A stretch of DNA of 64,000 nucleotides from an uncultured Spirochaetota bacterium (GCA_963734495.1 CAVTHK010000011.1:128001-192000); one strand, 5' to 3'. Counted from the first letter of the stretch, positions 1 to 64,000 are shown. Translations and numbers: made by a program. The notes: generated from the letters alone by a model not told the origin.

Positions 1-1949
1 ACGTGCGGGAGCGGGCCGCCGGAGACCACGGCCGCGAGCGCCTCGGGCAGGTTGCGCGAGGAAACGAGACGCGGAGCCGCCGGGTTCGAAAGATCGACAA
101 CCTTGAGGCCGCGGCCCGGCTCCACGACATAGGCCCAGGTGTCGCGGACCGTGAGCGACGCGGGGGCCTCGAGGGGGAGCCTGGAGGTGACGACCGGCTC
201 GGCGAGGTTGAAGATGTCGACGACCGCGAGCGAGCTCCCGTCGGCCACGATCGCGTAGTCGCCGAGCACCGCCACGGCGCGGGCGCCGGTCACGGCGGCA
301 GCGCCCACGGGCACCAGCCGGTCGTCCGGGATCGCCGAGGGCGCGCCGGGCACGGCGTCGCTCTTGAGACTCCCGGGCAGGGCGGGCGCGATCCGGTAAT
401 AGTAGAGCTCGCCGGTGCGCACGCGCCTGTCGAGCAGCTCGGTCGAGGCGGCACGGCCGATGCTGAGCCAGGGGCCTTTGGGGGAGAGCGACCGGAAGAC
501 CTCGTACTCGGGCGCGCCCGGGATGCGGGGCCAGCGCACGCGCATCTGCCTGTACTCCCCGATCACCGAAGGCGCCAGCGTCGCCGGCGAAAGGGGGATC
601 GCTTCGACCACGTGCGACCACTCGGGCTCCCCGGCGCCCGCGCCGTCCGCCCTGAGCGCGAAGCGGTAGCGCACCCCGTTGTCGAGTCCGCGCACCATGA
701 ACGGCGAGCGGACGCCCGCGACCGGCACGCCGCCCGGGCCTGTCGGGTCGCCGCCCGCTGCGGCCCAGGCCAGGGTGTAGCCTTGGGCCAGCGGGACCGG
801 CTCCCACCGCAGTGTGGCTGCACCATCGCCCGCCTCGGCTGCGAACGACGGGATCGCGCTGCTGGCGCGCTCGATCGCGATCCGCCGCGTGAGACGGCTG
901 CCGCTCACGGACTCGGCGGTGACGATGAGCTCGTGACGGCCCGAGAGCTTTCCCGCGTCGAGCACCTGGCGGAAGTTGCCCTGGCCGTCGAACGCGAGGT
1001 TCCCGGTGAACACCGCAGCTGCGGCGAGGTCATCGGACGAGCGCAGCTCGCACGCCAGCGAGCGAATCCCGCGGGGTTGCCCCTGCTCGGGGCTGGGGTC
1101 CCATGCCCGCCCGGAGAGCAGGATTCGCGAGCCGACTTTGCCGCCGTCCGCCGGTGAATCCACCTGGAGCGCCGGCCGCACAGTGCCGTCATAGAACAAG
1201 ACGCTGCTCGCGGTCGCGGTGCCTTCTTTTCGCGCGGCCCGCAGGTCGACCGTCACTTTCCCCTTGATCCTGGCCGCGGGGATGACTATGCGGAAGCCGC
1301 CGTCGGCGAAGTTGTAAAAGACCTCCCCGCCGATCTCGGGATACTCGCGCACCGCGTAGGTGAGCCGCTCGATAGCCGTCATGCTCTGCTCCTGCTCGGA
1401 GTCGCGCACCCGGCCTTCGATCCGGATCTCGGTCTGGTAGAAGGTCGGCTCGAGCGGTCGCAGGATCTGCAGGAAGGGCGCAGCGGCGGGGGCGGTGATT
1501 GCCGCGACCACCGGAGCCCGGGCCGGCGCGGCCGGCGCGGCCGGCGCGGCAGGGGCGGCAGGGGCTCGAGTCGCAGGAGCCGGCGCTGGAGTGGCCGGCG
1601 GAGCGACAGCTATCGGAGCAGCGGCGGGCGGGACCGGCTGCTCCGACGGCGCGGGCGCGGCAGCTTCCTGCTTCGGTGCGGGCGGCTCCGGAGCGACGGC
1701 CGCGACCGGCGCCTCGGTTCGTGCCTCGGCCGTTTCCGCAGCGGCGGGCGCCGCAGCGGCGGGCGCTGTGGCGGGCGCCGGCGGAGGGGCGGGGAGCGGC
1801 TCCTGGGGGGCTGGAGCCACGACGACGGCCGCGGGCTCCTCGATGGGCGCAGGGAGAGGCTTGGGCGCGGGACGGCACGAGGCGACCAGAAGCGCGAGCG
1901 AAAAGAGCGCAGCCGCCGCGATCAGCCGCCGCTTGTCACCCTCGTCCAC
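1..1949 (-). CDS. Surface lipoprotein with Pro/Ala linker, fibronectin type III-like domains and LVIVD-like repeats (runs off the window edge, partial)
   Basis: Not in the ORF track because there is no stop in the window. Manual translation from GTG at 1949 (RBS GAGGAGAAGG) gives MDEGDKRRLIAAAALFSLALLVASC (lipobox), a P/A-rich stretch, FN3-like EAGDGAATLRWEPVPLAQGYTLAW...GLDNGVRYRFAL, and LVIVD-like DTWAYVVEPGRGLKVVDLSNPAAPRLV. Start overlaps the stop of the upstream gene at 1936. Confidence 0.8.
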   Translation of the reverse strand, partial: MDEGDKRRLIAAAALFSLALLVASCRPAPKPLPAPIEEPAAVVVAPAPQEPLPAPPPAPATAPAAAAPAAAETAEARTEAPVAAVAPEPPAPKQEAAAPAPSEQPVPPAAAPIAVAPPATPAPAPATRAPAAPAAPAAPAAPARAPVVAAITAPAAAPFLQILRPLEPTFYQTEIRIEGRVRDSEQEQSMTAIERLTYAVREYPEIGGEVFYNFADGGFRIVIPAARIKGKVTVDLRAARKEGTATASSVLFYDGTVRPALQVDSPADGGKVGSRILLSGRAWDPSPEQGQPRGIRSLACELRSSDDLAAAAVFTGNLAFDGQGNFRQVLDAGKLSGRHELIVTAESVSGSRLTRRIAIERASSAIPSFAAEAGDGAATLRWEPVPLAQGYTLAWAAAGGDPTGPGGVPVAGVRSPFMVRGLDNGVRYRFALRADGAGAGEPEWSHVVEAIPLSPATLAPSVIGEYRQMRVRWPRIPGAPEYEVFRSLSPKGPWLSIGRAASTELLDRRVRTGELYYYRIAPALPGSLKSDAVPGAPSAIPDDRLVPVGAAAVTGARAVAVLGDYAIVADGSSLAVVDIFNLAEPVVTSRLPLEAPASLTVRDTWAYVVEPGRGLKVVDLSNPAAPRLVSSRNLPEALAAVVSGGPLPH

Positions 1950-4900
1950 GCCTTCTCCTCACGACGAACCCGGCACACGCCGCAGCAGCAAGGGCACAGA
2001 GAATGGCGAGCCCCGCAAGCGCCGGCCGCTGCAGGGGCGCGCTCGCGGCCGCAGGAACGGGCGGCGCGTCCGCTGGAGCCTCAGCCGCAGCCGCACCAGG
2101 AGCCGCGGGCGCGGGCTCCGCGCGATCTGCTGCAGTCGCGGGCGCGGGGGCTGCTGCGACGGGCGTGCTGTCGCGCGCGTCCTGTACCGAGGGCGCTCCC
2201 GCCGACTGCGGCAGCGTCCGCCGCGGTTGCGGCGCGGGCGACGCGGGCGCTACGGGCCGGCGCGCGGCCCGGGACGCCTGGGGCGCAGGCGCGGCCGGCG
2301 CCGGGGCTGCTTCGCGCGCCGTGCGCGGCGCGGTCTCCGCCGCCGCTCCCTCCGCGCTCAGCCACCCGCTCGCGCGCACGCGAGACGCGGCGGCAGGCCC
2401 GCCCGAAGCGGCCACGGGTGGCGCCGCCGAGCGGGGCGGAGCGGCGCCGCCCCCCGTCATCGATCTGCTCACCGCGAAGTCGCCGCTCTTCGAATTGAAG
2501 GCTTGCTGCGTGTTGCCTGCGACGTCGCTCGCGCCGGTGACCGTCACTTTGACGTTCGACGCGGGGTCTGTCCCGCCCGTCTGCACTGTGTAGGTCGCAG
2601 TGGCCGTGTTGGAGCTCCAGCTCCAGGTCGGCCCGCCGACCAGACGCCCGCTCAGGTCCTGGTCGAACACGACCGTCGGATTCGTCGTTGTGTCCATCGC
2701 CTCCGAGTAGGCAAACTCGAGGGTCAGCGAGCCTTGATAGGCGCTGGCGACTGAGGCGGGCGCGGGCGTGAACAGGTCCACCTTCGGCGCAGTGGTATCG
2801 ATGGTGATGGAGAGGTCTGAGGAGGTTGAAGTATTGCCTGCCGGGTCAGTGGCCTCTGCGTGCAGGGTGTGGGCGCCGGCCGCGAGGCTGACCGCGGCAA
2901 AGGAGTAGGCTCCCGAAGCGGCGGTGGTGGAGGCCAGCTGCGTGGCTCCTTCCATCAGGCGCACTGTGGCGCCGGTCTCGACCGTGCCGGTGAAGCTGAG
3001 GCTGGTCAGCCGCGTGATGTTGTCGCTGCTGGAGCTGCCGCTGTCGCTGCCGTCGGTGAGGTCGGGGGCGGAGACGGCCGGGCTGACACTGGTATCCACC
3101 GTCACGACGAGATCGCCGGAGGTGGAGGTGTTGCCCGCCGGGTCGGTGGCCTCGGCGTGAAGCGTATGGGCGCCGGCCGCGAGACTGACCGCGGCAAAGG
3201 AGTAGGCTCCCGAAGCGGCGGTGGTGGTGGCCAGCTGCGTGGCGCCTTCCATCAGGCGCACCGTGGCGCCCGTCTCGGCCGTGCCGGTGAAGCTGAGGCT
3301 GGTCAGCCGCGTGATGTTGTCGGAGCTTGAGCTGCCGCTGTCGTCGAGGCTGTTGAGGTCGGGCACGGAAGCCGCCGGGCTGACGCTGGTGTCCACCGTG
3401 ACGCTGAGCGTCGAGGAGGCGGCAGAGGTGTTGCCCGCGGCGTCGGCGGCCCGCGCGCTGATGAGGCGGCCGCTGCCCGCGCTGACCGGGGTGTCGATGC
3501 TGTAGGAGCCGCCGCCGGCGGTGCCGCTGGCCGCGGGGCTGCCGTCGACGAGGATCGACACCGTGGAGCCGGCCTCGGCCGTGCCGGTAAAGGTCAGGGT
3601 GGTCAGCCGCGTGATCCTGTCGCTGCTCGAGCTGCCGCTGTCGTCAGCCGGGTCCAGCACCGGAACCGAAGGCACATCAGGCGCAGTGGTATCGATGGTG
3701 ATGGAGAGGTCTGAGGAGGTTGAAGTATTGCCTGCCGGGTCGGTGGCCTCTGCGTGCAGGGTGTGGGCGCCGGCCGCGAGGCTGACCGCGGCAAAGGAGT
3801 AGGCTCCCGAAGCGGCGGTGGTGGAGGCCAGCTGCGTGGCTCCTTCCATCAGGCGCACTGTGGCGCCGGTCTCGACCGTGCCGGTGAAGCTGAGGCTGGT
3901 CAGCCGCGTGATGTTGTCGCTGCTGGAGCTGCCGCTGTCGCTGCCGTCGGTGAGGTCGGGGGCGGAGACGGCCGGGCTGACACTGGTATCCACCGTCACG
4001 ACGAGATCGCCGGAGGTGGAGGTGTTGCCCGCCGGGTCGGTGGCCTCGGCGTGAAGCGTATGGGCGCCGGCCGCGAGGCTGACCGCGGCAAAGGAGTAGG
4101 CTCCCGAAGCGGCGGTGGTGGTGGCCAGCTGCGTGGCGCCTTCCATCAGGCGCACCGTGGCGCCCGTCTCGGCCGTGCCGGTGAAGCTGAGGCTGGTCAG
4201 CCGCGTGATGTTGTCGGAGCTTGAGCTGCCGCTGTCGTCGAGGCTGTTGAGGTCGGGCACGGAAGCCGCCGGGCTGACGCTGGTGTCCACCGTGACGCTG
4301 AGCGTCGAGGAGGCGGCAGAGGTGTTGCCCGCGGCGTCGGCGGCCCGCGCGCTGATGAGGCGGCCGCTGCCCGCGCTGACCGGGGTGTCGATGCTGTAGG
4401 AGCCGCCGCCGGCGGTGCCGCTGGCCGCGGGGCTGCCGTCGACGAGGATCGACACCGTGGAGCCGGCCTCGGCCGTGCCGGTAAAGGTCAGGGTGGTCAG
4501 CCGCGTGATCCTGTCGCTGCTCGAGCTGCCGCTGTCGTCAGCCGGGTCCAGCACCGGAACCGAAGGCACATCAGGCGTGATGCTGTCGAAGGTCACATTC
4601 GGGCTCGGCGTCGCCGACGCCTGGGTGATCGCTGTCACGTTGCCGGCTTTGTCCGTGAGGCCGATCGAGAACGCGATGGCCCCCTGCGCGTCCGTCGCCT
4701 GCATCTCCGTAGCCGCCGTGTAGCTCGGCAGCGTAACCGTGACCGCCCGGCTCGCGATCCCGACGGTCGGCGAAAGAGCCAACTCGCGCGTCGACGCAAA
4801 GAACAGCGTCACGTCGTCTCCGACCTTCGCCCAGTTCGCGTTCGGGTTGCTGCTCGTCATCGCCAGGCCGCTGATCGTCGGCGTGCCCTCGTAGAACGTG

Positions 4901-6477
4901 ATGCCGGAGCCTGCCGAGGCGGTGGTCGTGTTGCCGATGACGTCTGCGGTCGTGATCGCGTACGGCAGGGCCTGCGGCTCACCTCCCGACAGCTTGCGGG
5001 TTGCGCGCCAGGCGCCGCCCCCCAGGTTCGCCACCGAGGCCGTGCGGCCCGGGCCGCCGATGGTCACGGCGACGGCGGCTGGGTCTACGCCGGTTTGAGC
5101 GTCCGACAGCGTGAAGTCGAGCGTCACGGTGTCGTCCACCTTGGCGTAGTTGCCGGTCGGAGCGCTCTGCGCGTTGTCCGAGCGGATCGACACGCCGGTG
5201 ATCGACGGTGCCGTGCGGTCGTCGCGAATCGTGATCGGGAACGGAGCGACAAGCCCCGCGCTGGACTTGGCGGTGATGGTCAGGATGATGTCGCCCTGTC
5301 GGCCCGTGGTGTCCACGGTGAACGCAAGGTTGCCTGCGCCGTCCATGACGCTCGAAAGCGGCGGCACGCTCGACGCGTTGTAGATGCGGGAGACCGGCGT
5401 GCCCACTGTCGACGAAAGGTCGTACTTGAGCTCGACGATCTGAGGCGTAGTGGCAGCCAGGCCCGTGACCGTGATGACCTCCGAGGGTGCATTCGAGGAG
5501 TAGTAGCTCGACCCGCCGACGACCCGGGATGCCGGCGGATTGTGCGGCAGGTTCAGGATGAAGGTCGGGTACGGAAGGTCCTCGACCGCCGTGCCCTCCG
5601 CGGTTCGCTTCATGCCGTTCCGGTCTTCCGCGATCACCCTGACGGTGAGCGTCGTCAGCCCCGAGGCCGGAATCGTGAACGACGAAGTGAAAGACCCGTC
5701 GGGGAACAGCCTGAAAGGCTGCATCACGTCCGGGAACGGCCCGTTGATCCTGGCCGCGTAGCATTGCTCGAGGTCGCTCCACGTCGTCGACAGGAGGAGG
5801 TCCGCACTCCACATAGGGTTCTGGACGATTTCCCACCTGAGCGACTTGAGCTCGCTGATGGCGGGATCGTCGCCCGAGTTGGCGACCGTCCCGTTGATGG
5901 TGAACAGGCCGCCGATCTGGAACTTGGTGAACGCGGTCCCGGGCTCCGCCAGCTGGATCACCATGCCGTCGCTCGGGAACAACTGCCGCCTCGCCTCGGC
6001 GGTATTGCCGTTGCGGTCCGTGGCCTCGACGATGAACTCGCGACTGCGGTCGATCGACGCCGTATCGAGCTCGACGGAAAAGTCGCCGGTGGAAAAGTCA
6101 AAGGTGAAGGGCTGCGGATCGGGCGTCGTCGGGTTGGGCGTGACGGTGAACGAGCTTCCTGCCAGCTTGACCAGCCGGGTGAGTCCCGGCTCCGCCTGAA
6201 CCTGGATCGCGATGTTGTCGAGGACGCCGCCCCCGTCGTTCGCCTTGAACGCCGAGTCCGTGATGCGGCCCGCAACGGTCACCGTGGAACGGATCGAGCC
6301 ATTGGCTTGCGGGGACGTCAGCGTGATGTCGGGCGGGATCGTATCCTCGACGACGCGCAGAAGCTTGTCGTCGACGGGTTCCGGGATGCGGCAGTCCGTG
6401 ATGACCGCGAGCAGGGCGCAGAGGATCGCGGCCGCGGAAAAAGCGATGCGTCCGGCTGCCGCGCCCTTTTCTTCCAT
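1936..6477 (-). CDS. Giant Ig-like repeat surface protein / putative adhesin (1513 aa)
   Basis: N-terminal hydrophobic signal ending VITDC; six DSGSSSSDxITRLT..FTGTAE..DxAGN bacterial Ig-like repeats plus other Ig-like segments; P/A-rich linker; C-terminal hydrophobic helix followed by RRRRGRG. Confidence 0.85.
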   Translation of the reverse strand: MEEKGAAAGRIAFSAAAILCALLAVITDCRIPEPVDDKLLRVVEDTIPPDITLTSPQANGSIRSTVTVAGRITDSAFKANDGGGVLDNIAIQVQAEPGLTRLVKLAGSSFTVTPNPTTPDPQPFTFDFSTGDFSVELDTASIDRSREFIVEATDRNGNTAEARRQLFPSDGMVIQLAEPGTAFTKFQIGGLFTINGTVANSGDDPAISELKSLRWEIVQNPMWSADLLLSTTWSDLEQCYAARINGPFPDVMQPFRLFPDGSFTSSFTIPASGLTTLTVRVIAEDRNGMKRTAEGTAVEDLPYPTFILNLPHNPPASRVVGGSSYYSSNAPSEVITVTGLAATTPQIVELKYDLSSTVGTPVSRIYNASSVPPLSSVMDGAGNLAFTVDTTGRQGDIILTITAKSSAGLVAPFPITIRDDRTAPSITGVSIRSDNAQSAPTGNYAKVDDTVTLDFTLSDAQTGVDPAAVAVTIGGPGRTASVANLGGGAWRATRKLSGGEPQALPYAITTADVIGNTTTASAGSGITFYEGTPTISGLAMTSSNPNANWAKVGDDVTLFFASTRELALSPTVGIASRAVTVTLPSYTAATEMQATDAQGAIAFSIGLTDKAGNVTAITQASATPSPNVTFDSITPDVPSVPVLDPADDSGSSSSDRITRLTTLTFTGTAEAGSTVSILVDGSPAASGTAGGGSYSIDTPVSAGSGRLISARAADAAGNTSAASSTLSVTVDTSVSPAASVPDLNSLDDSGSSSSDNITRLTSLSFTGTAETGATVRLMEGATQLATTTAASGAYSFAAVSLAAGAHTLHAEATDPAGNTSTSGDLVVTVDTSVSPAVSAPDLTDGSDSGSSSSDNITRLTSLSFTGTVETGATVRLMEGATQLASTTAASGAYSFAAVSLAAGAHTLHAEATDPAGNTSTSSDLSITIDTTAPDVPSVPVLDPADDSGSSSSDRITRLTTLTFTGTAEAGSTVSILVDGSPAASGTAGGGSYSIDTPVSAGSGRLISARAADAAGNTSAASSTLSVTVDTSVSPAASVPDLNSLDDSGSSSSDNITRLTSLSFTGTAETGATVRLMEGATQLATTTAASGAYSFAAVSLAAGAHTLHAEATDPAGNTSTSGDLVVTVDTSVSPAVSAPDLTDGSDSGSSSSDNITRLTSLSFTGTVETGATVRLMEGATQLASTTAASGAYSFAAVSLAAGAHTLHAEATDPAGNTSTSSDLSITIDTTAPKVDLFTPAPASVASAYQGSLTLEFAYSEAMDTTTNPTVVFDQDLSGRLVGGPTWSWSSNTATATYTVQTGGTDPASNVKVTVTGASDVAGNTQQAFNSKSGDFAVSRSMTGGGAAPPRSAAPPVAASGGPAAASRVRASGWLSAEGAAAETAPRTAREAAPAPAAPAPQASRAARRPVAPASPAPQPRRTLPQSAGAPSVQDARDSTPVAAAPAPATAADRAEPAPAAPGAAAAEAPADAPPVPAAASAPLQRPALAGLAILCALAAAACAGFVVRRRRGRG
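2786..4577. repeat. Near-perfect 894-bp tandem duplication (2 copies, 298 aa = 3 Ig-like domains each)
   Basis: 2786-3683 matches 3680-4577; shadow ORFs recur at an exact 894 offset (2860/3754, 2924/3818, 3221/4115, 3521/4415). I saw two differences (2848/3742 and 3184/4078), both synonymous. Confidence 0.95.
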
Positions 6478-6488
6478 ACGATCCTCCG

Positions 6489-8621
6489 CTACTTCGCCGG
6501 CGCGGACGCGCTGCGCAGGTACGCGTACTGCCCCGCGAGCTGCGGATCCGCCGCGGCGAGCAGCGCGTAGTACTCCCCGGCCCGGTCGTAGTTCTCCAGC
6601 TTGTGATAGGAGCGGCAGATGTTGAGCAGCACCGCGGCGTACTCCGGCGAGCCGGTGCGCTCGCGCTCCTGCAGGTCGCGCTCGGCCCTGTGGTAGCTGC
6701 GAAGCGCGTCCTGCGTGCGGCCCTGCACGAAGTAGAGGTTCCCCAGGTTGATCAGGGGGCTCGCGTAGTTGCGGTCAAGCGCCAGCGCGGCGTTGAACGC
6801 CCGTTCGGCCACGTCGTAACGGCCGAGCTGGGCGGCCACGATGCCGAGGCTGTTAAAGTCGCGCCGGTTGTTCGACTCCTGCGCCCTGCGCGACGCGGCC
6901 GCCACGATGGTGTCGATCAGCCCGCCGAGGCTGGCGCTGACGTGGGCGAACAGCCTGTCGGCGTGCGGGTAGACGATGCCGGCGTCGGTCTCGCGCAGGC
7001 CCACGGGCCTGAACGCCTCCTGCGCCTTGCGCGTCAGGTACACCCCGCGCTGGCCGGGGCTGCCGTCGTACTGCCGGTAGATCTCGATTCCGGAGCGCCA
7101 TGCGGCGGCGAACTCGCTCTTCGCAACGAGCGTGATCTCGATGGGGACCCAGAGCTCCCCGTCGATGTCGATGGACATCGCCTGCTCGGGGTGCACCATC
7201 GGGTAGTCCCGCGACGCGGTCTTCGTGTTGATCATGGGGAAGATGTGACCGGGCGCCGTGATGTAGCCCGTCTCGACGCCGACTGTCTCGAGCAGCGCGG
7301 CGAACAGCGCGGTCAGGTCGTCGCAATCGCCGGTGCCCCGCCGCAGCGTGTCTCTCGGCAGGCTGACGGAGTCGACGATGCGCGCGTTCGCCTGCGCGGC
7401 GCTGAAGGGCGAGGTCGGGTCCGCCTGGTAGATGACGCCGAGCTCCTTGAGGGCATAGTAGATCTGCATGGCGATCTGCAGGGGCTCGCCGAGGCCCGGG
7501 AGCACCGTGTCCTTGGCCGCCTGGCGGACGTAGCTGGCGAGGTTGCGCAGCGCGCCGTCCGACTGCGTGATGAACGCCGCGAACTTGCGGTCGTCGTCCC
7601 ACGTGATGGCGGTCCGGTCCTGCAGATCGTACGTGACGGGGAACGCCTGCGTCGCGGGACGGTTGCGCGCGACGTAGCTCGCGCGGATCTCGCCATTGAG
7701 CGGCGTCACGCCCTCGGTGGAAAAGACCTGCGAATTGAAGGCCGCCAGCAGCTTGACCTCGGTCGTCTTTCCGGGGCCGAGCTCCGCGATCGAGGCCGCC
7801 GGCGTCGGGTTGTCCATGAAGCCTTCCTGGAAGAAGGCGACCTCCACGTCCCGGATCGGGTAGCTCTCTATGTTGGTGAGCGTGATCGTGGCGATCGGGT
7901 GGGAGACGTAGTGGCTCTGCATCGCGGCGTACACGGGCGGGATGACGGCTTCGCCCATGCGGAGGCTGCGGATGATCGCCCGCGGCGCGTCCGGGTCCTC
8001 CCCGAAGCGATAATGGGCGCCGATTCCCAGGCCCAGGGCGAAGCCGTCATACCGGTCGAGCGGCGTAAAGGAGCGCTGGTAGCTCAGCGAGGGGGAGATG
8101 TCGATGCTGATGGCGAACGACGGGTTGAGGCTGATCTTGCCCGCGGCCGTCGCGAGCAGGTAGAGGTTGCTCCTCGGGGAGAACTCCCCGGTCACGGGGT
8201 CCTTGTCGAGATTCGGGAAGATCGCCTCGGAGAGGCCCGCCGCCGCGCTCGCGCCGATCTCGAATTCCCTGCTGATGCGGTGCGAGTATCCCAGCCCGAG
8301 CTGGCCGAACCAGTGCCTGTGCTGCCAGCGGTCCTCCGGGTCCCCCTTGTTGACGTAGTCCCAGTTGCGCATGCCGAGCCGCGCAAAGGGCTGCAGCGAC
8401 GTGCTCGCTGGCAGCGGCGCGCGCGCGCTCACCGCGAGCTCGGTCACGTTGAAGTCCGTAGAGTAGTCGTTGAAGGGAGAAAGCTGCTGGAAGTCGATCC
8501 CGACCGACGCGGCAAAGCGGTAGTACTCGTCGAGGTCGGGTCTGCGCTCCTGCGCATGGACGGTGCACGAGAGCGCGACTGCGGCGAGAAGGCACACGTG
8601 ACCGACGCGCCTACGGACCAC
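6489..8621 (-). CDS. Exported protein: beta-strand-rich N-terminus, transglutaminase-like cysteine protease domain, C-terminal TPRs
   Basis: Signal peptide (TVHA-Q); GTGDCDDLTALFAALLE...PGHIF...WVPIE catalytic-type motifs; TPR helices (FNSLGIVAAQLGRYDVAERAFNAAL, LINLGNLYFVQG). Confidence 0.75.
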   Translation of the reverse strand: MVRRRVGHVCLLAAVALSCTVHAQERRPDLDEYYRFAASVGIDFQQLSPFNDYSTDFNVTELAVSARAPLPASTSLQPFARLGMRNWDYVNKGDPEDRWQHRHWFGQLGLGYSHRISREFEIGASAAAGLSEAIFPNLDKDPVTGEFSPRSNLYLLATAAGKISLNPSFAISIDISPSLSYQRSFTPLDRYDGFALGLGIGAHYRFGEDPDAPRAIIRSLRMGEAVIPPVYAAMQSHYVSHPIATITLTNIESYPIRDVEVAFFQEGFMDNPTPAASIAELGPGKTTEVKLLAAFNSQVFSTEGVTPLNGEIRASYVARNRPATQAFPVTYDLQDRTAITWDDDRKFAAFITQSDGALRNLASYVRQAAKDTVLPGLGEPLQIAMQIYYALKELGVIYQADPTSPFSAAQANARIVDSVSLPRDTLRRGTGDCDDLTALFAALLETVGVETGYITAPGHIFPMINTKTASRDYPMVHPEQAMSIDIDGELWVPIEITLVAKSEFAAAWRSGIEIYRQYDGSPGQRGVYLTRKAQEAFRPVGLRETDAGIVYPHADRLFAHVSASLGGLIDTIVAAASRRAQESNNRRDFNSLGIVAAQLGRYDVAERAFNAALALDRNYASPLINLGNLYFVQGRTQDALRSYHRAERDLQERERTGSPEYAAVLLNICRSYHKLENYDRAGEYYALLAAADPQLAGQYAYLRSASAPAK

Positions 8622-8744
8622 ACCGACCCCCTTGTTGTGGCGTAGTGCAGGAGGGGAACAAGATGTATACTAGGAGTGTATCCCTGCGGGCCCGGCGCCG
8701 CAAATTCGATCAGCCTCCCGATCCGTCCGTGCCAGGGGGTCTTG

Positions 8745-9647
8745 ATGAAACACCTAACACTGGTGATGTTGCTCGCGCTTGCGTTGTGCGCGTCGGCGTA
8801 CGCGCAGGATCTCCGCGTGCAGTATCTGGACGGGCTCGTCGAGCTGCAGACGGGGGCCGCGTGGCGCGAGCTCGCCGCGGGCGACAGCGTGCCCGCTTCC
8901 GCGGTGCTGCGGCTCGACGACGGCGCGATCGCCGAGCTGGCGGGGGGCGGGATGACGCTGCGGCTCACCCGGCGCGGGACCTACGACCTTGCGAGCCTGG
9001 CGACCGCGAGCGCGCAGAGCAAATCCGCGGGACTCGGCACCTTTCTCACGCAGCGCGCCAGGGCGATGGGCGGTGCCCGCGCCGCCAAAGCCGACGCGAG
9101 CGCAGCCGGCGTGCGGGCTGAGGCCAAGGATGACCGGACGGTGAACTGGGTCGGAGCGGAGAGCGCCGACGCCCTGATCTCCAGCGGCATCGAAAAGCTG
9201 GCCAGGGGCGACTACAAGGCGGCGTACGCGACCTTCGAGGATGCGCGCGACGCGGCGGCATCCGCGAGCGGACCCGACGCGGCGCGGGCTGCCTTCTATC
9301 TGGGCTATGCCTCGTACCTCAACGGCGACCTCGTGTCCGCCCTGCGGTATCTCGAAAAGCCACGGCCCGACCCCTCGTCGAGCATGTACAACGACCACGT
9401 GCTGGTGCTCGCGCAGCTGCTCGTGGAAACCTTTGCCTACGCGGACGCCGCGGATCTGCTGCAGGGGTACATCGGGTCGGGGGCTCCCCGGGGAGACAAC
9501 CTGCAGGCCGCGCGGCTCTTTCTCGGGCTGAGCCAGAAGGGACTGGGCAACAGGCAGCAGGCGACCGAGAGCCTGCAGGCCGCGCAACAGATGAACGCCG
9601 GCTCCGACGCGGGCCGCGCCGCGGCCAGGCTGCTGGAGACGCTGTAG
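8745..9647 (+). CDS. Exported FecR-like/TPR protein
   Basis: ATG at 8745 gives signal peptide MKHLTLVMLLALALCASAYA; VQYLDGLVEL...W.EL..GD FecR-like beta domain; TPR helices in the C-terminal half. Confidence 0.65.
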   Translation: MKHLTLVMLLALALCASAYAQDLRVQYLDGLVELQTGAAWRELAAGDSVPASAVLRLDDGAIAELAGGGMTLRLTRRGTYDLASLATASAQSKSAGLGTFLTQRARAMGGARAAKADASAAGVRAEAKDDRTVNWVGAESADALISSGIEKLARGDYKAAYATFEDARDAAASASGPDAARAAFYLGYASYLNGDLVSALRYLEKPRPDPSSSMYNDHVLVLAQLLVETFAYADAADLLQGYIGSGAPRGDNLQAARLFLGLSQKGLGNRQQATESLQAAQQMNAGSDAGRAAARLLETL

Positions 9648-9786
9648 GCGGGGGCGAGACACCGAGTCCGGCCGTGGACCTGACTTCATCGGCTACGGCT
9701 TGATCGTCGACGACGCCAGCGCCGCCGAAGACTCCCGGTCGGTGCGCAGATCCCTCTGTGTCGCCCCGCAGTATAGGGGCACTTTT

Positions 9787-9829
9787 GGAGAAAAGTGCCG
9801 TTTACCGCCGCGGGCGGCGCGGCTAAGGT
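9787..9829 (+). promoter_or_regulatory. Putative activator site abutting a sigma70-type promoter of the lyase gene
   Basis: GGAGAAAAGTGCCGTTTAC (9787-9805) recurs at 15788-15806 on the minus strand; TTTACC-N17-TAAGGT follows; GGCACTTTT/AAAAGTGCC is an inverted repeat. Confidence 0.55.
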
Positions 9830-9855
9830 GGGCCGGCAGCACAGGGAGGCCAGGC

Positions 9856-12190
9856 GTGTCGATCTTTCCCGAGCAGCGTCCCACAGGCAACTTTACGATC
9901 CCGCGTCCGGAAGACGGGCAGACCGTCGCGGTCACTCCCCCGGGTTTCGTCTGGAATCCGGCCGAGGGGGCCGCGAGCTACGCCCTGCACATCTACGACT
10001 CGAAGCGGCATGTCGTCTACACGCGGGACGGCATCACGGACCCGGTCCACGTGCCCGACCGCAAGCTCGCCCCCGGCGCGTATGAGTGGGACCTGAGCGC
10101 GGTGGACGCCGGCGGCCGGTTGCTCGGCCGCAGGGGCAAGCTCAGGTTCATCGTATCCGACGGTGTCCCCGAGCTTCCATGGGTGAGCCCGAGCGAGCTT
10201 CTCTCGCGCGTTCCCGCGGGCCACCCGCGCCTCATCTACCACGGCGACTTCCTCGCCCGCGTGCGCGCAACCCTCGGCGCGGGCAGGCGTGCGGCCTGGA
10301 AAGGCGTCGAGGAGTCGGCCGACCGAGCCCTTACTCTCGACCCCGCGCCTTATCCCACCTACGACAAGACAGGCGACGCGAACCTGTCGCGCCTCGAATA
10401 CGTCAAGTACTATCGGGCGTTCCCGCGCTGGGTCGAGGCAGGGCTTCAGCCGCTCGCCCTCGCCTACCTGGTGTCCGGGGAGGCGAAGTACGGGGCCGCG
10501 GCGAAAAAGCTTCTCGCGGCCTTTGCCGAGTGGCCGGTGGCCGACGACAACGTCACCTCCGTGCTGGCGAGATGGGGAGACGAGCCCGGGCTGCACCTCG
10601 CGCGCATAGCGCACCGCGCCTACGACTGGATCTACGATCTGCTCGACGAGCCGCTGCGGCAGGAAGGTCCTGACCATGTGCGCCGAGCGCGCGCGGCAGG
10701 CGCTGCGCCGCCTCGTCCATCGGCACAACTACCTGACGAGCCCCGCGGAGAGCCATCCCGCCCGGCTGGTCGCGTATCTTTCGGAGATGGCGATCACGAT
10801 GGCGGGCGAGGCCGAGGACGCGGCGGAGTGGCTGGAGTATTCGCTCAAGGCGCTGATGACCTTCTACCCCCACTGGTCGGGTGCGGACGGCGGGTGGGCC
10901 GAAGGGATCTTCTACGGCAAGAACTACAACAGCTACTACATCCCCGCGCTCGAGGCGCTGCGGACCGTCGGGCTCGACCTGTGGCAGCGGCCTCCGTTCA
11001 GCCTGGTGCGGAGGTTCTTCTTCTACTGCAGCACGCCCAACGCCGAGTTCAGGCCCTACGGCGACGGCGCCGACCGCGGCGGACCCAACCCGGACCTGAC
11101 GCTCCTGCTTCGTCACCACGCGCGCCGCTTCCGCGACGGCGCCTGCCAGTGGTGGGTCGAGCAGTCGAAGGCCACAGACGCCCCGGACGCGACGGTGGCC
11201 CTGCTCACGGAGGACGACGTCGAAGGCGTTCCTCCCGCGGACCTGCCGCAGGCCGCGGTCTTCCGCGACGCCGGCTGGGCGGCGCTGCACAGCGACCTTG
11301 CGCACCCCGCCGTCGACACGTTCCTGCTGTTCAAGAGCAGCCCGTACGGCAGCATCAGCCACAGCCACGCGGACCAGAACTCGTTTTCCATCCTCAAGGG
11401 CGAGAAAGCGCTTGCCATCCCGTCGGGCTACTACGGGCCTGCCTACGGCCAGCCGCATCACGCCGACTGGACGCGCCAGACCAGGGCGAACAACTCGATC
11501 CTGGTGAGCGGACGCGGGCAGGTCGTTCGCGAGGGGTGGGCCAGCGGCCGCATAACAGACCACGAGGTGGGCGGCCAGGTCTCGTACGTGTGCGGCGACG
11601 CAACCGCGGCGTATGGCGGCGACATGACCCTCTTCCGCAGGCATGTCCTGTTCGTGCGGCCGGCCCTCTTTGTCGTCCTCGACGAGCTCGCGGCCCCGCG
11701 CATCTCCAGCTTCCAGTGGCTCCTCCACGGCCTGGAGGAGATGGAGACCGACGAGGAGGCCGGCTCCGTTGCCATGCATCATCGGGGGGCGCACCTGAGG
11801 GTCCGCCTGAGCTCGCCGGCCGGGCTGTGGTTCAAGCAGACCGACCTCTTCGACACGCCCTACAACTCGGGCTCTCCGCCGGCTTTCCGCGAGGAGCACC
11901 CGAACCACTGGCACTTCACGGCGTCGACGATCAGGCCGACGACCGGGACGCGGATAGGCGCGGCCATGCTCGTGACGGGCGAAGGGGAGCAGGTGACGTG
12001 GGAGACCGCGGCCGCGGACGGCTGGCTGCGCGCTTCGGCCGCGGGCTCCGACTGGTCGGCGGAGGCGTGGGCGCGGCTCGCACCCGAGGCCGCCGTTCCC
12101 GAGGCTCTCCGCGGGTGGGCGCCGCGGGACCCGCTGCTGGTCGCGGGCCGCTGGACGCGCGGCGGCGAGCAGGAGGCGCTGCAGCGGTGA
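9856..12190 (+). CDS. DUF4962/heparinase II/III-type oligosaccharide lyase (one frameshift near 10663)
   Basis: GTG 9856 with RBS AGGGAGG; GHPRL, DGGWAEGIFY, FKSSPYGSISHSHADQNSF and N-S-ILV motifs; removing one G in CAGGAAGGTC joins ORFs 9700.. and 10676..12190. Confidence 0.8.
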
Positions 12191-12218
12191 GCCGCCGCGG
12201 CGCGCCGCTCGCTTCCCT

Positions 12219-13100
12219 TCAACCTTTGATCGATCCTATCAGGATCCCCTTCGTGAAGTACTTCTGGATAAAGGGGTAGACCACGATGATGGGGAACGCG
12301 ACCACGACGATCGTCGCCATCTGCACCGACACGGTCGGCGGCTGGTAGTCGGGGTTGATCTGGTCGAGCAGGTCGATCTGGCGCGCGGAATCGAGGATAC
12401 GACGCAGCACGACCTGCACAGGCCACAGGCGCGAGTTGTTGACGTAGATCACCGCGGCGAACCACTCGTTCCAGTGGTACACCGCGTGGAAGAGCGCCAT
12501 CGTCGCGATGGCGGCGGTCGAGAGCGGAAGCACGATCCGGAAGAGGATCACGAACTCGTTCGCCCCGTCCATCTTGGCCGACTCTTCGAGGCTGTCGGGG
12601 AGCTGCGCGAAGAAGTTGCGCATGATCAGGATGTTCCACGCCACCATGAGCCTGGGGAAGATGTAGACCCACACGGTGTTCAGCAGGCCGAGGCTGCGCA
12701 CCAGGAGGAACGTCGGGATGAGGCCTCCGGAGAACCACAGCGTGAAGGCGATCATCGCCGTGAGCGGCCCGGTCAGCGGGTAGGACTTCTTCGCGATGAC
12801 GTAGGCGAACATGGACTCGACGAGCAGGCTCAGGGCCGTGCCCGCGACCGTCCGGAAGATCGTGATCTGATACGCCCTGAAGAGCAGCGACTTGCTCGAC
12901 AGGATGAACTTGTAGGCCTCCAGGTCGATGCGCTCGGGGATGAGCGCGAACGGACGCACGGCGCGCTCGGCGTCCGACATCAGCGAGCGGCTGATCACGA
13001 AGAGAAAAGGGTAGAGGGTCGCGGCGCAGAGGAGGATCAGCACCGTGGAATTGGCGACGTCGAACAGCCTCTCTCCCAGGGTCTTCCTGATGTACAGCAT
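12219..13100 (-). CDS. Carbohydrate ABC transporter permease (LplC/YtcP-like)
   Basis: EAA loop LEESAKMDGANE, FSGGLIP, C-terminal YPFIQKYFTKGILIGSIKG. Confidence 0.93.
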   Translation of the reverse strand: MLYIRKTLGERLFDVANSTVLILLCAATLYPFLFVISRSLMSDAERAVRPFALIPERIDLEAYKFILSSKSLLFRAYQITIFRTVAGTALSLLVESMFAYVIAKKSYPLTGPLTAMIAFTLWFSGGLIPTFLLVRSLGLLNTVWVYIFPRLMVAWNILIMRNFFAQLPDSLEESAKMDGANEFVILFRIVLPLSTAAIATMALFHAVYHWNEWFAAVIYVNNSRLWPVQVVLRRILDSARQIDLLDQINPDYQPPTVSVQMATIVVVAFPIIVVYPFIQKYFTKGILIGSIKG

Positions 13101-13104
13101 GCGC

Positions 13105-14064
13105 CTACCAGAGCCCTTCGGAGCCCAGCCACTTGACGATCCTGTTGGCGGCGTAGACCAAAGCCAGGCTCGTGAATGACTGGAAGAACCCCACGGCCGT
13201 CGTGTACGAGAAGTCGGCCTGCAGGATCCCGCGCCTGTAGATGAAGGTCTCGAACACGTCGGCCACCTCGTACACCGCGGGGTTGTAGAGGTTGAAGATC
13301 TGCTGGAAGTTCTCGTTGATGATCTCGCCCACGCGCAGAATCAGGAAGATGACCACGATGTAGGCGATCGAAGGCAGCGTGATGTGCACGGCCCGCTGGT
13401 AGCGGGTCGCGCCGTCGATGTAGGCGGATTCGTACTGATCCTGCGGGATGTTGCTGATCGCGGCCAGGTACACGATGGAGCCCCAGCCGATCCCGCGCCA
13501 GATCGAGGAGGCCACGAGGACGCTTCGGAAATAGCGCGTGTCCGCGAGGAACGTGATCGGCTTGATCCCGAGCGAGCCCAGCAGCGCGTTGATGGGTCCC
13601 ATCGTGGGGGACAGCAGCATGATCGCGAGGCCCGCGATCACGACCCACGAGATGAAGTGCGGCAGGTACGTGATGGTCTGCACCGTCCGCTTGAACGCGC
13701 TGCTCGCCACCTCGTTCAGGAGCAGCGCCAGGAGGATCGGCGCGGGGAAGCCCCAGACGAGGCGGTAGGTGCTGATGAGCAGCGTGTTCCGCAGCAGCCT
13801 CCAGAAGTAGTGGCTGGAGAACAGGTTCGCGAAGTGCTTCCAGCCGGCCCACGGCGCGTTGATCACGCCCATCACGCCGCCCATCCCGTTGTAGTCCTTG
13901 AACGCGATGACGAGCCCGTAGATCGGCACGTAGTGGAAGAGGAGAAAGTAGAGGATGCCGGGCAGCGCCAGCAGGTGGAAGAACCGGTACTTCCACAGGA
14001 AGAGCCGGGCCCGCGCGATGAGCGGGGCCCGGTTCGCGGCGGCCGTCGTCTCGAAGCCGTTCAC
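13105..14064 (-). CDS. Carbohydrate ABC transporter permease (LplB-like)
   Basis: QTITYLPHFISWVV, GWGSIVYLAAI, YESAYIDGA motifs. Confidence 0.93.
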   Translation of the reverse strand: MNGFETTAAANRAPLIARARLFLWKYRFFHLLALPGILYFLLFHYVPIYGLVIAFKDYNGMGGVMGVINAPWAGWKHFANLFSSHYFWRLLRNTLLISTYRLVWGFPAPILLALLLNEVASSAFKRTVQTITYLPHFISWVVIAGLAIMLLSPTMGPINALLGSLGIKPITFLADTRYFRSVLVASSIWRGIGWGSIVYLAAISNIPQDQYESAYIDGATRYQRAVHITLPSIAYIVVIFLILRVGEIINENFQQIFNLYNPAVYEVADVFETFIYRRGILQADFSYTTAVGFFQSFTSLALVYAANRIVKWLGSEGLW

Positions 14065-14071
14065 CGCGGCG

Positions 14072-15679
14072 CTACTTCTTCTGGTACTCGCTGTACATCT
14101 TCGTGGCGAGCTCGACGTACTTGTCGCCGTGAATCTTGCGGTACTGAGCGATCACGGCGTCCCAGTCGCTGACGGGCCGCTTGCCGATGATGATGTTCAC
14201 GACCGCTTCTTCGATGAGCGTCTGCGCGTCAGCCATCGAGTTCTCGACCGGCGTTCCCTTCCACTTGTAGGCGACGAACCAGTCGGGCGACCAGACGTAG
14301 CCGATGTTCTGCATCATTGTCTGGACTTCGTCGTACTTGTTCCTGACGAAGCCGGCGTCGATATTGACGACCTTCGTGAAAAAGGAGTGGCTGTCCTCGG
14401 TGAGCGCGTAGGCCTTGCGGTAGATCCTCTTCTGCGGGTCCTTGTACTGCTTGATCTCGCCCTTGGCCTCGTCTGCCCACTCCCAGTGCGGGCCGGGCAG
14501 CCCTTCGCGCGTGATCAGGTAGTTGGTCTTGGAGGCCACGGACCACTGGAAGAGCTTGATGGCCCACTCGGCGTTCTTGCTGTAGGAGACGATCCCCATG
14601 AACGGCGTCCCGGGCGGCTGGCGGGGGACCTGGAAGGGCTTGCCGTTCTCGAGCTTGATCTGGGGATACTCGTAGTACGCTTGGGGGACCTTCTTCATGA
14701 GGGTTTCCCACGGGCGCACGATGTTTGAGTACCAGCCGATGGAGGCGCCGACCCTGTTGGCGATGACGAGGTCCTCGACCTGGTTTCTCTTGAGCGTGTA
14801 CTGCTCGGGGTGGAGGATCCCTTCCTTGTGCCACTGCGCCATCTTCGCGAGGTAGTCCTTGTACTTCGGGTGCATGACGTGGGGTACGACGCGGCCCTGC
14901 TCGTCAATGTAGTTGGCGTCGTAGCCGGCCGGCACTCCCGTGATGATGTAGGGCAGCACGCGCTCGAAGTCCTCGTTGTAGTTCCTCGCTACCATGGGGA
15001 AGGAGTCGACCTTGCCGTTCCCGTCCGGGTCCCCGGTTTTCACGGCTTTGAGGTAGGCTTCGAGCTCGGCGAGGGTCGAGGGCGGATTCTTGAATCCGAG
15101 CTTCTCCCTCCAGTCCTTGCGGATGAAGACCATGTTCCCCATGTTGCCCTGCCTGCGGGGGATGGCCCAGATCTTTCCGTCCTTGTCCTTGACGGCCGCC
15201 CAGCATACCTCCTCGGAGAAGTGCTTCTTGAGGATCGGCCCGTACTGATCCAGCGGCTTGTTGAGCGCCATGAGCGCGCCACGGTCGACCATGTCCCACA
15301 TGCTCGCCCGCTGGGTGCTCACCTCGAAGGCGTCGACGTCCTCCTGGGATGCCAGCGCGAGGTTGGCCTTCTTGGCGAGCTCCTCGTCGTCCTTGGCGTA
15401 GATCATCTCGAACTTGATCCCGGAGTCCTTCTCTATGAAGTCCTTGACCTTCTGGTTGTCATCCGCTTCCCAGCCGCCGGTGTCCATCTGGATCATGAGG
15501 ATCTTGACGGGCTTGGCCTGGACGGATGCGGCGGCCGCCCCCGCTTCCTGCTTTCCTGCGGCCCAGAGGGACGCGCAGGAGAGGACGACGATGCACCCGA
15601 CCAGCCAGAGCGTCAGTCTCCCGCCGGTGCGCCCGGCCGCGCTCAGGCACCGTGCCGAATTCTTGCCGACTCGCTTCAT
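14072..15679 (-). CDS. Extracellular solute-binding protein (LplA-like)
   Basis: RBS AGGAGG; signal peptide then AGKQE; DGKIWAIP, IRKDW, GDPDGNGKVD motifs; upstream of two permeases. Confidence 0.9.
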   Translation of the reverse strand: MKRVGKNSARCLSAAGRTGGRLTLWLVGCIVVLSCASLWAAGKQEAGAAAASVQAKPVKILMIQMDTGGWEADDNQKVKDFIEKDSGIKFEMIYAKDDEELAKKANLALASQEDVDAFEVSTQRASMWDMVDRGALMALNKPLDQYGPILKKHFSEEVCWAAVKDKDGKIWAIPRRQGNMGNMVFIRKDWREKLGFKNPPSTLAELEAYLKAVKTGDPDGNGKVDSFPMVARNYNEDFERVLPYIITGVPAGYDANYIDEQGRVVPHVMHPKYKDYLAKMAQWHKEGILHPEQYTLKRNQVEDLVIANRVGASIGWYSNIVRPWETLMKKVPQAYYEYPQIKLENGKPFQVPRQPPGTPFMGIVSYSKNAEWAIKLFQWSVASKTNYLITREGLPGPHWEWADEAKGEIKQYKDPQKRIYRKAYALTEDSHSFFTKVVNIDAGFVRNKYDEVQTMMQNIGYVWSPDWFVAYKWKGTPVENSMADAQTLIEEAVVNIIIGKRPVSDWDAVIAQYRKIHGDKYVELATKMYSEYQKK

Positions 15680-15762
15680 CTGTCCGCCTCCTTTTTGCCC
15701 CCTGTGCTCCGGGGGGCTTGCCCCCCGCTCGGGGGGTTCGAGAGTCTGCGTGAACCGACTGG

Positions 15763-15806
15763 ATTGTCCCGGCAGCAGGTCGCCGGCGTAAAGGGCACTT
15801 TTCTCC
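15763..15806 (-). promoter_or_regulatory. Second copy of the putative activator site plus promoter for the ABC operon
   Basis: Minus strand reads GGAGAAAAGTGCCCTTTACG-N18-GACAAT; 18 of 19 nt identical to 9787-9805. Confidence 0.55.
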
Positions 15807-15860
15807 GATTATCCCCTTTTCCCGCGCCGCGGGCGCGGGGGCAGGTGGGCTCCGCGGGCC

Positions 15861-18263
15861 TCACGCCACGATCTTGCGGTAGCGATGGGGAGTCGCGCCC
15901 TTTACCTTCTTGAAGACCCGGATGAAGTACTTGGCGCTTCCGTAGCCGACCTGCCGCGCCACGTCCTTGACCTTCGCGTTTCTGAGGAGGAGGCGGCAGG
16001 CACTGTCGATCCTGCGCTGCGTGAGCAGCTCGACGAACGTTCTCCCCATCCTCTCCTTGAGGACGCGGTAGATCCTCGAGGGGCTGAGGTGCAGGTCCGC
16101 GGCGAGACGGTCCATGCACAGCAGCGGATTGTCGAAGTTCGCGTCGACGTACTCCATGACTCTGCGCAGGAACTCGCCGTCCGCATCCTCCGCCGCCTTG
16201 CGGCGCCGGCCGCAAACGCAGGCGATGAGCCTGCGGAAGAACACCTCGGCGCCGTCGAGGGTCTTGAGGCCCGCGAGGACTTCGAGCACGGGCTCACCGT
16301 GCGTCACCTCGTCCGGGAGGCGGCCGCTGCCCGCGTACCCCGAGATCATCACGTAGAGCCGGATGACGAAATCCTCCAGGTCCCGGCCGCAGGCACGCTG
16401 TTCGCGGAGGGTGCGGTCGAGCACTTCGCCGAGCGCCTCCTGCGCGGCGTCGTCCCTTCCGGCGGACACCGCCTTTTCCAGGGGCTCCCATCCGCACTCC
16501 AGCGCCGACGGGCGGGCCGGCGAGCCGCGCCTCGCGTCCTCGCTGGAGACGACCGCGGTGCGGCCAGTGACCGGCCGCCGGCTCAACGCCGCCAGGCTCT
16601 CGTTATACAGCCCGGGAAGGTCCGAGGGCCGCGCCGCGCGCCTGCTGACTCCGACGGCGAGCTCCACGCCGAGGTATTCTCTCGCGCCGTCCGCGAGCTG
16701 GCGGGCCAGCTCGACGGAGGCGACGCTGTCGGGATCATCGCGATGGTCGGTGACGATGACGTCGAGGCCGGCGTCGTCGGCGTCGACGATGTACGCGGAA
16801 TAGCGCCGGCCCTCCAGGATGCGCTCGACAAGGCCGCTCAGGCTGAGCTTGAGGACCGGAAGGCGGAAACCCGCCTCCTCCAGCTCGTAGAGGTTCAGCA
16901 CCTCCATGGCCAGAACGCGGACGGCGCGCCCCTCGAGCTCGATGCCCAGCTCGGCGAAGCGCCTGCCGATCTCGTCCTCGCCCAGGGAGGAGTCGGTGAG
17001 CAGCCGGTGCAGGAAGCGCTCGCGGTAGACCGGCAGCATCTGCCCGAGGCGGTCGGCGAGCAGGACGTTCTTCTGCGCGATCCCGCGGACGTAGCGGTCG
17101 ATGTCGCGGAAGGCGGCGATGCCGCTGTGGCTGAGCTGCTCGCGCAGCGAGTCGATCAGCTCGTCCATCGGCCGCGACGTGAGGCGCGCGGTGAGCACTC
17201 CGAGCAGGAGGATGGTCGCGAGCAGGAGCATGCTTGCGAGCACCGTCGCGCCCTGCATGGAGGCGATCAACGCCCGCACCTCGTCGTACGACTTGACCCA
17301 CACGAAATCCCAGCCGAGGAGCGGAGAGCTGGTCCTGGTGAGCAGCCATGCGCGGCCGCCCTCGCGCCGGACGACCGTCGTGTCCCTCGCGGCGTCCCGC
17401 TCCTCTCGAAATGCTGAGAGCACCAGGGGAAGGGCGTCCCGCTGTCCAAGGATCATCTCGCCGCGGGCGCCCAGGACGACCAGGTCGTTGCCCCGCCCGA
17501 GGCCCATCCGGCTGATCACGTCCTCGTAGATGGTTGCGGGGTCGATGTTGACGATCAGCGCGCCTTCGTTGCGCGGGCCGCCGGTCGGGAGCCGCGAGAC
17601 GAGGCTGATGACCGTCTCCGGGGGTCTCTCGTCGTGGATCGAGGTCCGCATCGAGCGCTGGTTCACGAGCGTGATCTGCCGCTCTGACGCCCGGTACGGC
17701 TCGAGCCAGGTGTGGTCGGGAAAGGTTTCGATCGAGCAGAAGCCGTAGTCGGTGTCGTAGACCTGGCCGCTGCGCTGCAGGTAGACGGAGAGCGAGCGGA
17801 CGTACTTGCCGCCGTACCGGATCTCGGCGAGGCGGGCGAGGACGGCCTGCCTGCGCAGCGGGTCGCTCGACCCGCCCTGCGCCAGCAGCCCCTTGATGAT
17901 CGAGTCGCCGTTGACCTGGTTGGTGCTGTCGAGGATCCCGTCGATGATGAGCGAGACGGCGCCCACGGACTGGGCGAGCATGGCGCGGTTCGACTGGATG
18001 TAGAGCGAGGTGAGCCTGTTGCGCGCGCTGCGCGAATAGAAGAGTCCGCCCCCGAGGACGGAGAGCAGGCTGAAGGCAGCGATCACCAGGTAGAGCTGGA
18101 GGAATACCCCTCGCCGGCCCAGATGTCGATGCAGCGGTCGTTCTGCCCTCACGGCCCGCAAGTATGCGCCTTCGCGAAAAGGCCCGTCAACGCGCAACGC
18201 GGCTGCCTCGCCGCTGCCGCCGCCCGCAGCGCTCACCTCCCGCGGTGTATCGTTGCGCCGCAC
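15861..18263 (-). CDS. Membrane-anchored AraC-family regulator with Cache-like sensor (YesS/YtdP-like); start uncertain
   Basis: Two TM helices flank an extracytoplasmic domain; C-terminal AraC HTH (LAADLHLSPSRIY...VARQVGYGSAKYFIRVFKK..G.TP..YR). Confidence 0.88.
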   Translation of the reverse strand: MRRNDTPREVSAAGGGSGEAAALRVDGPFREGAYLRAVRAERPLHRHLGRRGVFLQLYLVIAAFSLLSVLGGGLFYSRSARNRLTSLYIQSNRAMLAQSVGAVSLIIDGILDSTNQVNGDSIIKGLLAQGGSSDPLRRQAVLARLAEIRYGGKYVRSLSVYLQRSGQVYDTDYGFCSIETFPDHTWLEPYRASERQITLVNQRSMRTSIHDERPPETVISLVSRLPTGGPRNEGALIVNIDPATIYEDVISRMGLGRGNDLVVLGARGEMILGQRDALPLVLSAFREERDAARDTTVVRREGGRAWLLTRTSSPLLGWDFVWVKSYDEVRALIASMQGATVLASMLLLATILLLGVLTARLTSRPMDELIDSLREQLSHSGIAAFRDIDRYVRGIAQKNVLLADRLGQMLPVYRERFLHRLLTDSSLGEDEIGRRFAELGIELEGRAVRVLAMEVLNLYELEEAGFRLPVLKLSLSGLVERILEGRRYSAYIVDADDAGLDVIVTDHRDDPDSVASVELARQLADGAREYLGVELAVGVSRRAARPSDLPGLYNESLAALSRRPVTGRTAVVSSEDARRGSPARPSALECGWEPLEKAVSAGRDDAAQEALGEVLDRTLREQRACGRDLEDFVIRLYVMISGYAGSGRLPDEVTHGEPVLEVLAGLKTLDGAEVFFRRLIACVCGRRRKAAEDADGEFLRRVMEYVDANFDNPLLCMDRLAADLHLSPSRIYRVLKERMGRTFVELLTQRRIDSACRLLLRNAKVKDVARQVGYGSAKYFIRVFKKVKGATPHRYRKIVA

Positions 18264-18350
18264 GCCGCCTGCTGTCCACCGCGCGCCCCCTTGCCCGCGC
18301 CGGCCAGTGTGGCATAATCCGCGAAGCAGCGCGAAAGGGGCGGGAAAGCC

Positions 18351-19628
18351 ATGCGTACCATTATCGAGCCGTCACGTGAGACCCCGGTCGTCGCGGAAGT
18401 GGACGTGCTGGTGGCCGGCGGCGGGCCGTCGGGAGTCGCGGCCGCTGTCGCCGCGGCCCGTCTCGGCGCGCGCACGCTGCTGCTGGAGCGCTACGGCTGC
18501 CTGGGAGGGCTGGCGACCGGCGGGCTCGTCCTGCACCTGATGGCCATGTTCGACAAGGCGGGCCGGCGCTGGGTCGGCGGGCTCGCGTGGGAGACGGCCG
18601 AGCGGCTCGCCGCGCTCGGCGGCTTGGCGCACGAGAGCCCCACGCGGCCGCACGCGGACTCCGAGCTCCTCAAGGTCGTGTGCGACCGCATGTGCGCGGA
18701 AGCCGGCGTCACGCTGCGGCTGCACTCGTGGGGCGTCGGCGCGCTGGTCGAAGGAGGTGCCGTCCGCGGCGCGATCGTCGAGAGCAAGTCGGGCCGGCAG
18801 GCGGTGCTCGCGAAAGCGTGTGTCGATGCGACGGGCGACGCGGACCTCGCGGCCGGCGCGGGCGCGGCGTACCGCAGCGGCACCATGGCCATCGGCCTCC
18901 CGCTCAAGATCGGCGGTGTCGACCTCGATGCATGGCGGGAGTTCGAGTCCAGGGATCCCGAGCGCGCCCGGGATCTCGCCGAAGAGGTCAGGGCGGCAGG
19001 CGGGTACCGCATTCGACCGCGGCCCACCCCTTATGGCGCGGCTGGAGTCTACTGGGTGAACATCAACGGGCTTGCCCGCAGGGCTTCCGGCGCCGCGGCG
19101 AACGGCAGCGACAAGCTCGAAGGCGACCTGGACGCGACCAGCGTAGAGGACCTGAGCTGGGCCGAGGTCGAGCTGCGGGAGCGCACGCTCGCGTCGCTCG
19201 ACTTCTACCGCAGGAACGCGCCGGGGTTCGAGAAGGTGCATCTGCTCGCCTTCGCGTCGCAGCTCGGCGTGAGGGACAGCCGCCATATTCGCGCGGTGCG
19301 CTCGGTGTCGAAGGCCGACGTCGAAGCTGACCACGCCTGGACCGACGGGGTCGGCTGCGTCGCGATGGACTACTCCACGCCCGGCCATGCGCGCGTGCCT
19401 TACGGCTGCCTTGTGCCGGAGCGGCTCGACGGGCTCCTCGCCGCCGGCCGCGCGATCGATGGCGACGACTGGGTGATGGAGACGCTGCGCCTCATCCCGC
19501 CGGCGATGGTCAGCGGCCAGGCCGCCGGCACCGCGGCGGCCCTCGCCGTGCGCGACGGGATCCCGCTCCGTGCCGTGGACACCGCTGCCCTCCGCGCCCG
19601 GCTCGAGCGGGACGGCGTGATCCTGTAG
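18351..19628 (+). CDS. FAD-dependent oxidoreductase
   Basis: DVLVAGGGPSG..AA, LERYGCLGGLAT.G, VDATGDAD, VPYGCLVP, GQAAGTAAA motifs. Confidence 0.9.
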   Translation: MRTIIEPSRETPVVAEVDVLVAGGGPSGVAAAVAAARLGARTLLLERYGCLGGLATGGLVLHLMAMFDKAGRRWVGGLAWETAERLAALGGLAHESPTRPHADSELLKVVCDRMCAEAGVTLRLHSWGVGALVEGGAVRGAIVESKSGRQAVLAKACVDATGDADLAAGAGAAYRSGTMAIGLPLKIGGVDLDAWREFESRDPERARDLAEEVRAAGGYRIRPRPTPYGAAGVYWVNINGLARRASGAAANGSDKLEGDLDATSVEDLSWAEVELRERTLASLDFYRRNAPGFEKVHLLAFASQLGVRDSRHIRAVRSVSKADVEADHAWTDGVGCVAMDYSTPGHARVPYGCLVPERLDGLLAAGRAIDGDDWVMETLRLIPPAMVSGQAAGTAAALAVRDGIPLRAVDTAALRARLERDGVIL

Positions 19629-19639
19629 CGCGTTCTTTC

Positions 19640-19667
19640 TTGACTTCGGCAATCGCGGGTATATCAT
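19640..19667 (+). promoter_or_regulatory. Putative sigma70 promoter of the ABC/ADP-ribosylglycohydrolase operon
   Basis: TTGACT-N16-TATCAT about 30 nt upstream of GGAGGAGG and ATG 19697. Confidence 0.55.
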
Positions 19668-19696
19668 GGATCCAATCTTCCCGGAGGAGGTGCCTC

Positions 19697-20992
19697 ATGA
19701 AGGCTACGGGGATCATCGTCGTCTTCCTCGCCCTGACGATCGCGATTGCGTTCGCCGGAGGGCAAGGCGAGGGAGCCAAAGGCAAGCTGGCCGACTCGAT
19801 CACGGCTGCTCTCATCGAGAACACCAGCGACTACAAGACCATGAAGCCGGCGCTCGAGGAGTGGGGCAAGCGTAACAACGTCAAGGTCGAGGTCATCGGC
19901 TACCCCAACAAGGACCATAAGAACGCGCTGGTCACCGCGTGGGCGGCGGGCTCCGACAAGTACGACCTGGTGCAGCAGGGGCCGATCACAGAGTTCGTGG
20001 ATGCCGGGTTCATCATTCCCCTGGACGGGTCCGCCAACCCGGCCGTCAAGCTGACCAAAGAGTACCTGGACCAGATCTACGAGTCGGTCTACGAGATGTC
20101 CAAGTACAAGGGCAAGCCCTACATCCTGTACTACAGCACTGACGCCAACCCCCTGATCTGGCGCAAAGACATGTTGGAGGCAGCGGGCCTTGCCAAACCG
20201 GGGGACAACTGGACGGACTTCGTCAAAGCCGCGATCAAGCTGACCAAGGACACCAACGGCGACGGCGTGACCGATGTCTATGGCTTCTCGTCCTGGTACT
20301 CGCCCCAAACCAACGCCAACGCCCGGCAGTGGCGCGAGGTGGCCTACAACGAGGGCTCGGAGTGGTGGGCGAACAACGACTACACCTTTACCGATGAGCC
20401 CAGCGTTAGGGCGATGCAGCTTCACTATGACCTGATGAACAAGTACAAGGTCACGCCGCTGGCGGCGACGACCTGGTATCAGAACGAGCAGTTCAACGCG
20501 CTCAAGGCGGGTCAGGTGGCCATGTCCCAGATCGGCATCTGGCAGTGGGGCTCACTGAACGCGGACGACTCCCCGGTCAAGGGCAAGTGGGGCATCGGCG
20601 AGATGCCCGCCGCGGCCAAACGGCGCAGCACCGAGCTCGGCGGCAACGGGATCATGATCCCGAAGCTGACCAAGAAGGCGGCCACGGCATGGCAGGCTGC
20701 CCTGTTCACATGCAGCGAGGAGATGCAGATCAAGATGCAGCAGAGCCGCCTCGATTGGTCTGCGATGAAGTCGATCTACAAGAACGCGGCCGCGATCAAG
20801 GGAATGGAGGAGGCTGCGGCCGCCTACGAGCGGAACCTGCTGAACGCGCACACCCTGGCGAAGTCTCCGTACAGCAACGAAGTCGAGCTGATCTGCGCCA
20901 AGGCGATGGACAAGATCCTTCACGGCGCCGTGAGCCCGAAGCAGGGTCTCGAGGACGCCTACAAGGAGATCCACGCGACCTTGAAGTGGTGA
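19697..20992 (+). CDS. Sugar ABC transporter solute-binding protein
   Basis: Strong RBS; signal peptide then AGGQGE; DTNGDGVTDVYG, GQVAM, ELGGNG family-1 features. Confidence 0.9.
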   Translation: MKATGIIVVFLALTIAIAFAGGQGEGAKGKLADSITAALIENTSDYKTMKPALEEWGKRNNVKVEVIGYPNKDHKNALVTAWAAGSDKYDLVQQGPITEFVDAGFIIPLDGSANPAVKLTKEYLDQIYESVYEMSKYKGKPYILYYSTDANPLIWRKDMLEAAGLAKPGDNWTDFVKAAIKLTKDTNGDGVTDVYGFSSWYSPQTNANARQWREVAYNEGSEWWANNDYTFTDEPSVRAMQLHYDLMNKYKVTPLAATTWYQNEQFNALKAGQVAMSQIGIWQWGSLNADDSPVKGKWGIGEMPAAAKRRSTELGGNGIMIPKLTKKAATAWQAALFTCSEEMQIKMQQSRLDWSAMKSIYKNAAAIKGMEEAAAAYERNLLNAHTLAKSPYSNEVELICAKAMDKILHGAVSPKQGLEDAYKEIHATLKW

Positions 20993-21014
20993 CGCCTCGC
21001 ACGTGAGGTTCTTG

Positions 21015-21036
21015 GGGGGAGCCGAAAGGCTCCCCC
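21015..21036 (+). other. GC-rich GNRA-tetraloop hairpin between the binding-protein and permease genes (likely mRNA stabiliser or attenuator)
   Basis: GGGGGAGCC-GAAA-GGCTCCCCC, perfect 9-bp stem with no U tract. Confidence 0.65.
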
Positions 21037-21059
21037 TCGTGTCAGCCCCGGGAGGGCCC

Positions 21060-21965
21060 ATGCCGCAACGGCCGCGCCGCAAACTCACATTTGAACGTGT
21101 CTTTCCCTACCTGGCGATCGCGCCCGCCCTCGTCCTCATGGTTGCGGTGCTTGCCTATCCGATGCTTCAGATGGCCGTCATCAGCTTTCTTCAGTACAAC
21201 CTGAGGAACATCATGGGGCCGAAGCCCTTTGCGGGTTTCGACAATTACGCCCTGCTCCTCAAGCTCCCGGATTTCTGGCCTTCCTTCGGCCGCACGCTCT
21301 ATTTCGTCTTCTGGGGCTTGCTCGTCCAGATGATCCTGTCGCTGGGCCTGGCGCTTGTCGTCAGTCGCGACTTCTTCGGAGTCGGACTCGCCCGCAGCAT
21401 CATCATGCTTCCCTGGATGACCTCGTCGGCAGCCACTTCCGTGATGTGGGCCTGGCTCCTCGAAGGCACCTTTGGCGCTGTCAACTACGGGCTGCGCATG
21501 CTCGGCCTGATCAGGCAGCCGATCCTCTGGCTCGGCACCTACGGCCTGACGATGAACGTCGTCATCGGGCTGGACACCTGGCGCGAGGTGCCTGTCATGA
21601 CGATGATGCTGGTCGCGGGCCTGCAGTCGATTCCCGGCGAGCTCTACGAGGCGGCGCGCATCGACGGCGCCGGCTTCTGGTCGATCTTTGTCCGGATAGC
21701 GATGCCTCTTCTCGTGCCGACGATCATCCTGGTGCTGACGCTGCGCACGATGATCGCGCTGCGCGTCTTCGACCTGGTGGCTATCCTCACCAAGGGCGGC
21801 CCCGGGGGATCGACGGAGGTGATCGGCACTTACATCTACCGCAACGCCTTTTCGCGCTTCGATTTCGGCGCCGCCGCGGCGCTGTCGGTCATCCTCTTCC
21901 TGGTGACTCTCGTCATCAGTCTCGCCTACCTGCGGATGCTCGACAGCCGAAGGGAGGCCTACTGA
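21060..21965 (+). CDS. Sugar ABC transporter permease (MalF/UgpA-like)
   Basis: RBS GGAGG; AGLQSIPGELYEAARIDGA, TKGGPGGSTE motifs. Confidence 0.93.
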   Translation: MPQRPRRKLTFERVFPYLAIAPALVLMVAVLAYPMLQMAVISFLQYNLRNIMGPKPFAGFDNYALLLKLPDFWPSFGRTLYFVFWGLLVQMILSLGLALVVSRDFFGVGLARSIIMLPWMTSSAATSVMWAWLLEGTFGAVNYGLRMLGLIRQPILWLGTYGLTMNVVIGLDTWREVPVMTMMLVAGLQSIPGELYEAARIDGAGFWSIFVRIAMPLLVPTIILVLTLRTMIALRVFDLVAILTKGGPGGSTEVIGTYIYRNAFSRFDFGAAAALSVILFLVTLVISLAYLRMLDSRREAY

Positions 21966-22828
21966 TGCCCTCCCGCCATCGGCGTCCCTCGGTGGCTACG
22001 ATCCTGGGCCGCTCTCATCTGCATGTCTACGCGGTCACGGTTCTGGCATGCGCGATCGCGGTGGGACCGATCCTGTGGACCCTTCTGACCTCCTTCAAGG
22101 CGACGGCGGAGGTCTACACGGCGATACCGACGGTGTTTCCACGGCGATGGGTGGTGGAGAACTATCATTCGTTGGTCCGCAACGCCGACTACCTGGCCTA
22201 CGGCCGCAACAGCATCGTGATCAGCGTCTTCGGCACCGTCTTTACCGTGTCGATCGCCGCGCTCGCCTCCTTTGCCTTTTCGCGGTACAAGTTCAAGGGC
22301 GGCAACGCGTTCTTTCTTGCGGTGCTCATCGCGCGCATGATCCCGCCGATCTCTTTTATCGTGCCGCTGTACGCCGGCGTGCGCGTGTTCAACGGCATGG
22401 ACAGCCCCGTGACCCTGATCGTGCTCGATACCGTGCTCAGCCTGCCGTCCGGCATCTTCATCCTGCGCGTCTTCTACGATCAGATCCCGAGGGAGATGGA
22501 CGACTCGGCGCGCATGGACGGGTGCGCGAACATCAAGCTGCTGCTGCGCATCATCGTGCCGCTCTCGGTGCCGGCCCTCGCGATGGTCACGATCTTCACT
22601 TTTACCGGAATCTGGAACGAGTACCTGTTCGCGGTCACGTTCGGACAGACCCACGCGGCCCGCACCCTGCCGGTCGTCGTGGCCAACCTGATCGAACCCG
22701 AGCACGAGACGAGCTGGGGGCAGGTGGCGGCGATCACCATGGTGACGACCTTCCCCATGCTGTTTCTGTGCGGATACGTGCAGCGTTACCTGGTCAGCGG
22801 AATCATGGCGGGATCGCTCAAAGGGTGA
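21965..22828 (+). CDS. Sugar ABC transporter permease (MalG/UgpE-like)
   Basis: TGATG coupling; MDDSARMDG, WNEYLFA, C-terminal VSGIMAGSLKG. Confidence 0.93.
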   Translation: MPSRHRRPSVATILGRSHLHVYAVTVLACAIAVGPILWTLLTSFKATAEVYTAIPTVFPRRWVVENYHSLVRNADYLAYGRNSIVISVFGTVFTVSIAALASFAFSRYKFKGGNAFFLAVLIARMIPPISFIVPLYAGVRVFNGMDSPVTLIVLDTVLSLPSGIFILRVFYDQIPREMDDSARMDGCANIKLLLRIIVPLSVPALAMVTIFTFTGIWNEYLFAVTFGQTHAARTLPVVVANLIEPEHETSWGQVAAITMVTTFPMLFLCGYVQRYLVSGIMAGSLKG

Positions 22829-22858
22829 GCGGCCGCCTCGACAGAAGGAGAGAGACAC

Positions 22859-23925
22859 ATGTCCTACATCTACGACAGGATCTACGGGATCATCGCTGCG
22901 ACGCGGACGGCCTCGGCGATGGGCGCGGCCGTCGAGGGCTGGACGACAAAGGCGATCATCGACAAGTTCGGCGTCCTCGAGCACTTCGAGCCGTTCCACC
23001 ACTACAAGGAGCGGACCCAGTGGGTGCACCCGGCAGGCTGCACGGAGGACGGCATCGAGCGGCAGAAGCTGATGTGCACGGCGATCATCGAGAAGCAGGA
23101 CCGCATCACCGCCAACGACCTGGTCGAGACGTGGAAGAAGGTGCTCGACCCGGCAAAGATGGTCAACATGACCGAGCAGTTCGACCGCGACCTGCTGGCG
23201 GTCGCCAGGGCGGGGATCGTCCCGGCAGCCGACCTGGGGACGTTCTGCAAGTACCTGCACCTGAACACGACCATCCGCTCGTTCCATGCCTCTGCATGAT
23301 CAACCCCGGCGACATCGAGGCGGTCATCCAGGACCTCTACGACGTCGGCCGGGTCTACCAGCCGCTGGTAAGCGACTCCTACCCGTACGGCGTCGCTTAC
23401 AACGCCGCAGTCGTGCACGCGATGACGCCGGGCGCGACGGTGGACTCGGTCATCGCCACCGCGCTCAAGTATTCCAACGACATGGTGCGCAAGCAGCTCG
23501 AGCGCGACCTCGCGGTGGCGCGCAAGTACAAGAGCGCCCTCGACATGCGCGACGACCTGCACCAGTACTACACGGCCAAGGATGCTTATTACGACCAGTC
23601 GCGCGCCCACGAGACCGCGTGCAAGGCGATCGCGATCTTCGCTGTCGAAAAGGGCGACGTGCGCAAGTCGATCGTCGCGGCGGTCAACTTCGGCCGCGAC
23701 ACCGACTGCCTGGCTGCCGCAGCGGGCGGCCTCGCGGGCGCGCTGCAGGGCATCGACAAGGTTCCGGCCGACTGGGTCGACAGGGTCGAGGAGGTGACGA
23801 AGGCGAACCCCTACACCAACTCGCACGTGACGATGAAGGAGACCGCCGACGGCATCTACGCGGCTTTCAAGAACCGGATTGCGAAGATGAAGAAGTACGT
23901 CGCCTTCGCCGAGGCGAACGCGTAA
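22859..23925 (+). CDS. ADP-ribosylglycohydrolase family protein 1 (frameshift near 23290)
   Basis: SAMGAAVEGW, GCTEDGIERQK and VNFGRDTDCLAAAAGGLAGA motifs split over ORF 22859..23299 and the tail of 22048..23925. Confidence 0.82.
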
Positions 23926-23949
23926 GCCAGCGGTCCCGAGCGGAGCGTC

Positions 23950-25013
23950 GTGGCGGCATCGTTCATCCAGGTGGGCTGCGGGGGCTGGGGCGGCCGCTGG
24001 GTCGCCGAGTTCCTGCCCCCGCACATCGCATCCGGACGCGCCATGCCCCTGGCCGTCGTGGATATCAGGCCGGAGGTGGCGGCCGCGGCGGCCGCGGCCT
24101 ACCGACTGCCCGCCGATCGCGCGTACACCGACGCGGCGCGCGCCTTCGACCGGCACGCCGATGCGGACTTCGCCGTCATCGTCGTGCCGCCGGCGAGCCA
24201 CGAGGCGATCGTCGACCTGGCTGTGGCCGCGGGCATGCACATCCTGAGCGAGAAGCCCATCGCCGACACGATGGCCGGCTGCGCGCGCGTCTACAAGAAG
24301 GTGAAGGCTGCCGGCCTCAAGATGGCCGTGACCATGAGCCACCGCTTCGACCAGGACAAGCAGACGCTGGCGCGCGAAGTCGCCAGCGGCCGCTACGGGC
24401 GGCTCAACTACGTGGTCGGGCGTAACACCTGGAACTGCCGGCGCAGGGGCGACTGGGGCGAGTTCCGCTACGACATGGCCGACCCGCTCCTCGTCGAATC
24501 GACGGTTCACCGCTTCGACATCATCCGCGCGGTCGCGGGGGCGAACGCCTCGCGGGTGTACGCGCTGACCTGGAACCCGGCGTGGAGCGACTTTCACGGA
24601 GACTGCAGCGCTCTCATCACGATCGAAATGACCAACGGGGTCAAAGTGTTCTACGAGGGCGCTAAAGCGAACGCGTCGGCGCTCAACAGCTGGGGCTTCG
24701 ACTACTTCCGGGCGGAGTGCGAGCGCGGGACGCTCGAGCTCGACAACCGGGTGCTTCGCCTCCTGCGCAGCAGGGGCAACGACCGGCCGTCGGCCGAGAC
24801 GCTGCCGCTCGCGGAGCAGCCTGCCTGGATGAACACGTGGCTCGCGAGATGTTCATCGACTGGCTCGAGGGAGGCCCCGAGCCGCCGAACTCGCTCGAGG
24901 ACAACATCCAGTGCGCCGCGCTGCAGTTCGCGGCGCTGGAGAGCGCCCACAGCGGTCGGCCCGTCGATGTCCAGGAGTTCCTCGAGCGGCACATGCGGGA
25001 GGTCGCGGTGTGA
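23950..25013 (+). CDS. Gfo/Idh/MocA oxidoreductase (frameshift near 24845)
   Basis: VGCGGWG, HILSEKPIA, ESTVHRFD; C-terminus FIDWLEGG..PNSLEDN..AALESAHSGRPV lies in a second frame. Confidence 0.85.
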
Positions 25014-25777
25014 GCGGGGGCAGAGTCGCGGTGATCACCGGCGGGACCGAAGGGATCGGCTTGGCCTGCGCGGCGTTGTTCGTCGAGCGCGGGTGGCGGG
25101 TCGTGATCGGCGGCCGGTCGCAGGACAAGGGCCGCCGCGCCGTGGAGATCCCTGGGCGCCGAGGCCGCGTTGTTTCTGGCCGGCGACGTGGCTGACGTGG
25201 AGGTGAACCAGCGGCTGGTCGGCACGGCCACAGAGCGCTGGGGCAGGCTCGATGCGTTCGTGGCGAACGCGGCGGCGCGCGTGTACTCCGACTTCGAATC
25301 CGCAACGGCTGGGACTGGGACACGGTACTGGCGGTCAACATCAAGGCGCCGGCGTACGGGGCGCGTTTTGCCGTGCCCGCCCTCAAAGCGCAGGGCGGTG
25401 GAGCGATCGTCATCATCTCCTCGCTCAACGCGCGGGTAGCGCGCAAGACCATGCCGCTCTACGACCTCACCAAGGCAGCGCAGATCTCCATGGCGAAGAG
25501 CCTCGCGGTCGCCTACGGCCGTGCCGGCATTCGAGCCAACGCCGTCTGCCCCGGCTGGATCATCACTGACTTCCACGCGCGCAACGCGGGAGTCTCGCCG
25601 AAGGAGCTGCGCGACCGCAACCCCGGCCACTGCCCGCTCGGGCCGCCCGGCGTGCCCGCGGACATCGCGTCGCTGGTCGTCTTCCTCTGCTCCGACGAAG
25701 GCCGACATATCACGGGGCAGGAGATATACGTCGACGGGGGCGAGAGCGCGACCTCGATGAACACGAAGGTGGGGTGA
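25010..25777 (+). CDS. Short-chain dehydrogenase/reductase (frameshifts near 25150 and 25315)
   Basis: VITGGTEGIG, GRLDAFVANAA, ISS, YDLTK (YxxxK), IRANAVCPG, ITGQEIYVDGG. Confidence 0.85.
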
Positions 25778-25854
25778 CGGGACGCGCCCGCGAGGCCGCG
25801 CCGAGGAAAGGAAACTGCTGCGCGTCGGCGCAAGACGAATGTCAGGAGGGTGTC

Positions 25855-26948
25855 ATGCTCAGGGACAAGTTCATGGGGTGCATCGCCGCGTCGTGGATCG
25901 GCTCGTCGATGGGAGCCGTGGTCGAAGGCTGGTCGCGCGAGCGGATCAAGGAGAAGTACGGGTTCTTCGACAAGCTCGACGAATACCGCCACTACGTCAA
26001 CGTCACCGACTGGACGCGTATGCCCGGGACGACCGAGGACGGCATCGAGCGGCAGAAGCTCATGGCCACCGCCATCATCGAGAAGAAGGGCCGCATCCTC
26101 GCGCACGACCTGCTGCGCGTGTGGCTCCGCGACCTCGACCCGGCGAAGATGATCTACAAGCAGGAGCGCTTCGACAGGTCGCTGCTCGAGCTCGCGCGCG
26201 CGGGCACGCCGCCGTCGGAGCTCGGGCGCCTCTGGCCCTTTCCCAACGTGAACTCGGTGGCGCGCGCGTCCCACGTGATCGGCCTCATCAACGCGGGAGA
26301 CCCCGAGGGCGCGGCCGACGACACCTACGAGATCGGCAAGCTGTACGCGGCCGAGCATTACTTCTCGCTGCGCTGGGCCGCGCTCTACAACGCGGCGATC
26401 GCCGAGGCCTGCAAGCCGGAATGCGACCGTGGAATCCGTCATCGCGACCGCCAAGCAGTTCGTTCACTACCGCGCCGCGGCCGGCTCGCTCTACGCGCTG
26501 TACGACACGATCGAGAAGGAGGTTACGCGTGCCTTCGACCTCGCGGCGAAGCACAAGGACCCGATGAAGATGCGGGACGAGTTCTACGACTATTACAACA
26601 GCACGGACTACTTCAACTACCACATCTCGCAGGCCAACGAGGTCGTGTCCAAGGGGCTCGCGGTCTTCGCGCTCGACCAAGGGCGACCCGAAGCAGGCGA
26701 TCCTCGTCTCCTGCAACTTCGGCCGCGACACCGACTGCCTCGCCGCGGTCTCCGCAGGCCTGGCCGGCGCTCTGAGCGGACCGGGGTCGCTGCCGAAGGA
26801 GTGGATCGAGCAGGTGAACAAGGCGACGCTCGCCGACCCGTACACCAACAACAAGCGCACGATCGAGCAGACGGCCGACGGGCTCGTCGAGGCCTACACG
26901 ACGAAGGCGAAAAAGTTGAAGGAAACCCTGCGGCTGATGGGCGTCTGA
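25855..26948 (+). CDS. ADP-ribosylglycohydrolase family protein 2 (frameshifts near 26425 and 26675)
   Basis: RBS AGGAGG; SSMGAVVEGW, GTTEDGIERQK; third frame gives CNFGRDTDCLAAVSAGLAGA...DPYTN and ends LMGV-TGA at 26948. Confidence 0.82.
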
Positions 26949-26987
26949 TCGCCGACATCGCGCGGCGGGCGGCTCAGCGCCCAGGCG

Positions 26988-28145
26988 TCAGCGGCCGGGG
27001 TCGCGGCCGAGCGTGATCTGCGAGGAGCCGAAGTTCTCGATGCTGCGCTTCTTCTCGTGGAAGCGCGGCATGCGCGCCAGCATCCCTGCCGCCGTGTAGA
27101 AGGGGTCCGCGGGATCGAGCGGGACCCGCACCTGTCGGCCTTCAACAGACGCCTTGTAGATCGCGGTGATGAGCTCGATCGTCTTGCGTCCCTCGACGCC
27201 GTCGATGAAGGGCGCGCGGCCTCCCTCGATCGCCGAGAGGACGTCGTCGATCTGCCCCTCGTGCCCCTCGTATGGGATCGTCTCCAGCGCATCGTAGCGT
27301 GCCTGGAGGCGCCGCACGGTCTCGGCGTCCTCGACCGGGAAGCCGTTTTCAAGCGACCGGCCGGCCCTGACCTTCCAGGGGATCCAGAGGCCCGCGCGCT
27401 CGCCCTGGAACATCAAGCCCTGCTCCTCACCATGATGCACGAGAGAGGCGGTAACCTGCGACAGGGTGCCGTCGCGGTGGCGGAGGATGGCGATCGCGAG
27501 GTCCTCGACTTCGGAGTTGTCGTGGTTGACGTTCGCGATGACGGAGACGACTTCGGCCGGCATGCCGCGGAGCCAGTGCAGCAGGTCGATGTGGTGCACG
27601 GCGTGGTTGAGGGTGCAGCCGCCGCCTTCCTTTTCCCACGTGCCGCGCCACCACAGGTCGTAGTAGCTCTGCCCGCGCCACCACCAGGAGTTGACCTGCG
27701 CGTGCAGGACGCGGCCGGCGGCGCCTTCGTCGAGGAGGCGCTTCATCTTCATCATGGGCGTGCGGAAGCGGTTCTGCGCGACCACCGAGAGCAGCCGGCC
27801 CGAGCGCTTCGCGGCCGCGACCATGGCGTCGCAGTCCGCCAACGAAGTCGCCATGGGCTTCTCGCAGAGCACGTGCTTGCCGGGGTCGAGCGCGCGGATC
27901 GCGGCCTCCGCGTGCAGCGACGGCGGCAGGCAGATCGACACGAGGTCCACCGACGGGTCCGCGAAGACGGCGTCCAGCTCGCGGGCAACGGACGCGTCCA
28001 GGCCGTGCTCGTGTTTGAGCGCCTCGGCCTTCTCCGGGTAGATGTCGCAGAGCGACACGATCCGGCAGCGGGACGAGAAGCGGACGAACGCTTTCGCGTG
28101 CGTGCGGGCGATGGCGCCGCAGCCGAGCAGCGCGACTCGGATCAT
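26988..28145 (-). CDS. Gfo/Idh/MocA oxidoreductase
   Basis: LLGCGAIA, HVLCEKPMA, GGGCTLNHAVHHID. Confidence 0.9.
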   Translation of the reverse strand: MIRVALLGCGAIARTHAKAFVRFSSRCRIVSLCDIYPEKAEALKHEHGLDASVARELDAVFADPSVDLVSICLPPSLHAEAAIRALDPGKHVLCEKPMATSLADCDAMVAAAKRSGRLLSVVAQNRFRTPMMKMKRLLDEGAAGRVLHAQVNSWWWRGQSYYDLWWRGTWEKEGGGCTLNHAVHHIDLLHWLRGMPAEVVSVIANVNHDNSEVEDLAIAILRHRDGTLSQVTASLVHHGEEQGLMFQGERAGLWIPWKVRAGRSLENGFPVEDAETVRRLQARYDALETIPYEGHEGQIDDVLSAIEGGRAPFIDGVEGRKTIELITAIYKASVEGRQVRVPLDPADPFYTAAGMLARMPRFHEKKRSIENFGSSQITLGRDPGR

Positions 28146-28170
28146 GGGAGCCTCCGGGCGCTGGCGCCCA

Positions 28171-29244
28171 TCATGCGAGCCGCTCGAGGGCCTGCATCGC
28201 GGCGCGCATGTAGCCCAGCGCGAACGCCATGCCCGTATGCCACGGGCTCGATGTGCTCATCTCCGGCGTGTGGTCGGGTATCAGGACCCCGTCGTAGCGG
28301 TTGTCGCGCAGGACCTTCAGGGCGCGGATCATGTCGATGTCGCCCTCGTCCACGAACACTTCCTGGTAGTCGGGCACCCGCCCCCGGACGTTGCGGAAGT
28401 GGACGTAGAAGATCTTGCCCTCGCGGCTGTAGGTGTCCAGGGCCTCGTAGACGTCGCCGGTCGCCATCTCCTGCACCGAGCCCATGCAGAACTCGATGCC
28501 GTTGGCGGGGCTGGGCGCGAGGTCCAGCAGTCGGCGGTACTTCTCGGGCCGGTTGACGAGGCGCGCGGCGCCGCGCAGCGACTCCACCGGCGGGTCGTCG
28601 GGGTGCGCGGCGAGCCGCACGCCTGCCTCTTCGGCCACGGGCAGCACCTCGCGGAGGAAGTCCCGCGCCCGGTCCCACAGCTCCTGCTCGCCGATGCCGG
28701 CCAGGTAGCCCGGAGGCGCCTCCGGGTCGAAGACCATGTTCCAGACCATCCCGTTGGGGATCGCCCGCTCGGGATCGATCGCGGAGGCGTCGAAGCGCAC
28801 GGACATCGCGTCGCCTCGGCCGAAGGGTCCCTTGGTCCAGCCCCACACGCCGGCGATGCTGAAGTTGTACCCGATGATCGGTATCCCCGCCCTGCCGACG
28901 TTCCTGATCGTCTGCTTGACGATCTCGATCTGCCGCGCGCGCATCGGTCCGTCCAGAAGGATGTCGTGCCAGTGCGCGGGATCGAAGTTCTCGATGGCCT
29001 CCCAGCGCAGGCCGTGGCTTTCGATGGTCCTGCGGATCGCGACGAGTTCGTCGACGGTCCAGAGGCGCTCCCGGTTGAGCGTGACTCCCCACCCGCGCTC
29101 GTCGTCGCCGCGGCTCAAGCTGGGGTTGCTGCCCCGGAAGTAGTCCACGAGGTGCACGACGAGGTGCGTGACCCCGGCCTGTCGGGCGAACCTGAAGTTG
29201 TCCTCCGTAAGAGAGTCACGATACAGGCCGAGGCCGAGCTTCAT
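28171..29244 (-). CDS. uxuA: Mannonate dehydratase
   Basis: FARQAGV, IGYNFS, LPVAEEAGVRLAAHPDDPP, HFRNV, IPDHTP, GMAFALGYM motifs; ATG at 29244. Confidence 0.85.
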   Translation of the reverse strand: MKLGLGLYRDSLTEDNFRFARQAGVTHLVVHLVDYFRGSNPSLSRGDDERGWGVTLNRERLWTVDELVAIRRTIESHGLRWEAIENFDPAHWHDILLDGPMRARQIEIVKQTIRNVGRAGIPIIGYNFSIAGVWGWTKGPFGRGDAMSVRFDASAIDPERAIPNGMVWNMVFDPEAPPGYLAGIGEQELWDRARDFLREVLPVAEEAGVRLAAHPDDPPVESLRGAARLVNRPEKYRRLLDLAPSPANGIEFCMGSVQEMATGDVYEALDTYSREGKIFYVHFRNVRGRVPDYQEVFVDEGDIDMIRALKVLRDNRYDGVLIPDHTPEMSTSSPWHTGMAFALGYMRAAMQALERLA

Positions 29245-29398
29245 CCTGCCAATATAGCGATACCCCCACCGGGGGCGCCAAGCGCGGGCGAACCCCGCAC
29301 CGGAGCGCGATGGAGCAGTTGCGCGCCGGGCTTGCGGGGGCTGGGCGGCAGGCCGCAACGACCGGGGCGGTGTTGCGGGCGCGTGACTGGGCCCGCCC

Positions 29399-30376
29399 CT
29401 ACCCGAACAGCAGCTTGGCCGTCTTGCGCAGCATCGGGATGCCGCGCACCTCGGTGTCCAGCAGCGGGAGGATCGCGCGCACGCTGCCGTCGAAGAGCGT
29501 CTCGATCTGCTTCATGTACCCTTCCTGCATCGCGACGCGGTTCTTCACGAAGTCCGGCGAGTCCGGCCGCACGTCCCTGCGGTCGATCTGCATGTTGACC
29601 ACGACGCCGCCGACGGGGATGCCGAAGTCGTGGAACCAGCGGATGAAGCGCGTGATCACCGCGATGGGCAGCGCCTCCGGGAGCGTGATGAAGAAGAACG
29701 AGGTGAGCTTGCCGTCGGTGAGGAGCACCTTGGCCCGAGCCATCCGCTCGCGCAGGTTCAGCAGGTACTCCATGAGCGGGTCCTTCTGCTGCTTCTTCTT
29801 GCTGTAGGAGAGCAGGTCCTTCAGGGTCATGGCCTCCTCGCGGCTCTTGACCATCTTGTTGACCCACATCGAGTAGACGCCTGACATCCCGAGGAGCCTG
29901 CGCGCGTTGGCCGTCGGCGCCGTGTCGAACACGTACACGTCGTACTTGTTCTCGAACATGAGGTCGATCATGTTCTCGAACATGGCCGACTCCTCGAACG
30001 AAGGGTTCATCGTCGCGCTCTCGACGAACTCGTCGGCCTTGGTCTTGATCTCGGCGTACTTGAGGAACCACTCGATCTTTTCGCGGATCTCGTGCTTGGA
30101 CTTGTTGATGGTCTCGCGCGTGTCGATCTCGTAGGCCTGGAGGTTGGGGACCTCGGGGATGTCGGTCGGCTTGCCGAACACGTCGCGGTCCAGCATCGAG
30201 GAAAGCGAATGCACCGGGTTCGTGGACGCCAGCAGCGTCTTCCTGCCGGCGTCGGCGAACCACAGCGCCGCGGTCCCGGCCAGGACCGTCTTGCCCACCC
30301 CGCCCTTGCCGCCGAAGAAGATGTACTTCAGGCCCGGATGGGCCGCCAGGTACTGGCGCATCGTCTCTGTGATCAT
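29399..30376 (-). CDS. ArsA/Get3-family ATPase, single domain, paralogue B (switch I Asp replaced by Asn)
   Basis: GGKGGVGKT, STNPVHSL, EID, FDTAPTAN, VVVN; no cysteines; ATGA overlap with paralogue A. Confidence 0.9.
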   Translation of the reverse strand: MITETMRQYLAAHPGLKYIFFGGKGGVGKTVLAGTAALWFADAGRKTLLASTNPVHSLSSMLDRDVFGKPTDIPEVPNLQAYEIDTRETINKSKHEIREKIEWFLKYAEIKTKADEFVESATMNPSFEESAMFENMIDLMFENKYDVYVFDTAPTANARRLLGMSGVYSMWVNKMVKSREEAMTLKDLLSYSKKKQQKDPLMEYLLNLRERMARAKVLLTDGKLTSFFFITLPEALPIAVITRFIRWFHDFGIPVGGVVVNMQIDRRDVRPDSPDFVKNRVAMQEGYMKQIETLFDGSVRAILPLLDTEVRGIPMLRKTAKLLFG

Positions 30377-31353
30377 TTTTCGTCTCCAAAGAGGACAGCG
30401 GCCATCCGCTCGATCATGGGCAGTCCCGTGATGTCCGACTCGAACTCCGGCACGTGCGCCCGCACCTCGGAGCCGAACGTCTTTTCGATGGTTTCGAGGT
30501 GCCCCTTCTGCATCTGGAGCCTGTTGCGCAGGTAGTCGGGGATGTTCTGCTGCCCGAGCTCCTTGGGGATCACGCGGTTGACGACGTACCCCGACAGGGG
30601 GACGTTGTACTTCGCAAACAGGCCCGCCGCCTTCTGCGTATCGAGGATGATCATCTGTTCGGGGATCAGGACGAAGAAGAAGGCTGTCTTCTCGCGATTG
30701 GTCAGGATCCCGGAGGACGTGTTGATCCGACGCTTTATGTCCTGGAGCTCGCCGAGGATCTTGTCCTCCTCGCTCTCCTTTTCGTGCTTCATCACCGAGG
30801 CGACCTGGGCGTACTCCTGCATCTCCTCGCGGAGGCCCGTGATCTTGTCGATCCACTCGTCGTACACGGAGGCCATGCTGAGGTAGTAGAGGGCGTGGCC
30901 GAGCGGCACCAGGTCGTAGATGTAGTAGTCGTACTGTCCGCCGACGACGATGTCGACGACGGCGTCGAAGATCGCGCTCTCCTCCATGGCCGGCTCGGCG
31001 GCCGTGGCCTGGATGTAGTTCTCGATCTCCTCGGGGATCGTTTCCATTCCGTACATGGTGCGGATCTTGCCGCGGATCTCTTCCTGGTAGTCCTTGATCC
31101 GCCGGTCCGCGTCGATCTCCTGCGCGAACAGGTTAGGCATCACCTCCACGGGTCCCTTGCCGAAGATGTCGCGCTTGAAGATGTCCGACAGGCTCGCCTG
31201 GGGATCGACGGAGAAGACCAGCACCTTGAAGCCCTGCTTCGCGAGCCAGAAGGCGGTGGTCGCGGAAAAGGTCGTCTTGCCGAGGCCGCCCTTGCCGCCG
31301 AACATGATGTAGCGCCGGTCGGGATACTTCTCGAAAAAAGTTCTCAGGCTCAT
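30373..31353 (-). CDS. ArsA/Get3-family ATPase, single domain, paralogue A
   Basis: GGKGGLGKTT, SVDPQASL, EID, PAMEE, YDLVPLGH, YVVNRV; no cysteines. Confidence 0.9.
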   Translation of the reverse strand: MSLRTFFEKYPDRRYIMFGGKGGLGKTTFSATTAFWLAKQGFKVLVFSVDPQASLSDIFKRDIFGKGPVEVMPNLFAQEIDADRRIKDYQEEIRGKIRTMYGMETIPEEIENYIQATAAEPAMEESAIFDAVVDIVVGGQYDYYIYDLVPLGHALYYLSMASVYDEWIDKITGLREEMQEYAQVASVMKHEKESEEDKILGELQDIKRRINTSSGILTNREKTAFFFVLIPEQMIILDTQKAAGLFAKYNVPLSGYVVNRVIPKELGQQNIPDYLRNRLQMQKGHLETIEKTFGSEVRAHVPEFESDITGLPMIERMAAVLFGDEK

Positions 31354-31407
31354 GAATGCGGCTCCTTGCCCGCAGGGTTGTTCGGTAAACGGCGGCGCCG
31401 CCGCCCC

Positions 31408-31677
31408 CTACGCCAGCGCGTCGGTCAGATCCTTCTCGCGCAGCATGCGCCGCTTCCACGTGGCGATCTGCGGCACAACGTAGGGCAGCAGCCGCAGGCT
31501 GTAGTACGGCGGAAGGATGGGCACGCCCAGCAGGTCGCCCATCGTGATCAGGATGAACAGGTGCTCCATGCTCCCGCGCGTCTTGAGCGCGAAGCGGGCC
31601 ATGTCGTGTCCCGCCATGCCGTAGAGCACGCTCTTGAAGCTCTGGAACAGGCTGCGCTTTTCCTTGTCTTTGGCCAT
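31408..31677 (-). CDS. Small helical protein of the cstA-ArsA operon (resembles cory-CC-star family but lacks the terminal CC)
   Basis: RBS GAGGAG; LFILITMGDLLGVPILPPYYSLRLLPY; clear paralogue of the C-terminus of 31807..32463. Confidence 0.8.
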   Translation of the reverse strand: MAKDKEKRSLFQSFKSVLYGMAGHDMARFALKTRGSMEHLFILITMGDLLGVPILPPYYSLRLLPYVVPQIATWKRRMLREKDLTDALA

Positions 31678-31806
31678 AGATGCTCCTCAAGCTCGAGCGA
31701 CGCCGGGACCGACCCCAACGTCCCGTCTTTCTGCCTGTCCAACTGGCAACAGGCCGTTGTCTTCGCCGCCGCAAAGCGGTTGCGGGCGCCGCGGACGGCG
31801 CCCGGG

Positions 31807-32463
31807 CTAGTGAATCTCCTCCACGAACAGGTCGGTGAGGTCGCGCTCCCGCAGCATGCTGAGCTTCCAGCCCCGGATCGCGGGGATCACGTAGGGCAGG
31901 AGGCGCAGCGTGTAGTACGGAGGCAGGACAGGCACCCCGAGAAAATCGCCGAACACAACCAGCACGAACAGGCGCTCGATCTGGCCGCGCTCCCTCTGGA
32001 GGTCGCGGACCATTTCGTAGACCGTGGCGCCGTAGAGAAAGTCGCGCACGGCCTGCGCGAAACCGCGCCGCCGCTGCGCGACCGGCGCTGCGCCGGCCGC
32101 GGCGAGCGCGCTCTCGAGCGCAGTCTCGAGCGCGTCGCGGTCGGCGCCCGCGAGCGTGCCGACGCCAGGCACCACGAACGACGGGTAGCGGCGCACGCCG
32201 TGACGGAGCGAGAGCCAGAGGCCCGCGAGCGAGCGCGGATCGATCAGCCTGAAACGCACCCGCCCCGACCAGTCCCGCCCCAGCCCTTCGAGCAGGGCCA
32301 CGAGGTCGGCGAGCTCGCCCCTTGCCTGCGGTGGCAGGTCCTCGAGCGAGTCATCCGGCTCGTGGAGAGGCGCGAGCGCCGCCTCCCCCACGAGACAGCG
32401 GGGGCCGCAGAGGCCCCAGCGAGCCGGGATCGGTGTGATCACGTCGACCTGCATCGGCTGCAA
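31807..32463 (-). CDS. Thioredoxin-fold-like domain fused to a second copy of the small helical domain
   Basis: LCGPRC, VRFRLID and GVRRYPSFVV (cis-Pro-like strand), followed by LFVLVVFGDFLGVPVLPPYYTLRLLPY. Confidence 0.7.
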   Translation of the reverse strand: MQPMQVDVITPIPARWGLCGPRCLVGEAALAPLHEPDDSLEDLPPQARGELADLVALLEGLGRDWSGRVRFRLIDPRSLAGLWLSLRHGVRRYPSFVVPGVGTLAGADRDALETALESALAAAGAAPVAQRRRGFAQAVRDFLYGATVYEMVRDLQRERGQIERLFVLVVFGDFLGVPVLPPYYTLRLLPYVIPAIRGWKLSMLRERDLTDLFVEEIH

Positions 32464-32521
32464 GCAATCGCCCTCAAACGGCGGGCGCGCGCCCCTCGGC
32501 TCGCGCCCGACTCTTCTCCGC

Positions 32522-34285
32522 TCAGGCAGCCTTCGCCTGAGGCTCCTGGCCGTAGCGAATGAACGCCTTGCGCGCGTCCCACGCCAGGAACAGGGCGGCG
32601 ATCATGAGGACCAGGCAGATCGCGCCGATGATGACGTTCGCCGCGGTCACCTGGCCGATCGTGAGCTTCTGAGCCTTGGCCAGCGCTTCCGCCTTGGGCA
32701 GGTTCATGAAGAAGCTCTCGTACACCTTGTACAGCAGCGCCCCCATCGTGGTGACGAACATGAAGAGGAAGGGCACCAGCGTCCACCCGTACTTCTTGCC
32801 CTTCGACTTGAGCCACAGTGTCACCAGCAGCAGGGCGAGCGAAGCCATCAGCTGGTTGGCCGCGCCGAAGACGACCCAGATCTGCAGGAACGGAACGAGC
32901 CAGATCAGCACGAGCGTCAGAGCGAGAGCCACGATGGTCCCGACGTGGGTGTTCTTGAACGCGGGCATCTTGTCGCCCAGCGCTTCCGAGCTCGCGACCC
33001 TCATGAAGCGGATGACCAGGTACATGATCGTGAGGGCCATCAGCGTCAGGAACACCGAGCCGTAGGCCATGCCGAAGCCCTTGCCCAGCATGTTGTCGAG
33101 GCCCCACTGGTTCATGAACAACGACAGGCCCTTCGAGAAGACGGCCGCGGCAGCGCCGGCCTGCTTGTACCCCTGGAAGCTCCCGAACGCCGCGGTGGCC
33201 GTGAGGAACGCCACGACCGCGAAGAACATCTCGAAGAACATGGCGCCGCCGCCGACGAACAGCGCGTCGCCTTCCTTCTCGATCTGGCGCGCGGTGCCCG
33301 AAGACGAAACCAGGCTGTGCCAGCCGGAGATGGCGCCGCAGGCGATGGTCACGAAGAGGATGGGCCACAAAGGACCGAGGCCCGCGACCGTGAAGCCGGT
33401 ATACGCCGGGAAGTCGCCCATGCCCGGCCGCCAGATCGCGAGGCCCACCAGGCCGCCGAGGATCCCGAGCGACACGATCCAGAAGGAAACGTAGTTGATC
33501 GGCTGGGCCCAGCGCCAGATCGGCAGGATTGAGCCGATGTAGCAGACGACCACGACCAGCAGGCTGCCGATGAGGCGGGCCTGGTTGACGGCGAGGAACA
33601 TCGTCGGACCCTGCGGCTGCTCCTTGGTCGCGCCGAACACTTTGAGGAAGAAAGCCATCGCGGCCGGTTGCGTCCCGAGCCAGATCGCCACGAACGCCAG
33701 CACCACCGTGACGATCGACGTCAGGATGATGTCGGCCTTCCATTTATAGGTCATCTGTCCGGCGAGCATGCCGACCGCCATCACCAGGATCACGCCGAGG
33801 GGCACGGCCGGGTTGATGAGCAGCCCGAACCCCACCTGGGTCCCGAAGGCTCCCATGATCAGAAGGAGATAGAAGTAGATGAAGGTGACCAGCACGCTGC
33901 GGGAGCGCGGCGACACCAGCCGGTAGCTCAGCGCGCCGAAGCTCTGGCCCTCTTCGCGCACGCCGAGAACGATCGCCGAGTAGTCCTGCACCCATCCAAT
34001 GAAGAACGTGCCGAGAAGGATCCAGAGGAGCGCGGGCACCCAGCCCCACTGGACCGCCACGATGGGTCCGAGGATCGGTCCCAGCGCGGCTATCGACTTG
34101 AACTGGTAGCCGAAGAGCACGTTCCGGTTGGCCGGGGTGAAGTCCACGCCGTCCATGTACATCCTGGCAGGCGTGGCCTTGCGATCGTCCGGCTGGATGA
34201 TCTTGCGGTTGATCGCCCTGGCGTACCCGAAGTAGCCGATCACGATCACCGCAATTCCTATGACGAGAATGACGAGCGAGTTCAA
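32522..34285 (-). CDS. cstA: Carbon starvation protein A family transporter
   Basis: TTG start at 34285 after AGGAGG; TPA..YMDGVDF.P, LFGYQFKSIAALGPILGP, WGWVPALLW, LFVTIACGAISGWHSLVSSSGTARQI, VFGAANQL. Confidence 0.92.
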   Translation of the reverse strand: MNSLVILVIGIAVIVIGYFGYARAINRKIIQPDDRKATPARMYMDGVDFTPANRNVLFGYQFKSIAALGPILGPIVAVQWGWVPALLWILLGTFFIGWVQDYSAIVLGVREEGQSFGALSYRLVSPRSRSVLVTFIYFYLLLIMGAFGTQVGFGLLINPAVPLGVILVMAVGMLAGQMTYKWKADIILTSIVTVVLAFVAIWLGTQPAAMAFFLKVFGATKEQPQGPTMFLAVNQARLIGSLLVVVVCYIGSILPIWRWAQPINYVSFWIVSLGILGGLVGLAIWRPGMGDFPAYTGFTVAGLGPLWPILFVTIACGAISGWHSLVSSSGTARQIEKEGDALFVGGGAMFFEMFFAVVAFLTATAAFGSFQGYKQAGAAAAVFSKGLSLFMNQWGLDNMLGKGFGMAYGSVFLTLMALTIMYLVIRFMRVASSEALGDKMPAFKNTHVGTIVALALTLVLIWLVPFLQIWVVFGAANQLMASLALLLVTLWLKSKGKKYGWTLVPFLFMFVTTMGALLYKVYESFFMNLPKAEALAKAQKLTIGQVTAANVIIGAICLVLMIAALFLAWDARKAFIRYGQEPQAKAA

Positions 34286-34473
34286 CTCGTGCCTCCTGTT
34301 GTTTTGTCCCCCGACGGCGCGCACTCACCGGCGGGACTCGTGGATTGAATACCTCCTGCCGCGGGCTTTCACCCCGGGCCTATGCAATTGTACAGGAGAC
34401 GGCGGCAAAAGCAAGGCGAATCTCGAAGCGGCTGACGGGCCCCGACGCACCCGGCGGCACCCGACCCGAGCGT

Positions 34474-34503
34474 TTGACACCGCTCGAACGCGGGGGCGAT
34501 AAT
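34474..34503 (+). promoter_or_regulatory. Putative sigma70 promoter, possibly for a leaderless transcript
   Basis: TTGACA-N18-GATAAT, with GTG start 7 nt downstream and no Shine-Dalgarno. Confidence 0.55.
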
Positions 34504-34510
34504 CGCCCGC

Positions 34511-35101
34511 GTGAGCTCCTCGTACCTGATCCCTCTTGCGGGCCTGCTCTACACGGCGGTGTTCACGGCCATGGCCGCGCTCCGGCGCGAGGGGTTCTCG
34601 CCCGCCTTCGTGGTCCAGTCGCTGCTGATCACCGCGGTGCTGTCGGTCGTCAACCTGCTCGGGGGCGGCCGGCTCGCCCCGCTGCCGTTCCTGCTGGCGC
34701 TCTACCTCCTCACCATGCGCGTGCGGATCGTGCTGGACGTGGGAAGCATGGTCGCGAGCCGCGGCAAGCTCGCCGCTGCCGAGCGCATCTACGACGCGGC
34801 GATGCAGCTCCTGCCGAGCGCTCTGGAGCGCTGCCTCGTGGCGATCAACAAGGGAGTCTGCAGGCTGCAGGGAGGCGACCCGGCGGCCGCGGCGAGCCTG
34901 ATCTCGGACGTCATTGCCGGCGGCGACGCCCGGACGCTCGGGGTCAAGTACCAGTCGGCCGCGCGCTTCAACCTGGGCGTCGCCTACCGGAAGCAGGGCA
35001 GGGACGCCGACGCCAAGGCGGAGTTCCAGCGCGTCGTCGAGCTGTGGCCCGTGTCCGAGTACGCGCGCAGGGCTGGCGCCGCCCTCAAGCAGGTGCCATA
35101 G
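34511..35101 (+). CDS. Membrane-anchored TPR protein, divergent from cstA
   Basis: Three hydrophobic helices then TPR motifs (ARFNLGVAYRKQGRDADAKAEFQRVVELWP). Confidence 0.75.
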   Translation: MSSSYLIPLAGLLYTAVFTAMAALRREGFSPAFVVQSLLITAVLSVVNLLGGGRLAPLPFLLALYLLTMRVRIVLDVGSMVASRGKLAAAERIYDAAMQLLPSALERCLVAINKGVCRLQGGDPAAAASLISDVIAGGDARTLGVKYQSAARFNLGVAYRKQGRDADAKAEFQRVVELWPVSEYARRAGAALKQVP

Positions 35102-35178
35102 CTATCGGTCTCTGCCAAACCCAAACGTCGAGCCCGGTCTCCGCGGCATACCCGGGCGCCACCACGGCGCGGGGCCCT

Positions 35179-36366
35179 TCACCATTTCAAGCTGGCGATC
35201 GCCTGCTTGACGGCGTTCTGGACCGTCGTGCTGTAGGGCATGTACTTGGCGTACGAAAGGTTGGCGAATGCGATCGGGTCGCCCATCCTGCCGAGGGTGT
35301 CGACCACGGTTACGAGCACCTTCTCGTCGTATGGCTGGCGGCGCTCCGCGTAGGAGTTGATGAGCTCGAGGTACAGCGTGAGCCGCTCGGCTGCCTCGCG
35401 CCTGCCGCTCGCCCCGAGGGCGCGGATCGCCCTGATCAGGTAGGAGTTGTCGACGGCGCCGCGGCCGACCTCGGCGATCGCCCGCCCGAGGTGCTCCAGG
35501 CCGAGGTCCAGCGCCGTCGGCCACTTCGCCCCGGCGAGCGCGTCGGCGGCGATCGCGCGGATCTCGCGGGCGATCGTCTGAGTCTCGGCGTCCTGCGCGG
35601 CCAGGGCGAGGCCCGCCTTGAGACCGCCCGCCGCAACAGCGGCGCGGCCGGCGCCGTCGAGCGATTCGCTCTGCAAGCCGAGGATGAGCGCCGCCTCCTT
35701 TTCCGGCGGCGCCCCTACCTCGATGATGCGCAGGAGCGCGCCCTGCAGGTCACCTCGGATCGAAAGGAGCGCGCCGTTGGCGGCGTCGTTCACGAATGCG
35801 GGATAGGGGAGGCTGCGCGTGGTGAAGAGCGCGCGCAGAGCGACGGGGTCCCCGATCTCGCCCAGCGTGCGCACCAGCGCGTAGACCAGCTGAATCTCCG
35901 GCGGCTTGCCGGAGGCGGCGAGCCGGTTCTGCGCGTCGAGGAGCGCGGCCATTTCGCTCGCGGTCCTGGTGTCGCGCTGCCCGATCCGGCCAAGCGCCGC
36001 GAACGCGGCGATCCTGATCTCGGGCGAGGTCGTCCTTCTGCAGAGATCCCAGACGGCGGCGAGGGCGGGCTGATACCCGTCCTCCCCGATCGCGGCCACC
36101 GAGAGCAGCGTCATCTCCTGGAGCTGGCTTTCGGCCGCGAGCTCGTCGACCCTCTGCGCCGCGTAGCGGACCACCGTTTCGTGGAACGGTCCGAGCCCGC
36201 GGACGTGCAGCGAAACAGCGTCCCTGACGACGTTGAGCCTCGTATCGTCGTCCGGCGCCTGCCGGAAATTACGGGTGTAGGTCTCGATGAGGACCTGGGG
36301 GTCCTGCGCCCACGAAGCGACCGCGATCGCTGCAGCGCAGAGGCAGGCCGCCACGAAAGACCGCAT
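35179..36366 (-). CDS. Exported HEAT-repeat protein
   Basis: Signal peptide (ASWA-Q); repeated IRIAAFAALGRIG, VRTLGEIGDP, IRALGASG, VDTLGRMGDP. Confidence 0.8.
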   Translation of the reverse strand: MRSFVAACLCAAAIAVASWAQDPQVLIETYTRNFRQAPDDDTRLNVVRDAVSLHVRGLGPFHETVVRYAAQRVDELAAESQLQEMTLLSVAAIGEDGYQPALAAVWDLCRRTTSPEIRIAAFAALGRIGQRDTRTASEMAALLDAQNRLAASGKPPEIQLVYALVRTLGEIGDPVALRALFTTRSLPYPAFVNDAANGALLSIRGDLQGALLRIIEVGAPPEKEAALILGLQSESLDGAGRAAVAAGGLKAGLALAAQDAETQTIAREIRAIAADALAGAKWPTALDLGLEHLGRAIAEVGRGAVDNSYLIRAIRALGASGRREAAERLTLYLELINSYAERRQPYDEKVLVTVVDTLGRMGDPIAFANLSYAKYMPYSTTVQNAVKQAIASLKW

Positions 36367-36501
36367 GCGGCATAGTATACCTCGCGGTGAGACGCGGCAA
36401 ATCCCCGCGCCGCGGCCAGGCCCGGCGAAGCGGGCGGCAGGGCCGCGCCGTGGTAGGCTTATGGACAGATGCGCGCTGCAATCCGGAAAAAGGAAGGCCC
36501 C

Positions 36502-37242
36502 GTGCGACGAGCGCTCCTCGCCTGCGGCGCGCTGCTCTCGTGCCTGTCAGGCGCGGGGGCCGCGGCTGAGGAGGGCTCTTTTCGCGCCGCGTACGAATGC
36601 CTCCGCGACGCGGCCTACGATCAGAGCGAGCCGATCGCGCGGACCCGCGAGCGCTACCGCATCGCGGCCGATCTCGCGGCCGCCGACTCGCCCGGCGAGC
36701 TGCTGCGGCGCCGCCGGCTCGCCCGCGTGGAATACGCGGCCGGAAGGGCTGAGCAGGCCGCCGGGAATCTCGATGTCGCCACCCGGCACTACGAGTCGTC
36801 CCTCGGGTGGGCACGGGCCCTGCTCGAGCTCGGTCCGGACAGCGACGGGCACCGGATCAAGGCCGAAGCGGTCTCCCAGATGTGCCTGACGCGGGGCGCT
36901 GCCTACCTGCTCGCCCATGGGCGCAGCGTGCTGCGCTGCGCGGCCGAGGCGATCGCGCTCGACGAGCGCAACGGGGGCGCACGCATCATCATCGCGGCCT
37001 CGAAGATCTACCCGCCGCCCGTCTTCGGAGGCGATCCGAGGCGTGGGATGGACCTCCTGAAGCTCTGCCTCGCAATGCCCGATATTGAGAAGGACGACCT
37101 GTTCAACATATACTGCGGCATGGGCGTCGCCTGTGCGAAGCTCCGGCAGCCGGAGGAAGCCGCGCGTTGGTTCGAGCTGGCGCGCGGGCTCTACCCCGGA
37201 AACCGCTTCGTCGCGGGCGAATATGAGCGGTTGCGGCGGTGA
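36502..37242 (+). CDS. Exported TPR-like protein
   Basis: GTG after AGGAAGG; signal peptide; helical repeats, YPPPVFGGDP, LYPGNRF. Confidence 0.65.
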   Translation: MRRALLACGALLSCLSGAGAAAEEGSFRAAYECLRDAAYDQSEPIARTRERYRIAADLAAADSPGELLRRRRLARVEYAAGRAEQAAGNLDVATRHYESSLGWARALLELGPDSDGHRIKAEAVSQMCLTRGAAYLLAHGRSVLRCAAEAIALDERNGGARIIIAASKIYPPPVFGGDPRRGMDLLKLCLAMPDIEKDDLFNIYCGMGVACAKLRQPEEAARWFELARGLYPGNRFVAGEYERLRR

Positions 37243-37258
37243 GGCGGACGGAATCGCT

Positions 37259-37642
37259 GTGAAGAATCCAGGACGGCACCCGGCAGGCATCGCGACGGTC
37301 ATCTGCGTCGTCGTCTCGATCGTCGCCGCGCTCGCGCTGAGCGGCTGCGGCGTGACCGGCCGGGTGTACATCGCCTTCTTCTGGGCGGCCTCCGATTACC
37401 CCGACGCTGCGTTCGTCTGCTCGGCCCCCAACGTTCCGGTCCTCATGACGTCGGTGGTCAAGGGAAGGTACTACGAAACGGTGCCCGGAACGTACGCGCT
37501 GCAGTACAGCTACGCGACGGGGGAGTCTCACACCCTGTCCTTCGTCCTGACCGCGGACTCCACGCTGCTCGGCCAGGAGAACGCCTACTACCATGCCACT
37601 CTGCGCAAGCTCTCGGCTCCGACCGTCGAGCCGTATCCCTGA
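37259..37642 (+). CDS. Small lipoprotein of unknown function
   Basis: Hydrophobic signal with lipobox LALSGC; beta-rich mature part (PGTYALQYSY). Confidence 0.65.
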   Translation: MKNPGRHPAGIATVICVVVSIVAALALSGCGVTGRVYIAFFWAASDYPDAAFVCSAPNVPVLMTSVVKGRYYETVPGTYALQYSYATGESHTLSFVLTADSTLLGQENAYYHATLRKLSAPTVEPYP

Positions 37643-37692
37643 CCGCCGCCCCGTCGCACGCCCGTGGCAGATATCCTGGTGAGGACACAACG

Positions 37693-38409
37693 GTGAGAAC
37701 CCTCGGGACAATCGGTGCGCTCTGCGCCGTCCTTGCCGCCGCCGCCCTGCCGCAGCCGCTGCCGGCGCAGGACATGCCCGGCTCGATTCCCGGGGGGCGC
37801 GATCTCCTGGATCGGATGATCCGGATCGTCCTGGACAACAACCCGACCCTCCAGTCGCAGCAGACGCTGGTCCGCAGCGGCGAAGGCGTCGCCCTGCCGC
37901 GCTCGCGCTTTGCCTTTTCGTCGGCGTCCGTCAATGTCGGCTCGACGTTCTGGAACGCGAACACGAGCACGTTCGAGGTCACCCCCGGCGCGACCCTCGG
38001 GCTCAACTTTTCGTTCGCGGACCCTACCCGCGCGTTGAGCGGTTACGGCCTGGAAAAGGCGAAGGCTGACGCGAGGGCGCAGCTCGAGGCCACGCGCAAC
38101 GACCTGGTCAAGGCGCTCCTGGACGGAGTCGGCGGGATCATCAAGCTCGACAACAAGCAGAAGAGCCTGAAGGAGCTGCAGGCCTACCTCGAGGACCTCG
38201 CCGACGCCATCGAGAAGCAGGGCAAGGCCGGCATCGTCGCGCCCGACAAGCTCTGGGACCTGCGCGAGCGCATCATGGGCATCCGGTCCGACGTGCGGGA
38301 CGCGGAAAGCCAGCTCCAGATCCTGAGGCTGCAGACCGCCAGGACGCTCGGCGGCCCGGCGTGGCAGGACCTCTTCGCGCTGCTCGAACGGCTGACCGGC
38401 GGGGTTTGA
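37693..38409 (+). CDS. Half-length TolC/outer-membrane efflux-like protein (one OEP repeat)
   Basis: Signal peptide; MIRIVLDNNPTL, a beta-hairpin, long helices, GKAGIV...DL, LQTARTLGG; only 238 aa. Confidence 0.6.
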   Translation: MRTLGTIGALCAVLAAAALPQPLPAQDMPGSIPGGRDLLDRMIRIVLDNNPTLQSQQTLVRSGEGVALPRSRFAFSSASVNVGSTFWNANTSTFEVTPGATLGLNFSFADPTRALSGYGLEKAKADARAQLEATRNDLVKALLDGVGGIIKLDNKQKSLKELQAYLEDLADAIEKQGKAGIVAPDKLWDLRERIMGIRSDVRDAESQLQILRLQTARTLGGPAWQDLFALLERLTGGV

Positions 38410-38426
38410 GGGAAAGGAGAGGCGGT

Positions 38427-40569
38427 GTGACGAGCCACGGAGAAGAGGCCGCTTTCTCCCAGGGGTACTGGCACATCATCTGGCGCCGCAGGGCGCTCAT
38501 CGGGGTGTTCGTGACGGTGGTCACCGCCGGCGTGGCCGTCGGAAGCTTCCTGATGACTCCCGTCTACGAGGCGACCGTGGTGCTCAACATCCGGGAGCAG
38601 AGGCCTTCGATCCTGGGGAGCGACCTGGGCGGCGGCTTCGAGCCGTTGTCGAGCCGCGAAGACATCAACACGCAGATCGAGATCATCAAGAGCCGGAGCG
38701 TCCTCGAAAAGGTGATCGCGGCGCTCCACCTGGGCGGGACGCCCGTCGGAGCGACCGTGGTCAGGCAGCGGGAGGCGGCGCGCGAGGCCCTCGACCGCGT
38801 GCGCCGGGACATTTCCGTGCGCCAGGTGCCCAACACGCGGCTCATCAGCCTCTCGGCGCGCTCCACCGACCCGGATCTCGCCGCGCAGATCGCCAACGCG
38901 ATCGCCGCCGTATTCATCGACAAGAACGTGGAGTCCAAGCGCGGGGAGGCGAACGCCGTTCTCGCCTTCGTCTCCGGACAGGCCGAACAGGTGCGGGGGC
39001 AGCTCAACAGGACCGAAGAGGACCTGCTCGCGTACAAGAAAGGCGAGCGCATCGGAATCCTGGACCAGGAAGCGAAGCTCATGGTGGAGCGGCTCGCGCA
39101 GCTCGAAGCTTCCACGCAGGAGGCCCAGGTGGGCGTCGAGGTGCTCGACACGCGGATCGCGGCGATCCTCGGCACGTCCGGGACGACGCGCCCGCCTCTG
39201 GCGGCTGACGCGGCGCCGAGCGCCGGCCCGGTGCGCGAGCGCCTCACCGCGCTGCAGGCGCAGCTTGCGAGGCTCGAGGCCGACAAGACGGACCGCAGCG
39301 CCGAGATCGCGGACCTCACGGCCCAGGTCGACTCGCTGCGCGGCGAGGTGCGGTCGGAGCTCCAGAGCGTCCTAGGCAAGGGGAGCGCGGGCGCGCTGGG
39401 CACCGCCATCCAGATGCAGCTCGCCGACTACGAGTCGCAGCGCGTCGTGCTCAAGGCGAGGCAGGAGGCCCTCGGCGGCCTGATCAAGCTCTACGAGCTG
39501 GACGTCGACCGCCTCCCCGTTCAGGAGATCGCCCTCGTCAGGCTCGAGCGGACCCAGCGGATCAACAACGAGCTGTACGCCGCCCTGATGAAGGCCAAGA
39601 ACGAGGCGCAGGTCGAGGCCGCGAGCCAGATCGCCAACGCCGACATCGTGGACGCCGCCATCCCGCCCCTCGACCCGGTGCGCCCCAGAAAGCAGCAGAA
39701 CATCGCCGTCGCGCTCATAGCGAGCCTGGTCCTGGGGATGATCCTGGCCCTTGTGCTGGACGCCCTGGATCAGACCGTGCAGACCGAGGAGGAGGTCAGG
39801 CACGGCCTGGGGGCTTCGATCCTCGGCATCATCCCGCGCTTCCGGGCCAACAGCGGGCCGCGCAGGAACGGCCGCTCCGGCGAGACGCGCTCGATCTTTT
39901 TCAACGGCCACGAGACGGACCCGGGCGTCACCGAAGCATTCCGCATGCTCGCCGCCAACCTGCTCCTGCTGGACGGTAAGGGTGAGGCCTCCATCGTCGT
40001 GGTCACCAGCCCGGCGCCCGGAGACGGCAAGACGACCGTGGCCGCGAACCTCGCCCTTGCGCTCACGGCGCAGGGCTCGCGAGTCGTGCTCGTCGACGCC
40101 GACTTCAGGATGCCCAGGGTGCACGAGGTCTTCGGGCTCTCCCGAACGCCCGGGATCGCCAACGTGTTCCTGCAAGGATCGAGCTGGCGCGACGTCGTCC
40201 GCACGATCGCAGGGCCTGTCCCGCTGGACGTGGTGACCAGCGGGCCGCCGCTCGCCGCCGGCACGGAGGTCGCGGTGTCTTCCAGGATGGCCGCCGTCGT
40301 CCGCGAGCTCAAGCAGAGCTACGACCGCGTCATCCTCGACGTGCCGCCCCTGGTCGGGGCCACCGACGCGGTGGTCCTGGCTTCGGGCGCGGACGGCGCC
40401 CTGCTCGTCGTCAGGCTCAAGCAGCTCGACCGGAGGCTCCTGCGGAGGACCCGGGAGCCTCCTCGGAAACGCCCGCGTCCGCGTGATGGGAGGCGTGCTC
40501 AACGGCGTCAATCCGCGCGAGCTCGCCTACGGCTACTACTACGCCCTGGAGCGCGAGGCTGAAGGTTGA
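38427..40569 (+). CDS. wzc: Polysaccharide co-polymerase / BY-kinase (frameshift near 40455)
   Basis: TPVYEAT, TQIEIIKSRSVL, coiled coil, PVRPRK plus TM, EAFRML, SPAPGDGKTT, VDADFR, ILDVPP; alternative frame ends GGVLNGV...YGYYY-ALEREAEG at 40569. Confidence 0.88.
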
Positions 40570-41414
40570 CGATTCCCGAGGTGCCGCTGGAGACCCTGGG
40601 CTGCCGCGTTCATCGGCTCGGCATCCGGTCCGCGGCGCAGTGGATGGCGGAGCTGGTCGGCATCGGCGGGGGCCGTCACCAGGTGGCGCTCGTTGCGGTT
40701 CACACGGTGATGAGCGCCCGCAGGGATCGCGCGCTGCAGGCGGTGTACCGGGGCGCTTCGCTGGCCTTCGCCCACGGCGTCTCGCTGCTCTGGGCCTCGC
40801 GGCTCCTGGGGAGGCCGATACCGGGCCGGGTCCCCGGGCGCAGATCTGCTGAGCGCGTTTGCGCGTATTGCCGCTGCCAAGGGATACACTTTCTATCTGA
40901 TGGGATCGGGTCCCGGACAGGTGGCAGCATCGCTCGTGCGCGACAACCCTGCCCTCAGGGTCGTGGGGACGAGCGATCCGCCCTTCTGCCCGCAGTTGCC
41001 TCCGGAGGTCAACAGGTCGATCATCGAAGATATCAACCGCGTGAAGCCCGACGTTCTCTGGGTCGGTCTGGGCGCTCCCAAGCAGGACCGCTGGATCGCG
41101 GAGAACCTCGGTGAGCTGCAGGTCCGTCTGCTCGGCGTCGGTGCCGCGTTCGATTTCTGCAGCGGACGCATCAAGCGGGCTCCCCGGTGGATGCAGAGCC
41201 TGGGCCTGGAGTGGTTCTTCCGGTTCCTGATGGAGCCCAGACGACTCTTCAGGCGGTATTTCGTCGAGGCGGCGCCGTTCCTGCCCCTCGTGGCGATGCA
41301 GCGGCTGCGCGAGCCCCATCGCGTGGACGGAGGCCGCCGCGCGGCCGTGGGGCGGAAGAGCGGCCGCTCGTCGTCTCCGGCGAGGGCGGCGAGCGCCGAG
41401 GAAGCGACGAATGA
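40566..41414 (+). CDS. WecB/TagA/CpsF glycosyltransferase (frameshifted; 3' end uncertain)
   Basis: GRVPG, PDVLWVGLGAPKQDRW, GVGAAFDF, RAPRWMQSLGLEWFFRFLMEPRRL. Confidence 0.8.
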
Positions 41415-42662
41415 GCAGAAAGATCGTTGTGTTGTTCTCTCTGGCGCTGGCTTTGCCGGCGCGCGTCGCTTCCGTCGACGTGCTGCTCTCGGAGATCGCG
41501 GTGGTTCCCGCCACCGCGGCCTCTTCCGCAGCTGTCGCCGAGATGAATGCCCGGTCGGCGCCGTTCGCCTGCTTCACACCGAGCTCATCGGCGTTCATCG
41601 GAGGCGCTGGCCTACCGATCGATGATCGACGCTTCGGTCGCCGCTGTGCCCGGCCCCGCCGAGATGGTCAGCAACGAGCTCCAGGCGCTCGCCGCCTGCG
41701 TCTTCTACAGGATGCCCATATCCTGTACGGGAGCATCGTGGTGGACACGGCTGCCGGCATCTACCAGGCTCTCCTCAAAGGGTCGACAGTCGCGACAGCC
41801 ACGCGGTGACCGAAGTCAGGCATTCGGCCGCTTCGCCGAGCGCGGATGCTTTCATCCGGGACCTGGCGGTGTTGTCGCATCAGCAGCTCGCGCTCGTGCT
41901 GCTCGCCGGCGGTCGAGGCCTTCCAGGCGGTGCCGTTCCTGCCGCTCGCCGCCGCCGGCCGCCCTGGTGCTCCTGCTGGAGGCACCTCCTGCCGCCGTGC
42001 GCCGCCCGCAGCGGTGGCTCCGGCCCCGGGTGGGGCTGCCGCCGTAGTACCCCCTCCCGCGGCGGCCGCCCGCCCGTGCCGCCGGTCGCGTCGGCGGGCG
42101 GGGTGTTGCCTCAAGCGCCTCAGGCGCCGCGGCGCGGCAGCTCGGAGGTCGGCTTGGACCTCGCCCTGGGGAACTTCTGGCCCATCGAGGAGGAGTGGGG
42201 CGACCTCAAGCCGCGGACGATGCTCGAGTCCGGCTTCAAGGCGGGCTTTTCCGTGTTCCGAACGAGAGTCATCCAGATCGAGGCTCAAGAACCCGGACTT
42301 CTGTTCAACTATGCATTCTCCACGAACGAGCCCGAAGCGCTGATCGTGCACTACCACACCTTGAACCCGCGCATCCCTCTGGAGCTGTGTCTCGGCGTGG
42401 GTGACCGTTGGAACTTCTGGGTGGGCGGCGGTCCCGAATACCGGGTGGACATCATCGACTTCGAGACGAGCACCCTGGAGTTCGTCACGGATATCGCGTA
42501 CGCGTTCGGCGTCTTCGGGAGTGCCGGCATCGAGGTCTTTCTGGGCAGCTGAGGACGGTGGCGATCGGGATCTCCGACGCGCTCGACGTGACGTTCTTTG
42601 CCGACAGGCGGATACGCAATGGCATCTTCGGAACCGTCACGGTCTACAAGCCCTCCAGGTGA
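41411..42662 (+). CDS. Exported protein with probable C-terminal beta-barrel domain (several frameshifts)
   Basis: Signal peptide MSRKIVVLFSLALALPARVAS; Pro-rich linker; alternating strands WNFWVGGGPEY, FGVFGSAGIEVF, apparently continuing in another frame to 42662. Confidence 0.5.
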
Positions 42663-42764
42663 GAAGGCTCAGGGTCATGCGCCGGCTCAACGGGGAGCGT
42701 GCCGCCGCCGGGCTGCCGCCTGACACACCCCGCCCGGGCTGATCGCTGAAACGGAGCTCGACCG

Positions 42765-44235
42765 TTGCAGTGGACGAAGGCCAAAGTCGTGAAGCTCTCG
42801 GTCGTGGCTCTCTACAACTCCGTGTCCCTCCTGGCGACGTGCGCGCTGACTGAGCTCCTGATCCGCTACCACTTCGCGGGCTCGGGGAACGCCGGCCGCC
42901 TGTTCCTCGCCTGCCTCTTCGCCGTCTATCTCGTGTTGATGTGGCGCGATCTCTACGCCCGCAGCTATCACTACTACCTGCGGCACACTTACCGGATCGT
43001 GGTCCGCAATTCCCTGGTCTCCGCCGCCGCGGCTCGCTCTTTGTGACGGCGACGTCCGCCGTCCATCCCTTCCTGCCGTATCTCGGGGCCTATCTGGCCG
43101 CGGGCCTGGTGAGCCTCTCCCTGATGCACGTGCTGGAGTTCGCCTGGATTCGCCACCTGAGCCAACTGGGCTACTTCCGCAGGAACGTCCTCACCGTAGG
43201 CTGCGCCGACGAGCGCCTGCCGCTGCAGCAGTATTTCCAGGATGTCGGCCGCACGAGGCGGTACATAGGGTCGGTGCGCCCAGGCAACGGAGCGTGGCTG
43301 TGGAGGCCGGCGGGGGAGGGGAAGTACCGCTCCGCCGCCTGACCGCCGACCTCAAGCGCATCATCCTCCGGGAGAGGGTCGCCCAGGTCCTGTTCCTGCT
43401 CGGGCCCGGAGTGGATAGGGAGCTCCTCAGGGAGATGACGCGGTATTGCCGCGCCCTTTCGATCGGATACTACCTGGTGGCCGACGTCGCGGAGGTCCCG
43501 GATATCGACCGGCGGAACGCGGTGAGCCGGGACCATCGCGCGCAAGCGCAGGAGCCCCCGGGCGTCCCGTTCGATTACGTGCCGGTCGTCGAGGCGTACT
43601 CGGCAGCGAGGGACTCTCTGACGAGCATATCGCTCAAGCGCATCATGGACATCGCCGTGGCGACGCTGTCGCTCGTGTGCTTTCTTCCGCTTTGGCTGCT
43701 CATCGCCTTCGCCATCAGGGCCGAGGACGGAGGGCCCGCCCTCTACGTGTCGACGAGGGTGGGCAAGGACGGCAGGCCCATCAGGTTCTACAAGTTCCGC
43801 ACGATGGTCGTGGGCGCAGACGCGCGCAAGGCTCAGCTCCTGCCCTACAACGAGCGGGGCGACGGGCCCCTGTTCAAGATGCGCAGGAGCCCGCGGGTCA
43901 CCCGCGTCGGCGCCGTCCTGCGGCGCCTCAGCATGGACGAAGTCCCCCAGCTCCTGAATGTCCTGCTCGGCAACATGAGCCTGACCGGCCCCAGGCCCCA
44001 GCTGCCGGAAGAGGTGGCCTGCTACGAGGACAGTGACTATCTCAGGCTGGAATGCATGCCGGGGATCGTCGGCCTGCCCCAGGTTACCGGCCGGGACACC
44101 CTGGGGTTCAGGGAGTGGATGGACCTCGACCTGAGGTATCGCAGGGAATGGTCCGTCGTCCTGGACGTGAAGATCGCCCTTCGAGCCCTGAGGATCGTCC
44201 TGCTGGCGTGGTTCCGACGAACGAGCGAGCCCTGA
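42765..44235 (+). CDS. Priming polyprenyl-phosphate sugar transferase (WcaJ-like; frameshifts near 43040 and 43335)
   Basis: N-terminal TMs; [51 protein letters not shown]. Confidence 0.88.
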
Positions 44236-44237
44236 CG

Positions 44238-45957
44238 ATGACCGTCGAGCGGCGGACCGGCGCCCTTCTTCTGTTTGTCCTGCTCCTCCTGTCAGGCATC
44301 CCGCCGGCCCGGGCCCAGACCCACCTCGCGATCGGCCTGGACACGTCCACGTACACCCTGCTCGAGCTGCTGGAGCTCAAGGGGATGCTCTCGCGCCTGT
44401 CGGCGATGCGGCCGTATCCCGCGAGCGCCGTGGTCAGAGATACCTCGAACAGGCAGGCAGGCACGCCGACCGCCTCACCGCTCGTGAACGAGCGATCCTG
44501 TCGGCAGAGCTCGAGGCCCTGACCGCGGAGCGTGCGGGCCCGACGTACGGCAACCTGCGGAACCAGGGAGCACAGACGCCGGTCAGCGTGGGGATCGAGG
44601 AGAGGTCACATCTCAGCGCAGACCTCGCGAACCCGGGCGTGTGGGACATGCGCAACGCGCTGCGCTTCTACATCCTCGGGGATCTCGGCGGCTCGCTGTC
44701 GTACAAGGGTCTCGTGGGGTTCACGCTGGACAAGGCCGACGAGAACGCCTGGCCCCTTATGGGTTCACCAAGGAGTGGGACGGCTTCCACATCACTCCCG
44801 ACGATCGCTACAACGAAGGCCTGGGCCCCTGGCCGGCCGTGGGGTTCCAGCTCGAATCCGAGATAGCGGCGCGCCTGGTGGGCGGTGCGGTCCTGCTGGA
44901 CGCGGGCCGTTTCAGAAGGGAGTGGGGCCCCGGCGACGGCTCGCTGTCGCTTTCGGGGACGGCGAGGCCTTTCGACCGCGATCTCGGTCCACGTCGCCCG
45001 CGCCGTCGGTGGCGCTATCGCGAATGTCGTCGGTTCCCTGTCCGACTGGCAGCGGGAGCGGGAGACCAGGGAGGCGGGCACGCCCCTCTCCTATCAGAAG
45101 ATGCTCAGCATCGGAATGCTCGAGCTCTTTCCCTGGGACTGGCTCACCGTCACGGCAACCGCTTCGGCAATCTGGGGAAAGCGCTTCGAGCTCGGATACC
45201 TCGACCCCCTCATGTACTCGGTTCTCTACCAGAACATAGTCTCATGGGGGATTACGACAACATGACGCAGGCGGTCGGCTTCGCGCTGACGTTTCCCGGT
45301 ATCGGGCGCGCCTACTTCACGTTCCTCGCCGACGAGATGGAATTCTCCCGGGCTGAGCGAGTTCCTGCGAAGCCCCCGCAACATGGTGGCCTACCAGGCG
45401 GGCTTCAAGACGGCGCTTCCTCGACTGCCTTTTGCCCTGCTCGTGCTCCAGTACACAAGGATAGAGCCGTTCACGTACACCCACTACGATGCGACGCTCC
45501 CCATGTACAGCATCCCCGTGTCGATGAGCTACGCGAACGACTCCGAGAACCTCGGCTATCACCTGCTCCGAACTCCGACGAGCTCCTCGTGGCCCTGGAC
45601 TGGCTGGCGCTTCCCGGCGTCCGCCTGGGGCTCCGCTACCAGCTCATCCGTCACGGCGACCACCCCGGGTCCGCGGCGGACGCACCCGTGATCCAGGGCG
45701 ACATCAACAGGCCGTTCGTCTGGTCGAAGGAGTCGCTCTACCCCGACAAGAAGTTCCTCGAGGACGGGCTCTACGACTGGAACAACGCCGTGACCGTCTC
45801 CTGCGCCTGGGACTTGACCGGCCTGCCTGTCTGTCTCTCCGCGAGCGCCACAGTGGCCCACACGAGGTGGGACGCGAACGAAAGCGGCGAGTCGGAGCCG
45901 GACGCGCGGTGGCGGGCCATCATCGGCCTGGGGCTGGAGCTGTTCAGGAATCGATGA
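44238..45957 (+). CDS. Wzi-like capsule assembly outer-membrane protein (multiple frameshifts)
   Basis: Signal peptide; LSAMRPY, GRFRREWGPG..SLSLSG.ARPF, YLDPL, DN, YTRIEPFTYTH, LGYHL.PNSDE spread over frames; C-terminal LGLELF. Confidence 0.6.
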
Positions 45958-46665
45958 TGGAAGGAAGAAGGCGGCCCCGGCGGCCCCCGCCCGCGTCGTG
46001 GAGGGTCGACCGAATCGCCGCGCGCGCGCAAGCGTTCATGAGTCGCGCGCGCTCCCTCGGCCGCGAACCCGCCGAGCGGAAACGGTCCGGGTGCATGGCG
46101 GCGCCCACGACGACGTCCACGCGCGGGGGGAGAAAGGCGGCCTCGCGGCCGAGGAGCCTCCGGGGCGTGGCGACGATGACGACCGGCACGAACAGGGAAT
46201 CCCCGTCAGCACCGAGAGCAGGAAGACGCCGTCTTGGAATCCCGAGACGTCGCGCCTGCCGCGGCGAAGCTTTCCCTCAGGGAAGAAGTGAACGAAACCG
46301 TGGCAGGCGGCGGCGCGCTCGATGGGAGACCGCAGCCGCTCGATCGGGTGCTTGGTCGGGAGCGGGAACGCGCCGAGTAGTCGTATGTAGGTCCCGAGCA
46401 CCGGTATGGCGAAGGTCCTCTGCATCGCCGAGAAGAGGGTCCTCCTCGGCCGCAGGGCATGGGCGATGATCCCGGGGTCGAGGGTCATGGAGTGATTGCT
46501 CACGAGCAGCGCCCGCGGGAGGCGGAGGTTCCGCCGGCCGTGAATCCGCAGGCCGAAGAACGCCTGGTCGAAGGCGACCACGATCAGCAGCGTCAGCCCG
46601 AAGACGAGCGACGAGGCGAGCCTGAAGGAGGCGGAAAAGTCGATGGGGGACCTGCTGCTGGTCAT
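45944..46665 (-). CDS. Lysophospholipid acyltransferase (PlsC-like; frameshift near 46195)
   Basis: VSNHSMTLD (HX4D), GAFP, FFPEG motifs. Confidence 0.8.
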
Positions 46666-46763
46666 CGCGCACGGGCACGGTAGCGGCTGCCGGCGATGCA
46701 GTCAACGGATCCGCGGTGCTTGATCCCGCGGCTCGTGTCTGAAAGGATCAGGGCGTGACGTGC

Positions 46764-48038
46764 ATGGACGGCGCGGGGGCCCGGGCCGGGCGCGCTCGAG
46801 CGGTGCCTGGCTCGTGAGGGGCGGCGTGCCAGCGTTGCCGATCAGGCGATGGTCGCCGGCGCCAACTTCGTCCTGAACATCCTCCTGGCCCGATGGCTCG
46901 AGCCCGCCGAGTACGGCGCGTACGCCCTTGTCTATTCGTTGTTCCTTCTGTTCGCGACCTTTCACACCGCGGTGCTCACCGAGCCGATGCTCGTGTTCGG
47001 CCCGGGCAGGTCGCCGGCCGCTCAGAAAGTACCTGGGCGTCCTCGTCGCCGGGCACGCAGCGCTGATGGTGCCGATCGGGCTGCTCACGCTCTGCGCCGC
47101 GGCAGCGCTGGGGCGCCTGATCTCCTCCGAGGCGCAGCGGGCGATGTCCGCGCTCGCCCTCGCCGGGCCGCTCGTCCTGCTGCTCTGGCTCTTTCGCAGG
47201 GCGCTCTACGTCATCGTGAAGCCGGAGTGGGCGTTGCTGGGGGCGGGCGGCTACTTCGTCCTCTTGATCGCGGCCGCTGTCGCTCTCGAGGCGGCCGGCA
47301 GGATCGCCCCCGCAACGGCCTTCCTGGCGATGGGCGCGAGCGCGCTGGTGGTGAGCCTGCTGCTGGCCGGCCGCCTCCGCCCGTCATGGGCGGCCGCGGC
47401 GATCCGGACGCCCGCTCCGTCGCTCGGGAGCACTGGAAGTACGCGCGCTGGTCCCTGGCCTCGGCCGCCTTGACCTGGGTCCCCGGAAACGTGTATTTCG
47501 TGCTTCTTCCCGCCTGGCTGGGTCTCAGGGGACTGCCGCCCTGCGCGCGCTCGCCAACCTGGTTCTGCCGGTCACGCACGCCATCGGCGCGCTTTCTCTC
47601 CTGCTCGTGCCGCTGCTGGGCCGCCGCGCGCGCGAAGGAAAAGAGGCGATGGCCCGCACGATGCGCGTCTTCCTGACGCTCTTTCTCTCGGGAGCGGCTG
47701 CCTGCGAAGCAGGGCTGTTCGTCTTCAGGCGCCAGTTGTTCCAGTTGCTGTACGCGGGCAGATACGCGCAGGAGGCGCATCTCGCGCCGGTCGCAGGCCT
47801 GCTGGGGTTCCTGGCTGCGATGATCTCGGTGCACGGCGCGGCGCTGAGAGTCCTGGAGCGGCCGGACCGGGTGTTCTGGACCTACGTGGCCTCGAGCGCA
47901 GTCGCAGTCGCAAGCGGCGTTCCCCTGGCCAAGCGCTTCGGGATCGCCGGCGCTCTGGGGGGGCTGCTGCTCTCGTCCGCGACCACGGCCGCAGTCATGT
48001 GGCTGTTCTCCCGGCGCCTGCGGGAAAGCCGGTCCTGA
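46764..48038 (+). CDS. wzx: Wzx-like polysaccharide flippase (frameshifted; start uncertain)
   Basis: DQAMVAGANFVLNILLARWLEPAEYGAYA, many TM helices across ORFs 46849, 46928 and 47607, ending FGIAGALGG. Confidence 0.7.
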
Positions 48039-49164
48039 TGCGCATCGCCCATTTCGGCCTCGGCCGGTGCAACCCCGACAGCGCCAACGGAGTGGACAAG
48101 GCCGTCTACCACCTGAGCATGACTCAGGCGGCGCTCGGCGGCACGGTTGCGCTGTTCGAGCTCACCGCCAAGGACCCGATCCCGATCCCCGGGGTCGACG
48201 TCAGGTGCTACTCTTCTGCCTTCGGGGTGCCCGCGAGACTGCTCGCCGACCTGCGACAGTGGAGGCCGGACGTCGTCCATCTGCACTCCGTGTTCTCCCC
48301 GGCCGTCGCGGTCCTGGCCCGCTGGCTGCGCCGGCGCGGGCTGTCCTATGCCCTCACGATCCACGGCTCGCTTTCGCGCGACGTGCTGAGGCGCAAGCGT
48401 CTGCTCAAGCTGGCGTACAAGCCGATATTCGCGCTGCCGACGCTGAACGGCGCCGCCTTTGTCCATGCTCTTTCCGAGAGTCACGGCCTGCGCGAGTACG
48501 GCGTGCGGACGCCGGTCGTGATCGCCCCGAACGGGATCGATTCCGGCGCCATCTCCGCGGCCCCGAGCTCTGAGCTGCTCGTGTCGCGCTACCCGCAGAC
48601 GCGGGGAAAGCGGGTGTTCCTGTTCATGGGCCGCCTCGACGCGCGGTACAAGGGGCTGGACCTACTCCTGCGGGGCCTCGCCCTGGCCTCGCTGCCGGAT
48701 GCCGTCCTGGTGCTGGTGGGCCCCGCTTCGCGCAGGCAGCACGACTCGCTCGCGCGGCTGGCCCGCAGGGTGGGCATCGGGGGGCAGGTGATCTTCAACG
48801 GGGCGGAGTTCGGCCGGGCCAAGCTCGACCTTCTTCAGGCGCGGACGTCTTCGTGCTCTGCTCGCGCACCGAGGGGCTGCCGATGGCCGTCCTGGAGGCG
48901 GCGGCCTACGCGAAGCCGTGCCTCGTGAGCCCCGCGGCGAACCCGGCAGGGATCATCGAGAGCTGCGACGCGGGAATCCAGGTGCAACTCGCGCCCGCGA
49001 GCATCGCCGAAGGGTTGAGGCGCTTCGCTCGCGCCTCCGGGCTCGAGCTCGCTCGGATGGGGCGGAACGCGCGCCGGATGGCGGAGAGGGAGTTCCGCTG
49101 GGAGAGAACAGCCGCGCTTCTTGGAGAGGCTTATGCCGCCTATGCACGAAGATCCGAGAGCTAA
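48038..49164 (+). CDS. GT4-family glycosyltransferase (frameshift near 48840)
   Basis: PDVVHLH, TIHG, PNGID, FMGRL...KGLDLL, SRTEGLPMAVLEA. Confidence 0.87.
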
Positions 49165-51585
49165 GCTCGCCGCCCTCGAAGCGGTGGCCGAAGCCTGGAA
49201 TCGGCAGGACATCAGCTACGCGGTCTGCCATGGGATCGAGCGGTACCCTGCGGCCGCGGGACGTGATCTGGACGTCATGGTGCGCGCAAGCCATATCCGG
49301 CGAGCCGCGGCGATTGCCGCCGATGAGCTGGCATCGGGTGGGTTTGTCGTTCTGTCCCCCGCCAACCCGTGGGGAGCGGTATGGCTCTTCGCTTTCAGGG
49401 GCAGCCTTCATCTTGAGATTGACCTGATCCCTTTCCTGTCACGGGGCCCGGTCCTGCTCGCGCGGAATCCCCATCCATCGCGGCAGGTCGGGCCGTTCAA
49501 GGTCGACCCGTGGGCCGGCTTCGCCAAGGGCATCCTGATGCCGGTGCTGGGCGGAGGGGTGCCGCTGGGGCCCCTGCCGGAGCAGGAAGCGGAGGACGAG
49601 GCGCGAAAGGCCTGCGTTCGGCTCTTCGGCCCCGGTCCGGCCGCGGAGCTCTGGCAGCACTTGCTGAGCGGGGACGGTGCGCGCATTGCGGGGATGGCAG
49701 GCGCGCTGCGGCGCAACTCGGTCCGGCGAGCGCTGCTTCGCCAGCCGCTGCGCGGGATCGGGCTGTCGCTTCCCTGGGCACGCAAGACGATCCTGCCTTT
49801 CTTCCACAGATGCGCGCCGATCGTTGCGCTGGTCGGGCCGGACGGGGTGGGCAAGACCACGGCGCTGCAGGCGGTGCGCGCCGATGTGCCCGAGCCCTTC
49901 TGCGGCGTCGCGGAACGGCACTGGCGGCCCGGGCTCCTGCCCCGGCCCGGCAGCCTCCTCGGCCGTGCCGCCCCCGGGCCGGACCCCGACGGGCTCCTGC
50001 CCCCGCGCAGGAGTCCCGGGAGGCTTCACTGGCTGCGGCTGGCGTACTACCTGGTCGACTTCACCCTCGGCCACTTTCTCAGGGATCTCCCGGCCTCCAG
50101 CCGGCTGCAGGTCGTCCTCTATGACCGGCACGCTCTGGACATGGCCGTGGACCCCGTGCGCTACGGCCTCGCCTCCCCGCGGGGGACGAGGCTCCTCTGG
50201 CGGGTGGTTCCCAAGCCGGACCTCGTCATCCTCCTGCACGACGAGGCTGGCCGCATCCGTTCGCGCAAGCCCGAGCTCGAGACGCCTGAGATCGACAGGC
50301 AGCTCGTCGAGTGGCGGCGCCAGCTCGTCGAAAAGCGGGTCGGCGCCGTCGTCCAGGCGGACCGGGGGCCGGAGGAGACGACCCGTGCCGTGAGCGAGCT
50401 GATCGTCGAGGCTTTCCTCGCCCGAAGACGCAGGGTGCGGCCGGGCCCGATCGATCTGGCCGGGTGGCTCGGGCCGATGCTCGGGACCTCGGGAGGCGTC
50501 CCGTACGGGCTCATCACCCTGCGTGGCCGGCGACAGTACCTGGTGCCCGCGGGCAGGCGGAAAGCGGCGCTTGCCGCGCTGCGCCTCTACAGGCCGCAGA
50601 AGCTCCGCTCGAGGCTGGCTGCCGCCCTTTCGGTCGCAACGAGGTGCGGCGCGGCCGGCCGGCTGCTCCCGCGTCTCACGCTGCCCTCCGACGGCGGGCT
50701 GCTGGATCACCTGAAGGCGGCACTGGGTCTGCGCGACATCGCGCTGGGATCTCGGGAGGGCCGCGGGTCTGACGGAAGCCCGTGCTCCTGCTCATGGATC
50801 CGGACGGACGGCCCGTGGGATACGCCAAGATCGGCTGGAACGAGCAGACCCGCAGGCTCGTGCGGAAGGAGCGCGAGGCGCTCGATTTCTTCTCGCGCCA
50901 TTCCCTGCCGCACGGGCTGTTCCCCAGGGTGCTGCACTCGGTGTTTGCGGCCCGCTGGTCGTGCTCGTGACCGAGCCGCTGGACCTGGCAGGGCGACGAA
51001 GAGGCGTCCGTCGAAGCAGACGAGAGGGAGCTGACGGACCTGGCCACGCGGTTCCGTGGTCGAGGTGGCCGAAGCCGGCGAGATCAGACAGAAGCTCGGA
51101 GACAGCGAGCTCATTTCGGGTATACTCGCGGGACTCGGGGACTACGGTTAGGAGCGTACCGTTTCCCCAGCGTCGCGTCGTCGAGCAGGCCTCGATACGC
51201 GTGGTTTCGAAGCTCGGCTCCTTGGAGATTCCGTTCGTCTGGCAGGTAGGGGACTTCGTGCCCTGGAACATTGCCGTGGACCGGGCGACCGGTCGTGTCC
51301 TGGCTGTCGATCTCGAGTACGCGGCGCCCCGAAGCATCCCCCGGGTGGGACCTGTTCCATTTTCTGGGAGGGAGGGCAGGTTTCCGGGCTGTTCGGAGGC
51401 CCTTCGAGATCCCGGCCTGGAGGTACTTCGAGGCGCTCGGGATCGATCGGGGCGTGGTGCCATGGCTTCGGGTCGCCTATGTGGCCAGCCTCTGGCTGCT
51501 GTGGGCGCGGTCGTGGAGCGCACCCGGAGTCGTGAGATCCGCCGAGGCCCTCCTGGCGCTGCGCGCCAAGAGCAGCGAGCTGTTC
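49133..51585 (+). CDS. Fusion: nucleotidyltransferase-like + thymidylate-kinase-like P-loop + aminoglycoside-phosphotransferase-like domains (frameshifts in the distal part)
   Basis: GRDLDVMV; VGPDGVGKTT, HWRP, YDRH..D, PKPDL; then YAKIG..EREAL, GDFVPWNI, VDLEYA, GWDLFHF. Confidence 0.65.
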
Positions 51586-51607
51586 GCGGCGCCTGGTCAA
51601 GCCGGGC

Positions 51608-52297
51608 ATGACCGCGCTCGACATCGGAGCGCATGTCGGGTACTACACGCGCCTGTTCTCGGGCCTGGTGGGGAGCGGTGGACAGGTCTTCGCTTTCGAG
51701 CCCAATCCGCGAACCTTCGCGGTTCTCGAGAGGAACGTGCAGCGGTGCCCGAACGTGCGCCCCATACAGCGTGCGCTGACCGATCGGGAAGGGACGGCCG
51801 TCATGTACGACTTCCTGCCCACTTCGGGCGGAGTCACCTTCTACTATGACGCCGGCAAGAAGGACTGGTACAGAGAGCAGCTCGCCCACAGGGAGATCAG
51901 CCCCCGCGTCGTCCAGGACTTTCCCGAGACCCGGCATCAGGTCACGACCGTGACGCTCGATTCCCTGTGGTCGTCAGGCGTGGTGCCCGGGGCGGACTTC
52001 ATCAAGATGGACATCGAGGGAGCCGAGATGAGCGCTCTGCAGGGGATGAAGGGGTTGGTCGCCTCATCGCCCCGCCTGACCATGATCATGGAGTACTATC
52101 CCCGGGGTCTCGAGCTGATCGGCATCGACCCTCTCGACGCTTTGCGGCGCCTCAGGGACTTCGGATTCGGCAGGATCGGAGTGATCGAGCATGGAAGCTT
52201 GACCGATGCCGGTGACGGGGAGTTCATGGCCCGGCTCGTCAGGAAGCTGCTTCAGGAGATCCTGCGGGTCAACATCCTATGCGTCAAAGGACCCTGA
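51608..52297 (+). CDS. FkbM-family SAM-dependent methyltransferase
   Basis: LDIGAHVGYY, FAFEPNP, TLDS, FIKMDIEGAE; frame extends upstream as RRLVKPG. Confidence 0.9.
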   Translation: MTALDIGAHVGYYTRLFSGLVGSGGQVFAFEPNPRTFAVLERNVQRCPNVRPIQRALTDREGTAVMYDFLPTSGGVTFYYDAGKKDWYREQLAHREISPRVVQDFPETRHQVTTVTLDSLWSSGVVPGADFIKMDIEGAEMSALQGMKGLVASSPRLTMIMEYYPRGLELIGIDPLDALRRLRDFGFGRIGVIEHGSLTDAGDGEFMARLVRKLLQEILRVNILCVKGP

Positions 52298-53514
52298 ACC
52301 GCCGCAGGGCGGCGCTTGCCGGCGCTCGCGCCCGCAAGCCGGCGCCTGTCGGCGATGGCGCCCGCAAGGCCAGGATCGCGGTCTTCTTTCCTTCGTTCCT
52401 GGGCGGCGGCGCAGAGGGCGTCTGCCTCTGGATTCTCGAGGCCCTGAGAGCGGAGTACGAGCTCACCCTGCACACCTTTTCCGAAGTAGACTTCGCGCGC
52501 CTCAACGAGTACTACGGAACGCACTTAGGCAAGGAGGAGGTCGAAGTCGTCCAGCCCCTCGCCTCCGCCACGCTCAACCGCGTGGTGGCCGGCAGCCGCC
52601 GGCTCTTCACCCTGAGGCAGCATCTGCTGATCCGGCACCTCAAGCGCCTCGGGCAGGAGCACGAGCTGCGCATCAGCGCCTTCAACGAGATGGACTTGGG
52701 CGAGCCGGGAATCCAGTACGTCCACTTCCCGCTCTATGGTCGTGGACACGAGAGGGTGCGCGGCGAGATACTGGCGCCCGATTCCCGCGTACGGGCGGCG
52801 TACCGGGCTTTCTGCAGGCTCCTGTCGGGCTTTTCGGACAGCGGGATGAGACAGAACCTGACAATCGCCAACTCCTTCTGGACGGCCGGCGTGGTCCAGC
52901 GGGCGTTCGGCGTCGAGGCCCGGGTCATCTATCCGCCCGTAGGCGAAGGCTTCCCCGCCGTGCCCTGGGAGCGAAAGCGCAGCGGGTTCATCGTGCTGGG
53001 GAGGATCGTACCCGAGAAGCGAATAGAGACCGCGTTCGAGATCGTGCGGGAGCTGCGGCGGCGGGGCCTGGAACTGAGCCTGTGCATCGCGGGGAGGAGT
53101 AGCGCACCCGGCTACCTGGCAACCCTGCGCAGGCTGATCAAGGGCAGCGAAGCGTGGGCGACGATCCGGACGGATCTGACGCGGGAGGCGCTCTGCCGGA
53201 CGGCTGCCGACTATCGTTACGGGCTGCACGTCCGTGAGAACGAGCAGTTCGGCATTGCGGTGGCCGAAATGATCAAGGCGGGCTGCCTGCCGTTCGTGTC
53301 CGCCAGGGGCGGGCAATCGGAGGTGGTCGGCGGCCTAGAGCCGCTGCTCTTCGACGGCCCGCAGGAGGCCGTCGCAAAGATCGCGGCGGTTCTGACCGGC
53401 AAGAGCGAGCAGGAGCGGCTGCGTCGGAGCTTGGAGCGGCAGGCGCGGATGTTCTCCGCAGAGCGCTTCATGACCGAGATCCGAAGCGTCGTCAGGGAGT
53501 TCCTAGCGGCATGA
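52279..53514 (+). CDS. GT4-family glycosyltransferase (ALG11-like)
   Basis: GGGAE, QYVHFP, ANSFWT, VIYPPV, GRIVPEK, NEQFGIAVAE. Confidence 0.88.
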   Translation: MRQRTLNRRRAALAGARARKPAPVGDGARKARIAVFFPSFLGGGAEGVCLWILEALRAEYELTLHTFSEVDFARLNEYYGTHLGKEEVEVVQPLASATLNRVVAGSRRLFTLRQHLLIRHLKRLGQEHELRISAFNEMDLGEPGIQYVHFPLYGRGHERVRGEILAPDSRVRAAYRAFCRLLSGFSDSGMRQNLTIANSFWTAGVVQRAFGVEARVIYPPVGEGFPAVPWERKRSGFIVLGRIVPEKRIETAFEIVRELRRRGLELSLCIAGRSSAPGYLATLRRLIKGSEAWATIRTDLTREALCRTAADYRYGLHVRENEQFGIAVAEMIKAGCLPFVSARGGQSEVVGGLEPLLFDGPQEAVAKIAAVLTGKSEQERLRRSLERQARMFSAERFMTEIRSVVREFLAA

Positions 53515-54746
53515 GCGCGCGCAAGAAGGTCCTGGTGTCCGCCTATGCCTGCGAGCCGGGCCACGGCTCGGAGCCGGCAGTAGGATGGAACTGGGCGCTG
53601 CAGATCGCCCGGTTTCACGAAGTGTGGCTCCTCACACGCACGAGCAACCGGCCGGCGATCGAGAGCGCGCTCCGCAGCGAGCCGATGCCGGGGCTGCGGT
53701 GCCTGTACTACGACCTGCCCGGCTGGGCGCGGTTCTGGAAGAGGGGCCGGCGGGGAGTGCACCTCTACTACGGCCTGTGGCAGGTGGGCGCCTATTTCCT
53801 GGTCCGGCGGCTTCTCAAGGCGACGCGCTTCGACGTGGTCCATCACGTGACCTTCGTGAACTACTGGCTGGGCAGCCTGCTTCCTCTGCTGCGAGTCCCT
53901 TTCGTATGGGGACCGGTGGGCGGGGGGGAGTCGTGTCCGAGGGCCTTCCTGCGGTCCTTCAGCTGGAGAGGCAGAATGCACGAGCTGCTGCGCGCGGCCG
54001 CGCGCTGGCTCGGCGAGCACAACCCGGCGCTCCGGGCGGCCGCCGCGAGGATCGCGGTCGGGCTGGCCACTACGCCGGCGACGGGGAGGCGGCTGGAGGC
54101 TCTCGCCTGCCGGCGCGTGGAGGTCATGACGCAGGCCGGGATGAGCGCGCGGGAGATCTCACAGGCTCGCGGCGCGTCCGGGCCGCCCGACGGCGTCTTC
54201 CGCGTGCTGAGCATGGGACGCCTCGTGCACTGGAAAGGGTTTCACCTGGGCCTGCTCGCGTTCGCCGCCGTGCACCGTGAGCTCGGCAGCAGCGAATACC
54301 ACCTGGTCGGCGACGGACCCGAGCGGCGCCGGCTGGAGCGCCTCGCCGGGCGTCTCGGCGTGACGGACAGCGTCCGGTTCTGGGGACTCCTCCCCCGGGA
54401 GGAGGCCTTGAAGCACCTGGCCTCCTGCAGCCTGCTCCTGCACCCCAGCCTGCACGATTCGGGGGGGTGGGTTTGCCTGGAGGCGATGGCGGCGGGACGA
54501 CCCGTGGTCTGCCTGGACGCCGGAGGGCCCGCCATGCAGGTGACGCCGCAGAGCGGCTTTCTGGTCCCACCCGGAACCCCGGGGCAGGCGGTATCCGACA
54601 TCGCGAGGATCCTGCTTGCCCTGGCCGCTGACCCGGGGCTGCAGTCAGGTCTGGGTGAGGAGGGCCGTCGCAGGGTCGCGGGCTGCTTCGACTGGAACGT
54701 CAAGGGACTGCAGATGGCGAGGCTCTACGAGGAGTGCATCGGATGA
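53511..54746 (+). CDS. GT4-family glycosyltransferase
   Basis: SAYACEPGHGSEPAVGW, WGPVGGGE, GRLVHWKG, PSLHDSGGWVCLEAM. Confidence 0.9.
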   Translation: MSARKKVLVSAYACEPGHGSEPAVGWNWALQIARFHEVWLLTRTSNRPAIESALRSEPMPGLRCLYYDLPGWARFWKRGRRGVHLYYGLWQVGAYFLVRRLLKATRFDVVHHVTFVNYWLGSLLPLLRVPFVWGPVGGGESCPRAFLRSFSWRGRMHELLRAAARWLGEHNPALRAAAARIAVGLATTPATGRRLEALACRRVEVMTQAGMSAREISQARGASGPPDGVFRVLSMGRLVHWKGFHLGLLAFAAVHRELGSSEYHLVGDGPERRRLERLAGRLGVTDSVRFWGLLPREEALKHLASCSLLLHPSLHDSGGWVCLEAMAAGRPVVCLDAGGPAMQVTPQSGFLVPPGTPGQAVSDIARILLALAADPGLQSGLGEEGRRRVAGCFDWNVKGLQMARLYEECIG

Positions 54747-56098
54747 CACCGCGAGGGGCTTCGCGCTGGATCGAGCAGCACTGGCTCGGCGGTGTGCTCG
54801 CCGCACTGGTCGGCCTGGGCGTCGTATATCTTCAGACGACCGCGCTGCTGGCGGCTGCCGCGGCCTCGCTCGTCGCGATCATTCTGCTCGGCGGGTCGCG
54901 CGCGGCCGACTATGCGTGCTTTCTCGCGCTGTTCAGCGGACCGCCGAGGATCCGCGCCAGGGATCCGCTGGACTCACTCAGGGGAGAGATCGACTGGGTG
55001 GTGCTGCTGCACATGGCGGTCTGGCTCATCGGCGCCTTGTGGGTGATCCGACAGTGGCATCAGCTCGCTGTCGAGCGCAAGGTGCTCCCCTTTACCTGGA
55101 TCCATGTTCTGGCCGTTCTGCTGGCTGCCGTGCTTGGCGCTTCGCTGTTCATCTCCCCGGGGCCGCTGCTGACGCTCTTCCGGTCCCTGCAGATGCTGAC
55201 GATGGTCATGTTCGGGTTCATCTGGGTCGAGAAGCTGGGCCCCGGAGGGGCGCTGCGCAGCCTGTTCTGGGGCTACGTCGCCATCGCCATCGCCATCGCC
55301 GCTGCTGCGCTCTTCCGCCCCGAGCTGGTGTTGGCCGGCGAGCGGGTGCGCGGGGACTACATCGCGGATACCGGCGCCGCCGGCGCGATGGGCATCATCC
55401 TGCTGTCGAGCTACCCGCCCCGGCTGCATCGGCTGCTCGCGCTTCCCATCATGGGGCTGTTCATCGCCCTGCTGGCGCTCTCGTCCACCCGTGCGGCCTA
55501 CGTCGTGGTGGCTGTCTTTCTGGTGCTGGCCGCGATCCGGCGGCCCGATGTCCCCGCCCTGACGTTCATCAACATAGCGCTGGGGCTGGTAGGGGTCATG
55601 CTTCTCCTGTTCGGACTGATGCCGTTGGTGATCGCCTGGCTGGTCCGTGATCCCACATCCCTTCAGTCTTTTAGCGGAAGGATCCCGCTCTGGGGGTTCC
55701 TCGTCCCCATCATGTTGCAGAAATCGCCGCTGCTCGGCCTGGGATTCTACGCTGCTTCGCGGGTCTACAGCCTGCAGTTCAACGTCGGCATCGGGACGGC
55801 GCACAGCGCCTTTGTCGAGGTCCTGGTGGGAGGCGGGGTCATCGGCTGCGGCGTGTTCCTGGCCGTGGTGGGCGTCACCCTCCTCGTCTCCCTGCGATCG
55901 TTCGTGCGCCGCGGAGAGGAGCCCGAGGTGTTCGTCACTTTCGCGCTGCTTCTCGGCGTCGTCTGTCTTGGAATTGTTTCCGAAGAGATGGTGATCGCGA
56001 GCCCGACCGCGCTCACATTCTGGATCGTGCTGTCCGTGGCTCTCCGCCAGGCGTGGACCGTGGCGACGGCCAGGGCTCCGGCAGCCGGCGCCGGCTGA
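54743..56098 (+). CDS. O-antigen ligase / Wzy-like polymerase
   Basis: About 11-12 TM helices; SSTRAA, SGRIPLW, PLLGLGF, AHSAFVEVL..GG. Confidence 0.8.
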   Translation: MTPRGASRWIEQHWLGGVLAALVGLGVVYLQTTALLAAAAASLVAIILLGGSRAADYACFLALFSGPPRIRARDPLDSLRGEIDWVVLLHMAVWLIGALWVIRQWHQLAVERKVLPFTWIHVLAVLLAAVLGASLFISPGPLLTLFRSLQMLTMVMFGFIWVEKLGPGGALRSLFWGYVAIAIAIAAAALFRPELVLAGERVRGDYIADTGAAGAMGIILLSSYPPRLHRLLALPIMGLFIALLALSSTRAAYVVVAVFLVLAAIRRPDVPALTFINIALGLVGVMLLLFGLMPLVIAWLVRDPTSLQSFSGRIPLWGFLVPIMLQKSPLLGLGFYAASRVYSLQFNVGIGTAHSAFVEVLVGGGVIGCGVFLAVVGVTLLVSLRSFVRRGEEPEVFVTFALLLGVVCLGIVSEEMVIASPTALTFWIVLSVALRQAWTVATARAPAAGAG

Positions 56099-56118
56099 GG
56101 GCGGCGCGGGGCACGAAG

Positions 56119-57288
56119 GTGCGCATTCTGCTGGTGCACGAGTACTATCGGCAGCGCGGGGGAGAAGACAGCGTCTTCGAGGCGGAGGCCCGCCTGCTGC
56201 GCTCTCACCGGCACGAGGTCGTGGAGTACACCGAAGACAACGCCCGGATCGCACGGAGCCCGCTGCTCGCCGCGAGGGTCTTCTGGTCCCGCGCCGCCGG
56301 CGACGCCGTGGCCCGCACGCTGACCGAAACCCGGCCTGTGCTGGCTCACTTCCACAATACCTTCCCTCTCGTGTCGCCGTCCGGCTACTACGCCTGCCGG
56401 CGAGCCGGGGTGCCGGTGGTCCAGACTCTTCACAACTATCGCCTGCTGTGCCCGGCGGCGACCCTCTTTCGGGACGGGTCAACATGCGACCTGTGCCTGA
56501 ACGCGCGCGTGCCCTGGCCGGGAGTCCTGCATTCCTGCTATCGAAGGTCCGTTGCGCAGACGGCCGCTGTCGCGGGGATGCTGGCGCTTCACCGGGCGCT
56601 CGGGACCTGGAGGAGCAAGGTGGACGTGTTCATCGCCCCGAGCGAGTTCAGCCGGAGAGAGTTCGTGGAGGGCGGACTGCCCGCGGAAAAGATCCTCGTC
56701 AAGCCCCATTTCGTGCATCCCGATCCGCACGAGCGGAACGGCCCGGGTGACTATGCTCTCTTCGTGGGGCGGCTTTCGGAGGAGAAAGGGGTGCGCCTGC
56801 TGCTCGAGGCGTGGCAGGCGCTTCCAGGCGCGCCGCTGATTGTCGTCGGCGACGGGCCGCTTCGGCAGGAAGTGGAGCACGCCGGCGGGGTCCGGGCGGT
56901 CGGCTGGCTGCCCGCCGACGAGGTGCTCCAAATCATGAAAGGCGCGCGGTTTCTCGTGTTTCCCTCCCTTTGGCCCGAGCCCTTCGGCAGGGTGATCATC
57001 GAGGCATTCGCCTGCGGGCTTCCGGTGCTCGCCTCGCCCCTGGGCGCGGCAGGGGATCTGGTGCGTGACGAGGCGACCGGGCTCCACTTCCTTCCGGGAG
57101 AGCCGTCCGACCTGGCCGCAAAGGCAGCCTGGATCTGGGCCCATCCGCACGAAGCGCGTGCCATGGGCAGCAGAGCTCGCCGCGAGTTTGAGGAGAAGTA
57201 CGCTCCGGAGCCGAACTATCGCAGGCTGCTGGAGATCTACTCGATCGCGATGACGGGGGAAGCCGCGGGACGGATCCCGGGCGGGTGA
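56119..57288 (+). CDS. GT4-family glycosyltransferase
   Basis: YRQRGGED, HFHNTFP, QTLHNYRLLC, FVGRLSEEKG, PSLWPEPFG..IIEAFA. Confidence 0.9.
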   Translation: MRILLVHEYYRQRGGEDSVFEAEARLLRSHRHEVVEYTEDNARIARSPLLAARVFWSRAAGDAVARTLTETRPVLAHFHNTFPLVSPSGYYACRRAGVPVVQTLHNYRLLCPAATLFRDGSTCDLCLNARVPWPGVLHSCYRRSVAQTAAVAGMLALHRALGTWRSKVDVFIAPSEFSRREFVEGGLPAEKILVKPHFVHPDPHERNGPGDYALFVGRLSEEKGVRLLLEAWQALPGAPLIVVGDGPLRQEVEHAGGVRAVGWLPADEVLQIMKGARFLVFPSLWPEPFGRVIIEAFACGLPVLASPLGAAGDLVRDEATGLHFLPGEPSDLAAKAAWIWAHPHEARAMGSRARREFEEKYAPEPNYRRLLEIYSIAMTGEAAGRIPGG

Positions 57289-57292
57289 CGAA

Positions 57293-57991
57293 ATGGTGTT
57301 CGGCAAGAAACTGGCCGGCAGGATCTACCCCAGGCATTCGAGGCTGCTCGCGGCCCTGAACGAGAATGCCTGGTTCGTGAAGTGGGCGCGGGAGAACGAA
57401 GGCTGCCAGGCCTTCTTCGCGCGGCGCGAGAAGGGCAGGCTGGCCGGATTCTACCAGCACGTCAACCGGGTGATCGCAGGTGATGACCGGCCGATCGATT
57501 ATCTGGAGTTTGGCGTCGGCGAAGGTCGCAGCCTCCGACTCTGGTCCGAGGTCAACAGGAACAGGGACAGCAGATTCTACGGCTTCGACTCGTTCTACGG
57601 CTTGCCCGAGGATTGGGAATGGGCCCTCGGCGGCATGTCGAAGGGGGCGTATTCCACGAACGGGCGGGCGCCGGCCATCGACGACGAGCGCGTCAGCTGC
57701 ATTGCGGGCCTGTTTCAGGACAGCCTGCCTGGGTTCCTGAAGCAGTTTACTCCCAGGAACGCCCTGATCGTTCACCTCGACTGTGATCTGTATACCTCCA
57801 CCCTCTACTGCCTGACCCAGCTGGACTCCATTCTGCAGGGCGCTGCGGTCATATTCGATGAGTTCGACAACCTGCTCCATGAATTCGCCGCTTTCCGGGA
57901 TTACGCGAGCAGCTACCGGCGGGGCTACCAGGTCCTGGCGCGGTTCGACTATTTCAAGAAGGTTGCCATCCAGGTGACGGGCCGCTACTGA
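57293..57991 (+). CDS. TylF/MycF-family O-methyltransferase
   Basis: YLEFGV..G, GFDSF.GLPE, GLFQDSL, HLDCDLYTST, FDEF. Confidence 0.87.
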   Translation: MVFGKKLAGRIYPRHSRLLAALNENAWFVKWARENEGCQAFFARREKGRLAGFYQHVNRVIAGDDRPIDYLEFGVGEGRSLRLWSEVNRNRDSRFYGFDSFYGLPEDWEWALGGMSKGAYSTNGRAPAIDDERVSCIAGLFQDSLPGFLKQFTPRNALIVHLDCDLYTSTLYCLTQLDSILQGAAVIFDEFDNLLHEFAAFRDYASSYRRGYQVLARFDYFKKVAIQVTGRY

Positions 57992-58083
57992 GCACGGTGA
58001 TCGCGAGCGGCTGCGTGACGCAGAACCTGTCTCCTATGTGGCTGTTTGCTCGCGTGCTGCTCCGATGCTACCATTTGGCATGA

Positions 58084-58320
58084 GCCCTCGCGTTCAGGAG
58101 CCAATGGGACACGCTGCTGTGGCCCCTGCTGATCGCGCAGACTGAAAGGATGAAGAGCCTGCCGCTCTACATCGCCAGGTTCACGAGGGACATCAACAGC
58201 GATGAGGGGTCTCAGATGGCGGTCGCGCTCCTCGCGAGCATGCGCATGCCGATTCTCTTCTTCTCCATGTCGAAGTACTTTATCAGCGGCTCCGCGGTCC
58301 ACTCCTCGCGAAAGGGTTGA
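58084..58320 (+). pseudogene. 3' remnant of a carbohydrate ABC permease
   Basis: Manual translation after a TGA at 58081: ALAFRSQWDTLLWPLLIAQTERMKSLPLYIARF...QMAVALLASM..PILFFSMSKYFISGSAVHSSRKG-stop; no N-terminal part upstream. Confidence 0.7.
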
Positions 58321-58328
58321 GAGCGTCC

Positions 58329-58913
58329 ATGGGTTTCATCTTCGACATGGGGAACGTGCTGTCCCTCGGGGTCGACGTCGTGCCCCGCGTCGCCGAGAGG
58401 TTGGGCATGACCGTCGAGCAGCTCGTCGACTACGGGCGGCGCGACTTTCAGGCGCTCATGGTGGGCGCGATGACGGCGGAGGAATTCTGGGAGGGCTTCA
58501 ACAGACACTTCGGGACGGACATCCGCGAAGACCTGTTGACCGCTTTCTTCCACCCCGTGACCGACAAGCGGGTCGAGCGGCTGATCCTCGATCTCAAAGC
58601 CGCCGGCCGCCGCGTGGTCTGCGGAAGCAACACGTTCGAGGGGCACTACCTCTATCACCGCGAGCACGGGGAGTACGCGGTGTTCGACAAGGTCTACGCC
58701 AGTCACCTCATGAAGGTCGCCAAACCCACACCGGCCTTCTACGAGCGGATCCTCGAGCAGGAGGGCTGGCGGGCCGCGGACGCCTGGTTCATAGACGACC
58801 GGGAAGCGAACGTCGCGTCGGCCCGGAAGCTCGGGATCCGCTCGCTGCTCTACGAATCGTACGAGGGGCTCGAGGCCTGGCTCGCGGGACAGATGCTGCC
58901 GCCGACGCGGTAG
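58329..58913 (+). CDS. HAD-superfamily phosphatase (YihX-like)
   Basis: FDMGNV, GSNT, AKP, FIDD...NV motifs. Confidence 0.88.
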   Translation: MGFIFDMGNVLSLGVDVVPRVAERLGMTVEQLVDYGRRDFQALMVGAMTAEEFWEGFNRHFGTDIREDLLTAFFHPVTDKRVERLILDLKAAGRRVVCGSNTFEGHYLYHREHGEYAVFDKVYASHLMKVAKPTPAFYERILEQEGWRAADAWFIDDREANVASARKLGIRSLLYESYEGLEAWLAGQMLPPTR

Positions 58914-58934
58914 GCGCCGAGGCCGGCCGCGGGA

Positions 58935-59924
58935 TCAGGAGATCCTGCGGCCCACGACCGCCTGCAGCGACACCGAGAGCACGATGATCAGCCCGTAGAT
59001 GACGCTCGTCCAGAAGCCGGTCAGGCCCGCCGCGACGATGCCCGCATTGATGGCTCCGATGATGAAGGACGCCACGAACGTCCCGAACACGGTTCCGGTC
59101 CCGCCGAACACCGACGTCCCGCCCAGGAACACCGACGCGAGCGTGTTCAGAAGGTAGCCGTCGCCCAGGGTCGGCCAGAAGAAGAGGACCTCCTCGCTCA
59201 CGACGAAGCCCGCGAAGGCCGCGGCCACCCCCACCACGGCAAAGGTCAGGATCTTGGTGCCCCCGACGTTCACCCCCATCAGCCTGGCGCTCTCCACGTT
59301 GTCGCCGGTGAGATAGACGTGGGCCCCGAACTTGTGGCGGTTGAGGAAGAACCAGACGAGCACGGCAAAGCCGATCGTCCAGACGAACTGCGCGGGCACG
59401 AGGCCGCCGATTCTCCCGACCAGCGCCGGGTGGACCACCGTGGTCGTCGTCGCCGTCATGCCGAGCCCCTGCCCGTTGGTCACGACCATCACCACGCCGC
59501 GCCAGAAGAACTGCGTGCCGATGGTGGCGACGAGCGAGGGGATGCCGATCCGCACGACGATGAGGCCGTTCAGCAGGCCCGCGGCAAGACCGGCGAGGAG
59601 GCAGGCGGCGAATCCGAGCCAGACGCTGTGCGTCGCCACGTATACGACGTCGAACCCCGTCATTCCGAACGCCATCACGGAGGGAAAGGAGAGGTCGATC
59701 TCGCCCGCGATGATGACCAGGGTGAGCGGGATGGCTACGAGCGCGAAGAAAGGCGTCGTGGACATGAACGAGATGTAGATGTCCCCGGCGAGGAAGGTCC
59801 GCGGGGACCCGATGAGGAACAGGATCCATATGAAGACGGCGACGCCGACGATCCCGATCTGCAGCGGGTACCTGCGCAGGTAACGGGAGAGAGGGCTCAG
59901 CGGCTTCTCGTTCGCAGCGCTCAT
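58935..59924 (-). CDS. Monosaccharide ABC permease (RbsC-like)
   Basis: IAGEIDLS, IPSLVATIG, GDNVESARLMGV, FLGGTSVFGG. Confidence 0.92.
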   Translation of the reverse strand: MSAANEKPLSPLSRYLRRYPLQIGIVGVAVFIWILFLIGSPRTFLAGDIYISFMSTTPFFALVAIPLTLVIIAGEIDLSFPSVMAFGMTGFDVVYVATHSVWLGFAACLLAGLAAGLLNGLIVVRIGIPSLVATIGTQFFWRGVVMVVTNGQGLGMTATTTTVVHPALVGRIGGLVPAQFVWTIGFAVLVWFFLNRHKFGAHVYLTGDNVESARLMGVNVGGTKILTFAVVGVAAAFAGFVVSEEVLFFWPTLGDGYLLNTLASVFLGGTSVFGGTGTVFGTFVASFIIGAINAGIVAAGLTGFWTSVIYGLIIVLSVSLQAVVGRRIS

Positions 59925-59944
59925 GGATGTCTCCCCTCGCGCGG

Positions 59945-60745
59945 TCACGCGTTGTCGGACTTGAGACTATTGCCTTTCAGGCCATTGCCCTCAAGGCTGC
60001 CGGTCTGGGCGACCAGGTAAAGCCGGTCGATCAGCTCCTGCAGCGTGAGCTCGTTCTTCATGAACTGACCCGCGATCCTGCCCCTGTCCAGGACCACGAT
60101 CCTGTCGGCGATGGGGTAGACATGGAAGATGTTGTGATCGATGAAGATGGCCGACTTGCCGGCGTTCTTGATCCCGGCGACGAAGTCGAGGCACTTTCGC
60201 GTCTCCGTGAGCGACAGGCCCATCGTCGGCTCGTCCAGGATGATGAGCTCCGCCTTGAAGTAAAGGGCGCGTGTGATGGCGACGCCCTGCCGCTCCCCGC
60301 CGGAGAACGTCCTCACGAGGGATTCGGGCGTCACCGCGGACGACGTGAAGCCCATCACCGTGCTCATGAGCTTCTGGGTCTCCGTCTTCATCGCGCGCAT
60401 ATCCAGACGGCCCCATCGGTTGGCGAGCTCGCGGCCCATGAAGATGTTGCGCCACAGCGCCTGCTTGTCCGCGAGCGCCCGCTCCTGGTACACAACCTCG
60501 ATCCCCAGGTCGCGCGCTCTCGACACCGACAGGTGCTCGACCTTCCTGCCCTTGAGGAAGACATCGCCCCCCGCATCGGGGCTGTGGTAGCCGGTGATGA
60601 TCTTGACCAGCGTGGACTTGCCCGCGCCGTTGTCGCCCAGCAGGCCCACGATCTCGTTCGAGCCGACCTCGAAGTCCACGTCGCGCAGGGCCGCGACTTC
60701 GCCGAACGTCTTGGAGACGTTCTTCAACTGGAGAAAGAGACTCAT
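59945..60745 (-). CDS. Monosaccharide ABC transporter ATP-binding protein
   Basis: ATG 60745; GDNGAGKST, FSGGERQ, ILDEPT. Confidence 0.93.
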   Translation of the reverse strand: MSLFLQLKNVSKTFGEVAALRDVDFEVGSNEIVGLLGDNGAGKSTLVKIITGYHSPDAGGDVFLKGRKVEHLSVSRARDLGIEVVYQERALADKQALWRNIFMGRELANRWGRLDMRAMKTETQKLMSTVMGFTSSAVTPESLVRTFSGGERQGVAITRALYFKAELIILDEPTMGLSLTETRKCLDFVAGIKNAGKSAIFIDHNIFHVYPIADRIVVLDRGRIAGQFMKNELTLQELIDRLYLVAQTGSLEGNGLKGNSLKSDNA

Positions 60746-60760
60746 GTCACAACCCCGCGG

Positions 60761-60908
60761 GCACGTCGGGGGCGCGCGAGGCGTGTCAGGCGCGCCGCGC
60801 GCTCGAAGCGACTCGCGCGCGTGGGGCGCGCTGGGCGCGCCAGGCCGCCTTGGCCGTTCGGGCGCCGCGGGCGCGCCCCTGACGCCGCCCGCGCGCACTC
60901 CGACGTGC
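60761..60908. repeat. Long imperfect inverted repeat in the binding-protein/ATPase intergenic region
   Basis: Left arm GCACGTCGGGGGCGCGCGAGGCGTGTCAGGCGCGCC; reverse complement of right arm GCACGTCGGAGTGCGCGCGGGCGGCGTCAGGGGCGCGCC. Confidence 0.6.
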
Positions 60909-60931
60909 AGAGCTTCTGCGATTCCGGCCGA

Positions 60932-61957
60932 CTACCGGATGTTCTTCTCGGCCAGCGGGGCGACGAAGTCCACGTTGCTCTTGTCCACGAAGCCCGCGCC
61001 GGTGTTCACGTAGAGGCCCGAGAACCCATAGACCTTGGTGAGGCAGATCTGCAGGACCGGAAGGTAGCCCTGCAGCCACTCCTGCTGGTCGATCACCAGG
61101 CCCGTCCACCCGCCCTTGATCGCTGTGATCGTCGCGGGCGACAGGTCGAAGCCGGCGATGTTGACGTCGCCCGGCTTCTTGCTCGCGGCCTTGAGGTAGG
61201 TCTCCGCCGTCGCGGTGAGGCCGCCGTGGTCGGTGACGACCAGCTTGACCGCGGGATGGGAGGAAACGTAGCCGGCGAACGTCGGGGTCCCGGCGGCCGG
61301 GTCCTTGTTGGTAGCCGCGTCGATCTCGAGGTAGTCGACCTTGAGGCCGGCCGACTTGAGCGCGTCGATCACGCCCTTGGTGCGCTCGCCGCGCGCGGGC
61401 TGCGAGAGCAGGCCCCACACCATGGCCAGGTCCCCCGACTTGAGGCTGAATCGCTTGACCGCCTCGGCGCCGAGGTCGTGGCCCGCCTGGTAGAGGTCCG
61501 CGCCCACGTAGCCGAAGCCCTTCGCCGCGTACTTCGCCTCCGCTTTCGCGAGCTGCGTGTTCTGGCTCGTGACGATGATGCCCTTGCTCTCGGCGTCGTC
61601 GATCAGCGCGTCGAAGGCCTCGTCGCCCGGGTGACCCATCACCGCGATGCCGTCCGGCTTGGTGGCTGCCGCCTCGCGGAACTGCTGGATCATCTTCTGC
61701 GGATCCCAGTCCGACCATACGTAGTCGACCTTGCATCCCAGATCCGCTTCCGCCTGCTTGGCGCCGTTGTAGACGTTGACGGCAAAGACGCCGCCCTGGG
61801 GACCGCCCGGGAAGAACACCACGCGGACATTGGAAGCCCACCGCGCCGGTTGCTGCGCGGCCTGGCCGGCCGGCTGCTTTGCGCCGGGCGCGCACCCGAT
61901 CAACAGCGCCCCGATCAGCATCAGCAGAACGGAGACAGGAACTGCTCTTGCTCTCAC
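60932..61957 (-). CDS. Monosaccharide ABC solute-binding lipoprotein
   Basis: Lipobox LLIGC; KPDGIAV, YVGAD, AGFDLS, IDQQ..QGY. Confidence 0.92.
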   Translation of the reverse strand: MRARAVPVSVLLMLIGALLIGCAPGAKQPAGQAAQQPARWASNVRVVFFPGGPQGGVFAVNVYNGAKQAEADLGCKVDYVWSDWDPQKMIQQFREAAATKPDGIAVMGHPGDEAFDALIDDAESKGIIVTSQNTQLAKAEAKYAAKGFGYVGADLYQAGHDLGAEAVKRFSLKSGDLAMVWGLLSQPARGERTKGVIDALKSAGLKVDYLEIDAATNKDPAAGTPTFAGYVSSHPAVKLVVTDHGGLTATAETYLKAASKKPGDVNIAGFDLSPATITAIKGGWTGLVIDQQEWLQGYLPVLQICLTKVYGFSGLYVNTGAGFVDKSNVDFVAPLAEKNIR

Positions 61958-62121
61958 TGGACCCTCCTCGGACAGGTCAGCCCGCGCAGGCGCGGCCGCG
62001 CGAGGCTGTCGCTGGCTCGAGCCGAATTTTCGTCCACAGAGGCCCCGAGGTCAAGCCGTGCGGCGCCTGGCCGGATTTCCGGGTCGCCGCGCTTTTCGCC
62101 GCCTGCGTATACTCTTCGAAT

Positions 62122-63951
62122 ATGGCAGACGGGAGAACGACGGCCGTGCCGCGGGCGCGCGGCGCGCGCTGGAAGACCATCGTCACGCTTGCTTCCTATT
62201 TCTGGCCGGCCGGGCGGGTCGACCTCAAGGTCCGGCTCGTGCTTGCCCTGGCGAGCCTCGTGGCGGCCAAGGGGATCAACGTCTACGTGCCATTCCTCTA
62301 CAAGGGGATCGTCGATTCCCTCTCGGGAAAGACGGCGGTCCTCGTTCTGCCCCTGGGCATGATCGTCGCCTACGCGGCGGCGAGGCTGGTGCAGCAGATC
62401 TCAGCGGAGTTCCGCGACTTCATCTTCGTCCGCCCGGCGCAGCACGCGCAGCGCGCGATCGGGTTTGCCACGTTCCGGCACCTTCATGCGCTTTCGCTGG
62501 CCTTCCACCTCGACCGGCAGACCGGTCGCCTGTCGCGGACGATCGAGCGAGGCACCAACGCGCTCGACATGCTGGCCAGCCACATCCTCTTCAGCATCCT
62601 GCCGACGCTGCTCGAGGTGGCCCTGGTCGCCGGAGTGCTCCTGTACCGGTTCAACGCCGCGCTGGCTGCGGTCACGATCGCCACGACCGTCGCCTACGTG
62701 GCCTTCACCTTTGTCGTCACCGACTGGCGCACGAAGTTCCGGATCGAGACGAACCAGAAGGATTCCGAGGCGCACTCGCGGGCGATCGACAGCCTGCTGA
62801 ACTACGAGACCGTCAAGTATTTCGGCAACGAGGCGCACGAGCTCTCGCGCTTCGACACCGCCCTCGCCGGCTACGAGTCCGCGAGCATCAGGAGCCAGAC
62901 AAGCCTGTCGCTGCTGAACCTCGGGCAGGGCGCGATCATCGCGGTCGGGCTCGCCGCCGTCATGGCCATGGTGGCGAGCGGGGTCGTCGCGGGCAGGAAC
63001 ACGGTCGGCGACCTCGTCCTGGTCAACACCTTCCTGATCCAGCTCTACATCCCGCTCAACTTTCTCGGCTACATCTACCGCGAGGTCAAGCGCGGCCTGA
63101 TCGACATGGACGAGATGATCGCGCTGCTCGAGGTGAGCTCCGACGTCCGCGACCGTCCGGGGGCGAAGCCGCTGCCGCCCGGCCCCGGCGGGATCGAGTT
63201 CGACGGCGTGAGCTTCGGGTACAACGGGGACCGAGTCGTGCTCAGGGACGTGAGCTTCCGCGTGCCCCCCGGCCGCACGGTGGCCATCGTCGGTCCGAGC
63301 GGCGCCGGCAAGTCCACGATCTCGCGGCTGCTGTTCCGGTTCTACGACGTGACCGGGGGCTCCATCCGCATCGACGGCAGGGACATCCGGGACGTCACTC
63401 AGGCGTCCCTGCGCGCGGCGATCGGGGTCGTGCCGCAGGACACGGTGCTCTTTAACGACACCATCGGGTACAACATCGCCTACGGCCGTCCCGGCGCTGG
63501 CGAGCGGGAGATCAGGCGGGTCGCCGGGCTCGCGAAGATCCAGACGTTCGTCGAGGGGCTGCCGAAGGGCTACGACACCCCCGTCGGCGAGCGCGGCCTG
63601 AAGCTCTCGGGCGGCGAGAAGCAGAGGGTGGCGATCGCGCGCACTATCCTCAAGGACCCCGCCATCCTCCTGTTCGACGAGGCGACGTCCGCCCTGGACT
63701 CGCACACGGAGAAAGAGATCCAGGCGTCGCTCAAGGAGGTGTCGGAGAACCGTACGACGCTGATGATCGCGCACCGACTTTCGACGGTGGTCGACGCCGA
63801 CGAGATCCTCGTGCTCGACGAAGGGCGGATCGTCGAGCGGGGCACGCACGAGGAGCTGATCGCCCGGGGCGGGCCATACGCCTCGATGTGGGCGCGCCAG
63901 CAGGCCGCCCGCGAGTACCAGTCCCGGCTCGAGACGGTGCTCGACCGCTGA
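62122..63951 (+). CDS. atm1: Atm1/ABCB7-type ABC exporter (fused TMD-NBD)
   Basis: FRHLHALSLAFHLDRQTG.LSR.IERG, DSLLNYETVKYF, PLNFLG..YRE, GPSGAGKST, LSGGEKQR. Confidence 0.9.
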   Translation: MADGRTTAVPRARGARWKTIVTLASYFWPAGRVDLKVRLVLALASLVAAKGINVYVPFLYKGIVDSLSGKTAVLVLPLGMIVAYAAARLVQQISAEFRDFIFVRPAQHAQRAIGFATFRHLHALSLAFHLDRQTGRLSRTIERGTNALDMLASHILFSILPTLLEVALVAGVLLYRFNAALAAVTIATTVAYVAFTFVVTDWRTKFRIETNQKDSEAHSRAIDSLLNYETVKYFGNEAHELSRFDTALAGYESASIRSQTSLSLLNLGQGAIIAVGLAAVMAMVASGVVAGRNTVGDLVLVNTFLIQLYIPLNFLGYIYREVKRGLIDMDEMIALLEVSSDVRDRPGAKPLPPGPGGIEFDGVSFGYNGDRVVLRDVSFRVPPGRTVAIVGPSGAGKSTISRLLFRFYDVTGGSIRIDGRDIRDVTQASLRAAIGVVPQDTVLFNDTIGYNIAYGRPGAGEREIRRVAGLAKIQTFVEGLPKGYDTPVGERGLKLSGGEKQRVAIARTILKDPAILLFDEATSALDSHTEKEIQASLKEVSENRTTLMIAHRLSTVVDADEILVLDEGRIVERGTHEELIARGGPYASMWARQQAAREYQSRLETVLDR

Positions 63952-64000
63952 GGTCGCCGAGCGGCGGCAGCGCGGGGCCGGCAGCCGCGGCGCTACTGCC

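Follow-up and report, generated by a model that had tools for sequence, protein, structure and literature searches.

A conserved cassette of cstA, DUF7990 genes and a Get3/ArsA-family ATPase pair in a Spirochaetota genome: a possible ATP-dependent control or assembly module for the CstA carrier

The CstA homologues of E. coli are proton symporters that operate without any ATPase. The locus described here raises the question of what a cstA gene does in one cassette with two Get3/ArsA-family ATPases: whether the ATPases act on the carrier, deliver small proteins to the membrane, serve a separate stress or metal function, or belong to arsenic resistance. The locus lies within the window, a 64,000-nucleotide stretch of DNA from an uncultured Spirochaetota bacterium (GCA_963734495.1, CAVTHK010000011.1:128001-192000). 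A preliminary description of this DNA had claimed five co-oriented genes, two cysteine-free ATPases and an absence of arsenic genes, and all three claims were borne out: there are five minus-strand open reading frames (Table 1), both ATPases contain 0 Cys, and no ars gene (arsR/B/C/D or acr3) occurs among the neighbours annotated in the part of the window from 27 to 37 kb. The cassette is flanked by a HEAT-repeat gene, a TPR gene and genes for UxuA and a Gfo/Idh/MocA oxidoreductase. The TTG start of cstA is preceded by AGGAGG 7 nt upstream and agrees with the starts of orthologues (e.g., MNSLF in locus L007), the longest open reading frame extending to 34324. From cstA to ATPase B, successive genes are separated by 58 nt (67 nt if the second gene starts at its ATG), 129, 54 and -4 nt, the stop of ATPase A and the start of ATPase B overlapping as ATGA.

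Table 1. Genes and domains of the cassette, in positions of the window
Feature	Position	Strand	Remarks
cstA	32522..34285	minus	587 aa CstA-family membrane carrier; TTG start
Thioredoxin-fold (modelled)/DUF7990 fusion gene	31807..32454 (ATG) or 31807..32463 (TTG)	minus	215-218 aa
Modelled thioredoxin-fold domain, residues 1-122 of the 215 aa protein	32089..32454	minus	motif CGPRC
Linker and C-terminal DUF7990 (CstX-like) domain of the 215 aa protein, Y-type copy	31810..32088	minus	
cstX, X-type DUF7990 copy	31408..31677	minus	89 aa
ATPase A, single-domain Get3/ArsA family	30373..31353	minus	326 aa; GGKGGLGKT, SVDP, DLVPLGH
ATPase B, paralogous Get3/ArsA family	29399..30376	minus	325 aa; GGKGGVGKT, STNP, DTAPTAN

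The arrangement recurs in related loci, and is therefore far beyond chance. Each of the 69 related loci that extend 2.3 kb or more downstream has ATPase A followed by ATPase B, and cstA is present in 60 of the 61 with at least 3.2 kb upstream; the single exception (L017) retains the remaining cassette, has no cstA within 7 kb, and comes from a genome whose cstA lies at the edge of another contig. The preliminary description had made its proposal depend on a conserved gene order, and on this point it was not refuted: among the 52 loci with both flanks, 37 have the full order (cstA, thioredoxin/DUF7990, DUF7990, ATPase A, ATPase B) and 14 more keep cstA, DUF7990 and both ATPases; 51 combine cstA and both ATPases with one or more DUF7990 genes. 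A single DUF7990 gene is found in 4 of the 52 cassettes, so the 2+2 complex proposed in the preliminary description would not be universal. The median identity to the window is 84% for CstX, 78% for ATPase A, 74% for ATPase B, 66% for CstA, 55% for the Y-type C-terminus and 36% for the thioredoxin domain; CstX is the most constrained part of the cassette, the pattern expected for a hub that touches several partners. A seven-gene variant also exists, in which a Usp and a ferritin-like gene are added, and in all 7 split cassettes tested these two genes separate the thioredoxin gene from the Y-type copy.

The conserved order speaks for a single functional unit, one unconnected with arsenic. An ArsAB-type arsenite/antimonite resistance system is supported by family-level similarity only (PF02374, and TIGR04291 at a sub-threshold 94.6 and 104.2 bits). 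In design, the ArsA-ArsB pump resembles the cassette: the gene of a secondary carrier stands beside that of a SIMIBI-class ATPase whose two nucleotide-binding units are related, and the accessory chaperone ArsD has a thioredoxin fold, similar in type to that modelled for the long protein of the cassette. The TIGR04291 scores are far under the ArsA cut-off of 650. ArsA is one fused protein of about 580 aa defined by its metalloid-binding cysteines, and its carrier is ArsB or Acr3, whereas the cassette has CstA and two cysteine-free, half-size single domains encoded by separate genes. The ATPases also match archaeal Get3-type entries better (E 1e-61) than they match ArsA (1e-31), ars genes are missing from the annotated neighbourhood, and a published survey of 26 cstA-linked operons (PMC2963123) found arsenic genes in none of them. 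The arsenic reading is thus barely credible, and identity with the ArsA pump ATPase was rejected on the TIGR04291 scores, the unfused halves, the absence of cysteines and the absence of an ars context in the annotated 27-37 kb.

That survey, by Castillo and Saier (2010, Int J Microbiol), described cstA-cstX-(cstY)-arsA-homologue operons by comparative analysis only, in 26 SEED instances, reported co-evolution of CstA, CstX and the ArsA homologues (section 3.2), and proposed that the ArsA homologue is coupled by ATP to CstA through the small CstX. As characterized in the parts of that paper used here, its operons resemble the window in containing cstA, a CstX (about 90 aa) that has a single hydrophobic stretch, a longer protein of some 210 aa and one-domain ArsA homologues (about 330 aa), including adjacent pairs of such homologues (25-31% identical); paired CstX paralogues occur as well, and ars genes do not. 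The cassette in the window is Castillo and Saier's cstA-cstY-cstX-arsA-homologue cassette with two ATPases, CstX and CstY being equated by description. The preliminary description is thus supported in part: a unit with conserved order is supported, but its coupling idea is not new, as the hypothesis is already contained in PMC2963123. Compared with the same parts of that paper, new elements are the modelled thioredoxin fold on the long protein, the CstX-like domain that ends this protein (an archaeal CstY having been likened by description only), and the fixed Asp/Asn asymmetry of the ATPase pair as a putative heterodimer feature; the divergent DUF7990 branch, the seven-gene variant and the rarity of the cassette in its own phylum are further new details. 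No bench experiments on the cassette were found in the literature searched.

The carrier itself matches the Pfam family CstA (PF02554; 392.6 bits versus a cut-off of 27, E 4e-117), scores below the E. coli CstA equivalog NF011590, a pyruvate/proton symporter (168.8 versus a cut-off of 1188), and has 587 aa against the 701 positions of that profile. It is encoded by the sole CstA gene of the assembly, which is 83% complete. The E. coli pairs CstA-YbdD and BtsT-YjiX offer a partial parallel, in that the gene of a CstA-family carrier stands beside that of a small accessory protein needed for uptake, and PMC5847655 states that pyruvate uptake by E. coli CstA requires YbdD. These pairs, however, work without ATPases, and their accessory is a DUF466/Sel_put protein unrelated to DUF7990; no DUF466 match was found in the 83% complete assembly of the window.

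Both ATPases are recognized by PF02374 (228 bits for A and 218 for B) and by TIGR00345 for TRC40/GET3/ArsA (221.7 and 202.1 bits versus a cut-off of 135), and B is 34% identical to A. The closest solved chains are the archaeal 3ug6 and 3zq6, for A (E 2.9e-61 and 7.5e-55) as for B (E 1.7e-52 and 1.8e-48). ATPase B aligns with them end to end, including the helical region at which its alignment with E. coli ArsA stops, and, by alignment rather than a dimer model, only small gaps separate it from them in the region of the hydrophobic client groove/TRC40 insert. The P-loop (GKGGxGKT) is intact in all 71 B orthologues and in 71 of the 72 of A. Among the latter, FSVDP is likewise present in 71, as are SVDP and DLVPLGH, and every one of the 71 B orthologues has ASTNP and FDTAPTAN. 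The Asn of B aligns to the Asp of STDP in 3ug6, 3zq6, 5zme and 1f48, whereas A retains the Asp. This fixed difference, with A and B degenerate at complementary motifs, suggests an asymmetric A/B heterodimer and, because Asn occupies the catalytic position in every B orthologue, B probably binds ATP and hydrolyses it poorly. Cysteine-free orthologues number 63 of 72 for A and 51 of 71 for B, no Cys and no metal-binding residue is conserved in either, and the CxxC zinc motif is not present, PDFVKN standing in B at the position of the Cys pair of 3ug6. Another ATPase pair, BagAB of Mycobacterium tuberculosis (Rv3679/Rv3680), is likewise encoded by adjacent genes for paralogous Get3/ArsA-fold proteins, with an expected heterodimer and no arsenic link; the relation is only distant (6bs3 matches at E 8e-6, in the P-loop only), and to our knowledge BagAB has no cstA or DUF7990 partners. 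BagA/BagB identity was rejected, with NF053622 and NF053621 at 29.1-42.7 bits versus cut-offs of 400 and 521.

The ATPase pair might instead be a dedicated Get3-type targeting factor, whose groove would capture the hydrophobic C-terminal region of CstX/CstY and deliver these proteins to the membrane as CstA subunits, hydrolysis at the A site freeing the client and the B site prolonging its holding. The archaeal Get3 structures, as the best matches among solved structures, share length, P-loop and register with the cassette ATPases, and these archaeal proteins bind tail-anchored proteins in vitro; an Asp-to-Asn change at the switch I position in question turns yeast Get3 into a substrate trap. 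Each cassette would offer two clients for two ATPases, and the hydrophobic stretch of CstX, 17-50 residues from the C-terminus (Kyte-Doolittle 19-residue maximum 1.6-1.85), has a tail-anchor-like layout. According to Table 1 of PMC6593721, CxxC is missing from many prokaryotic Get3-like groups, and bacterial single-domain groups with a hydrophobic groove and without CxxC have been described. Get3/TRC40 is a homodimer with a CxxC zinc motif and a Get1/2-like receptor, whereas the cassette pair is a putative heterodimer of two cysteine-free paralogues, one of which lacks the catalytic Asp, has no known receptor of this kind, and shares its operon with a particular carrier and particular small proteins. 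Three features make targeting an unlikely explanation. The hydrophobic stretch of CstX includes four prolines that are conserved and an Asp and an Arg that are invariant, and a strongly charged, conserved 16-residue tail follows it, unlike ordinary tail anchors; the mean column identity of the 89 aa protein (88%, 45 orthologues) is far above the constraint for a transmembrane client signal; and DUF7990 occurs without such an ATPase pair in 32 of 35 other loci, so a dedicated chaperone is not generally needed.

Turning to the small proteins, residues 1-122 of the 215 aa protein are modelled by AF2 as beta-alpha-beta-alpha-beta-beta-alpha (pLDDT 80-90), and thioredoxins occupy the top matches of both Foldseek (E about 1e-2, TMt 0.5-0.7) and VIA-align (Z 8-8.9, rmsd about 2.2 A over 80-86 residues); Pfam thioredoxin models gave no match to this protein. 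By its model, the N-terminal domain is a thioredoxin fold with putative redox activity. Of 52 orthologues, 50 have CxxC as the Cys motif of this domain; the window has CxxxC (CGPRC). The cis-Pro-like motif RRYP is conserved. The fold is the sole basis for suggesting that CstA may be under redox control. The C-terminus of the same protein and the 89 aa protein are paralogous, with 52% identity across 82 residues (E 2e-31). Their family, DUF7990 (PF25952), is taken from precomputed assignments rather than our own Pfam profile scan: it is assigned to P0121, identical to the 215 aa protein of the window, and to all 120 matches listed for the 89 aa protein, which finds 6330 clusters (90% identity) at E<=1e-3 and whose three best clusters in the Atlas are 99-100% DUF7990. 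The DUF7990 domain came out unfolded in two monomer models. Cory-CC-star proteins carry a C-terminal Cys-Cys, as their family name implies; this identity (NF041419) was rejected at 33.9 bits (215 aa protein) and 33.5 bits versus a cut-off of 80, the two C-termini reading ...EEIH and ...DALA.

Beyond the cassette, a divergent DUF7990 branch lacks cstA and the ATPase pair in the available flank of 32 of 35 metagenome loci (at least 4 kb), so DUF7990 generally needs neither partner. The statement in PMC2963123 that CstX never occurs without CstA is thereby contradicted for the wider family. This branch bears on a further alternative, in which the thioredoxin-fold domain, the DUF7990 proteins and the ATPase pair would form a stress, redox or metal-handling module (holdase or metallochaperone-like), merely co-regulated with cstA under starvation and without action on the carrier. 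FeoB is directly upstream in 5 of the 15 divergent loci inspected, and in about 10 of these 15 the neighbouring genes relate to metals or Fe-S, among them a CDF/Nitro_FeMo-Co fusion, ZIP, an ABC-3 transporter, DUF364, NifU, cysteine desulfurase with TusA, and a CsoR-type repressor with HMA. Mrp/NBP35 and MinD-like 4Fe-4S ATPases are found in L133, and in L152 and L155 a distance of 230 nt separates a stand-alone DUF7990 gene from a homologue of the thioredoxin domain. His-rich tails (e.g., HEHHLHG) end some family members, and the Usp and ferritin-like pair of the split cassettes and the locus without adjacent cstA point the same way. However, the neighbours of the divergent branch vary, with nothing metal-related in 5 of the 15 loci; the X-type and Y-type proteins of the window have neither Cys nor a His-rich tail, and A and B no conserved metal-binding residue; and cstA is adjacent in 60 of 61 loci on the X-type branch. 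We regard this alternative, too, as improbable.

The reading we tentatively prefer, while placing it somewhat short of probable, is that the five genes are one inherited functional module in which an ATP-dependent dimer cycle drives, gates or assembles CstA. In its favour are the linkage across loci, the constraint on CstX, the complementary motifs of A and B, the lack of an arsenic context and of conserved Cys, the need of E. coli CstA for YbdD, the lack of a DUF466 match in the 83% complete assembly, the published co-evolution and the apparent movement of the cassette as one block. CstA would transport as a secondary carrier in the pyruvate/peptide class. CstX and the C-terminus of the fusion, each having a short Pro-rich hydrophobic hairpin with the invariant Asp and Arg followed by the charged tail, would sit at the cytoplasmic membrane face as accessory or adaptor subunits of CstA, comparable in role to the unrelated YbdD. 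The ATPases would form the asymmetric heterodimer, A keeping the catalytic Asp and B being hydrolysis-poor; its closing and opening with ATP would be relayed via the DUF7990 proteins to CstA. The thioredoxin-fold domain could provide a redox or stress input, possibly shared in some lineages by Usp and the ferritin-like protein. The gene content, order, conservation, motifs and folds are observed; from them we infer heterodimer formation, all protein-protein contacts, membrane location, substrate and direction of control, since one run of complex structure prediction yielded no usable interface. Several observations count against control of CstA: the divergent DUF7990 loci, L017, the cassettes with a single DUF7990 gene and the CxxxC of the window, as well as the independence of the E. 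coli CstA homologues from any ATPase and the fact that the nearest solved ATPases are of Get3 type and not pump-coupled ArsA.

The cassette loci belong to Chloroflexota, with a few records from Acidobacteriota, Thermodesulfobacteriota, Myxococcota, Planctomycetota and Spirochaetota. Of 201 genomes from the window's phylum, 2 contain DUF7990, one of them the window's own, and the A+B pair of the window falls within an Anaerolineaceae clade (SH-aLRT 99). Because it is rare in its own phylum yet nested among Anaerolineaceae, the cassette appears to have moved in one block.

Our tentative conclusion, held at slightly less than even confidence, is that the cassette is an ATP-dependent control or assembly module for CstA and not an arsenic system. 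A broader and quite doubtful extension is that DUF7990 might be a general small membrane-face adaptor that joins cytosolic modules (Get3/ArsA-type or Mrp-type P-loop ATPases, thioredoxin-fold domains) to transporters that are otherwise autonomous, for example CstA, FeoB and metal carriers. In the cstA cassette it would make a proton symporter work as an importer gated or driven by ATP, with an asymmetric Get3-like heterodimer of one catalytic and one regulatory nucleotide site as the engine. If true, this would represent a hybrid class of transporter that has so far been demonstrated for ArsAB only.

All five minus-strand genes that a preliminary description of this DNA had read as an ATP-coupled carrier or membrane-targeting operon were found where it had placed them: cstA, a 215 aa fusion of a thioredoxin-fold domain with a DUF7990 domain, the 89 aa DUF7990 protein CstX, and the paralogous single-domain Get3/ArsA-family ATPases A and B. 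From cstA to ATPase B, the genes are spaced by 58-67, 129, 54 and -4 nt, the last value being an ATGA overlap of the two ATPase genes, and no terminator-like sites were detected in the three intergenic gaps of the cassette. The neighbouring genes, which encode a HEAT-repeat protein, a TPR protein, UxuA and a Gfo/Idh/MocA oxidoreductase, are unrelated to it. A GC-rich hairpin lies directly after the cstA stop codon (window 32464-32524, minus strand; -29.9 kcal/mol, with a marginal z-score of -2.15 against shuffles), and the three other intergenic hairpins did not differ from shuffled sequences.

Genes of the cassette, with positions counted within the window
Gene	Position	Strand	Remarks
cstA	32522..34285	-	TTG start, AGGAGG 7 nt upstream; start residues match orthologues
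215 aa gene	31807..32454	-	alternative TTG nine bases upstream, giving 218 aa
89 aa gene (cstX)	31408..31677	-	
ATPase A gene	30373..31353	-	
ATPase B gene	29399..30376	-	

The CstA protein of the window matches the Pfam CstA model with 392.6 bits and lies far under the cut-off of the E. coli CstA equivalog (168.8 versus 1188). No other CstA gene is present in the assembly (5.38 Mb, 83% complete), and no match to DUF466 (the YbdD family) was found in it. Pyruvate uptake by E. coli CstA is reported to require the unrelated small protein YbdD (PMC5847655), so that a small accessory subunit has a precedent in this carrier family. A tblastn search of a plasmid collection with CstX gave no match.

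To assess how well the arrangement is conserved, one genome of each species was scanned with a CstX alignment of 11 rows. At least 611 sites matched, and the 80 best were retained as the nearest relatives (CstX 78-93% identical); they are mostly from Chloroflexota, with a few Acidobacteriota, Thermodesulfobacteriota/'Deltaproteobacteria', Planctomycetota and Spirochaetota records, and their parts were counted by tblastn with the five parts of the window. ATPase A is followed by B in all 69 loci whose downstream flank spans at least 2.3 kb, and cstA is present in 60 of the 61 whose upstream flank spans at least 3.2 kb. The five-part order, whose recurrence across taxa the preliminary description had proposed as a check, is borne out by 37 of the 52 loci with both flanks, which contain all five parts. 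Ten others keep cstA, CstX and both ATPases along with a Y-type copy (the counterpart of the C-terminal DUF7990 domain of the 215 aa protein) in which no thioredoxin domain was detectable; four, of the Syntrophales type, have cstA, CstX, A and B only; and one (L017) has no cstA within 7 kb, the cstA of the same genome lying at the end of a different contig. Ranked by their median identity to the window, the parts run from CstX (84%) through A (78%), B (74%), CstA (66%) and the Y-type C-terminus (55%) to the thioredoxin domain (36%).

Two sub-clades encode the thioredoxin domain as a gene of its own, about 150 aa long, and in all seven such loci tested a Usp gene and a ferritin-like gene stand between it and the Y-type copy; the insert genes were identified by scanning 36 of 42 gap ORFs. 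The resulting seven-gene order (thioredoxin gene, Usp, ferritin-like/rubrerythrin-like gene, Y-type copy, CstX, two ATPases) is seen in L007:5346-7273, L011, L043, L069, L072, L074 and L075. Unrelated insertions occur in L029:7253-9215, L037:5367-7000, L030:5195-5848, L070:3760-4176 and L066:7426-8891; among the inserts are a DUF4258/DUF2283 pair, PLD-type and Uma2 nuclease genes, a gene for a 23S rRNA intervening-sequence protein and, between ATPases A and B, an M4 protease and emfourin pair. Apart from Usp and the ferritin-like gene, the inserts are of mobile or selfish type or form a protease pair. The operon can evidently accommodate extra genes between its parts.

With 222 bits (A) and 202 bits (B), the ATPases score above the TIGR00345 cut-off of 135, and with 95 and 104 bits they stay below the cut-off of 650 for the ArsA equivalog. 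Their best solved matches are the archaeal structures 3ug6 (E 2.9e-61 for A, 1.7e-52 for B) and 3zq6 (7.5e-55 and 1.8e-48), with weaker matches to E. coli ArsA (1f48, about 1e-31) and eukaryotic Get3 (1e-17 to 1e-30). Neither protein contains a cysteine, as had been noticed before, and no cysteine is conserved across the orthologues of either. An arsenic function, for which the kinship with ArsA might speak, is effectively excluded.

The two ATPases are 34% identical, and the parts of the canonical switch motifs that they have lost are not the same in A and in B. The segment 'astNpvhsl' of B aligns on 'vstDpahsl' of all four top structures, and its 'dtaptANarrl' on 'dtaptGHtlr' of solved structures. 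The pattern is fixed across orthologues, with ASTNP and FDTAPTAN in 71 of 71 B proteins and FSVDP and YDLVPLGH in 71 of 72 A proteins, and the P-loop is intact in 71 of 72 and 71 of 71 orthologues of A and B, respectively. Such complementary and fixed loss is a signature of an obligate asymmetric heterodimer, and the motifs suggest that A and B form one, in which A should be the hydrolytic subunit. The switch Asp is the catalytic base in this family, and Get3 with an Asp-to-Asn replacement is hydrolysis-deficient and traps its clients. A third single-domain ArsA/Get3-like ATPase of 310 aa (PF02374, 276 bits) is encoded elsewhere in the genome (G000:C10:312539-313471, equivalent to L165:4039-4971, minus strand); a MarR-family gene directly precedes it, and no ars, cstA or DUF7990 genes are nearby.

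CstX, the 89 aa protein, is a paralogue of residues 127-208 of the 215 aa protein, with which it shares 52% identity (E 2e-31). Both copies match the NCBIfam model 'cory-CC-star' below threshold (34 bits versus 80), and PF25952, which a protein atlas names DUF7990, was found as a precomputed Pfam assignment on homologues of both. The family comprises 6330 clusters at 90% identity and 385 at 50% identity. Its conserved core, LF.L..FGD.LG.P.LPPYYSLRLLPYVVP.I..WKRR.LRERD.TD, contains two short hydrophobic stretches split by a Pro-Pro turn, and a charged tail; four prolines are conserved, and one Asp and one Arg are invariant. On sequence grounds the core is read as a short hairpin lying at an interface with a membrane or a protein rather than as a normal transmembrane helix. 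His-rich tails, such as HEHHLHG, end six homologues (P0223, P0225, P0233, P0247, P0314, P0368) and the second domain of P0195, and the Corynebacterium 'cory-CC-star' model is presumably named after a terminal Cys-Cys. Tails of either kind may be metal-binding; both copies in the window lack them.

Residues 1-122 of the 215 aa protein were modelled by AF2 as a beta-alpha-beta-alpha-beta-beta-alpha fold with pLDDT 80-90, and its DUF7990 domain with pLDDT below 50 (the alignment comprised 23 of 74 matches). Thioredoxins dominate the fold searches with these residues in Foldseek (E about 1e-2, TMt 0.5-0.7), and VIA-align gave the same match (Z 8-8.9, rmsd about 2.2 A); no ArsD entry was among the matches listed in either search. 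A CxxC motif is present in 50 of 52 orthologues, the window copy reading CGPRC.

Complex prediction for A and B with the Y-type C-terminal domain and with CstX as partner, based on a 45-row alignment per chain (44 of 61 complete loci and the window), gave ipSAE values of 0.00 and 0.01 against a mark of 0.32, and CstX was folded at pLDDT below 50. For P0353, a natural in-frame fusion of CstX with ATPase A, AF2 with a 78-row alignment gave a confident ATPase, a CstX part at pLDDT 26-64 and uninformative docking. These low-confidence predictions, without usable contacts, weigh neither for nor against binding. ArsA-family domains were found on 8 of the 46 'longer' DUF7990 matches, and no fusion to CstA was found among these. 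In five of the seven ArsA fusions read, out-of-frame junk separates the parts, which marks them as frameshift read-throughs, and two (P0353 and P0365) are in frame; all belong to clusters of one or two sequences. Rosetta-stone support from fusions that are mostly frameshifts in such small clusters was judged too weak to count.

DUF7990 was found in 2 of 201 sampled genomes of the phylum, the window's own genome included. In a quick maximum-likelihood tree of concatenated A and B (73 loci and the window, midpoint-rooted for drawing only; 7 of the 80 loci were left out because they had no two matches of at least 300 aa), the window groups with two Anaerolineaceae records (SH-aLRT 99) in a clade of 32 rows that otherwise holds 30 Chloroflexota and one Acidobacteriota. 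This rarity and this nesting point to a probable lateral acquisition of the whole cassette in one piece.

DUF7990 also occurs away from cstA. Metagenomes were scanned with a six-row alignment of divergent DUF7990 sequences, which resemble the Y-type copy more closely; at least 592 relatives were found, and 80 of them were kept. Among the 35 loci that are at least 4 kb long, only 3 contain the cstA cassette, and neither cstA nor the ATPase pair was seen in the available flank of the other 32; therefore, the domain is not confined to cstA operons, and the claim of Castillo and Saier (2010) that CstX never occurs without CstA is contradicted for DUF7990 at large. Fifteen of the 32 loci, picked for long flanks, were inspected, with Pfam applied to 78 of 144 ORFs from 11 loci and to 8 further ORFs. 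FeoB is encoded directly upstream of the DUF7990 gene in five, metal or Fe-S neighbours occur in about ten, and nothing metal-related is near it in five. The metal or Fe-S neighbours include an ABC-3 transporter, a CDF/Nitro_FeMo-Co fusion, ZIP, DUF364/DUF4213, NifU, cysteine desulfurase together with TusA/DsrE, an HMA domain and a CsoR-type repressor. In L133, a gene for an Mrp/NBP35 ATPase overlaps the end of the DUF7990 gene and is followed by DUF134/Nitro_FeMo-Co and two MinD-like 4Fe-4S ATPases; in L152 and L155, a thioredoxin-domain homologue lies 230 nt downstream. Examples of this divergent branch are L089:4908-8785, L133:6965-11355 and L085:4022-12003. This second context leans to iron and metals and, like the Usp and ferritin-like genes, would suit a stress or metal module that works independently of the carrier and only shares its regulation with cstA; we consider this unlikely for the cassette, as the X-type branch (CstX) is near-absolutely linked to cstA and the ATPase pair.

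The 2010 paper of Castillo and Saier (PMC2963123) reports 26 SEED instances in which cstA is accompanied by an ArsA homologue; CstX of about 90 aa is present in 24 of these, and five archaea also have CstY of about 210 aa. It describes adjacent pairs of ArsA homologues, paired CstX paralogues, no arsenic genes and co-evolution of the parts, and proposes CstX as a linker through which the ArsA homologue would energise CstA, which is the very idea of the preliminary description. Beyond that paper, no later work on CstX or DUF7990/cory-CC-star was found among the papers listed for these names in the open-access literature; those listed for Get3 and tail-anchored proteins did not mention a carbon starvation protein, and a term search of a Get3 review (PMC6593721) found no mention of CstA. 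The cassette is real, strongly conserved and experimentally untouched; since it has already been described bioinformatically, the window adds a new member and several new details.

The reading that we prefer, at slightly less than an even chance, is an adaptor model in which the DUF7990 proteins link the A/B heterodimer to CstA and the ATP cycle drives, gates or assembles the carrier. It draws on the linkage of the X-type branch, the top conservation rank of CstX, the fixed asymmetry of A and B and the precedent of YbdD. The DUF7990 proteins would reside at the cytoplasmic face together with CstA and be bound by the heterodimer, whose ATP cycle, with one competent site, would act on the carrier; the thioredoxin-fold domain would be an optional redox or stress input, which Usp and the ferritin-like protein may likewise provide in some lineages. 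The Asn of B would also agree with Get3-type delivery, CstX and CstY being clients of the ATPase pair. To this we give little credence.

To our knowledge, the widespread CstA carriers are known only as stand-alone proton symporters aided by a small protein, and here CstA is tied to a Get3/ArsA-type ATPase pair in at least several hundred species, as counted from the CstX matches. ArsA energises carriers, and Get3 targets small membrane proteins. The cassette is a defined and compact test system: it has five genes, offers transport as a read-out, and brings along candidate adaptors and a pair of ATPases of which one is predicted to be active and the other inactive. It could settle which of these two roles such ATPases play, and the occurrence of DUF7990 beside iron and metal transport genes means that the question reaches past CstA.
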